A stretch of 38,636 bases of DNA from a virus. Lineage: Duplodnaviria; Caudoviricetes. A program made the translations under genes and the position numbers. The stretch lies in the IMG/VR virus record IMGVR_UViG_3300049144_000125, positions 1 through 38,636 of that record. The stretch is one strand, 5' to 3'. The notes beneath the pieces are model-generated. The model saw nothing but the letters and a program-made list of their open reading frames with translations, was not told the origin of the DNA and searched no databases. Below, one piece after another: positions 1-38,636 of the stretch; positions within the stretch are counted from its first letter, which is position 1; each line of letters opens with the position of its first letter.

Positions 1-1073
1 CATTCAACATGGCTAGTCGTTCTTGCAGGCCCATATATAGTTTCAACGGCTCCAAGGTTCCCAGCTTTGTTTGCATATTTTAATTTTGATAATAAAATTT
101 TGATAGCTTTCATTTCATCTTTTAATACAAAACTTAATATCCCACCGAACCCTCTCATTTGTTTCTTTGCGATATCATGATGTGGATGCGCTTCCAATCC
201 CGGGTAATAAACTGCGTCGACTAGCTTTTTCTTTTGAAGATACTTTGCAATTTCCATAGCACTTTTTTCTTGTTGCCGTACACGAAGCTTTAACGTTTTC
301 ATCCCTCTTAAAATAAGGTAGGCTGACCACGGGTCCATAGTTGCTCCATTAATTTCACGAAAATGATAGACCTTTTTCATTAATTTTTTAGAGCCACATA
401 CTATGCCACCTAATGCATCTGCATGTCCACTTAGAAATTTAGTTGCACTATGGACTACAATATCAACTCCTAATTGAAGAGGATTTTGATTAATTGGAGT
501 AGCAAACGTATTATCTATGATAACTAATGCACCCACTGATTTTCCGACTCTCGCTATCCTCTCAATATCAGTAACTTTCATGGTAGGGTTAGTAGGAGAC
601 TCTAAATATAGCACTTTACATCCTTTGACCACTTCAGCTTCAATTTCGTTATGGTTTCCGGTATTACATAATGTCACATCGACATCCAGATTGGGCAAGA
701 ATTCAGTAAAAATTTTATTGGTTCCTCCATAAGTATCTTTAACGGATACAACCCGATCTCCCGGTCTTAGAAATGTATATAATGTACTACTAATAGCAGC
801 CATTCCTGAAGAAAAACCTACAGCTTCCTCAGCCCCCTCGAGTATCCTCAATTTTTCTTCCAGGGCTTGAACAGTCGGATTTGCCATTCGATTATAGGTA
901 TAACCAGGTTTATTTCCAAGGGCAACTTCTTGCCATTCGTCTACGTCATCGTAATTGTAGGCTACACTAAGAACTACAGGAACTTGGGTTGCATTATAAG
1001 CAAGAGATTCTTTTTCTCCTGCCCATACCGCTTTTGTTCCATCTTGCACATCTTTAAAGTTATTCTCACTCAT
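1..1073 (-). CDS. PLP-dependent trans-sulfuration enzyme (cystathionine gamma-synthase / methionine gamma-lyase family), 3' end outside window
   Basis: Not in ORF track because it runs off the edge. Manual translation from ATG at 1073 (RBS GAGGTGG upstream): MSENNFKDVQDGTKAVWAGE...YNRMANPTVQALEEK...FSSGMAAIS...IVVHSATKFLSGHADALGG (PLP-lysine motif)...AGNLGAVETIYGPARTTSHVE. Confidence 0.92.
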   Translation of the reverse strand, partial: MSENNFKDVQDGTKAVWAGEKESLAYNATQVPVVLSVAYNYDDVDEWQEVALGNKPGYTYNRMANPTVQALEEKLRILEGAEEAVGFSSGMAAISSTLYTFLRPGDRVVSVKDTYGGTNKIFTEFLPNLDVDVTLCNTGNHNEIEAEVVKGCKVLYLESPTNPTMKVTDIERIARVGKSVGALVIIDNTFATPINQNPLQLGVDIVVHSATKFLSGHADALGGIVCGSKKLMKKVYHFREINGATMDPWSAYLILRGMKTLKLRVRQQEKSAMEIAKYLQKKKLVDAVYYPGLEAHPHHDIAKKQMRGFGGILSFVLKDEMKAIKILLSKLKYANKAGNLGAVETIYGPARTTSHVE

Positions 1074-1134
1074 ATTTTTCCACCTCTAATCTTATAACTT
1101 TGTAAAATGGTCTTATTAAAACTTGAATTTTATT

Positions 1135-1587
1135 TTGTATATAATATATTGTATATTTTATACTCCAAAAAAAAGCCTCCTTCCATATTTCAGTTTTACC
1201 AATGTTTTCTTGGGTTTATTTCTTAACATTAAGGTATCCAAATAGTTTAAAAATCTTAAAACAAAAGCGCACAATATACTTTGTATTGTATATTGTATAT
1301 AGTACAGAATAGTCTGAAAATATTTTACATACCGAATTATACAATTAACATATCTATTTTTCAACGCTTTATTATTTTATTCTTAAAAATTCTTTAAACC
1401 ACCTTTTTTTAAGGCTATATACTATATCAACTTGAATCACTTAAAACAACAATTCATAAATAAATATGGAATTAAGAATCGTTTTATACCTTAAATATAA
1501 TAAATAATAGAGATATTGAAGTCTTTAAAAGAAGGTGCTAATATAAAAGACAAGAATTTCTAATTATATATTGTATACTATATAATA
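1135..1587. promoter_or_regulatory. Three clusters of TTGTATA-like heptads (1135-1156, 1281-1306, 1570-1587), candidate GntR operators
   Basis: TTGTATATAATATATTGTATAT, TTGTATTGTATATTGTATATAGTACA and ATTGTATACTATATAATA lie in the divergent intergenic region and resemble GntR-type GT-N-AC/TGTATA boxes. Confidence 0.5.
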
Positions 1588-1614
1588 TTAATTTTTGGCT
1601 TAGGAGGAAACGCT

Positions 1615-2259
1615 ATCAAAAATAAATATCAATCATTAAAAGATCTCGTATATGATTATATAACTGAAAGAATTCAGAACGGAACCTTACTTCCTAAGCA
1701 TAAGATAAATGAATCGGTATTATGCGAAAAATTGGGAGTAAGTAGAACTCCTGTAAGGGAAGCTTTGATACAACTAGCTTCAGACAATTTGCTCGAGTAT
1801 CTTCCTAGAAAAGGATTTATTGTAAAAGAACTTGATACCAAGAAAAAGCTAGATGTTTTTCGAATTGTTAGTGTATTGGATTCTTTAGCAGCCTCTTTAT
1901 CTTTAGAACATATCACAGAAACCGATATTGAACGTATGGAAGATTTGGTTAAGAAAATTGAATTTTCAATTTCAACAAAAAATTATTTAGATTATCAAAA
2001 ATACCAAAATCAATTCCATAAAGTATATATTGACAAATGCAATAATCCTACATTAATAGATCTTCTTGATTCTTTACAAAATAGTTTTGTTAGACAAATT
2101 TATTTAAGCAATAATGAAGAAAAGCTTTTCGCCGTATTAGAGGAAATGAATGAAGATCATAAAGAAATTACTAATTATTTCAAAAAAAGAGATAAAGAGA
2201 ATTTAGAGCAACTCATTAAGAATAAACATTGGGAAATAACTCATTTAGATATGATATAG
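1615..2259 (+). CDS. GntR family (FCD subfamily) transcriptional regulator
   Basis: The ORF-track start at 1732 is mid-HTH (LGVSRTPVREAL). The open frame extends to ATC at 1615, 7 nt after AGGAGG (1602-1607), adding IKNKYQSLKDLVYDYITERIQNGTLLPKHKINESVLCEKL, the typical wHTH N-terminus. C-terminal FCD features: N..FH, EDH..I. Confidence 0.88.
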   Translation: MKNKYQSLKDLVYDYITERIQNGTLLPKHKINESVLCEKLGVSRTPVREALIQLASDNLLEYLPRKGFIVKELDTKKKLDVFRIVSVLDSLAASLSLEHITETDIERMEDLVKKIEFSISTKNYLDYQKYQNQFHKVYIDKCNNPTLIDLLDSLQNSFVRQIYLSNNEEKLFAVLEEMNEDHKEITNYFKKRDKENLEQLIKNKHWEITHLDMI

Positions 2260-2443
2260 TTCATAACATAAGCTATCTTATAAGAAATACAAAACCCATA
2301 GTCTGTCTAAATCCATGGGCCATCAAGAAGATTGCCACCCATCTATCCAGAATCGGATTGGTGGGTGGGAGTCGATAATCCCGTTATCTTACCTCCACCT
2401 CCATATATATTTAGAGACGTTTACATTGCATAATAGTTCCAGC

Positions 2444-2537
2444 CTTTAAAACTAAATTGCCCCGATAGTTCCATAAAGAAAAAGCTGCCTTAAAGACAGC
2501 TCTGATCCTCAGCTAACGCACCGGTTAGTTCTATAAG
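2444..2537 (+). repeat. Two tandem copies of a ~30-bp imperfect palindromic repeat (AACTAA-N7-9-TTAGTT family)
   Basis: CTTTAAAACTAAATTGCCCCGATAGTTCCATAAAG (2444-2478) and CTCAGCTAACGCACCGGTTAGTTCTATAAG (2508-2537). Confidence 0.75.
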
Positions 2538-2721
2538 AAAAGCGAAACTTCTTCAAGAATCGCGCCCTTTTCTTTTCGAAATGGAACAGCCATTCTTCAA
2601 GATTACTAATCCGGTAAAATAGATCATAGTAGGGTTCTCTCTCGGTGTCGCTAAAAAAGACCCGTTCCTCGTCGATTTGCAGGGACGATATCATTGATGA
2701 TCTTTCAAGATATCCAAGAAA

Positions 2722-3303
2722 CTAACTTTTGATAAAACCTGTTTTAAATAAATCATACCATTCTTTTAGTTCTTTACCTTCCAAAACATCCAATTTACTT
2801 AAAATATCTCTTGAAAATTCTAGTGCTCCACTTCCATTAGCTGTGATTAGACAGGCATCACTAACAGATTGTGCTTCTATATATTTTTCATCGCCTCGAT
2901 AATTAGGTGCACCTTCTTTTAAATAAGGCAATGAATTACCTGTATGTTTATAATGATCAAGAAATCCATGATTCCCTAAAAAGGTAGTTGCATCACAAAT
3001 TGCAGCAACCGGGATATCCTTTCCAAAACAAAAATCCACAAGCTTCTTTGCCTGATGATTTTTTTCTTCTCTCCATCCAGTTCCGCCAGGAATAATCAAC
3101 ATCACAAATTCCAATTTAAAAGAAAAGTCTTGTAAGCTATAATCCGGAAGAACAGTCAATCCACCCATTGAAATTTTGGGATCCTTGTCAATCGCAATTG
3201 TCTGAACTTGAAATCCCGTCCCTGGTTTATTTAACTCTGCAGTCACATAACTTGCTTCCCAATCTGAAAAACCATCTGTAATAAAAACTAACACTTTTTT
3301 CAT
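2722..3303 (-). CDS. DJ-1/PfpI family type 1 glutamine amidotransferase-like protein
   Basis: MKKVLVFITDGFSDWE, IIPGG, VAAICDAT (catalytic Cys), LITANG. RBS GGGAGG precedes ATG at 3303, not the ORF-track start 3348. Confidence 0.92.
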   Translation of the reverse strand: MKKVLVFITDGFSDWEASYVTAELNKPGTGFQVQTIAIDKDPKISMGGLTVLPDYSLQDFSFKLEFVMLIIPGGTGWREEKNHQAKKLVDFCFGKDIPVAAICDATTFLGNHGFLDHYKHTGNSLPYLKEGAPNYRGDEKYIEAQSVSDACLITANGSGALEFSRDILSKLDVLEGKELKEWYDLFKTGFIKS

Positions 3304-3417
3304 TTGTATGTCCTCCCTATTTCTTGATAAATGTATCCAACACACCATAAAATAACTTCACTGCATATTCCGTCAGTTGGGTTTTTAGATGTTACAAAAT
3401 AATACTGATATGACTCA

Positions 3418-3449
3418 CTTCGAAATCATGCAACCGTTAGTTCATTAAG
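3418..3449 (+). repeat. Degenerate copy of the palindromic repeat
   Basis: CTTCGAAATCATGCAACCGTTAGTTCATTAAG. The right half TTAGTTCATTAAG is identical to the copy at 13516-13528. Confidence 0.6.
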
Positions 3450-3504
3450 AAAAGCAATTACGTGAATATCTAATCTCTAACCTGAAAAATGATTATTTTG
3501 ATTA

Positions 3505-3913
3505 TTGCTCTCATAAATTCTTGAATTACTTTCCCCAAGGATGGTACCCGTCACCTATATAAGTGAATCCATATTTTTCATAGTATGCAATGTGGTCAGT
3601 ACGAAGGAAAACTTTATTGAATCCTGCTTTTTCGGCATCAGCTTTAGCACGTAAAAGTAGCTCTTTACCTTAAGACCTACCATGATAGCTATTTTCAATA
3701 TAGAGAGCACATATCCAAGGCCATAAATCCAGACGACTAATAAAATCAATGCTAATAAGACCTGCGCAGTCAATAATTTCACCAGAACCCTTCATTAAAT
3801 ACCAAATAGGGAACGGACTATCTGTTGTTATGCTGTGGTTATACAGTCCTCATATACTTTCATACTGGTTTCGTTTGGCCATTTGCACTGAAAATATTTT
3901 ATTGCTTTTTCTA
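3505..3913 (-). pseudogene. GNAT family acetyltransferase remnant (5' truncated, frameshifted, internal stops)
   Basis: Joining frames gives EKAIKYFQCKWPNETSMKVYEDCIT/fs ~3836/SITTDSPFPIWYLMKGSGEIIDCAGLISIDFISRLDLWPWICALYIENSYHGRS*GKELLLRAKADAEKAGFNKVFLRTDHIAYYEKYGFTYIGDGYHPWG, showing GNAT motifs A and B. Confidence 0.82.
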
Positions 3914-3937
3914 CTGGAATCGAGCTACACCCGTTCA

Positions 3938-4321
3938 TTAAATTAATATTGGTTCGTGTGGTATCAATATTCGTAGTTGCTCTGGGTGCCGTATGGATAA
4001 ATCGAGTCCGATAACAGCACAGAGCTGCTTCCAAATACGTACCGGTTCATCAGTCAATTTAGCTAGCAGACGGTGAACGCCGTCGCTATTTGTCTTCACA
4101 CGGTAATTCTCAGTTTGATGTAAGAGACTAATGCGGGAATGTCCACGGCGATCGTATGTAACCACTGTGTACCGGTTAGCAAGATTATAGTGGGCTAATT
4201 AGAATTTATCTGCGTCTCCACCTCCACCATGCATCATCAAAAATAGAGGACCAGAGCCACGCACTTCATAATAGAGTATCACCCCAGACACCGCCAATGT
4301 CCCATTCCTGATTCCAAGCAT
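3938..4321 (-). pseudogene. Alpha/beta hydrolase N-terminal remnant
   Basis: ATG 4321 after RBS AAAGGAGG: MLGIRNGTLAVSGVILYYEVRGSGPLFLMMHGGGGDADKF*...VVTYDRRGHSR...IGLDLSIRHPEQLRILIPHEP. Internal TAA at ~4200, disrupted nucleophile elbow, C-terminal half missing. Confidence 0.85.
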
Positions 4322-4370
4322 TTATAACTCCCCCTCCTTTTTTTCTATTCTTGGGTAACATTTATAATTC

Positions 4371-4402
4371 CTTCTTTAACTTACCGCCCGATAGTTTCAA
4401 AG
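4371..4402 (+). repeat. Copy of the palindromic repeat
   Basis: CTTCTTTAACTTACCGCCCGATAGTTTCAAAG. Shares the CCCGATAGTT core with the 2444 copy. Confidence 0.65.
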
Positions 4403-4556
4403 TCTGCCTCTGCATCCAGGGAATTAAAGAAAAACACTTGATCTAAGTGTGGAACTCACTCTTTCTCCTCTGTTAAGGAATCAAAAAGTTAAATGGTCAT
4501 ACTTCATTACTCTTAATCATAAGGAACAAGGAGAACATTTATTAGGGGGTGTCTTT

Positions 4557-5273
4557 ATGAGAACAAGTTATAGAAGATGGACAGAGTTTCCTTACCCAGG
4601 GGAAAGTCTCCCGCCTAAAGGTTCTCCAGAGGCAGGAAATTGGCCAATGTTTTTTATTTCAAGGGGAAGAGATAATGATTTCCTGGACCCCTTTCATCAA
4701 CGAATCAGTTGGCGAGTTAAAAATCCACTTGATATTGATTGGGAAACAGAGTTATTCATTGTAGAAGAGACATTAAAGTCATTGACTTCCCAGCAAATAC
4801 GGATCGCACAATATTGGGGAACAGGTGAATTAACGGCGAAAATTACTACTCTAATTTTCAATTTAGCTGAAAAGTATATGCTGGGGTCCCCGAATGTTGC
4901 AAGGGTTCAGAGTTATTTCCACGCGGCTATGAATGATACCTTTGTTATCACGTGGTTTTTAAAATATTATTGGGATGTTGCACGTCCAAATCAATATGGC
5001 AGAAATCTGTCTACTGTGCTGTTTACCCCTCGTTTTCCAGCTTATCCTTCTGCACACGCAACAGTGGCAGGCTGTACAGAGACAGTATTAAGTTATTTCT
5101 TCCCCCAAGAGTCTACAGAATTTAAAAAAATAATGGAAGAAAGCGCTCAATCTCGTTTGTACGCTGGGGTACATTTTAATATGGATAATAAGGAAGGTTT
5201 AAGTTTAGGCAGACAAATTGGAGAGATAATTGTAAGCTTTTTAAGGGCACAAAATCTAAATACGCTTCAATAA
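4557..5273 (+). CDS. Vanadium-dependent haloperoxidase / PAP2 superfamily protein
   Basis: Motifs KYYWDVARP, PAYPSAH, SRLYAGVHF. RBS AGGGGGT before ATG at 4557. Confidence 0.9.
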   Translation: MRTSYRRWTEFPYPGESLPPKGSPEAGNWPMFFISRGRDNDFLDPFHQRISWRVKNPLDIDWETELFIVEETLKSLTSQQIRIAQYWGTGELTAKITTLIFNLAEKYMLGSPNVARVQSYFHAAMNDTFVITWFLKYYWDVARPNQYGRNLSTVLFTPRFPAYPSAHATVAGCTETVLSYFFPQESTEFKKIMEESAQSRLYAGVHFNMDNKEGLSLGRQIGEIIVSFLRAQNLNTLQ

Positions 5274-5280
5274 TATTTTG

Positions 5281-5312
5281 GGTTCAGGTTGTGCTAACCT
5301 GAACCTTTATTT
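5281..5312 (+). terminator. Intrinsic terminator
   Basis: GGTTCAGGTT-GTGCT-AACCTGAACC followed by TTTATTT, 8 nt after the stop codon. Confidence 0.8.
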
Positions 5313-5314
5313 AA

Positions 5315-5378
5315 ATAAAGAAAGAGCTGCATAAAGTCAGCCCCGACCTTCAGCTAAAGCACCTGTTAGTGGACCAAG
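5315..5378 (+). repeat. Palindromic repeat copy with extended left flank similar to 2473-2530
   Basis: ATAAAGAAAGAGCTGCATAAAGTCAGCCCCGACCTTCAGCTAAAGCACCTGTTAGT vs ATAAAGAAAAAGCTGCCTTAAAGACAGCTCTGATCCTCAGCTAACGCACCGGTTAGT. Confidence 0.78.
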
Positions 5379-6482
5379 ACTATATAGTCTTCCATAGCTA
5401 ACCAATCTACTATTATACCTGCCAAAGAATAGATTCCTTGCAATAAATATCTAATATTATAAAAAGATAGGCCCTTTAAAGTCTCTCTATTAAATGTTAG
5501 GTTAATCGAAAAAGGATAAGGGATCTGATACTTCACAAAAGTTACAAATATAAAATATACTTATAAATAGAAAAACTATTACGTAGAGATATTAATAGTG
5601 AAAAGTTAAGTGAATGCCAAATTAAGGGGAGGAATTTTCTTATAAGTCCTATGTAGTTACCTTATAGGAAATCTCCAATCCCTTTCCTTTGATTGAGCAG
5701 TTTTGGATGTATTAATAAAATTATTTGATCCTACTTGATACATTAAGATAGCTCCACCTGCTGGAGTACTTTTCACACCTAGGATAAAACTAATAATAAG
5801 CCCTGGCAATCTATCTGTTAATCGTTATTTATAAAAAGAGAAGTAGAAAAGACTTAGATTTTTTCTTGCCATTCTTTAGCTTAACGATTCCTCTATTCTT
5901 GCATATCTTCGTATGGTCAATACCTTTATTTATCATTGCTTATACATGTATTGAACTTTTCGCGCCTTATCATTCTATGGATGAAACTAATCAAATTAAT
6001 ATAATTATGTATACGATAATCGGAATTGCCATTAACATAATGAATAAACTTTAAAAAGATATTTAACTGAGCACCTGCACCTTATTGGTGCTTTTTTATT
6101 TCCTCCTCACAGATCCACCGACTGGTTTAATTCTTCTTTTTTTCTTTGGCTTGGAATCAGGTTTATTCGGATTGCTGAAATAGTTTAGGTAAATGGGTGA
6201 TAAAAGCGCAAACCACAAAACCAATAAAGCGACTACTACACTGGCAGTTTATGTTGAAGACACGCGTTTAAGAAATTTAACATGAAGGTGAAGAGAGGTG
6301 TAAATATGATAAAGTACCATTTGCATACTTCAATGGAATTGGGGATTGTGAAAAATTTATTGGACAAGTTATATTTTGATGTGAGACTTATCATCAATTA
6401 AATAACCATAAAAACTAACATTTTAGGATAATATATGATATTTTAACCTTGATATGTTTGCATATAAAAAGGAGGTGAATCT

Positions 6483-6779
6483 ATGAAAAAAATAATTAGT
6501 ATAGTAACACTAATAGTTTTATACTGGATTGTTTTATTAACGTATAGCGATAACTTAGAATATGATTCAATATTTTATTTAGCAAGTTCCTTATTCATTT
6601 TATCTTTAATTTTTATATGTTTCTTAAAAATTAAAGATAAGATAAATATATTTATTTTAATTGCGCTTTTAAATATCTCGGCAATTTATTTAACTGTTAA
6701 TTTTCTTATAGGCATAATACTTTTTTTTGCTTTAATCGTGATTTTATGTCTTTCTATTTATTTATATATAAGTAAATAG
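6483..6779 (+). CDS. Small multi-pass membrane protein (possible immunity protein)
   Basis: Strong RBS AAGGAGGTGA; 98 aa, about 4 hydrophobic segments. Confidence 0.75.
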   Translation: MKKIISIVTLIVLYWIVLLTYSDNLEYDSIFYLASSLFILSLIFICFLKIKDKINIFILIALLNISAIYLTVNFLIGIILFFALIVILCLSIYLYISK

Positions 6780-6885
6780 TAACATGATAATAAAAAAAGT
6801 AGTAATATTCTGAGTATTTATTCCTATTTTCCTTTTTTTATGGTAGGTTTATATATGTACATGTACATATATTTAAAAGGAAGGA

Positions 6886-7659
6886 ATGAAGGCGATGAAT
6901 TTTAAAAAAAGAACTACATTTTTCATGAGTTTTATATTATTACTTGGTACAGTATTAGTCGCCCTACCAAGTAAAACTTCAGCCAATTCTGAAATACCCA
7001 TATTAGATGAATCTTTAACAATAATTAATGAAACCGATGAGAAGTTCGATTATATTTTATCAATCGATGGCAATCAAATCCGGTATATTGAAATAACGGA
7101 GGTTATGGATGATGGATCTAAAATTATCCATACAAAATCTTATAACGAAGAGACAAATGAATTATTACAAGATTTTGAAACAATTATTAAAGATGAAAAA
7201 ATAACTGATCAGGAAATCTATAAAAATGAAGAAATGCCTGAGCCTAATATAGAGAATACAGGCCCAGTTTTTGTACCATTTGCTTCTACAACAAGTAACA
7301 AATCATTAGTTTCTGTTTTAAACATGAGCTATAAAAAGAACTATTCTACAAACAAAGGTACTGCAACCTATGCGAAATCCGGCACTAAAACAGCTAAACT
7401 TAGTTCTAAAACATTTGATACTCATGCTAGAGCGATAGATTCTATAAGAGGTGTAGAAAATGGAACTTTAGCTGGTTGGTTAATCGCTGCTTTTACAGGT
7501 GGTGGTTTAACAGCAGGCAAAATAATTTCTTTACAAACCCTTAAGACAGTCATTAAAAACGTTGCAGGTCCTGTTGCTGTTGTAGCTAATGCTTGGGCTT
7601 TGGGACAATGGATGTATTACTATAATACAATTTCCTCCAACTTCTCTAAAATTAAGTAA
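6886..7659 (+). CDS. Secreted protein, possible large (geobacillin-26-like) bacteriocin/toxin
   Basis: Sec signal (KKRTT-hydrophobic-TSA/NS), acidic pro-like region, basic C-terminal half with Gly/Ala-rich hydrophobic helices. The family call is by resemblance only. Confidence 0.55.
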   Translation: MKAMNFKKRTTFFMSFILLLGTVLVALPSKTSANSEIPILDESLTIINETDEKFDYILSIDGNQIRYIEITEVMDDGSKIIHTKSYNEETNELLQDFETIIKDEKITDQEIYKNEEMPEPNIENTGPVFVPFASTTSNKSLVSVLNMSYKKNYSTNKGTATYAKSGTKTAKLSSKTFDTHARAIDSIRGVENGTLAGWLIAAFTGGGLTAGKIISLQTLKTVIKNVAGPVAVVANAWALGQWMYYYNTISSNFSKIK

Positions 7660-7671
7660 ATTTCTACCGTA

Positions 7672-7736
7672 AAAAAGCATTAGTTTAATAAAAATATATA
7701 GGTTTTTACCTATATATTTTTATCCTAATGCTTTTT
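7672..7736. terminator. Long inverted repeat, bidirectional terminator
   Basis: AAAAAGCATTAG..ATAAAAATATATAGGT-TTTT-ACCTATATATTTTTAT.CTAATGCTTTTT. Confidence 0.75.
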
Positions 7737-7813
7737 ATCAGAATTTATTTAAAGAAAAGAATCGTCCAGAAAGACTAATTAAAGGGTAAAATTTGCTTTA
7801 TCCAGCAAACAAT

Positions 7814-8124
7814 TCAGTGAAAGTAGATTTCCCCCCTTCCTATCAACTGAAATATCACCTCTTTCTGGTTAGCTAATGCAGTTTCAGTACCTTTTCCAAA
7901 GATAGAATCGAGTGATCCAGGGCTATGTCCTTCAGTATAAAGTGGAGCCTGTAGAATCCATGAAAGTTTGCCTTTTGCACCTTTTTTGACAGTGACAATT
8001 GCTGCTCTAGTCTTAGGTCCCCATTTTCCATCCATACTAATTTTTTATTGTATTGTTTATTAAGTTCTATTTGAAAGGCTTTGATAAGAGCTGACTTAGT
8101 TTTGGGTCCCGGAATGCCATCCAC
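7814..8124 (-). pseudogene. Phage endolysin C-terminal peptidoglycan-binding domain remnant
   Basis: Two overlapping frames (DGIPGPKTKSALIKAFQIELNKQYNKKLV / DGKWGPKTRAAIVTVKKGAKGKLSWILQAPLYTEGHSPGSLDSIFGKGTETAL) closely parallel the endolysin tail at 13602-13935. Confidence 0.88.
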
Positions 8125-8194
8125 ATTATGCCCAGTTGAATATGAAATAGCATGAAATGTGGTCAGCCAGCCAGTTCCCTTTCATTTTATAAAA

Positions 8195-8241
8195 ATAAAA
8201 AAAGCCTTGGTAACTGAGAAACTCAGTTATACCAAGGCTTT
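8195..8241 (-). terminator. Terminator downstream of the glnA 3' fragment
   Basis: AAAGCCTTGG-TAACTGAG-AAA-CTCAGTTA-TA-CCAAGGCTTT with an A-run to the left (U-tract on minus strand). Confidence 0.75.
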
Positions 8242-8248
8242 AAAGCTT

Positions 8249-8304
8249 TTAATACATTGACATATATTGTTCGCGTTCCCATGGGTGAACTTGTGTTCTA
8301 AACA
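8249..8304 (-). other. glnA: Prophage attachment site: detached 3' end of the glutamine synthetase gene
   Basis: Minus strand reads FRTQVHPWEREQYMSMY*, the characteristic Bacillus GlnA C-terminus, with no glnA sequence upstream of it. Confidence 0.9.
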
Positions 8305-8406
8305 AGTTTTTACTTTTCATGACCTTAAATACCATTATAAAAAACCTTTATTATTGAGGATTTTTTATATTCACTTTTCATTTGATATCGCAACTTTTCG
8401 CGAGTT

Positions 8407-8437
8407 TGTGGGTAGATTGTGGGTAAAAATGTGGGTA
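8407..8437 (+). repeat. Three direct repeats TGTGGGTA, likely integrase arm-type binding sites
   Basis: Copies at 8407, 8418 and 8430 (11-12 bp period), about 100 bp inside the att core. Confidence 0.72.
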
Positions 8438-8525
8438 CATCTATTTCATTTTATTTCATCAAAAGTCTTAACCTCTCCTCTCAAACTTTGTTCCTTTATC
8501 CATGGTGTACAATTACACATTTCTT

Positions 8526-9170
8526 TTATCTAACAACCCTTTTTAAGCCTCCTGAATTTACTTTTATAGGTGCAGGGATAGTTGCTTGCTTTAGGGATTG
8601 AATAAATTGTGTGAATGATTCTGCCTGGAATATTTTAAATGGATAGTCACCATCGATTGCATATCTTTGGTCTGAAAGGATTAGAACATGTGGATTGTCA
8701 GATAACACACCACTATTATATAAATCCACATATCGATCTAACTTATCGTTCATTTGCTTTTCGCTGTAAAGGGTTCTCTGTACTTCAATGAAAAAAGGTG
8801 TTTTTCTAAAGCAACAATAAATATCAGGTTCAGCTCCTTCTCCTTTTTTTCCGTACTTAGGTTCCACAAGGAATGAATGAAGATCACCAAGCTTTTTCAT
8901 TTCTTTATATACATTAACAATCGCTAAGAAATGTCCTATTTTCGCACTGTTTTGCTTCATGTGAACGTCAGGCCCAAAATAACAATAAGGTACGAATGCA
9001 GTGCTTCTCTGAATCTTACCTTCCCTTAATAATCGTAATAGAACGTTGTTAGCAGCATATCTGGGATTTTTCAAATTACTGAAATGTAATTCTGCAATCG
9101 AATTACGATCCATCACACGGAATTTATTAAGGTCCTTAATGATTGCCTTATCGCGATTAGTCAACATCAT
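8526..9170 (-). CDS. Replication-relaxation (Replic_Relax) family protein
   Basis: MLTNRDKAIIKDLNKFRVM wHTH-like start, HFLAI, EPDIY, FFIEVQ, KLDRY (PD-(D/E)xK-like relaxase motifs); overlaps the FtsK gene stop. Confidence 0.85.
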   Translation of the reverse strand: MMLTNRDKAIIKDLNKFRVMDRNSIAELHFSNLKNPRYAANNVLLRLLREGKIQRSTAFVPYCYFGPDVHMKQNSAKIGHFLAIVNVYKEMKKLGDLHSFLVEPKYGKKGEGAEPDIYCCFRKTPFFIEVQRTLYSEKQMNDKLDRYVDLYNSGVLSDNPHVLILSDQRYAIDGDYPFKIFQAESFTQFIQSLKQATIPAPIKVNSGGLKRVVR

Positions 9171-10356
9171 TAAACACATCCTTTTCGGTAATTCGTTTAC
9201 TTAATTCCATTGGATTTACAGATTCATTTTTATCCTTTGCTATCTTTTTAAAACTATGGTTTCTCCAGTATTCAGATTTATAGTTTGCTAATATTTTTTC
9301 TGTCTTATCCTCATCCAGATATGGTGCTTTAAGCTCAGTTAATTCATCTAAATTCAGCAGGAACTTTCCTGGCTCATCCTTACTGATTTTTTCACTACCT
9401 GGAGTTTCACCAATCATGGCATTGCGAAGGTCAACAGTACGAAAACCCATCCTAACCGATAAAACGCCTCTGACATCTGTACTTAGGATTTTATGTGAGG
9501 GCCTTTGCATTGAAAGTATTAAATAAATGCCGTATGCACGACCAAGTGAAGCGATTTGAAGTAAGTCTGCCACAATATCCTCATCTTTTATCATGACAAA
9601 TTCATCTATACAGAGAACAATGTAAGGTGGCTTTTTATCTGAAGATAATTTATTTATATGCCGGATTCCATTATCTTTTAATAATTTTCCTCGCCTTGTA
9701 AGTTCAGTTTTCAAATGTGATAAGGCTGGGCCCAACTCCCTGGGCAGATAACTAACGCTTTTCACATGTTTGACACTTTCGTATAAATTGAACTCCGACA
9801 TTTTAAAATCTGCCAGATATAGCTGGAGTTCATCCGGATTATACAATTGAAGCAAGGTACAAAGAATGGAATGGAGAATGGAACTTTTGCCACTACCCGG
9901 CTGACCAAAAATCAATAAGTTAGGGTTATTCGTAGCGTCATAAAGACGCAGTTTATTATGAATGTCTTTCCCCGCCACAATAGGAAAGATTATTTTTTCC
10001 TGCCCGATAACCTGCAGTATCTCTTTGAAATCGTAGGTGACTGATTTAGGTAGGCTCTTAACATAAATGGTTAGTACAAACTTCTTTAAATCTCCTTCGA
10101 TTTCAATACTTTTGCCAAAGTGCTGTTTAAAAACAAATTCTTTTTTCTTCATTTCCTTAGGATCCATTCCGTTAAGCAATGTAAAAGTATACCGCAGAGA
10201 TTTATTTTCTTTATCAAAATAGATGTCATGAATTTTAGGGAAGATGGTACGTGCACTTCCACTTTTGCTCTTGTAAGATTTATATAGTTCGGCACTTCTA
10301 AATGCCTTAATTAATTCACTTTTTGCTTTTGATTTATTAAGAAAATCTCGAATCAT
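9157..10356 (-). CDS. FtsK/SpoIIIE family ATPase without N-terminal membrane domain
   Basis: Walker A GQPGSGKS, Walker B IVLCIDE, GRAYGI, SMQRPS. Confidence 0.93.
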   Translation of the reverse strand: MIRDFLNKSKAKSELIKAFRSAELYKSYKSKSGSARTIFPKIHDIYFDKENKSLRYTFTLLNGMDPKEMKKKEFVFKQHFGKSIEIEGDLKKFVLTIYVKSLPKSVTYDFKEILQVIGQEKIIFPIVAGKDIHNKLRLYDATNNPNLLIFGQPGSGKSSILHSILCTLLQLYNPDELQLYLADFKMSEFNLYESVKHVKSVSYLPRELGPALSHLKTELTRRGKLLKDNGIRHINKLSSDKKPPYIVLCIDEFVMIKDEDIVADLLQIASLGRAYGIYLILSMQRPSHKILSTDVRGVLSVRMGFRTVDLRNAMIGETPGSEKISKDEPGKFLLNLDELTELKAPYLDEDKTEKILANYKSEYWRNHSFKKIAKDKNESVNPMELSKRITEKDVFNDVD

Positions 10357-10368
10357 ATATGCTCCCCC

Positions 10369-10701
10369 TTATAAGGAAAATAAAAACCAACCAATGAAGC
10401 TAAAACCACCTATAGAAAAGGCTAATCTTGTTATTGTTTCAATCGCATCAGCTAAAGCCTCACGCCCTGAATTGGCCGCGGCCGTTTCTAAACAATGAGA
10501 TAACATACCAAATATCCCAACACCAATAACTACTGCATACAGGCCAGCAATCTCAGGTGACATATTAAAAAAGCTACTCACAGTAATTGATGGCATAAAT
10601 CCGTATATACTGTTATTAATGAGACTCTTCGACTGCTTAACGCGCTTCCCCGCCAGGAACGTTTTAAAGTCGATGGTCTCTATTTTTTGTTTTCTGAACA
10701 T
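10369..10701 (-). CDS. Small two-TM membrane protein, first gene of the FtsK/relaxase operon
   Basis: RBS GGAGGTG 8 nt before ATG 10701; two hydrophobic helices in the C-terminal half. Confidence 0.8.
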   Translation of the reverse strand: MFRKQKIETIDFKTFLAGKRVKQSKSLINNSIYGFMPSITVSSFFNMSPEIAGLYAVVIGVGIFGMLSHCLETAAANSGREALADAIETITRLAFSIGGFSFIGWFLFSL

Positions 10702-10969
10702 TTTGCTCACCTCCCAAAAGTTTTTTTATTTTTTTCATGATTTCATGTATTAATCATTACTCAAATGGGCACCGGTCGTTTTCCCTTCACTTCGTTCCGC
10801 CACTCTCCTTTAACAGATTTTGTTTTTGTTGTTGTACTTGCTTTATACCTTGTTCAAGTGCACTTACTCAAATCAGTTGAAACTGTTACGGAAGTGAAAA
10901 TTAAAACATCCGAATTCATTACGCAACTGTTTTGCTGCTGTTTATCAACTGTGTAGGATTCATGTTAAT

Positions 10970-10997
10970 AGCCTATGACGATGCGAAGTTTTATTGC
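10970..10997 (-). promoter_or_regulatory. Candidate sigmaE-type (mother-cell sporulation) promoter
   Basis: Minus strand GCAATA-N14-CATAGGCT resembles the B. subtilis sigmaE consensus (ATA...N14...CATAcaaT). Confidence 0.45.
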
Positions 10998-11044
10998 CTG
11001 TCTTAAGAAGTTTTTTTATCAATTAACGGAAATAAAGTTTTCAT

Positions 11045-11073
11045 AAAGGATTTGCAGAAAGAATATAGAATAA
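11045..11073 (+). promoter_or_regulatory. Candidate sigmaH promoter
   Basis: AAAGGATTT-N11-ATAGAATAA matches RNAGGAWWW-N11-12-RNNGAATWW. Confidence 0.55.
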
Positions 11074-11090
11074 TAGTCATGGGTGATTAG

Positions 11091-11288
11091 ATGAAATGTA
11101 ACATTGAAAAGTTAATCAAAGATCGTGGTTTAAAGAAGGGATTCATTGCAGAAAAGTTAGAGATCTCCCCTAAACAATTAAGGAATTATGAAACCGGGGA
11201 AAGTTACATCCCAATACCTAAAGCCTATAAATTGGCTAAATTATTAGGTGTGAAGGTCGATGATTTATATGAGGAGGAAGATAATTGA
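11091..11288 (+). CDS. XRE/Cro family HTH transcriptional regulator
   Basis: IAEKLEISPKQLRNYETG...P.IPKAYKLAKLLGVKVDDLY. Confidence 0.92.
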   Translation: MKCNIEKLIKDRGLKKGFIAEKLEISPKQLRNYETGESYIPIPKAYKLAKLLGVKVDDLYEEEDN

Positions 11289-11344
11289 AACTTTTATAAC
11301 TACTCATCGTAAGGAACTAATAAAACAAAAAGGGGAATCATATC

Positions 11345-11836
11345 ATGAAGAAAATTTTATCACTATCTTTAATGGCACTTGTTTTAGTCTTAGGTGCATG
11401 TGGTGATGACGAAGCCACAAACGTAGATGTAAAAAAAGAGGAAACACCAAAGAAAGAAGTCAAAACAGAAGAGAAAATTAATGTGGATATTGAAGTAAAT
11501 GAAGAAATAACTGGTGGAAAAGCGACTTTCACAGGAACGACGAACTTACCTGATGATTCAGAATTGATGATAACATTGAGTAACGAAAATGGATATAAAG
11601 GTCAAACTAAGGTAGTTGTCGAAAATGGAGTTTTTGAAAGTGAAACATTCAGCAATAAAGGGGTAGCCTTAGATTCCGGAACCTACCAAGTGAAGGTAAC
11701 AATGAGCATATCTAATACACAACCGGAGAGTGTACAAAAAGTCATCGGAGACGATTCTAAAAATTTAGAGGGTGAATTGGTTGAAGATGGTGAAATAGGA
11801 CGTACTGTTTCTTATTCTAAAGACTTTGAGATTTAA
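11345..11836 (+). CDS. Lipoprotein of unknown function
   Basis: MKK + hydrophobic stretch + lipobox LGAC, K/E-rich linker, beta-rich domain. Confidence 0.85.
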   Translation: MKKILSLSLMALVLVLGACGDDEATNVDVKKEETPKKEVKTEEKINVDIEVNEEITGGKATFTGTTNLPDDSELMITLSNENGYKGQTKVVVENGVFESETFSNKGVALDSGTYQVKVTMSISNTQPESVQKVIGDDSKNLEGELVEDGEIGRTVSYSKDFEI

Positions 11837-11841
11837 AACCT

Positions 11842-12090
11842 ATGAACATTAATATAAAGGTTTACTTACATTCAAAAGAAACAAAGTTTTTACAAAGTGG
11901 TAGTTTCCCTGTGTTAGTTTCAGATTTTAAAAGGGATCCTAATTGGGCTGCAGCGATTGCAGCCTACGAGTGGATTCAACAAATTAAAATTCACTTTGCC
12001 GCAAGTGAGGATTTTCGTATAGATCAAGTGGTTTATAACGATGATAATGATATTACGGAGTTAGTTAAGAAGGTTAGGTCAGTAGATTAA
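11842..12090 (+). CDS. Hypothetical phage protein
   Basis: 82-aa ORF packed 5 nt behind the lipoprotein gene; natural composition; weak RBS. Confidence 0.7.
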   Translation: MNINIKVYLHSKETKFLQSGSFPVLVSDFKRDPNWAAAIAAYEWIQQIKIHFAASEDFRIDQVVYNDDNDITELVKKVRSVD

Positions 12091-12125
12091 AACAATCTAC
12101 TAAAACATGAAATAGGAGAGATAAC

Positions 12126-12863
12126 ATGGGGGATAATCCGAATGATGAACTTAGACGACAAATACAAAATATAATGGGACCTTTTCAACAAATGCAAAGT
12201 AAAATGCAAAGTATGAATAGTCAAATGGCTGCACCTTTACGTCAAATGCAAAGTAAAATGCAAAGCATGAATAGTCAAATGGCTGCACCTTTACGTCAAA
12301 TGCAAATTTCCTTGGATCATCTAAGAAGATCAGGTGCATTTTTCTCTAGAGAAGAACTTTCAAAAATGTTAAATGAAAATAGTGCTTTAATTTCTCATAT
12401 GACTTTATATAAAAATATTTTAGATACGATTGATGAAGAATCTTTTGAGAGAATTCAAGATGTATTTGAAGAGGAACTTCACGATGTATTTGAAGAGGAA
12501 CTTCATAATGAAGAAAATAATTCTTTGGAAGAAGAAATCAAAATTGTTTATCCTTCTTTTTATAATGCAGGGGTTACTATTAATACGTATGTACTAGTGA
12601 CAGATAATCAAATAAATACTAATAAGGATATAAGTGCAGAAGAAAGAAGCGTTTGGGAGAAGCGAATTAAACCTGCTTTAATCTTGATAGGTAATTTGTT
12701 TATGATTTGGGCTACAAGTAATACCCCTATAAAGGAATGGAATATTTTTGAACCTTTTCAAAAGGTTGCAAACATAATTGAAAATTATGAGTATCCTTTA
12801 GAAACAACCGATATTGAAATAGACTACCCGACTGATATTAAAGATAATGAAAAAAATGAGTAA
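12126..12863 (+). CDS. Hypothetical acidic protein with internal tandem duplications
   Basis: RBS AGGAGA; 245 aa; 18-aa and 8-aa in-frame repeats. Confidence 0.78.
   Translation: MGDNPNDELRRQIQNIMGPFQQMQSKMQSMNSQMAAPLRQMQSKMQSMNSQMAAPLRQMQISLDHLRRSGAFFSREELSKMLNENSALISHMTLYKNILDTIDEESFERIQDVFEEELHDVFEEELHNEENNSLEEEIKIVYPSFYNAGVTINTYVLVTDNQINTNKDISAEERSVWEKRIKPALILIGNLFMIWATSNTPIKEWNIFEPFQKVANIIENYEYPLETTDIEIDYPTDIKDNEKNE
12189..12306 (+). repeat. 54-bp in-frame tandem repeat (2.2 copies)
   Basis: Units start at 12189, 12243 and 12297 (partial); one mismatch between the full units; encodes QMQSKMQSMNSQMAAPLR. Confidence 0.95.
12459..12506 (+). repeat. 24-bp in-frame tandem repeat (2 copies)
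   Basis: GATGTATTTGAAGAGGAACTTCAY x2, encoding DVFEEELH. Confidence 0.95.
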
Positions 12864-12933
12864 AATTAGCCCTCATTTACATTTTATTTTGATTAGTTCT
12901 CTAAGGCCTGTCTTATAAAAAGATGGGCTTTTT

Positions 12934-13010
12934 CTAATCTTCTACGATCAAACCAATAACATCATCAAACTGAATATACTCAAAGAAACTATCTTTCTTC
13001 CAAACGTATG
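12934..13010 (-). pseudogene. Probable YolD-like protein C-terminal remnant
   Basis: KDSFFEYIQFDDVIGLIVED* resembles YolD-family C-termini that are common at this position in Bacillus prophages; no start codon. Confidence 0.45.
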
Positions 13011-13147
13011 ATATTATACAGGCAAATAGACAGACAAATTAGAATTTGTATTATGCTACTGTGTTCACAAATGAAGCCTTTTGATATAATACAGATAGAA
13101 TGAAAAACTCGAATTACATTAATAATTTTTTTCAGGAGGGAATTTTG

Positions 13148-13354
13148 ATGATACATACGAAAACGCCTGCAGGATTTTACGATGAGAATGATTATTGGAT
13201 TGTTTCATACTTTGACATGCGATCAGACAATCCTGATGATCACAAAGAGGTAATTCGTGAGTATGGTGATTGTGATAATGCTTACGAAGATTATTGCTCT
13301 TTTAAAAAAAAATGGTGGACAAAAGACTGCACATATGAGCACCATAGAAGATAA
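13148..13354 (+). CDS. Hypothetical 68-aa protein (stand-alone moron)
   Basis: Extended -10 TGATATAAT (13082-13090), RBS AGGAGG, ATG 13148, terminator AAGACA-TTTCGG-TGTCTT-T-run at 13433-13455. Confidence 0.75.
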   Translation: MIHTKTPAGFYDENDYWIVSYFDMRSDNPDDHKEVIREYGDCDNAYEDYCSFKKKWWTKDCTYEHHRR

Positions 13355-13496
13355 ACCTAACTATAAAGAAAATTTCCGATAAAATTGGAGTATAAATTTC
13401 AGTTTATCGGTGAGCTTGTTTTGAAAGTACATAAGACATTTCGGTGTCTTTTTTTATTTAATCGCCTATTTTCCCAGTCAGACCTAATTGTTATTT

Positions 13497-13528
13497 CTTC
13501 CACTAACCTGCCCCTTTAGTTCATTAAG
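13497..13528 (+). repeat. Copy of the palindromic repeat inside the prophage
   Basis: CTTCCACTAACCTGCCCCTTTAGTTCATTAAG; same orientation as the copies at 2.4-5.4 kb. Confidence 0.75.
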
Positions 13529-13560
13529 AAATTCAACAACACCTTTAACAAAGCTTCAAC

Positions 13561-13599
13561 AAAAAAAATAGCCCCTACTCAATACGAGTAAGGGCTATT
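13561..13599 (-). terminator. Terminator after endolysin
   Basis: AATAGCCC-C-TACTC-AATAC-GAGTA-A-GGGCTATT with A-run on the left. Confidence 0.8.
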
Positions 13600-13601
13600 G
13601 A

Positions 13602-14578
13602 TTATGCTGCAAACAATTTGGTGAAAGTAGCTTTACCTGCCTTCTTATCTGCAGTAATCTTTCTAGCCTTCTGGAACTTATATAACGCTGACTCTGTGGC
13701 TTTACCAAAGTCAGAATCAAGTGATCCAGGATTTAACCCTTCAGTGTAAAGTGCAGCCTGTAGAATCCAAGTAAGATTACCTTTTGCGCCTTTTTCAACA
13801 GTAACGATGGCAGCCTTTGTTTTAGCTCCCCATTTACCGTCCACAACTAGTTTTTTATTAAACTGCTTATTAAGTTCCGTTTGTAGAGCTTTGATCAGTG
13901 CTGTTTGAGTTTTCTGTCCATTAATTCCGTCCACAACAAGATCAGTATCATAACGGCTGTTTAATGTTTTTTGAATGGACCTAATTGTTTCGTCACCTTT
14001 GTTCTTGGATGGCTCCTTAGTGACCTCTGCAGCAACCTCAGTCTTTGGAGGAACAGTAACAATGGTTTCAGTTTCATTCTCGAATTTCAATGAAAGACTT
14101 GGCTTTTTACCTGATTGCATCTGTGAGTAGGATAGCCCACCCGTCATTTCCAAGTGTGGATAGTCTTTAAATCCGGACCAATCTCCACCCCATTTAAATC
14201 CTAACTCCTTGCCAATAGCTGCAACCCTTCTCCATTTCGTATTGATAGTCCACAAGGCGGTTTTTCCGTCATCGCTAACAATGAAGAAGTCAACGGCAAC
14301 CCCAAAGTTATGAAAGGTTGCCCTGGCTTAGCATTTGTCACTTTTGCTTTTGCTAGATTGCTATAATTTTTCCCGCGGTAGCTATAATATAGACGCCCTT
14401 GTCCGTACAATGCAGCCTGTTCTTCCATAGACCGATAACCTGCACTTATTTGAGCGTAAATACCTTCTTTATATGCACGTTTAATCATTTCTAAAGCTGA
14501 TGCCTTCACAACTGTATTCATGCCAGAACCCATATTTTTAACTGAACGATCCAATAAAGTTTGCAATGCTACTATCAT
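13602..14578 (-). pseudogene. Endolysin, M15-family L-Ala-D-Glu peptidase with peptidoglycan-binding domains, split by a 1-bp deletion
   Basis: YRSMEEQAALYGQGR...VTNAKPGQ in one frame; FHNFGVAVDFF...WGGDW..FKDYPHLEM in the next. Restoring one base between 14317 and 14318 gives GQSFHNFG. Confidence 0.9.
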
Positions 14579-14606
14579 TTTTCATCGTCTCCTTTTAATT
14601 TAAAAT

Positions 14607-14630
14607 AAAAAGCCACCCGATGGGCAGCTT
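14607..14630 (-). terminator. Terminator-like hairpin between holin and endolysin
   Basis: Minus strand GCTGCCC-ATC-GGGTGGC-TTTTT. Confidence 0.6.
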
Positions 14631-14901
14631 ATTTTGAAGTTCCTTCTCTTTTGGCAACTAACTCATAAAGGCCTGTCCCACCAAGGCCAGCGAATGCACC
14701 GGCCCATAACCTTAAAACTAAATCCATTTCTGTGAACGGAAAGGCTACTGAACCTACTGCAAGACCAATTACTAAGCTCAGGATAGGTAGAACATTATTT
14801 GGCAAGGTTACAGTTTGTTTTACTACCTGGACCACTGCCGCGACGATTGGAGCTAAAATAGTTGTAAAAATTAATACCTGTTGCATTACTTCGTTATCCA
14901 T
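14629..14901 (-). CDS. Holin (A118-like, three TM)
   Basis: RBS GGAGG then MDNEVMQQVLIF; RLWAGAFAGLGGTGLYEL motif; directly upstream of the endolysin. Confidence 0.9.
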   Translation of the reverse strand: MDNEVMQQVLIFTTILAPIVAAVVQVVKQTVTLPNNVLPILSLVIGLAVGSVAFPFTEMDLVLRLWAGAFAGLGGTGLYELVAKREGTSK

Positions 14902-14905
14902 ATGA

Positions 14906-15262
14906 TCAACCTCCGAATGTTTTTGTGATTTCTCCCCAAAATGCAATTATGGCAGTGAGAATGCCAACAAATCCCCCACCACCAAGTAATCCTAAAACAA
15001 TTTCCTTACGTGAACTAATCTTTAATTTAGAAACTTCTCCTTTAGTCTCTTCCTGCTTAACAGTAATCCCAAGGCTGTGCTCAATTAATTTATTAAGCAA
15101 GTCTTTCTGATCACCAGAAGATTTAAGGACCACGTTTTGAATTTCCAATTGACCCTTTTCCATGCTATTAATCTTATCGATAACCTCACCATAATTGGTC
15201 TCCAATTTCGATATTCGTTGCTCATGATTCTCTAAACGTTGTGGCATGTCCATCTCCTCCAA
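14906..15262 (-). CDS. XhlA-like lysis-associated protein (coiled coil plus C-terminal TM)
   Basis: RLENHEQRISKLE coiled coil, C-terminal hydrophobic helix, immediately before the holin; exact start uncertain. Confidence 0.72.
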   Translation of the reverse strand: MEEMDMPQRLENHEQRISKLETNYGEVIDKINSMEKGQLEIQNVVLKSSGDQKDLLNKLIEHSLGITVKQEETKGEVSKLKISSRKEIVLGLLGGGGFVGILTAIIAFWGEITKTFGG

Positions 15263-15328
15263 TGTCCATGACCCCCTTAAACATAAAATTCTCTCTATCT
15301 CTGTATGTCTAGGTTGTATATAAATAAT

Positions 15329-15355
15329 AAAAAAGCCGTCCTTTTGGGACGACTT
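15329..15355 (-). terminator. Terminator after small membrane peptide gene
   Basis: Minus strand AAGTCGTCCC-AAA-AGGACGGCTTTTTT. Confidence 0.65.
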
Positions 15356-15388
15356 GAATTGTAGCTATTTAGTTTTCAAAAATTGAAT

Positions 15389-15508
15389 CTAAAATAAAGT
15401 ACTAATGATTAATTTAATCCACCCAATAAGAGAAATCCATAACGATATGCTCAAAGTAGTACCATACAAAAGACCTTTTAAAAAATCCCCTTCGTGTTTC
15501 CCCACCAT
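15389..15508 (-). CDS. 39-aa single-TM peptide
   Basis: Below ORF-track cutoff: MVGKHEGDFFKGLLYGTTLSISLWISLIGWIKLIISTLF*; RBS GAGAGGTG; own terminator. Confidence 0.7.
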   Translation of the reverse strand: MVGKHEGDFLKGLLYGTTLSISLWISLIGWIKLIISTLF

Positions 15509-15756
15509 ATTGAACACACCTCTCTTTAGCTCATTATAAATAAAAGTGAAAGTATTTTCTAATTACATGTTTTATTTGTTACGTAGAAACTGTTAATCAC
15601 TTTCACTTATATTATCGTCAGGACGAGCAAAGATTAAATAAAAAGAGTTTAGCTTTATTTACTATCAGCTTTTTTTGTAATGCTGAAAAACCTTCAGCTA
15701 CTTCCTCAAACTGAACTGAAAGAACTGCTATTTCGTGTTCTTTCTTCGCAAGCTTT

Positions 15757-18357
15757 TCAGCCAGTTTTGGCTTCCAATAGCGCAACTCGTTCTTCTAATT
15801 CAGCGAGCCGGCTTGTTAATGATTCAGTAAAAGTTGCAAAATCAGTTAATTGTTGCTGTTGTGTTTCAACCTTTTCTGATAATCTTTGTATCTCAGAGGC
15901 TTGCGTTGCCGCTGTTTCTGTTAAGCTTTGTATCTTGGCATCAAGTGTTTTTAGAATTTCATTTACTTGCTGAAGACCTCGCCATGCAAAAGAGGTCATT
16001 ACGTATTGATCAATCCCATCACCATTTATAACTTGTTGAGGAGTCCTCCATTCACCGCCGATGACCAATCCATATTTTCGTATTTCCCTACCCTGTTCGA
16101 TATCCCCATTTAGGAAATAAGAAGCAAGGTCGGACTCACAAATAACAGAAAGTGCATCCTCTTCCCACAGTACAATGTCTGATTTAGATTCAATTCGTGA
16201 CCCATTGGAAAATGAGGCTGCAGTAACATCACGGTAAACTGGACCAGCACTTGCCAATCCTCGACTTGTTACCCGAAGCCCTAAATCCGTACCGATATAA
16301 GCATACAAATCAGGATCAGCTGTTAAGAATGTCCCGAAATATCCATTCGCCCTAACATTTCGATAAATGTCAGTTAATCCTTTATTAACTACTCGTAATT
16401 CATCATTTGTACCAATATAAGCATTTTGTGTCTGTGTAATAAATGCTGTACCAAAAATATTACCTGCATACAAAGGGCGATATATTGGATTTAAACTACC
16501 TTCCGCAGTCCCTTTCGCAACCACGTGCAAAGCGCTATTTGTACCAATCCAGGCGCTTTCTGTTGTTGTGATAAATGCTGAACCATAAATAGCAGCTGCG
16601 CGTAAATCACGATAAATTACCGAACCATCTTCCTGCCTGAATCCACTGGATGTTATTCTTAGTTCGCCTTCCGTGCCTATATATCCGTTTGCCCCTGGGC
16701 CAAATCTAAGTCCTTGCGCTCTAATTGGCCTATAAGTATAATTCTCCGCTACCCCATCTGAAGGTATGCTAGCGACATCAACTACACGAACCTCATTATT
16801 AGAATCCGGAGCTAAATAAACATTTGAGTTACTCGTACCCAAAGCCGCACTAGTCACCAATCCTCTATCTGCTTTGAATGTAGTTTCTCCTGCACTGTTA
16901 ATACCATAAAGACCATCAGGATTAACGGTTACTCTTCTGCTATTACGTGACAGTATCATATTCCCGCCTTCAACATAAAACTCTGTCCCTTTATCAGCAG
17001 AACGAAAGATACTCCCTATGATTTCAACACCTTCAATAAGGATTGCACGTAATGTACCTGTGGTGATCGCATCAGCAACAATCCCTTCAAATGTCATTGC
17101 AGTTTTATACGTTTTACCGCCATCACGACTAAAACCAATTCCATCCGTATTAAAACGCATATAGCCATTCGGATTGCTTTGGTTGATTCCGATGATTTCC
17201 CCAGCAAGATATTTAAATAGACTGTCCTGATTACCATTTATAATCTCCGCAGCTCGTTTGACTGCTTCTGGGAGCCAAATGTATTGCAATGGTTTTCGGC
17301 CTGTAATAATGTCTCGGAAATCACTTATACTGTCATATTGTTGTGTTTTATACCTAGATGCAATCCCTTCATTCCCAAGCACATACTGAGCATTAATTTT
17401 ATTGCCTTCCCAATCGAAAGACTCATCCACTTCCATCACTCGGACTTGCTGGTTCAAATTGAGCCGGTACACATACAGCCAAACGCGATCCCCTTCTTCA
17501 AATACCATTTCCGGATAGCCATTATTCGTAAGGTCCACAGCATCAACCTCAGTTGAAACAGAATAGCTATTTTCCACCTGTTCTTTTACTGCAGCTGTTA
17601 AGCTGTCAGCTAACTTGTAGTTTCCGTCTTTTATGGCTGGACCTTCAATTTCACCAAACTTAGCAATCAATGGTGAGCGATATTCAACTTCCAACTGATA
17701 CTCTGGATCATCCTCGCCATTACTTTCAGGTAAATCGCCAAAACCTTTTGCCCAGGTGTGGAAACCACTAGCATCCACATCCATCCGAACACTGTTCACA
17801 TTAAGGTCTTCATGTAGGATAACATCTTTGTCATATCCCACAAGTTTATAAATATTAACGACCTTTCCTTGGACCTTAAATTCTGCATTAAAGCGATCAA
17901 TACCATATAAAAATCTTGCTGTTTTACTCTCGTTATCTTCGAAAGTCATTGTGTTGGCGGCAAAAGCATCGACTAATACGAAACTGTATGGAGTGCCGGC
18001 AAAAACTTCATTGAAAAAAGTCCCCGGTGTATATGATTTATTCTCAACTTTGTCCTGCATGTAGTAACCGTTTAAATCCACAAAGAAGCTCAGGATAGCA
18101 GTAACACCAACGGCAAAAAAATCCCCATCTGTGGAGTATCCCGGATTTGTGATTGTGTACCATTCACCATCAAATAAAATCTTCCAACCAAATTCTAATT
18201 GCCCCATGAAATCTTTATTGATTTCTGTGTATAAAAAAGACAACGATATTTCACGTTGTCCATTCACTCTTCTTTTTCGATTCACTTCAGCAATTGCAGG
18301 ATATTCATGACCTATTAAATCTTTTAGAAATACAGCAGTTTGTCCGATATTGTACAA
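15757..18357 (-). CDS. Tal-like tail (endopeptidase/spike) protein with internal repeats and C-terminal S74-like intramolecular chaperone
   Basis: N-terminal prophage tail domain, GIGFSRDGGKTYKTAMT..GIVADAITTG motif, YR..RA...IGT repeats, SRIESKSDI...KYGLVI...DGIDQY chaperone-like tail plus coiled coil. Confidence 0.88.
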   Translation of the reverse strand: MYNIGQTAVFLKDLIGHEYPAIAEVNRKRRVNGQREISLSFLYTEINKDFMGQLEFGWKILFDGEWYTITNPGYSTDGDFFAVGVTAILSFFVDLNGYYMQDKVENKSYTPGTFFNEVFAGTPYSFVLVDAFAANTMTFEDNESKTARFLYGIDRFNAEFKVQGKVVNIYKLVGYDKDVILHEDLNVNSVRMDVDASGFHTWAKGFGDLPESNGEDDPEYQLEVEYRSPLIAKFGEIEGPAIKDGNYKLADSLTAAVKEQVENSYSVSTEVDAVDLTNNGYPEMVFEEGDRVWLYVYRLNLNQQVRVMEVDESFDWEGNKINAQYVLGNEGIASRYKTQQYDSISDFRDIITGRKPLQYIWLPEAVKRAAEIINGNQDSLFKYLAGEIIGINQSNPNGYMRFNTDGIGFSRDGGKTYKTAMTFEGIVADAITTGTLRAILIEGVEIIGSIFRSADKGTEFYVEGGNMILSRNSRRVTVNPDGLYGINSAGETTFKADRGLVTSAALGTSNSNVYLAPDSNNEVRVVDVASIPSDGVAENYTYRPIRAQGLRFGPGANGYIGTEGELRITSSGFRQEDGSVIYRDLRAAAIYGSAFITTTESAWIGTNSALHVVAKGTAEGSLNPIYRPLYAGNIFGTAFITQTQNAYIGTNDELRVVNKGLTDIYRNVRANGYFGTFLTADPDLYAYIGTDLGLRVTSRGLASAGPVYRDVTAASFSNGSRIESKSDIVLWEEDALSVICESDLASYFLNGDIEQGREIRKYGLVIGGEWRTPQQVINGDGIDQYVMTSFAWRGLQQVNEILKTLDAKIQSLTETAATQASEIQRLSEKVETQQQQLTDFATFTESLTSRLAELEERVALLEAKTG

Positions 18358-18534
18358 AATATCCCCCCCATAAACATAAAAAAAAACACCGCAAAAGGTT
18401 GTTTTTTTTATCTACCGCACAGTTTGTTCCTACACAGTTCAATTCGTGATTGAACATTTTCACCTCAAAAAATTCAGATATCAAAATTTATACATTTACT
18501 GGTATAATTGTTGATATCTGAAAGGAGATGCAAT

Positions 18535-19146
18535 ATGCAATACACTCAATCTTACGATGAATTAATTGAACATTTAAAAGATCAAATTTATTTCCTTAAA
18601 AACTCATGCACTTCATATGATAATGGATTCAAAAAAGAAGCAAAAAGATTAGCTGTAACTATCCGAACACTCGTTCATGATACTACAAGATCAATAAGTT
18701 TACTAACTCACTTATCCAGAAAAAATATTGATTTTTATAATACATCACTACCTTTTGACGAAGAAAATCTATCACCTTTTACAGGATTAACTGGTATACG
18801 CTCGTCGTCTGAAGGTATAGAACATTGGCCTTTTTTAGATGATGGACATCCAAGTCGATATGCTAATCCTTGGATAAAATTTGATGATTGGTGGAACAGT
18901 GTAGTAATTAATGACCATAAGAATCAGTTTACAAGAAAAAAATTAGTTTTAGCTGTAGCTAACCAAGATGGTGGTGCACATGTTGATTCTAAACTTGACC
19001 ATGGGTATTCAAATTTAACTAAAAACAACTCCGTTTCTTGGACGTATGAAGAACCAATAAATCAAATAGAACTAGCTTCTCTAAGACAAATTGCACATGA
19101 AGTTTTAAAAACACTTGAAAAAGAATTTCCGTCATTAACTAACTAA
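18535..19146 (+). CDS. Hypothetical moron protein with ANQDGGAHVD motif (possibly HEPN-like)
   Basis: Extended -10 TGGTATAAT (18500-18508), RBS AAAGGAG, ATG 18535; opposite strand to the tail genes. Confidence 0.75.
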   Translation: MQYTQSYDELIEHLKDQIYFLKNSCTSYDNGFKKEAKRLAVTIRTLVHDTTRSISLLTHLSRKNIDFYNTSLPFDEENLSPFTGLTGIRSSSEGIEHWPFLDDGHPSRYANPWIKFDDWWNSVVINDHKNQFTRKKLVLAVANQDGGAHVDSKLDHGYSNLTKNNSVSWTYEEPINQIELASLRQIAHEVLKTLEKEFPSLTN

Positions 19147-19350
19147 AAGGAGCCTCAATATAGGGCTATGTCTTTTTGTTAATCAAGTATAAAAAATATA
19201 TCTCATTGCTACACAATATGTTCCGAATGAGGAATACCCCTACGATTTTCCTAGATAGGTCACCTTCTTTAATAAGATTGTTATTGACGCACCATTTATT
19301 AACATTTAACCTATATATATCAAACATATATTCTGAAGGGACGTAGTACT

Positions 19351-20412
19351 TTGAAAAGACAATTAGATTCAATTGAAACATTAAGGGGAATAGCAGCAAT
19401 ATTAGTATTATTACATCACACTACTAGGATTTTTGTTAAGGATTATAATACAGAATTCTTGCATGGTTTTTTTAATCCAGGGTATTTAGGTGTTGATGTT
19501 TTCTTTGTTCTAAGTGGGTTTATCATCTTTTACATACACAAATCCGATATTGGTAAACCAGATAAACTAAAACCTTTCGTTTTAAAACGAGTTATTAGAG
19601 TCTACCCAGTTTATTGGATAATTGCACTTACCTTAATACCTATTTATCTGGCAGTTCCGTCATTTGGAGAACCACACTACAGCGACCCTGTTTATTTAAT
19701 TAAGTCTCTACTATTAATACCTCAAGAACTCCAACCTATATTAGGGGTTGCTTGGTCTTTAACACACGAAATGTTTTTTTACTTAGTTTTTGCACTTTTA
19801 ATTTTCATAAAACCTAAGTACACTTTCCCAGTAGTCGTTTCTTGGATGTTAATAACTTTTGTCATGCTTTTTATAAACCCTTTTGAAGAATTCTTATTTA
19901 TAAACTTTATTTTTAGTGAGTATAATATTGAATTTTTATTAGGTTGTAGTGTTGCTTATATTTTTTCAAAAAGAAAAATTTCAGGATCACTTCCATTAAC
20001 AATAGGTATAATAAGCTTTTTTACTTTTTGGGTTTTAAATGAATATTTCTCCTTCGAAATTAGTCGAATTATCATGGGTGGACTTCCTGCTGCATTAATG
20101 ATTTTAGGCTGTGCTAATTTAGATTTTACAAGAAAGCCAAATATTAGCCCTATATTTAAATATCTTGGTAGTGCCTCATATTCCATTTATTTGACCCATC
20201 CTATCTTTTTGGCTGCTTCTGTAAAGATTGTAGGTCCATTAAATTTATTTAACCTTTTAGGGATTTTTACGATACCTGTTATAGCGTTACTTGCTATTGT
20301 TGCCGGATGTATCTTCCACTCTATCATTGAAAAGCCAATTTTGAATTACTGCAGAAAAAGGTTTCTTCCTTCAAGAAAAACCACACATCACGAGACAAAA
20401 GCAGTAATATAA
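19351..20412 (+). CDS. Acyltransferase family 3 (OafA/YrhL-like O-acyltransferase)
   Basis: LRGIAAILVLLHH, GVDVFFVLSGFII, KRVIRVYPVYW, AWSLTHEMFFY, LGSASYSIYLTH, IEKP; about 10 TM. Confidence 0.95.
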   Translation: MKRQLDSIETLRGIAAILVLLHHTTRIFVKDYNTEFLHGFFNPGYLGVDVFFVLSGFIIFYIHKSDIGKPDKLKPFVLKRVIRVYPVYWIIALTLIPIYLAVPSFGEPHYSDPVYLIKSLLLIPQELQPILGVAWSLTHEMFFYLVFALLIFIKPKYTFPVVVSWMLITFVMLFINPFEEFLFINFIFSEYNIEFLLGCSVAYIFSKRKISGSLPLTIGIISFFTFWVLNEYFSFEISRIIMGGLPAALMILGCANLDFTRKPNISPIFKYLGSASYSIYLTHPIFLAASVKIVGPLNLFNLLGIFTIPVIALLAIVAGCIFHSIIEKPILNYCRKRFLPSRKTTHHETKAVI

Positions 20413-20424
20413 CTTAGATTAAAT

Positions 20425-20466
20425 ACAAATAACAAACCCTTACAAGGATTTGTTATTTGTTTTTTT
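20425..20466 (+). terminator. Terminator between convergent acyltransferase and tail gene
   Basis: ACAAATAACAAA-C-CCT-TACA-AGG-A-TTTGTTATTTGT then T-run. Confidence 0.75.
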
Positions 20467-20498
20467 ATTGAAGATAATTCGTTCTCCTCATTTTCATT

Positions 20499-22610
20499 TT
20501 AAGCCACAACTTGTTCCAAAATATTTGTGATTTTATTTTTAAGTACTTGCCTATTGGAATTAGAAACATTATCTTTCAGTATCGCATTTGTAATATTAGT
20601 ACCTGTATCTAACACTTGAAACATGTATGAGATCGTACCTGTTCCTTCAGATTGTAGTAAATTATCCCTTAGTTTAAGGAATTTATAATTACTATTTAAT
20701 ATGCTCACACTTATCGCTTCCGATATATTATTAACCTGCGCAACATTAATCATACGATTATCTGAAATGTCCAAAAGATTAATAACAGCTAAGTCAGTTC
20801 CGTAATTTTTAACTCGAATCGGGTAACCATCAAGATCACTAATATCATTGTCTTTTAAAGTGATTCGTTTCGTCAGTAACCCAGGGGACACAAGAATACC
20901 GTTTAAAAACTTAGAAATTTCATTATTAGAAATATCTACATTCACCGAATTAAAAACTTGAATTCCCACTATATTTGATTTTACAGAAACAGGTGTAAGT
21001 GAATTACCTTTAACCTTCAAACTTGACAACGAATTTATTACATTAATTCCGTGCTCTGTTGAATTATCTGTAATAGAAATTTTCTTAACTTTATCTATAT
21101 AAATACTCTCAGAATTTGTATTTTTAATTACATTATTACTTACTGTTGAATCCTCACTATAAACTACTCCGTCAATAGAATTAACCCTTACACCATTTTC
21201 GACTTGCAACCCCGTCTTATTTCCACCTTCAAGTATATTCCCTTGTACAATGGATTTCTTAATGCTTTGAATAGCGATCAAAGAGGTTCCATCGGGCCTC
21301 CATTCATTAATTCTTAGAACAGTGTTATTAATTACTTTCGCAAATGATGGAAATATTGATGAATGACTCATTACTTTTATTCCATCTTTCCCAGAATCTA
21401 CGGCTGTATTTCCACTGAATATAACATGATCTGTTCCTTCAGTCTTCATTGCTGTATCAGACATATTTGATACATCGTTACGATAAATATATGCCTTTTG
21501 CCCCTTAGTAACTAAAACTCCAATACCTCCCTTGATTGGATTTGCTCCGGCATTGCCAATCCCTACTATTCTATTTCTTCCGATGTGAGAAAACACGCAA
21601 TCCTTTACTTCGATACCGTGAAACTGTCCGTTTTCAATAACGTTACCACTGATATGGACATTATTACTATTTAATACCTGTATCGCAATGCTTGGATAAT
21701 TTGAAATTTCGCATTCTTTTATGGTAACTTTTTTGGTAATATTTTTAACTTCTATTCCATGAATATAGTTAGTCCAATCTGCAAAACCGCGATAAGACCA
21801 ATTACCGTCCATAATAAGTCCATTTAGCACAAATCTTTCTAGACCATCTACTTTAAAAAGTGATTTTCCTGTTGGAAAAGAATTACCCGCTTTAAAGTTA
21901 GCGCCCTTTGAAATAGTTAAGACCAACTTTTTCCCCGTATTCTTCAGTATTTGGTCGTTAATCATATAATCACCGTCGGGAACGTCAACAAATGTGGCAT
22001 TTTGAAATGCATTTTGAAATGCGTTTGTCCAGTCGCCATTAATAACTAAATTATCATATTCCTTAACGCTAACCTTATCACCGTGCTTTTTCACAGTATC
22101 CGCCAACTGTGTGGTAACTGTTTCTAATTCAGATCGGGCTTGAGCATCCACACCAGTTCCGTTTTCCCTAAGATCAATAAGGATTCCCTCAGCATCAGAA
22201 ATAGCTTGAGTGATGGACTGCCAGTCGTTTTTACTCTCCTCAGTTGTATTATCTAGGATTCCCTTTGCAACCGAATATGAAAACCTGCCCGTTACCGCGA
22301 CTTTATCAGCATCAAAATAGATCATAACTTCTGCAATATATACACCAGATATGATAAAAGCTTGAGTATTAAGGACAACTTCACATGATCCTTTTGTTGG
22401 ATCTGTAATTGTACAATCTTGAAAGACTGTTTTTTTATCCGGTTTTACAATTGCGATGCGAACGGTAGCACCTGTTAAGTCAATGGGTTTATTCAATTGG
22501 TTAATTGTAAGCGATAGCTTCAATGTATTTAAGTCATTAGAGTTTACAACAATGTTGTTTAATTTTGATTTTTGGGCAGTATCAACTATTACCGGAAAAT
22601 TCTTAAACAA
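20499..22610 (-). CDS. BppU (DUF2479)-domain baseplate protein with right-handed beta-helix (pectate-lyase-like, putative depolymerase/RBP)
   Basis: N-terminal PIDLTGATVRIAIVKPDKK (BppU), DWTNAFQNA...VDVPDGDY beta-helix cap, Asn-rich I.GN.I repeats; RBS AAAGGAGG before TTG 22610. Confidence 0.87.
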   Translation of the reverse strand: MFKNFPVIVDTAQKSKLNNIVVNSNDLNTLKLSLTINQLNKPIDLTGATVRIAIVKPDKKTVFQDCTITDPTKGSCEVVLNTQAFIISGVYIAEVMIYFDADKVAVTGRFSYSVAKGILDNTTEESKNDWQSITQAISDAEGILIDLRENGTGVDAQARSELETVTTQLADTVKKHGDKVSVKEYDNLVINGDWTNAFQNAFQNATFVDVPDGDYMINDQILKNTGKKLVLTISKGANFKAGNSFPTGKSLFKVDGLERFVLNGLIMDGNWSYRGFADWTNYIHGIEVKNITKKVTIKECEISNYPSIAIQVLNSNNVHISGNVIENGQFHGIEVKDCVFSHIGRNRIVGIGNAGANPIKGGIGVLVTKGQKAYIYRNDVSNMSDTAMKTEGTDHVIFSGNTAVDSGKDGIKVMSHSSIFPSFAKVINNTVLRINEWRPDGTSLIAIQSIKKSIVQGNILEGGNKTGLQVENGVRVNSIDGVVYSEDSTVSNNVIKNTNSESIYIDKVKKISITDNSTEHGINVINSLSSLKVKGNSLTPVSVKSNIVGIQVFNSVNVDISNNEISKFLNGILVSPGLLTKRITLKDNDISDLDGYPIRVKNYGTDLAVINLLDISDNRMINVAQVNNISEAISVSILNSNYKFLKLRDNLLQSEGTGTISYMFQVLDTGTNITNAILKDNVSNSNRQVLKNKITNILEQVVA

Positions 22611-22628
22611 TCCTTTTCCTCCTTTCAA

Positions 22629-23477
22629 TTAATCAAATTTAAAACGGAAACCAAAGGTAATCGTATAGTTTGTTAACCCCTCCATGGTGAACATGTTATC
22701 TCCTGGTAACAAGTTCAGAAAATAACGGTTAGTCCGTTCCATAATTGGGGTACTGTTCATAGTCATGTAATGTCCGTTTAGGGTAATTTTATTTCCGGAA
22801 ACCAAGGACCAATTTGAAGCTTTTGATGGGTTATACTCAAAATATCTGCCCGTAGCATCATACAATTTGAAGCTGGTTACAGCTTGCTTTATATCAATTG
22901 TAATAATGCAATTATCTTTTTCCTGGATGGTCTTAATCGGCACTGTGCCAGCATTAAAGATATCGAAGGAAGTTTTATTACTGTGTTGATAGGTCAATTT
23001 ATCAAAATCAATATCCAACTCAAACGCAAGGTCTTCTGGAAATTCTGTTGTTTTATATCGGCTAATCCAATAAGGCTGCCCGATAATTTTTAGTGGTATG
23101 GTAACTGTGGCGAATGTCCTTAGATTCTCTGGTCTTTCAAACTGATAAGATTCAACCACACATACTTTCAACATTTTATAACTCTGTTGTTCTTCTGCTA
23201 CATAAAAAGGGCCTAAGCGTTTAAAGAACGCATAGACCTGATCTCTTTTTACTCGATAATCTAATGTATTTTCTACCTTGAGTCTAGCTCGTAAGTTTAC
23301 TTCTCGATCACTGTCTCGAAATCCAGTGATGATGCTTCCAGGCAAGCCCGGAATGGAGTGTTCTGTCACCTCTTGTGCTGTGGAAGATATCTCGAAATCA
23401 AGACCTCGTAACCCATATCCCCAAGCATCGGTCGGAAGGGGTACTGGATTAAAATTCTCATCATATATCTGAAACAT
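22629..23477 (-). CDS. Distal tail protein (Dit, Sipho_tail family)
   Basis: 282 aa directly after TMP; IPGLPG, IFNAGTVP, LLPGDN motifs. Confidence 0.85.
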   Translation of the reverse strand: MFQIYDENFNPVPLPTDAWGYGLRGLDFEISSTAQEVTEHSIPGLPGSIITGFRDSDREVNLRARLKVENTLDYRVKRDQVYAFFKRLGPFYVAEEQQSYKMLKVCVVESYQFERPENLRTFATVTIPLKIIGQPYWISRYKTTEFPEDLAFELDIDFDKLTYQHSNKTSFDIFNAGTVPIKTIQEKDNCIITIDIKQAVTSFKLYDATGRYFEYNPSKASNWSLVSGNKITLNGHYMTMNSTPIMERTNRYFLNLLPGDNMFTMEGLTNYTITFGFRFKFD

Positions 23478-26400
23478 TAATACGCCCCCCTTCCGCTATA
23501 AATTGCATGTTTAATTGATTGTTTTGCATCATGACGGTCATATGCCCGACCAATATCGCCCTCTGAGATTACAGGCTTTCGTTCGATATTCTGACTGCTT
23601 TGCAAAAGGGCCATTAGAATTCTATTTTGCTCCAGCACCGCCTGTAGTAACCCGTCATTATTGTTGTTGTTATTACCCACATTAGGCAACTGGTGAGGAC
23701 GCTTATTACCTTGTATGTCTTTACCAGCCAAAGCAAGAAGTTTCATCGCATCTGTTCTCCGGCTTGGGTCAGTCGGAATAACCCATTCTGGCCAACCTCC
23801 TTCAGCCAAATTATAGAGACCATCATTCTTGACGAGTCCACCTGTTTCGAATTTCCTTCCACCTCTTGGACTCCACCCTCGTTTACCGTAAGGCAAGTCC
23901 CTGCGCCATGTTTTATTGTTGAAAAAAGCTAACAGTTGGTCGTAACCAGAATAAATATTATTGTGTCTCTTCATCTTATAAGCGTTGAATGTTTGCGGAA
24001 TGTATTGGAGTAACCCTCGCGCTGGATTTCCTGCAGCAGTATTGACATCCCATACAGCAGATGATTGTACAATCTTTTCATTACCGCCTGATTCCCTTTG
24101 AATCTGTTTCAAGATACCGTTGACTTCCGCATTTGATATGGATTCTTTCATTACGGCAGCAGCACGTTTGATTACAGGTCTCCATCTAGCAATACCTTTA
24201 CCTGCTGGTGATACATCACCACCGCCACCTTCTCCTGCTTCATTGAATAGCATTGACTTACCAGCTTCGATAGCTTTCTTTACTGAGCCTTTCGCTAGTT
24301 CCATTGGTATTCCAGAAAGACTACCCATTCCATATGATGAAATTTTATTTGCTAGTAATTTACCTATGGAAGCTTTATCCTTTACCCAATCCCAGATATC
24401 CGCTCCCCAATCTTTAACTTTACTAAAGGCATTTTTAGTACCAGAAATGACATTGTCTAACCATCCACCTGAGCCATTTTTGTATGCTGGTACATTACCA
24501 TCGAAAAGTTGTGACGTTTTATCACCTGATAATACTTCCGTTCCTTTAGGTAGGTTTACTAAAGTATCACGATTCGGTGACATGAACATTTTTCCGTTTG
24601 GTAAAGAAACTAACTCATGTTTGTTACCATCACCGATTCTAGCAAGACCACCTTTATGTCCACCATTTGGTGTACCTGTAGCATATTGTGGAACTTCCCA
24701 ATTGCCAAGTCTCTTTTTAGACCCTAACTTTTTAAGAATCCAATCTACACCATCAAGAGCTTTGTTTACACCCCAACCGACTCCACCAATCAATCCATTA
24801 CCCATTTTTTTAGCACCATTAGAAAGGGCGGTTTTACCTTTAGCTATTCCGTCGGCCATTTTTTGCGGCATATCTTTCACAGTTTTGACCATATCCGAAA
24901 CATACCCACCGACATTCTTTTTAATCGCTTTGAATATGTCTGATATATTTGATTTCAAACCATTAAAACGTTCTAAGGTATTTTTCACCGCATTTTTAAC
25001 GGGGGTATAAACAGCATCTTTGATAGAATCCCAAATGGTTTTTGTTAGATCACGAACTCCAGTGAAGATTGTTTGTATTGTATCTTTTAGAGTTGTAAAA
25101 CGATTTTTCACTAAATCAAAAATAGATTTCATTATTGATACGAAAAATTTATAGATACCATTCCAAATGGTGGAGATAAATTTCGCAATTGTGGACATTA
25201 TCGTATTCGTTGTATTTTCCATGGAAGTAAACTGTTTCTTCACAAAGTCCACAATCCAATTGATAACTGTAGAAAATATATTATTTATACTAGCCCACGA
25301 ATTCTTAAATGCACTTACTAACAGTTTACCTAGCGACAAAATCCCTTTGAGCATATTTCCCCAAAACATTAATTGCATAAAGTTCCAAATGAAATCCAAG
25401 GACCCTAAGAACACTTGCTTAATACCTTCCCACATCTTCGCAAAATCCCCTGTCAACAGTCCAGAAAACACTTTAACTAATCCCATGATAATGTTTAATG
25501 CCCCTGAGATTACACCTTTGATATTCTCCCAAACAGATTGGATAATAAGCTGTATTAAAGGCATAGAGAATTTGATTACCTCGACAATGGCTGTAAATAC
25601 AACTTGGATGACCTTGCCTATATTTGATAAGGCATCCATGATTACCTGACCATTTGAGTCCCAGAATTTTTGCAAAGTAACCAGTTGATCTTTAAAGAAT
25701 TTAACAACTGCTTGAATCGCTGGTTGGATTGCTTTTAGCGCATTCTGAGCAAGTTCTTTTATTTTTCCAAGCATATTGTGGACAGCGTTACGGAAAGTCT
25801 CAGAATTTTTATAGAGTAATATAAATCCAGTACCTAATAAGGTGAGTACACCTATCACTATCCCAACTGGTCCTGTGAGTGCGACCAAACCTAACCTTAA
25901 CCACTTCAACAATCCTCCTGCTTTTGCTATGGTAGGAAAAAGTGTACTAAGTCCTGTTAGGAAACTCCCTAAGAAGCCTATGAACAACCCGCCAACGGCA
26001 AGTAAAGGCCCTAAACCAGCTAAAAGTAAGCCTAAAACAACAATTACCTTTTGAGTAGCCGGTGTAATATCTAAAAATTTTTGAACCAGCCCTTGTGTAA
26101 ATTCAGTTAGACTTTTAATTCCAGGAGTAAGAATCGTCCCAACCTTTATACCCGCAGTTTCTATAGCTCCCTGGAGCCCGTCTAATGCTCCTTTTAAATT
26201 TTCCTTCATGATAGCTGAGGCTTTCTCTGAAGCTCCACCACTATTTTCAAGTGCTTTGGTCATCTTATCTATTTCATCTGGACCAGCTTTCATAAGAGAA
26301 AGCATTCCTGAAACCGCCTCTGTACCGACAAGACTTGCAAGGGTTGCGGCCTTCTGTGTTTCTGTTTGACCTTCCATTGATTCAGATAGGTTTGTTATAA

Positions 26401-27538
26401 GATTGGATATTCCTACAAAGTTCCCTTCAGCATCGGTTATTGCAATCCCCATACTCTCCATCATTTTGCTGTTTTCTTCGGATGGATCTAAAAGTCCGAG
26501 AAGGGCGGCACGTAAAGTTGTCCCAGCTTGTTCACCTTGCATTCCGGCATTAGTCATAATACCAATAGCACCAGATAGCTCTTCCATGCTGACTCCAAGT
26601 GCTGCCGCTGGCGGACCGGCGTACTTCAGGGCATATTGCATATCTGTGAGATCAGCTGCAGATTGATTAGCGGTTTGCGCTAATATATCCGCAACCCTAC
26701 TTGCTTCTGAGGCTTCCAATCCGAAAATAGATAATGAAGAAGCCATAACATCCGCAGTTTGAGCCATATCGGAACCAGATGCTTCTGCTGCACTAATAAC
26801 GCCAGGCATAGCACCTAATATTTCCTCCACAGTGAAGCCCATTGCAGCTAAACTTTCTTGACCGGCTGCGACTTCACTTGCAGATTTACTTGTAGAGGCA
26901 CCTAATTCTAATGCAGCATCTTTTAATTTGGTTACTTCCTCTGCAGTTGCCCCAGAAATTGCAGCTACCTTGGACATTTGCGCCTCAAACTCTTTAGCTG
27001 TATTGACAGATACAAGTCCTAGACCAGCAATCGGAGCAGAAATATACATGGACATAGATTTACCAAAGTCTTTCATGCCATTTCCTATGCCTGTCAATTT
27101 AGAACCTGTTTTCTCAGCAGAATCACTCAGTTTTCCCCATCCAGATTCAGAAAGTTGTTGTTCTTTTGTAAGTTTATTTAATTCGTCACGAACTTTACCT
27201 ACATTACGTTCTAAATTATTTAAAGAAGAAACTTCATTGTTGTAGCTTTTAGCAGCCTTATCCGCTTCTTTAGAACCTTCACCATGTTCTTTTACCATCT
27301 TTTCATAGCTTTTTAGAGCTTTATCAGTGATAGCCTTTTGGACTTCTAACTTCTTATTTAATCCTTGTAAACGAGTTTCATATTTACCTAATGACTTATC
27401 GCCACTATCAAATGCGGACAAATTCGCCTTCATTTCACTATTAACTAACTTTAATTTTGATTTCAAGTCAGTTAGTCCACTTTCAAGTTTTAACGTATCC
27501 AATCCAAGCCCTATTGATAATCCTTCAATTCTCTCCAT
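23477..27538 (-). CDS. Tail tape measure protein (TP901-type core) with C-terminal lytic transglycosylase domain
   Basis: FEAQMSKVAAISGAT core, periodic W/F repeats, QIQRESGGN...ARGLLQYIPQTF SLT motif. Confidence 0.95.
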   Translation of the reverse strand: MERIEGLSIGLGLDTLKLESGLTDLKSKLKLVNSEMKANLSAFDSGDKSLGKYETRLQGLNKKLEVQKAITDKALKSYEKMVKEHGEGSKEADKAAKSYNNEVSSLNNLERNVGKVRDELNKLTKEQQLSESGWGKLSDSAEKTGSKLTGIGNGMKDFGKSMSMYISAPIAGLGLVSVNTAKEFEAQMSKVAAISGATAEEVTKLKDAALELGASTSKSASEVAAGQESLAAMGFTVEEILGAMPGVISAAEASGSDMAQTADVMASSLSIFGLEASEASRVADILAQTANQSAADLTDMQYALKYAGPPAAALGVSMEELSGAIGIMTNAGMQGEQAGTTLRAALLGLLDPSEENSKMMESMGIAITDAEGNFVGISNLITNLSESMEGQTETQKAATLASLVGTEAVSGMLSLMKAGPDEIDKMTKALENSGGASEKASAIMKENLKGALDGLQGAIETAGIKVGTILTPGIKSLTEFTQGLVQKFLDITPATQKVIVVLGLLLAGLGPLLAVGGLFIGFLGSFLTGLSTLFPTIAKAGGLLKWLRLGLVALTGPVGIVIGVLTLLGTGFILLYKNSETFRNAVHNMLGKIKELAQNALKAIQPAIQAVVKFFKDQLVTLQKFWDSNGQVIMDALSNIGKVIQVVFTAIVEVIKFSMPLIQLIIQSVWENIKGVISGALNIIMGLVKVFSGLLTGDFAKMWEGIKQVFLGSLDFIWNFMQLMFWGNMLKGILSLGKLLVSAFKNSWASINNIFSTVINWIVDFVKKQFTSMENTTNTIMSTIAKFISTIWNGIYKFFVSIMKSIFDLVKNRFTTLKDTIQTIFTGVRDLTKTIWDSIKDAVYTPVKNAVKNTLERFNGLKSNISDIFKAIKKNVGGYVSDMVKTVKDMPQKMADGIAKGKTALSNGAKKMGNGLIGGVGWGVNKALDGVDWILKKLGSKKRLGNWEVPQYATGTPNGGHKGGLARIGDGNKHELVSLPNGKMFMSPNRDTLVNLPKGTEVLSGDKTSQLFDGNVPAYKNGSGGWLDNVISGTKNAFSKVKDWGADIWDWVKDKASIGKLLANKISSYGMGSLSGIPMELAKGSVKKAIEAGKSMLFNEAGEGGGGDVSPAGKGIARWRPVIKRAAAVMKESISNAEVNGILKQIQRESGGNEKIVQSSAVWDVNTAAGNPARGLLQYIPQTFNAYKMKRHNNIYSGYDQLLAFFNNKTWRRDLPYGKRGWSPRGGRKFETGGLVKNDGLYNLAEGGWPEWVIPTDPSRRTDAMKLLALAGKDIQGNKRPHQLPNVGNNNNNNDGLLQAVLEQNRILMALLQSSQNIERKPVISEGDIGRAYDRHDAKQSIKHAIYSGRGAY

Positions 27539-27572
27539 CAATCACCCTCCCTTCACATGCCAAAAAAAGCCC

Positions 27573-27785
27573 CTATCCTCCGAATGCGGCAATTAGGGAC
27601 TTTTCCTGTTTTGGCTTATTTTGTTCATTGAGGATTTCAATTAAAAAGTGATAAGGCATATTTAAAACTTCATTGATGTCCTTCCCATCTTTCACAAGAT
27701 TAAGGATGAGTTTGTCCATGTATTCCTTTTGTTTGGCTGGGGAAAAGTCCTCATCCTTTAGACTTTCTTCGCCAAATACTTTTTT
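27573..27785 (-). CDS. Tail assembly chaperone C-terminal extension (gpT equivalent), reached by -1 frameshift
   Basis: The -1 frame is open from the slippery site: KVFGEESLKDEDFSPAKQKEYMDKLILNLVKDGKDINEVLNMPYHFLIEILNEQNKPKQEKSLIAAFGG*. Confidence 0.85.
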   Translation of the reverse strand, partial: KKVFGEESLKDEDFSPAKQKEYMDKLILNLVKDGKDINEVLNMPYHFLIEILNEQNKPKQEKSLIAAFGG

Positions 27786-28120
27786 GTTTCATCGTTTTGA
27801 CGACCTTGAGCCACAAAGACAATTTGTTCTTGAAGAGTTTGAATAGCGTCAGGTGCGTGGAGTCCATCGAATAATTGTTCTTTTGTGAATTGTTTGTTAT
27901 AAATCTTGTTTGCTACAAAATCCAGCAATTTATCAATCATATCCTTCTCAGATGAAGCAGATTTTTCTTTTTCACTGTTATCAATATCTTGTGTAAGGTC
28001 TACAGCCTCATAAACTACGGAAAATGGGATAAAAACAGGAGTTAGATATTTTTCAGTAATAATCTCCCCTTCTTTTACGTCTTTCACCAATTCGATCATA
28101 TTACGTTTTAAGTTAGCCAT
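27758..28120 (-). CDS. Tail assembly chaperone (gpG equivalent)
   Basis: Lies between MTP and TMP; IYNKQFTKEQLFDGLHAPDA motif; slippery heptamer near its end. Confidence 0.88.
   Translation of the reverse strand: MANLKRNMIELVKDVKEGEIITEKYLTPVFIPFSVVYEAVDLTQDIDNSEKEKSASSEKDMIDKLLDFVANKIYNKQFTKEQLFDGLHAPDAIQTLQEQIVFVAQGRQNDETKKYLAKKV
27779..27785 (-). other. Programmed -1 frameshift site A AAA AAG
   Basis: GAA ACA AAA AAG TAT in the gpG frame; canonical bacterial slippery heptamer in correct phase. Confidence 0.85.
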
Positions 28121-28143
28121 TTTAACACGTCTCCTTTTCTAAT

Positions 28144-28168
28144 AAAAAAAAGCAGGATTACTCCTGCT
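28144..28168 (-). terminator. Terminator after major tail gene pair
   Basis: Minus strand AGCAGGA-GTAA-TCCTGCT-TTTTTTT. Confidence 0.8.
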
Positions 28169-28343
28169 CACTGATTTCCTTAATTAGTGGTTTACCAATC
28201 TTGTTTTTAGATGAAGAAAGTTCCTTGATGCGCTCTTTGCTAACTTTCTTGTTAGCCGGGTTGGGAAAAGTGGACCCTGTAGTGTATACCTTATTTTTAT
28301 CTTCCAAATCCTTAAAATCATGAATCACTTCGTATTTACTCAT
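28158..28343 (-). CDS. Small phage structural-module protein
   Basis: 61 aa tightly packed after MTP; YEVIHDFKD...Y..G..FP...ERIKEL...N..G.PLI pattern. Confidence 0.8.
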   Translation of the reverse strand: MSKYEVIHDFKDLEDKNKVYTTGSTFPNPANKKVSKERIKELSSSKNKIGKPLIKEISEQE

Positions 28344-28346
28344 ACC

Positions 28347-28958
28347 TTACGCCCCCTCAGGTACAGTGGTACCAGGATATGATTGGCCGAATACTGCAGT
28401 GAACAAAGCATCACGCTGTACAGTTACACCCTTAGCATCCCGTCCAAAAATAACGGATTTTTCCTCATTAAAGCCAGCAACCTCACGATCCATAAATTCA
28501 GCTGAAATTTCTTCAGAAGAAAACTCAACGCCATCTTGTTTGGTTTGCCCTTCCATGTTCGGGCGCATGAAAATGCCTTTTGTTAAACCTACCCATTCTT
28601 TTGATCCATCTTCATAGGTTTTTGCAAACACACAAGCAACATATGGAGGAGTGTCGTTAGATCCATAAGAATACAAGCCTCCTGCTGTTTTCTCCAATCC
28701 AAACAGTACAGCCTTATCTTCATCAGGCAACTTGTGAAAAGCAGATGTAATGGTCGTATTCCCACTAGAAACTGCAATTTCAGCCGTTTGATTATCACCA
28801 TAAGCTCTCACTGCTTCCTGTGGCATTTCAATACTGATAGTTTGTAAAAACTTCACTCGTTCTGGTGTTCCCAGGGTTACTGCAGTCCCTGTTTCATCAA
28901 TCGCTGCATAGTAAAATTCATCTACCCCTGTGGAAGATCTATAACTTTTTTCTGGCAT
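28347..28958 (-). CDS. Major tail protein (phi13-like family)
   Basis: TGVDEFYYA, AYGDN, PPYVACVF, WVGLTKGIF; expected position. Confidence 0.92.
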   Translation of the reverse strand: MPEKSYRSSTGVDEFYYAAIDETGTAVTLGTPERVKFLQTISIEMPQEAVRAYGDNQTAEIAVSSGNTTITSAFHKLPDEDKAVLFGLEKTAGGLYSYGSNDTPPYVACVFAKTYEDGSKEWVGLTKGIFMRPNMEGQTKQDGVEFSSEEISAEFMDREVAGFNEEKSVIFGRDAKGVTVQRDALFTAVFGQSYPGTTVPEGA

Positions 28959-28984
28959 TCTACTTCACTCCTAATTTAAGTTTT

Positions 28985-29371
28985 TTAAATCTCGAATTCT
29001 TCTGTGTAAGCCTTACCTCGATACCTCCGAGCATCCCGATAGATACCTGTGTCTTTATCGTACTCATCCACACCGCCAGCAAAATAACCAAAACCAATTG
29101 ATCTCATAACTTTTTGGACCCGATTGGACAATTCCTTTGTTACTAATCGGTTTTTCGTCCACACATCAATTTGATATAGGTAATCATCTGTGATGGGTAT
29201 GTTATCACCATAATCGGCTGATTGTGGAGGGCCTAACGGATCGATGACGATGTATGGTCCGGATATATCACCAGTGGGTGGATATTCATAAAATTTTATG
29301 CGCCCAGACGCTTGCCCTTTGATGTACTCATCCGAAAGGAGCCCATTATAAATAACCATCATCATATCCAT
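28985..29371 (-). CDS. Tail terminator/completion protein
   Basis: RIKFYEYP, YQIDVWT, YRDARRYRG; directly before MTP. Confidence 0.85.
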   Translation of the reverse strand: MDMMMVIYNGLLSDEYIKGQASGRIKFYEYPPTGDISGPYIVIDPLGPPQSADYGDNIPITDDYLYQIDVWTKNRLVTKELSNRVQKVMRSIGFGYFAGGVDEYDKDTGIYRDARRYRGKAYTEEFEI

Positions 29372-29763
29372 TAGAATCCCTCCTTTATAACCCTTTTGAT
29401 GGTATCGCGATATTCCTTCTCTGCATTCCTCATGGCCCTGGCTATTGCTCCCTTACCTTTTGGATTCGGGTTTTTCACAGTGCCAAATTCGTTCAAGTGG
29501 ATTATCCTGTATCGATCTTTAGGTCCAGTCCAATGAATTTTTATTGTGCGAGAACCATTCACCCACATTGGTTCGGAAATGGTCATTTCATCTATGGATG
29601 CTCCTGTATCCTTAAAGGATTCAAATTGACTCTTTAGTTCCCTGACAAAAACCTCGGCCCCTTTTTTAAGAGCCATGTCGCTTAATTGCTGCACCTTCAA
29701 TTTCCCGATATGTTTTTCTATATCCGCAAGCAATTTCTTTTCACCTGTCAATTTCACACTCAT
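29371..29763 (-). CDS. HK97 gp10-like neck protein
   Basis: FKDTGAS, RYRIIHLNEFG; expected position. Confidence 0.85.
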   Translation of the reverse strand: MSVKLTGEKKLLADIEKHIGKLKVQQLSDMALKKGAEVFVRELKSQFESFKDTGASIDEMTISEPMWVNGSRTIKIHWTGPKDRYRIIHLNEFGTVKNPNPKGKGAIARAMRNAEKEYRDTIKRVIKEGF

Positions 29764-30128
29764 TCTGTTAGCCCTGCCACTATAGTGATAAATCCTTTGT
29801 TTTGTAAGTCAGGTTGAACGTGTTTGACGTTAAATCGCTTGTCATGGTATTCAGAAGCATCGATAGAAAGAAAATGCTTATTATTAGGGATAAAATTCGC
29901 TTGTGGATCTCGTATCGTAATGGTGATATCAGATAAGGTCCCATTTGCTTTAGCAATCTCCAAATCTTTCAACCAAACATTATCAATTTTGGCCCATGCC
30001 TTATAGAGAGTATTTTTTTCAGACTCACCTGGCTCGGGCCCTTCATTTGCTGCATATTCATAAAACGTAATGGGAGTTCGCAAATCTCCCGTATTAACCC
30101 TTGGAGGTTTATATTTAAATGGTTGCAT
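29760..30128 (-). CDS. Head closure / head-tail adaptor protein
   Basis: GDLRTPITFY, WAKID, TITIRDP; start MQPFK after GAAGGTGA. Confidence 0.85.
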   Translation of the reverse strand: MQPFKYKPPRVNTGDLRTPITFYEYAANEGPEPGESEKNTLYKAWAKIDNVWLKDLEIAKANGTLSDITITIRDPQANFIPNNKHFLSIDASEYHDKRFNVKHVQPDLQNKGFITIVAGLTE

Positions 30129-30408
30129 CAGCTTCACCTTCTTCAAAAGCAATCGACATCGCTAGACTATTAATCTGTGATAGAAAATTACTGTTGAAAT
30201 ATTCAAGGGCATCATTGTAAGTATAGCGAGTCCTCTCTAAAACAAGTTCCCTTGCTATATCGTTTTTCTCGATTTCGAATGGACCGCATTTAAATTTAAT
30301 ATCAGCAATGGAAAAGGACAACAATCGTATTAAATTGTCGTCCTCATCATGAGTTATATGCATCCGTTCTTTAAATTCTTCCAGTAGCTCTGGTGTTACT
30401 ACCTCCAT
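30115..30408 (-). CDS. Head-tail connector (gp6-like)
   Basis: LLEEFKERMHITHDEDDNL, ELVLERTRY.YND.LEYF. Confidence 0.88.
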   Translation of the reverse strand: MEVVTPELLEEFKERMHITHDEDDNLIRLLSFSIADIKFKCGPFEIEKNDIARELVLERTRYTYNDALEYFNSNFLSQINSLAMSIAFEEGEADATI

Positions 30409-30422
30409 TTACCTCACTCCAA

Positions 30423-31580
30423 TCAAGCTCCGGCTGGTGCAGTTGGGAACGTAATATCCAGATCATAAACCAATGCAGCTTTATTATCCTTTGGTTTACC
30501 ATTCGCGAATTGTTTGATTGTATAAAGAGTCGCGTCTTCAATAGCCAATGTTTGATCGAATTTTTTAAGTTTGTAACCACCGGCAATAGCAGCTAAGTAC
30601 CGACCTTTCACGAAGAAAATTGCCTTTCCAACAGGTACCTCTTCGGATTCCACAACTTGAATATTGTACGGAAGTGCCATAACCCATTGACCGTTAGTTG
30701 TTTGAATTGTGTTACGCGCTTGAACGCCGATTGCATCAACAGGGTTTACTACCATGACCACCTTATTTAAGACTTTAAGAGATTTACCATCAGCATCAGT
30801 AGAAAGAGCTTTAACAACTTCGTAAAGTTCTCCAGCAATAGTTTCGCCATATTGAGAAGGAGCGAAAGTTAATGTGCCACTTGATACTTTGTCAGTGATA
30901 GCACTTGTACTAGGATCAACATTTTTCAATAATCCTACTGGCTCGTTCACTCCTGGTCCTCTTCCATTTACATAACCAAATTCCAACCCTACAGAATAGG
31001 TTTCAACAAGCAATGTACGTACATAACGTTCAACCCAAATTGGCCCAAGTTCTAGCATATCGTTTGGGATAACCGCAAACGCAGTAAGTTTGAATTGACT
31101 AATTGTTTCTTCACCAAATGCTGCATTAACTTGACCTTTAATATCGCCAAATAATTTACCCCATGCATAAGCCTTAGTAGCATCCGAAGTAATAAACCGT
31201 GTAACTGCTCCTAAATCTTGCAAGCCTAAAGCGTCAAGTAATGGGTGTTCCTGTACTAAGTCCTCAAATACACGCTCTTGGGTAGTTACAGGAAGAATTG
31301 AATCATCTTTGAATCCACCATCTAATACAGCAACATTAAAGAATTTAGTTTCTTCAGAAGTTAAAACATTTTGTCCGCGTTGTTGAAGGATTGAATGATC
31401 TAACATTTCATTATTTACTTGTGAAGTGATCGCTGCAGCCACTTCTGTTTGCAATGCTTCAAAATAATTTTCATATGCTTCCGTTTGTTCTTTTTCTGTT
31501 ACTTCCTCTTTTGATAAAACTGCTGTTAATGCTGTTTTTGCATTTTTAAATGTCTCTGATTTGTTAAATTTAATTGTCAT
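30423..31580 (-). CDS. Major capsid protein (HK97 fold)
   Basis: 385 aa; ILPVTTQERVFEDL..EHPLL, AWG..FG.IKGQ, NG.G...EPVGLL. Confidence 0.95.
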   Translation of the reverse strand: MTIKFNKSETFKNAKTALTAVLSKEEVTEKEQTEAYENYFEALQTEVAAAITSQVNNEMLDHSILQQRGQNVLTSEETKFFNVAVLDGGFKDDSILPVTTQERVFEDLVQEHPLLDALGLQDLGAVTRFITSDATKAYAWGKLFGDIKGQVNAAFGEETISQFKLTAFAVIPNDMLELGPIWVERYVRTLLVETYSVGLEFGYVNGRGPGVNEPVGLLKNVDPSTSAITDKVSSGTLTFAPSQYGETIAGELYEVVKALSTDADGKSLKVLNKVVMVVNPVDAIGVQARNTIQTTNGQWVMALPYNIQVVESEEVPVGKAIFFVKGRYLAAIAGGYKLKKFDQTLAIEDATLYTIKQFANGKPKDNKAALVYDLDITFPTAPAGA

Positions 31581-31606
31581 TATTAAATTCCTCCGTTTTT
31601 TTGAAA

Positions 31607-32338
31607 TTAAAAAATCCTTACAGCTCTGTTTTGTTTAACAGGTGCAGGATTTTTCGGTTCCGTATTTTTTAATTGGTCTAATTCATTTTGCAAAGCTTGC
31701 ATTTGAGTTTTTAATTGTGTGAGTTCTTCGTTGTCTTCCACAGTTGAAGATGTGGCGGTGGATGTAGCGAAGCCAATTTCAACAGCTTCATTCGCACTAA
31801 ACCAAGTTTCGTTATCAACCATTGTTTTAATTTCTTCACGTTCAATATTAGCTTTCATCATGTAAATATCAATGATGCCATCTTCGAGTTTTTCAAGTAC
31901 ATCTGCTTCTTTACGGAAATGGTTTTTAGTACCCCAAACTATTGTACTCGCTTCATGAATCATAATCATTGAACCTGCACCCATAATCAATTCATCTGCA
32001 GCCATTGCAATTACAGATGCTGCTGAGCATGCCCAACCATCAACGTGTACAGTTACTTTACCTTCATGTTTTTTCAAACGGTTATAAATAGCAATCCCGT
32101 CAAATGCATCACCACCAGGCGAATTAAGGTGAATAACCAAGTCGTTTGAACCTGCTTGTTTTAAAGCCATATCGACGTCTGCTGCAGATGTGGAATCATC
32201 CCACCATGAATCGCCGATAATCCCGTAAATTGTTAATGTAGATTCATTCTTTTCCTCATCGTGGGCAACAGCAAAGTTATGAGGAATACTTTTTAATTGC
32301 TCTTCGTATTTTTCGTTTTTAAATTTCAGGAATTTCAT
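31607..32338 (-). CDS. ClpP-like prohead protease
   Basis: LNSPGGDAFDGIAIYN, ACSAASVIAMA, IMIHEAS, ETWFSA.EAV..GFA. Confidence 0.95.
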   Translation of the reverse strand: MKFLKFKNEKYEEQLKSIPHNFAVAHDEEKNESTLTIYGIIGDSWWDDSTSAADVDMALKQAGSNDLVIHLNSPGGDAFDGIAIYNRLKKHEGKVTVHVDGWACSAASVIAMAADELIMGAGSMIMIHEASTIVWGTKNHFRKEADVLEKLEDGIIDIYMMKANIEREEIKTMVDNETWFSANEAVEIGFATSTATSSTVEDNEELTQLKTQMQALQNELDQLKNTEPKNPAPVKQNRAVRIF

Positions 32339-33480
32339 TCTTTGTTCTCACCTCCTTCATCTGTTTGCATTTCAGCATAGTTCTTTGTAATATAATGTTT
32401 GTCCAAATTAGGGTCCTCTGAAGCTTCATACCCTACTTCTAATCTAATTTCATTACCAGTAAAGGCACTTGAAGAAATCAACTTATCAATGCTTGTAGCA
32501 AGATCAAATATATTTTGGTATGAAGGAGCCCGGACTTCTAATTCATTCCCATTAAAAAAATCCCTCTTTTCAAAAAATTTGGCTATTCCTTCATCCTTGA
32601 TTTTTTTGAGAATCGGATTGATTGTGTACATCATATAATTTTTTGTTACTTTCTCAACGTCTGCCATATCTCCACGAATAAGCGTTAATGGAATACCTAA
32701 TGCGGTTGCAACCTGATCAAAAAATCCACCTGTCACTTTATTGATTTCGTCCACAGATTGAATTCCGTTCGTGCTGCCAGTGAAATGCTCCTTATATTCA
32801 AAGCCTGGTTGTTCAGGTATAATTGCAACGTCTTTTTCTTCAATAGCCCTGTACATCTTGTTGATGAATTCTTGTAACTTTTCCAGTCCGTCTTTAGTTT
32901 TAGCTGTCGTAGCATCGACTTTAACAGTGGAACGGATTTGATTTTTACGTTTTTGCGAATTAAGCATTCTCCCAAACAAGTCCCCATAATCTTTAAACAA
33001 ACTATCTATTAAAGGTGCTAGGGATTCATTGCTGTACCGTAAATGGAATACTTCACTTTGCTTAAAAATTCTTTTAAAAGTGTAATCTTTAACTGTTACA
33101 TTCGAAAAGGTATCTTCAAATACCGCATATTCATTGTGTTCAAAGTCATCAGCGATCAATAAATCATCATCATCTGATTGAATGACAAGAGCTTCATTGT
33201 TGTAAATCAATTTGTACATGATTTCTTGCCAAAATGTGCTGGCTGTTTGGTTTTTATTTGGACGTACATTCAATCGATAATACAATTCATCTTTCACAAA
33301 TTTATCATTTTGTTTAATTCTAAATTCAGATTGACTAATGGTTCGAGCTAAAAAAGAAGCACATGTGTCAATTGCTAACTTTTTCATGTGTAATCGATTT
33401 GTGGTATCTTGAAATATATCAAAATCAAATATAAAACTTGCCTCACTATTACGATTTAAAAACAAATCCAAAAATCCCAA
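32335..33480 (-). CDS. Portal protein (HK97 family)
   Basis: YYRLNVRPNKNQTASTFW, VATALGIP, TGNEIR; follows terL. Confidence 0.95.
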   Translation of the reverse strand: MGFLDLFLNRNSEASFIFDFDIFQDTTNRLHMKKLAIDTCASFLARTISQSEFRIKQNDKFVKDELYYRLNVRPNKNQTASTFWQEIMYKLIYNNEALVIQSDDDDLLIADDFEHNEYAVFEDTFSNVTVKDYTFKRIFKQSEVFHLRYSNESLAPLIDSLFKDYGDLFGRMLNSQKRKNQIRSTVKVDATTAKTKDGLEKLQEFINKMYRAIEEKDVAIIPEQPGFEYKEHFTGSTNGIQSVDEINKVTGGFFDQVATALGIPLTLIRGDMADVEKVTKNYMMYTINPILKKIKDEGIAKFFEKRDFFNGNELEVRAPSYQNIFDLATSIDKLISSSAFTGNEIRLEVGYEASEDPNLDKHYITKNYAEMQTDEGGENKE

Positions 33481-33494
33481 TTTCTCACCTCCTT

Positions 33495-35171
33495 TTAAAA
33501 ATTAATATCAGCAAAGGCGAATGTTCCTCCCACGACAATTTCATCAGCTCGATACATGCCATGAACAAATGCCTGAAAACCATCTGTCTTACGTTTAACT
33601 GGTTCCTTTTTCTGATACTCTTTATTTCCGCGTTTATCAATAACAACAAGTACATTATTCGTGTACCAGCGTATCAACGGATTATCACCAAATATAATTT
33701 TATGATTAGCAAAAGCTGTTTCTATCCGTGGTGCTAACAAACTGTGGATAGCTCGTGGATTTTTAATAACCTCTACTTCAAATCCCTCTTCTTCAAATAA
33801 CGGTCTTAAAATTTCCATTCGAAAGTTATCTGCAATGATTTTTTTAATCACATAATGTTCTCGCATCTCTACAAACCATCGAACTATAGTGTGAGGATCA
33901 ATGGTCGGTGCATCAATAACAGACAATAAACCTTGCTCTTCCCACTCTCTAATAGGGGCTAATTTCTTTTGATTTTTCACATTATCACTTGCCTTTTTAG
34001 AATAAGCATAATGTTTGTCCACGAATTCCTTACGTACGAATGAATGAGTTTTAAAAATATAATTTTCTTCTTCGTCCCTAAATAAAAGACCGCATGCAGA
34101 AAAGTCACGAATGGAAGCAAAGTCTAAACACCCTATACATTCTTCGTTTAGAAGTTCGGGCATTTCACGATTGGTTGCCTCGATTTCTTCCCAAGTCGCT
34201 ACCGACTTTTCTAAATCAACCTTAGGAAGGTTCATTCGTTTCGTCATGAATTCCTCATAGTTTGATGGATCATCTTCAAGTTCTTCGTACTCTTCATGGA
34301 TTGTATCGAAAAGGCCCTGGGCATAATCACTGCGGGGCTCACACAACATTGGATTTGCTTTTTCCCACAGATTGGGATTGTCCGATTCTGATTCATCATC
34401 TAACTTACAAATAAACGGAAAGAGAGAATTCCAACGGGCCTCTCCCTTTAAAACTTTCATGGCTTTTTCCTTTTGTTTGTCTAAGAAGCCCTCACGAACA
34501 TATCCATCGGTACCAATATAGAACTCTCTAGGATTTGGTTTTTTACCAAGACCAGAAATATGAACGCGCACATCCTTGTTATCCTCATATTGATGGATTT
34601 CATCAAAGATTACAGCACCGTCCCGCAGTCCATCCTTCGTACCACCATTTGATGTTCTGAATGTAAAGATAGAATTGGTCTTCTTTGATACAACTTTAGT
34701 TAATGTTGCTTTAAAAGCACGCTGCAGCACTTCATGTTTTTTCACACATTTATAAGCTTCGTCAACTGATGTTTTGGCCTGTTCTTCACTATTGGCCACA
34801 ATTGAAATGTTATAGTCTTCAATTCCATGAAGTTCGCTAATAAGAAAATTTGAAATAACAGTAATCAAACCATTCTTCCCGCCACCACGGCCAAGCATCA
34901 AAAGGAATTTACGGAAGACCACTCGATTGTTCTTTTTCCAAAATAAAAAGACGAATGCTATTAAGAACTTTTGAAATGCAGTTAATGGAAAGTACCACTT
35001 CTCACCAAATGCAATGCAATTCTCAATCAAATCGTCATTGAAATAAACTTCATCATTATTAGTAATGTTTCTTTGTATAAATTGGATTAGCAGTATCCGC
35101 TCTTCGTTTAGTTTTATTTGTCCAGTTTCATACAGGTGAATATATTCATCAACATATTTTTGAATACTCAT
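33495..35171 (-). CDS. terL: Terminase large subunit
   Basis: Walker A GRGGGKNG, Walker B VIFDEIH, WEKANP, GCLDFA...D, RKTDG. Confidence 0.96.
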   Translation of the reverse strand: MSIQKYVDEYIHLYETGQIKLNEERILLIQFIQRNITNNDEVYFNDDLIENCIAFGEKWYFPLTAFQKFLIAFVFLFWKKNNRVVFRKFLLMLGRGGGKNGLITVISNFLISELHGIEDYNISIVANSEEQAKTSVDEAYKCVKKHEVLQRAFKATLTKVVSKKTNSIFTFRTSNGGTKDGLRDGAVIFDEIHQYEDNKDVRVHISGLGKKPNPREFYIGTDGYVREGFLDKQKEKAMKVLKGEARWNSLFPFICKLDDESESDNPNLWEKANPMLCEPRSDYAQGLFDTIHEEYEELEDDPSNYEEFMTKRMNLPKVDLEKSVATWEEIEATNREMPELLNEECIGCLDFASIRDFSACGLLFRDEEENYIFKTHSFVRKEFVDKHYAYSKKASDNVKNQKKLAPIREWEEQGLLSVIDAPTIDPHTIVRWFVEMREHYVIKKIIADNFRMEILRPLFEEEGFEVEVIKNPRAIHSLLAPRIETAFANHKIIFGDNPLIRWYTNNVLVVIDKRGNKEYQKKEPVKRKTDGFQAFVHGMYRADEIVVGGTFAFADINF

Positions 35172-35509
35172 ACTAAATCACTTGATTCATAATCACTCTT
35201 TTTTTCTTCCACAGTTGATGATGAAGAGGTAGGAACATGATTCCCGTTAGTAAAATTTATACTTTTTTCAAGTGCAATCATTTGTGAATTCAATTTACTC
35301 TTTTCGTTCATTGCTGGATGAGCTTTGATAAATTTTTGTGATCCATTTTCTATGACGATAGTTGCTCCGTCACGTTCAATGGCCTCATTGCATGCTAAAT
35401 CCAATTCCCGTAATTTAATGTACCGAATCACTTTATCGACTTCTAACAAGTCATCAGTGTCAATCCGCAGCAAGAGCTGTTCTTTCAGCTGCTCTAATGT
35501 TTCGCTCAT
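35168..35509 (-). CDS. terS: Terminase small subunit (P27 family)
   Basis: I.RDG.....NGSQKFIKAHPA motif; overlaps the terL start. Confidence 0.9.
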   Translation of the reverse strand: MSETLEQLKEQLLLRIDTDDLLEVDKVIRYIKLRELDLACNEAIERDGATIVIENGSQKFIKAHPAMNEKSKLNSQMIALEKSINFTNGNHVPTSSSSTVEEKKSDYESSDLV

Positions 35510-35511
35510 GC

Positions 35512-35635
35512 TACCCCCTCCCCTCTATCCATACCCCTTACGTGCGCGAATTACAAAAAAAAACATTTGCGAGTTAGGCCCCCTCCCCGGTCCCCGGGAA
35601 AAAAATAATTGCCAAAATCTTTTGGCGGGGGGTCT
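35512..35635. other. Candidate cos packaging region
   Basis: Locally GC-rich non-coding tract (CCCCCTCCCCGGTCCCCGGG, GGCGGGGGGTC) between HNH and terS, where cos lies in HNH-associated HK97-like phages. Confidence 0.5.
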
Positions 35636-35772
35636 ATTTACTCTTAAGAAAATTCCTGAAGATTGTTTTTCTTTGTACTTGTAATCGATTTATAAATAAT
35701 GGCTGTTGTTCATTAATTTCTTTTTCTAATTTCCTGCAGCAGCTGCTACACGATACATATCAGCCCATTTAA

Positions 35773-36102
35773 TTACCACTTCTCATCATCCCATTTTTTC
35801 TTTTTTGTTTGGCCAAAGACTCTGCCCTCCTTAACATTGTGATGATAAACGCATAACGTTTCCAAATTAGCCAACACAAGTGCCAACTGCGGATAATTTT
35901 CTATGCCATACTTATGGTCGACGTTGAGAACAATATCCTTTCGTTTACCTTCTTCTTTGATTGAATCAACAGTAACCTTCCCTTCTTTCTTGCACCATTG
36001 ACATTCAAAGTTATCTCTTACCAATGCCCGCTGCCTTAATGACTCCCAATCACCTGACCTATAGAACTTCTTCTTTTGTGCTTCTGTTTTGTACTCAGCC
36101 AT
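35773..36102 (-). CDS. Terminase-associated HNH endonuclease
   Basis: FYRSGDW..LR...L.RDNFECQWC, VDH, NLETLCVYHHN. Confidence 0.93.
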   Translation of the reverse strand: MAEYKTEAQKKKFYRSGDWESLRQRALVRDNFECQWCKKEGKVTVDSIKEEGKRKDIVLNVDHKYGIENYPQLALVLANLETLCVYHHNVKEGRVFGQTKKKKWDDEKW

Positions 36103-36256
36103 CAGTTATCTTAACTCCATCAACGAATATGTCCTCTTTATCCAAACGAATACTATACTCATCATTTTTAGCATCGTAATCAATGTAAGCAACACCATAG
36201 TCCGTAAGCAAAGCAATCACCTTTTCCTTTGCTGCTTCTTGAACTGTCTTTGACAT
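36095..36256 (-). CDS. Hypothetical 53-aa protein
   Basis: Below cutoff: MSKTVQEAAKEKVIALLTDYGVAYIDYDAKNDEYSIRLDKEDIFVDGVKITDG*; RBS AAGGAGTG; overlaps the HNH start. Confidence 0.72.
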   Translation of the reverse strand: MSKTVQEAAKEKVIALLTDYGVAYIDYDAKNDEYSIRLDKEDIFVDGVKITDG

Positions 36257-36357
36257 CCATACTCACTCCTTCTTAGTTATCTTATTAAGCCAATATACCT
36301 TTGTTTAGGTTTATTAATTAACATATAATTAGAATAAAAATAAAGGAGGAATGGCTT

Positions 36358-36609
36358 ATTAATTCTGAAATAAGAAAGCCCATAAACACTACCCTCAATT
36401 CTTATTTAAATAATAGACTCCATCATTTAGCTGATAATAGAAATATCCCCATTGAAAAGCTTTTGGATAAAGCTGTAGAACTTTTACTTGAGTATATGGA
36501 GAGCCATGATACTATTAGTGGACAGGTCAAGATAAGCAATGAATACACGATTAAAAAAAATAATGAAATGATTGAAAAAGGAAGAGATTTTATAAATAAA
36601 AAAATATAA
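36358..36609 (+). CDS. Ribbon-helix-helix (RHH_3-like) DNA-binding protein, apparent ATT start
   Basis: Open frame INSEIRKPINTTLNSYLNNRLHHLADNRNIPIEKLLDKAVELLLEY...; AAAGGAGG 8 nt upstream; sigmaA-like TTGTTT-N17-TATAAT at 36301-36329; hairpin at 36624-36652. Confidence 0.7.
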   Translation: MNSEIRKPINTTLNSYLNNRLHHLADNRNIPIEKLLDKAVELLLEYMESHDTISGQVKISNEYTIKKNNEMIEKGRDFINKKI

Positions 36610-36739
36610 CTTTTAAATAAAAGAAGCACTTGCCATTTAAGGTAAAGTGCTTATTTAAGTTGATTTGATTAAATCCATCTCTACACCTTCTTTCTCCATA
36701 AGAAAAAGCACCCTAAGAGGATGCTTGCATGACGATATT

Positions 36740-37159
36740 TCATTGAGTTAACAACTTAAATGCCTGTTCAACTTTATTTGTAAAACGCGGAATCCATGTA
36801 CTATTTGTATCACTCTTGTCAGTTAAAACAATTTTATCACCAGAGCTAAAGGAAATATTTAAAGTTTTTGGTTGATAAAGCTCCTGATACTTTAGCTCAA
36901 TAATACTAATCTGGTTATATTTTAGCACTTTAATATTAACTAAATCATTCTCTCCTTCATAAAAGATAATAACTTTGTCATTCATAAAATTATGAACCTC
37001 TAGTTTCTTATCGTTTACAAAGAGGTATTTGGGATAAAAAACTACAATATCCTCTTCTCTAACAAATTTCTCTATAACTGTGATCATATTATTAAAACGT
37101 TCATAGGCCTCACCTCGACTTGAAAAATCCTTGAATGCTTGTAAATTCATTTCTCTCAT
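36740..37159 (-). CDS. Hypothetical moron protein (DUF3908-like)
   Basis: ATG 37159 after AAAAGGGCGGTG; 139 aa with FYPKY.F and DTN..W; own promoter and terminator (36702-36726). The family call is from memory. Confidence 0.7.
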   Translation of the reverse strand: MREMNLQAFKDFSSRGEAYERFNNMITVIEKFVREEDIVVFYPKYLFVNDKKLEVHNFMNDKVIIFYEGENDLVNIKVLKYNQISIIELKYQELYQPKTLNISFSSGDKIVLTDKSDTNSTWIPRFTNKVEQAFKLLTQ

Positions 37160-37184
37160 ACTTTGCACCGCCCTTTTGTCTACT

Positions 37185-37213
37185 GATTTCGACAAAGGTA
37201 GATAAATTCCTGC
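37185..37213 (-). promoter_or_regulatory. Candidate sigmaH promoter
   Basis: GCAGGAATT-N11-GTCGAAATC, directly after a terminator (37217-37243). Confidence 0.6.
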
Positions 37214-37255
37214 AATAAAAAAGCACCCAGTAAATGAGTGCCTTCAAATTCTTAT

Positions 37256-37345
37256 TCAGTATCCAACTGTACCTGGATCAAGCTGTTTGGTTCCAACCGT
37301 ACCTGGATCTAAGTGTTTACTAGTAACTACTCCTGGATCTAACAT
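37256..37345 (-). CDS. 29-aa peptide made of three 10-aa repeats
   Basis: MLDPGVVTSKHLDPGTVGTKQLDPGTVGY*; RBS GGAGGT 6 nt upstream; 30-bp DNA periodicity with synonymous variation. Confidence 0.7.
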   Translation of the reverse strand: MLDPGVVTSKHLDPGTVGTKQLDPGTVGY

Positions 37346-37373
37346 ATCGGTTACCTCCGTAAATTTTTATTTA

Positions 37374-37628
37374 TTAATCTAAATCCCGTTTTAAGTCTTC
37401 AGGCACATGATCTAACAAAATAGAAATAATAAAGTTATACTGCCAAGGAGTAACATTGTCTCCTTTATTTTCTTCTAATTCTTTAATTAGTTTTTCCAAC
37501 GTTTCTCCCCACACTGGATATCTACCTTCATTATTAGCTTTTACTAGTAAATTTTTAGCAATGCTTAGAACCTGATAATATTCATTATCTTTTGCTGAGA
37601 TATCATAATCCTTTTGTTGATACGCCAT
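37374..37628 (-). CDS. Hypothetical 84-aa protein
   Basis: RBS GGAGG; second gene of a compact operon. Confidence 0.75.
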   Translation of the reverse strand: MAYQQKDYDISAKDNEYYQVLSIAKNLLVKANNEGRYPVWGETLEKLIKELEENKGDNVTPWQYNFIISILLDHVPEDLKRDLD

Positions 37629-37646
37629 TTATTACAGCCTCCATGG

Positions 37647-37871
37647 TTATTTTAATAGTTTAATTAAATTATTCTTTTGTTCCGAACTTAAATCGTGATT
37701 ACTTTTCAGCCATTCATGAACCAATTTATACATCCCATTGGGTTGTAATCCTATTTTTGTATCTCCATCACCTTGTTTATTCCCTATATCGACCTTTCCA
37801 TTTGTAGACACAATAAACCATGGTGAATCGGCATGATTATATTGACTTAAATCCTCTTTATTCCAACTCAC
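37647..37871 (-). CDS. Hypothetical 74-aa protein
   Basis: Perfect RBS AAGGAGGTGA then GTG. Confidence 0.78.
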   Translation of the reverse strand: MSWNKEDLSQYNHADSPWFIVSTNGKVDIGNKQGDGDTKIGLQPNGMYKLVHEWLKSNHDLSSEQKNNLIKLLK

Positions 37872-37894
37872 TTTATCACCTCCTTATGTCCTAT

Positions 37895-37923
37895 AAATTC
37901 GACAATAGAAGATGATTACCTTC
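37895..37923 (-). promoter_or_regulatory. Candidate sigmaH promoter
   Basis: GAAGGTAAT-N11-GTCGAATTT, again directly after a terminator-like hairpin (37933-37960). Confidence 0.55.
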
Positions 37924-37976
37924 TTTATCCATAAAAAGACGACACAATTTGAGTGCCGCCCCTTTTCTTTATTCTC

Positions 37977-37996
37977 GATGATATAAATTTATCATC
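37977..37996. promoter_or_regulatory. Inverted repeat in the probable late-promoter region
   Basis: GATGATA-TAAATT-TATCATC at the head of the minus-strand late gene block. Confidence 0.35.
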
Positions 37997-38117
37997 TTAT
38001 AAAGCTAATAACTTACACTAATTTTATAAATAAATTAGAAAAATTTTCTATGTTTTTTATCAATTACAATTTAAAATAGGTAATATGCAGTGCAATTAAT
38101 AGAAAGAAGGTTATTTT

Positions 38118-38636
38118 TTGAAAGAATTTCAATTCAATTTAAGAACACTTTTGATATGCTTATCATTACTACCTTTACCACCCGTCATAGGATTTTTATT
38201 AATAAAATTTGCCCATAAAGATTTTTCACTTTTGGGTCCATATGGTGATTTTTTTGCCGGAACTACCGTGCCAACACTTACTTTTATAAGCTTTTTAGCA
38301 ATTGTGATAACATTAAAAATGCAAAAAGAACAGCTTGAAATGCAAGGAAAGCAACTAGAAATGCAAAATGAAGAATTAAGGAATTCTATTGAGGAAATGA
38401 AGGCTACAAGAAAAGAATTTGTATTACAAAATCAGACTTTATCAATACAAAGATTTGAAAATACTTTTTTCCAAATGTTAAATTTACATAACGACATCGT
38501 GAATTCTCTGAATTTCAATTCTACTAATAGTGGAAGGAAAACATTCGAAAAATTCATGAATTCCTTAAAAACAACTTATTATAATAATTCATATAATAGT
38601 GAATTTAAATCGAAAGAAGAACTAACAAAAATAAGA
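38118..38636 (+). CDS. Putative phage abortive infection protein (putAbiC-like), 3' end outside window
   Basis: Not in ORF track. TTG 38118; two TM helices with G.YGDFFAG, coiled coil, then QRFENTFFQMLNLH...GRK.F signature. Confidence 0.8.
   Translation, partial: MKEFQFNLRTLLICLSLLPLPPVIGFLLIKFAHKDFSLLGPYGDFFAGTTVPTLTFISFLAIVITLKMQKEQLEMQGKQLEMQNEELRNSIEEMKATRKEFVLQNQTLSIQRFENTFFQMLNLHNDIVNSLNFNSTNSGRKTFEKFMNSLKTTYYNNSYNSEFKSKEELTKIR

Follow-up and report, generated by a model that had tools for sequence, protein, structure and literature searches.

The window, by which we mean the whole 38,636-nt stretch of viral DNA analysed here, contains near the end of a prophage an operon of three minus-strand open reading frames, numbered 1 to 3 in the direction of transcription and flanked by the following features.

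8249..8302, minus strand: att-like core, the displaced 3′ end of glnA, recognised by its translation and its match to intact glnA
8407..8437, minus strand: three TACCCACA repeats, likely integrase arm sites, at the prophage end and outside the cassette
8526..9170, minus strand: gene 3, winged helix and PD-(D/E)XK nuclease fold, Replic_Relax/MOBC type (PF13814)
9157..10356, minus strand: gene 2, TcpA/FtsK-type ATPase, motor domains only (PF01580, E 1.6e-26)
10369..10701, minus strand: gene 1, small two-helix membrane protein of 110 aa, from its two hydrophobic stretches
10810..10969, minus strand: leader, candidate cis-acting site, repeat-rich in relatives
10820-10810, minus strand: leader-end motif AAAT(C/T)TGTT(A/T)A, kept in relatives
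10970..10977, minus strand: candidate -10 element CATAGGCT of sigmaE/sigmaK type (cATAnnnT), from matrix columns and the published consensus
10991..10997, minus strand: -35 position, GCAATAA, with a 13-nt spacer, overlapping the SpoIIID-type box; a poor sigmaE match
10996..11005, minus strand: candidate SpoIIID-type box TAAGACAGGC of the distal class, 18 nt before the -10, by reference to footprinted sites in PMC517825 Table S2
11091..11288, plus strand: divergent small XRE regulator, a homologue of which lies divergently upstream in 49 of 68 loci

The three frames are closely packed, with a gap of 12 nt between genes 1 and 2 and an overlap of 14 nt between genes 2 and 3. ORF coordinates and profile matches agree with the sequence-only reading of this DNA, which had described three linked minus-strand genes at the prophage end about 220 bp from att: the last stop codon of the cassette is 224 bp from the att-like site, with the TACCCACA repeats in between. 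In translation, the site itself (8302-8249) is a glutamine-synthetase C-terminus; a related genome has the matching sequence at the 3′ end of a full-length glnA. We can only infer that this glnA-derived site is an att site, because the integrase and the other att are absent from the 38.6-kb record. Profile scanning of 43 window ORFs revealed no VirB4 or mating-pair family, as had been claimed. The same reading had drawn attention to att and to excised phage DNA; neither is supported as special, because large plasmids and phi29-like phages, whose genomes are linear, carry the cassette as well, and proximity to att is not an essential trait. Within this prophage, the cassette occupies an accessory region with the lysin on one side and att on the other.

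Gene 2 retains a Walker A motif (GQPGSGKS), a Walker B motif (DE251-252), R273 and a QRP motif. No transmembrane segment was found by a hydropathy scan or in the AF2 model, confirming the earlier view of an FtsK ATPase without its own membrane domain; the model also lacks a gamma domain, the C-terminal tail comprising only about 35 residues of low confidence. Among the fold matches, TcpA (E 1.8e-24) and the FtsK motor on double-stranded DNA (TM 0.67) rank first, and HerA folds lower.

Gene 3 scores 26.8 bits against PF13814, for which the curated cut-off is 25.3. Its AF2 model has a pLDDT of 94. The winged helix spans residues 1-70; for residues 79-195, the structural matches are AF1548 and a Pyrococcus repair endonuclease, with Z 8.7 and rmsd 2.9-4.1 over about 100 aligned residues. 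Among 89 homologues, E129 is invariant and H80, E103, P115-D116, Q131, K143 and Y147 are each kept in at least 90%, giving conserved acidic residues and a K..RY pattern of the PD-(D/E)XK type. A search for a solved sequence relative found none, and Foldseek returned nothing at E <=0.001. We regard gene 3 as a relaxase-like, predicted DNA-cutting protein, whose partner is a PF01580 ATPase closest to TcpA/FtsK and so not a VirD4-type coupling protein.

In defence systems an ATPase is often paired with a PD-(D/E)XK nuclease, and a mother-cell effector of the HerA/NurA or DUF4297-HerA kind, destroying rival DNA or shifting the timing of sporulation, would fit the accessory location between lysin and att, the generic PADLOC matches of the ATPase and its HerA fold matches. 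We nevertheless consider such an effector very unlikely. PADLOC gave no match to an anti-phage system for genes 1 and 3, only generic ATPase matches for gene 2 and generic HTH matches; the ATPase is much nearer to TcpA/FtsK (E 1e-24) than to HerA (6e-8); and, to judge from the winged helix and the repeats of the leader, the cassette probably acts in cis.

Gene 1 belongs to no Pfam family and has no meaningful PDB match. Its N-terminal peptide, with the motif E.I.F..F, recurs in distant cassettes in their pilin-like third gene, and the likeness between the two is limited to this peptide. In the distant subtype, all seven third genes give sub-threshold TrbC/T4SS_pilin matches, whereas a TrbC/VirB2 pilin Pfam match was obtained for none of 43 gene 1 family members, the window protein included. 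The replacement of gene 1 by a VirB2/TrbC-like partner in these seven cassettes points to cell-to-cell transfer. A resemblance of the gene 1 core to SpoIIIAC is weak and unproven: the hhalign value against SpoIIIAC/AD (PF06686) is 7%, equalled by 3 of 40 shuffles and thus within shuffle range, the Atlas rows fall below the bar, and SpoIIIAC likeness is not enriched across the family (p 0.51). The membrane partners of distant cassettes give Pfam E values of 0.29 and 0.87, an hhalign value of 66% derived from 6 hand-picked proteins, Atlas values of 0.86-0.87 and the top three structure rows; we treat their resemblance to SpoIIIAC, a subunit of the mother-cell-forespore channel, as a lead only. 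Co-folding of the ATPase with gene 1 scored 0.00, which counts neither for nor against binding. Overall, profiles and folds uphold the anatomy first proposed, that is, a relaxase-like protein, a coupling-type pump and a membrane protein, with no VirB4.

The sequence GCAATA-N14-CATAGGCT lies at 10997-10970. Its -10 matches the CATANANT-like sigmaE element, and its -35 agrees with the sigmaE consensus TCATATT, expected 13-15 nt away, at 2 of 7 positions. In the window alone, the box-plus-minus-10 pattern has 1 match against 0.32 expected, a level reached by 27 of 100 shuffles and not beyond chance; the case for a promoter rests on conservation in relatives, the window by itself being insufficient. 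The exact string was present in 0 of 189 fetched loci and is ruled out as a conserved motif. What is conserved is a pair of elements, a SpoIIID-type box TTGGACAAGC followed by a sigmaE/sigmaK -10 (cATAnnnT), which first surfaced in an unseeded Gibbs run on upstream regions. The pattern RRACAR-N9-MATAnnnT is found in 21 of 68 non-redundant upstream regions (reverse-strand controls 0, coding 1, downstream 0), and spacings of N21/22 form a second peak, with 4 and 8 loci and none in the controls. A leave-one-out matrix is significant in 42 of the 68 loci and not in the other 26. Of 18 distant loci that were held out, the matrix scores in 9 and fails in 9; among 18 reverse-strand controls it scores in 1. 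The box stands 7 nt before the -10 in 27 of 47 loci and 18-20 nt before it in 11, the window included; the proximal-box matrix gives no score on the window itself (p 0.65). The box was placed with a 10-letter SpoIIID consensus, and the published sites were taken from PMC517825. The original proposal of a sigmaE-like sporulation promoter thus gains more support than the sequence alone could give it, though through another element: the -10 and the SpoIIID-type box are kept among the relatives, but the element that had been named, GCAATA, is not conserved.

The geometry of the predicted promoter resembles that of spoIVCA, a SpoIIID-activated promoter of the form TCATTTG-15-CATAGCAT whose footprinted box TTGGACAAAC precedes the -10 by about 8 nt (PMC517825 Table S2). 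The cassette is like the spoIVCA and sigK promoters of Bacillus subtilis, which use sigmaE and SpoIIID, in its box and its -10; spoIVCA and sigK have a 15-nt spacing between -35 and -10, and their distance from box to -10 is 8-9 nt, compared with 7 nt (or 18-20 nt) in cassette loci. SpoIIID boxes that overlap the promoter more often mediate repression (PMC517825). The -10 alone does not separate sigmaE from sigmaK, and we describe it as of sigmaE/sigmaK type. We consider it likely that the cassette is transcribed in the mother cell.

We hold it highly improbable that the motif instead has another function, such as that of an operator for the divergent XRE protein or of a site for gene 3, and that the cassette acts in growing cells. 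The frequency of the divergent XRE gene (49/68 loci) and the chance-level occurrence in the window alone would suit such a reading. However, the pattern has two parts at fixed spacing and matches published sigmaE and SpoIIID sites, the -35 agrees with the sigmaE consensus at at least 5 of 7 positions in 12 of 47 loci, and the motif is kept in loci without XRE. Both phi29-like phages lack the XRE gene and yet keep box and -10, which points to a host factor.

The leader shows an excess of repeats in 26 of 39 relatives, compared with 1 and 1 in controls; the window value is not significant (p 0.12). Similarity between leaders follows that of the winged helix no more closely than that of FtsK (partial r 0.30 versus 0.26). 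A generally folded leader RNA was ruled out (median z -0.5, 8 of 47 below -2, window +0.4).

Clusters of FtsK/SpoIIIE and Replic_Relax genes, with a membrane or TrbC/VirB2 gene in some, have been described in DLc1 (PMC7695010), Novomoskovsk and Bolokhovo (PMC9658697) and RBClin15 (PMC11526630). To judge from the parts of these papers available, they are the same cluster, identified by annotation, and its role is given as plasmid replication or segregation or is left open, in keeping with the earlier statement that such pairs occur in Bacillus phages with no settled function. The same parts of the three papers make no mention of a mother-cell promoter, a SpoIIID box or a restriction to spore-formers; we found no open-access literature linking the cassette to sporulation, and PMC12700454 with its supplements contains no expression data on it. 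The predicted promoter, a SpoIIID-type box with a sigmaE/sigmaK -10, is the new element of this analysis.

A role in the mother cell without any membrane crossing, gene 3 initiating or resolving replication and the pump tethering the element at the septum, would account for the iteron-like repeats of the leader. Annotation favours it, in that the gene 3 family bears the PHROG 2190 label of replication initiation, is annotated for plasmid replication and relaxation (PMC3424549, available part) and is grouped by authors with plasmid segregation systems (PMC9658697 and PMC11526630, likewise in part). ParM-like neighbours also occur, immediately upstream in 2 of 20 distant loci. The labels just cited are annotation, not tests. 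Moreover, capture at the septum would require expression earlier than sigmaE activity, copying DNA inside a lysing cell is of little value unless the DNA leaves, and, in the text of PMC7695010 available, the cassette of the phi29-like phage DLc1 is an insertion missing from its relatives. We therefore consider this role quite unlikely.

The cassette is carried by siphophages, phi29-like phages and 350 of 72,556 plasmids; the B. subtilis phages 268TH007 and phi18-2 are among its carriers. Of 267 spoIIID+ genomes, 35 have the relaxase-like gene, compared with 1 of 134 spoIIID- genomes (Fisher p 8e-6, kinship ignored), whereas a control relaxase family, Rep_trans, is skewed in the opposite direction (7 spoIIID+ versus 29 spoIIID- genomes); spoIIID was present in 5 of 5 further phylum-level carriers checked. 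In the genomes sampled, the suggestion that the module is limited to spore-formers is therefore sustained. Of the carrier plasmids, 228 are typed non-mobilizable and 122 mobilizable or conjugative. No other P-loop ORF of at least 450 aa lies within the 68 loci (mostly 5-kb flanks), and on plasmids bearing their own MOBQ or MOBP relaxase and MPF the cassette is a separate module. We count the non-mobilizable carriers, the lack of another large P-loop ORF and the separateness of the module in favour of independence from conjugation.

A further explanation is sporulation-timed mobilisation to neighbouring cells, in which a MOBC-like relaxase and a TcpA-like coupling protein would export the element before mother-cell lysis, through a helper conjugation channel or alone in the manner of TraB. 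MOBC relaxases such as TraX of pAD1 and MobC of CloDF13 are like gene 3 in PF13814, in a restriction-nuclease-type fold and in repeats at the candidate cis site; the cassette differs from them in its TcpA/FtsK-type rather than VirD4 ATPase, in having no T4SS and in its sporulation-type promoter. In the available text of PMC5357655, PF13814 is scored as MobC, MobC in streptococci went with VirD4 only, and, among streptococcal mobilizable elements, those that bear TcpA but lack a mating pore are common; in that of PMC12857230, TraX binds direct repeats away from the nic site, as the cassette leader arrangement would suggest for gene 3. The pilin matches of the seven distant third genes and the 122 mobilizable or conjugative carriers add to this side. 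Against it, mobilisation leaves unexplained why non-spore-formers, which freely harbour other relaxases, are without the cassette; plasmids that supply a relaxase and MPF themselves would have no need of it; it occurs on phi29-like phages; and gene 1 of the window has no pilin match. On balance, export to neighbours seems possible but unlikely.

The closest structural relatives of the ATPase, TcpA of pCW3 and TcpA-bearing mobilizable elements, differ from the window subtype in that the latter has no N-terminal membrane domain, no Tcp channel genes and another class of relaxase. SpoIIIE and Streptomyces TraB are likewise FtsK-family pumps that need no T4SS to move double-stranded DNA from one compartment to another, and each combines a membrane domain and a DNA-reading gamma domain in a single chain. 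The cassette ATPase has neither the N-terminal membrane domain nor the C-terminal gamma domain of SpoIIIE, FtsK and TraB; the cassette would split these roles over three genes and add a nuclease.

Gene content, folds, conserved catalytic residues, promoter conservation and host range are observed. The reading that we prefer, and to which we give about an even chance, is that the cassette is a portable module of endospore-former phages and plasmids, whose transcription in the mother cell is predicted to depend on sigmaE polymerase and to be controlled by SpoIIID, and which would pump element DNA from there into the forespore. The promoter would fire in the mother cell once the polar septum has formed. 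The winged helix of gene 3 would bind the leader repeats, taking the place of the gamma domain that the FtsK-type ATPase lacks, and the nuclease domain of the same protein would nick or cut nearby; gene 1 would recruit a gene 2 hexamer to the forespore-facing membrane, and the DNA would cross, possibly through the septal machinery of the host or through SpoIIIA-SpoIIQ. Copies lying outside the forespore, such as low-copy plasmids, excised prophage or phage DNA entering a sporulating cell, would thereby be inherited by the spore and outlast dormancy. The promoter conservation, the host range, the fold of the pump and the independence from conjugation speak for this reading, as do the ParM-like neighbours and the likeness of distant membrane partners to SpoIIIAC. 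Counting against forespore delivery, sigmaE is active only after the septum has formed, and the cassette encodes no forespore-side or wall-crossing part. In the available part of PMC7780723, assembly of SpoIIIE requires DNA already trapped in the septum.

A more specific version, which we regard as speculative and rather improbable, is a private spore-entry system: the SpoIIID/sigmaE-driven, TcpA-like pump would join the host SpoIIIA-SpoIIQ channel through a SpoIIIAC-like subunit and, once the septum is in place, inject DNA of the plasmid or phage into the forespore, amounting to conjugation between the two cells of one sporangium. The routes known to bring low-copy plasmids and non-integrated phage genomes into the small forespore operate before or at septation. 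If expressed in the mother cell, this widespread cassette would be an active, late route into the forespore; delivery of this kind would explain a gene cluster that recurs on hundreds of Bacillales plasmids and phages, and might also reveal that the mother-cell-forespore channel can pass DNA. With the predicted promoter and the catalytic residues identified, the hypothesis is accessible to standard B. subtilis genetics.

An integrated prophage such as that in the window is already in the spore with the chromosome and has no obvious need for delivery; any benefit here would therefore come from excised or newly infecting copies.

The window is filled by the late half of a siphovirus-type prophage on the minus strand, in which a family scan identified terminase, portal, capsid, tail, holin and a split endolysin. 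The lysin is followed by accessory genes, a divergent XRE gene and the three-gene minus-strand operon claimed in the sequence-only reading, whose genes we located as follows:

11091-11288, divergent: XRE gene
10701-10369, minus strand: gene 1, membrane protein of 110 residues with two hydrophobic stretches
10356-9157, minus strand: gene 2, FtsK/TcpA-type ATPase (PF01580)
9170-8526, minus strand: gene 3, Replic_Relax protein (PF13814, barely over the cut-off)

A stretch that copies the 3' end of glnA lies 224 bp beyond the last stop codon of the operon, with three TACCCACA repeats ahead of it; from the sequence, we read copy and repeats as the prophage end, in a record that carries no integrase. 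The endolysin (13602-14578, minus strand) is divided between two overlapping frames, a VanY part and an M15_4 tail with a PG-binding part, so that the prophage may be lysis-defective, unless this is a read error. The remnant of a second endolysin (PG_binding_1; 7814-8124, minus strand) immediately past att suggests that an older prophage once used this glnA site. An acyltransferase (PF01757) and a phrog_7805 gene (18508-20412, plus strand), inserted counter to the direction of the tail module, are possibly a surface-modification moron. A 245-residue accessory protein (12126-12863, plus strand), with a tandem Met/Gln-rich repeat and an acidic repeat, has no confident family match.

The model of gene 2 (pLDDT 91) matches TcpA (E 1.8e-24) and the FtsK motor on double-stranded DNA (TM 0.67), with EccC and HerA ranking well behind; its Walker motifs are intact, and it has neither a membrane nor a gamma domain. 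The gene 3 model (pLDDT 94) contains a winged helix (Z about 9, rmsd 1.5-3 over 60-70 residues) and a restriction-type nuclease fold (Z 8.7). Glu129 is invariant in 89 homologues, and His80, Glu103, Asp116, Gln131, Lys143 and Tyr147 are conserved in 90% or more of them. That the cassette serves as a nuclease effector seems very unlikely to us. PF13814 is of the MobC class (PMC5357655), and in streptococci it was seen paired only with VirD4, never with TcpA, whereas its partner in the window is TcpA/FtsK-like; the pairing is thus unusual. We class the cassette as a TcpA/MOBC-type DNA-moving module.

Searches with gene 3 matched 26 of 50,697 phage records and 350 of 72,556 plasmid records. Bacillaceae names stand on 23 of the phage matches; the other three (two Staphylococcus SpaA1 records and one Stenotrophomonas record) have scores identical to those of B. 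cereus-group phages and are presumably B. cereus-group sequence. The organism names listed for the plasmid carriers, all names but 2, are without exception Bacillales; by plasmid typing, 228 of the 350 count as non-mobilizable. The order small protein, FtsK, relaxase recurs in 10 of 10 annotated regions, among them those of DLc1 and Bfsp1, both phi29-like phages, and that of a plasmid which carries MOBQ and MPF itself. With its promoter intact, the cassette also occurs on many 50-480 kb plasmids of the B. cereus group and Priestia and on the 209-kb plasmid pBCX01 (L190, 6991-9612), where gene 1 is annotated as split. In a B. toyonensis plasmid (L137, 4128-5384) an in-frame deletion has left a single, probably degenerate fusion in which the FtsK motor runs into the relaxase's nuclease half. 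ParM-like actin genes adjoin the cassette or sit directly upstream of it in four loci (L143, 1510-2370; L144, 1881-2890, with a small adaptor-like gene; L012; L013), and an adaptor-like gene follows the best promoter-like site of L140 and of L142.

The gene cluster itself is already known, and the sections consulted of PMC7695010, PMC9658697 and PMC11526630 describe it without a tested function. We found no paper in the open-access literature linking it to sporulation control; against these published accounts, the predicted control by a sporulation-type promoter is new. The locus set comprised the window and 139 fetched loci (140, many redundant); an automatic rule recovered all three genes in 115, and 127 had sufficient upstream DNA, giving 68 non-redundant regions. 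The proposed sigmaE-like promoter motif, GCAATA followed after 14 nt by a second element, is indeed present at 10997-10970, but taken alone it is within chance, and the exact string occurs in 0 of 189 loci. Unseeded Gibbs searches of the 68 regions yielded two motifs, aTTGgACAAgC...cATA.g.T from one run and AAAT(C/T)TGTT(A/T)A from others. In a spacing scan, RRACAR-N9-MATAnnnT was found in 21 of the 68 (controls: reverse strand 0, FtsK-coding 1, downstream 0), and the N21 and N22 spacings in 4 and 8 (controls 0). A leave-one-out matrix built on the near box was significant in 42 of 68; the window's own upstream region gave it no score (p 0.65).

A -10 element could be placed in 47 of the 68 loci. 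With at most one mismatch to the SpoIIID consensus allowed, 27 of these have the box 7 nt before the -10 and 11 have it at a distance of 18-20 nt, among them the window, whose box is perfect and stands at 18 nt. Table S2 of PMC517825 gives the sigmaE consensus as TCATATT-13/15-CATANANT, and its footprinted SpoIIID sites include TTGGACAAAC, TAGAACAAGC and AGGGACAAGC; on our reading of the table coordinates, the box stands about 8 nt before the -10 at the SpoIIID-activated spoIVCA promoter and 9 nt before it at sigK. The -35 matches at least five of seven consensus positions in 12 of 47 loci (window, 2 of 7). Among 20 held-out gene 3 places, drawn from 42 in Bacilli genomes and mostly weak, distant matches, 18 had an FtsK gene; here the matrix reached significance in 9, versus 1 of 18 reverse-strand controls. 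It scored two of three further plasmid loci (in the third, a distal box can be made out by eye) and one of five phylum-level loci, with a distal pattern match in one more. Both phi29-like phages keep box and -10 and have no XRE gene. Expression of the cassette in the mother cell is therefore, on these sequence grounds, likely; sigmaE is a better candidate than sigmaK, and SpoIIID could be a repressor here instead of an activator (PMC517825, in part). That the motif is something other than a sporulation promoter appears highly improbable.

The suggested restriction of the module to spore-formers was borne out in the genomes sampled. The gene 3 profile matched 36 of 401 genomes of class Bacilli, 35 of them spoIIID-positive, as against 267 of the 401 overall (Fisher p 8e-6, ignoring kinship of the genomes); the sole negative carrier has a partial match (E 5e-9). 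Strong matches alone gave 15 positive and 0 negative genomes (p 0.003, kinship again ignored). The control MOBT family, Rep_trans, skews the opposite way: cross-tabulated by hand, 29 of its 36 carriers among the same 401 lack spoIIID, so that non-spore-formers do carry relaxases, but not of the gene 3 type. A phylum-level search matched 8 of 401 genomes, and spoIIID was present in all five checked of six new carriers.

A leader of 90-215 nt separates the -10 from the first ribosome-binding site. Repeats are in excess in 26 of 39 leaders (controls 1 and 1, by mononucleotide shuffles), are lineage-specific, and by the same shuffles are not significant in the window leader. RNA folding is not a general feature of the leaders, and their co-variation did not single out the relaxase. 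Since the direct repeats that TraX binds stand 70-120 bp away from its nic site (PMC12857230, in part), the leader is a plausible candidate for a site of binding and nicking. Some B. cereus-group copies (L007, L082, L118) have a small Cys-rich ORF between leader and gene 1.

With parts, folds, promoter conservation and restriction to spore-formers established, we propose that the cassette would be expressed in the mother cell, that gene 3 would bind and cut within the leader, that the pump would be recruited to the membrane, and that element DNA would pass into the forespore. We regard this delivery as evenly balanced between right and wrong. The forespore is preferred as destination because the mother cell lyses, because low-copy plasmids and phages, which could fail to get their free DNA into the forespore, make up most of the carriers, and because the cassette does not depend on conjugation genes and is confined to spore-formers. 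Against it, an integrated prophage is inherited anyway, SpoIIIE requires septum-trapped DNA (PMC7780723, in part), and the cassette encodes no forespore-side part. An aid to replication or segregation is a very unlikely role. In one distant subtype a TrbC/VirB2-like protein follows the relaxase (7 of 7 matches, all sub-threshold), and this pilin-like partner, a further point against the forespore, suggests export to other cells; mobilisation to neighbours is unlikely.

The membrane partner is exchangeable. Gene 1 matches no Pfam family and has only an N-terminal peptide in common with the TrbC/VirB2-like partner (hhalign 92%, 25 columns). Another distant subtype has short two-helix proteins, one or two per cassette, with a resemblance to SpoIIIAC/AD (L207, 3917-4400; L208, 4067-4396; L147). 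Their Pfam E-values are 0.29 and 0.87, over 56 and 47 of 56 profile positions; hhalign gives 66% for six hand-picked proteins; and Atlas scores of 0.86-0.87 by features, like structure rows with SpoIIIAC clusters in the top three, fall below the Atlas bar. SpoIIIA proteins build the channel to the forespore on its mother-cell side (PMC7780723, in part). We treat this likeness as no more than a lead. For gene 1 of the window the SpoIIIAC likeness is weak and not enriched over other two-helix proteins. In one further locus, L210, the cassette operon includes a membrane-anchored protein with an M23 peptidase domain.
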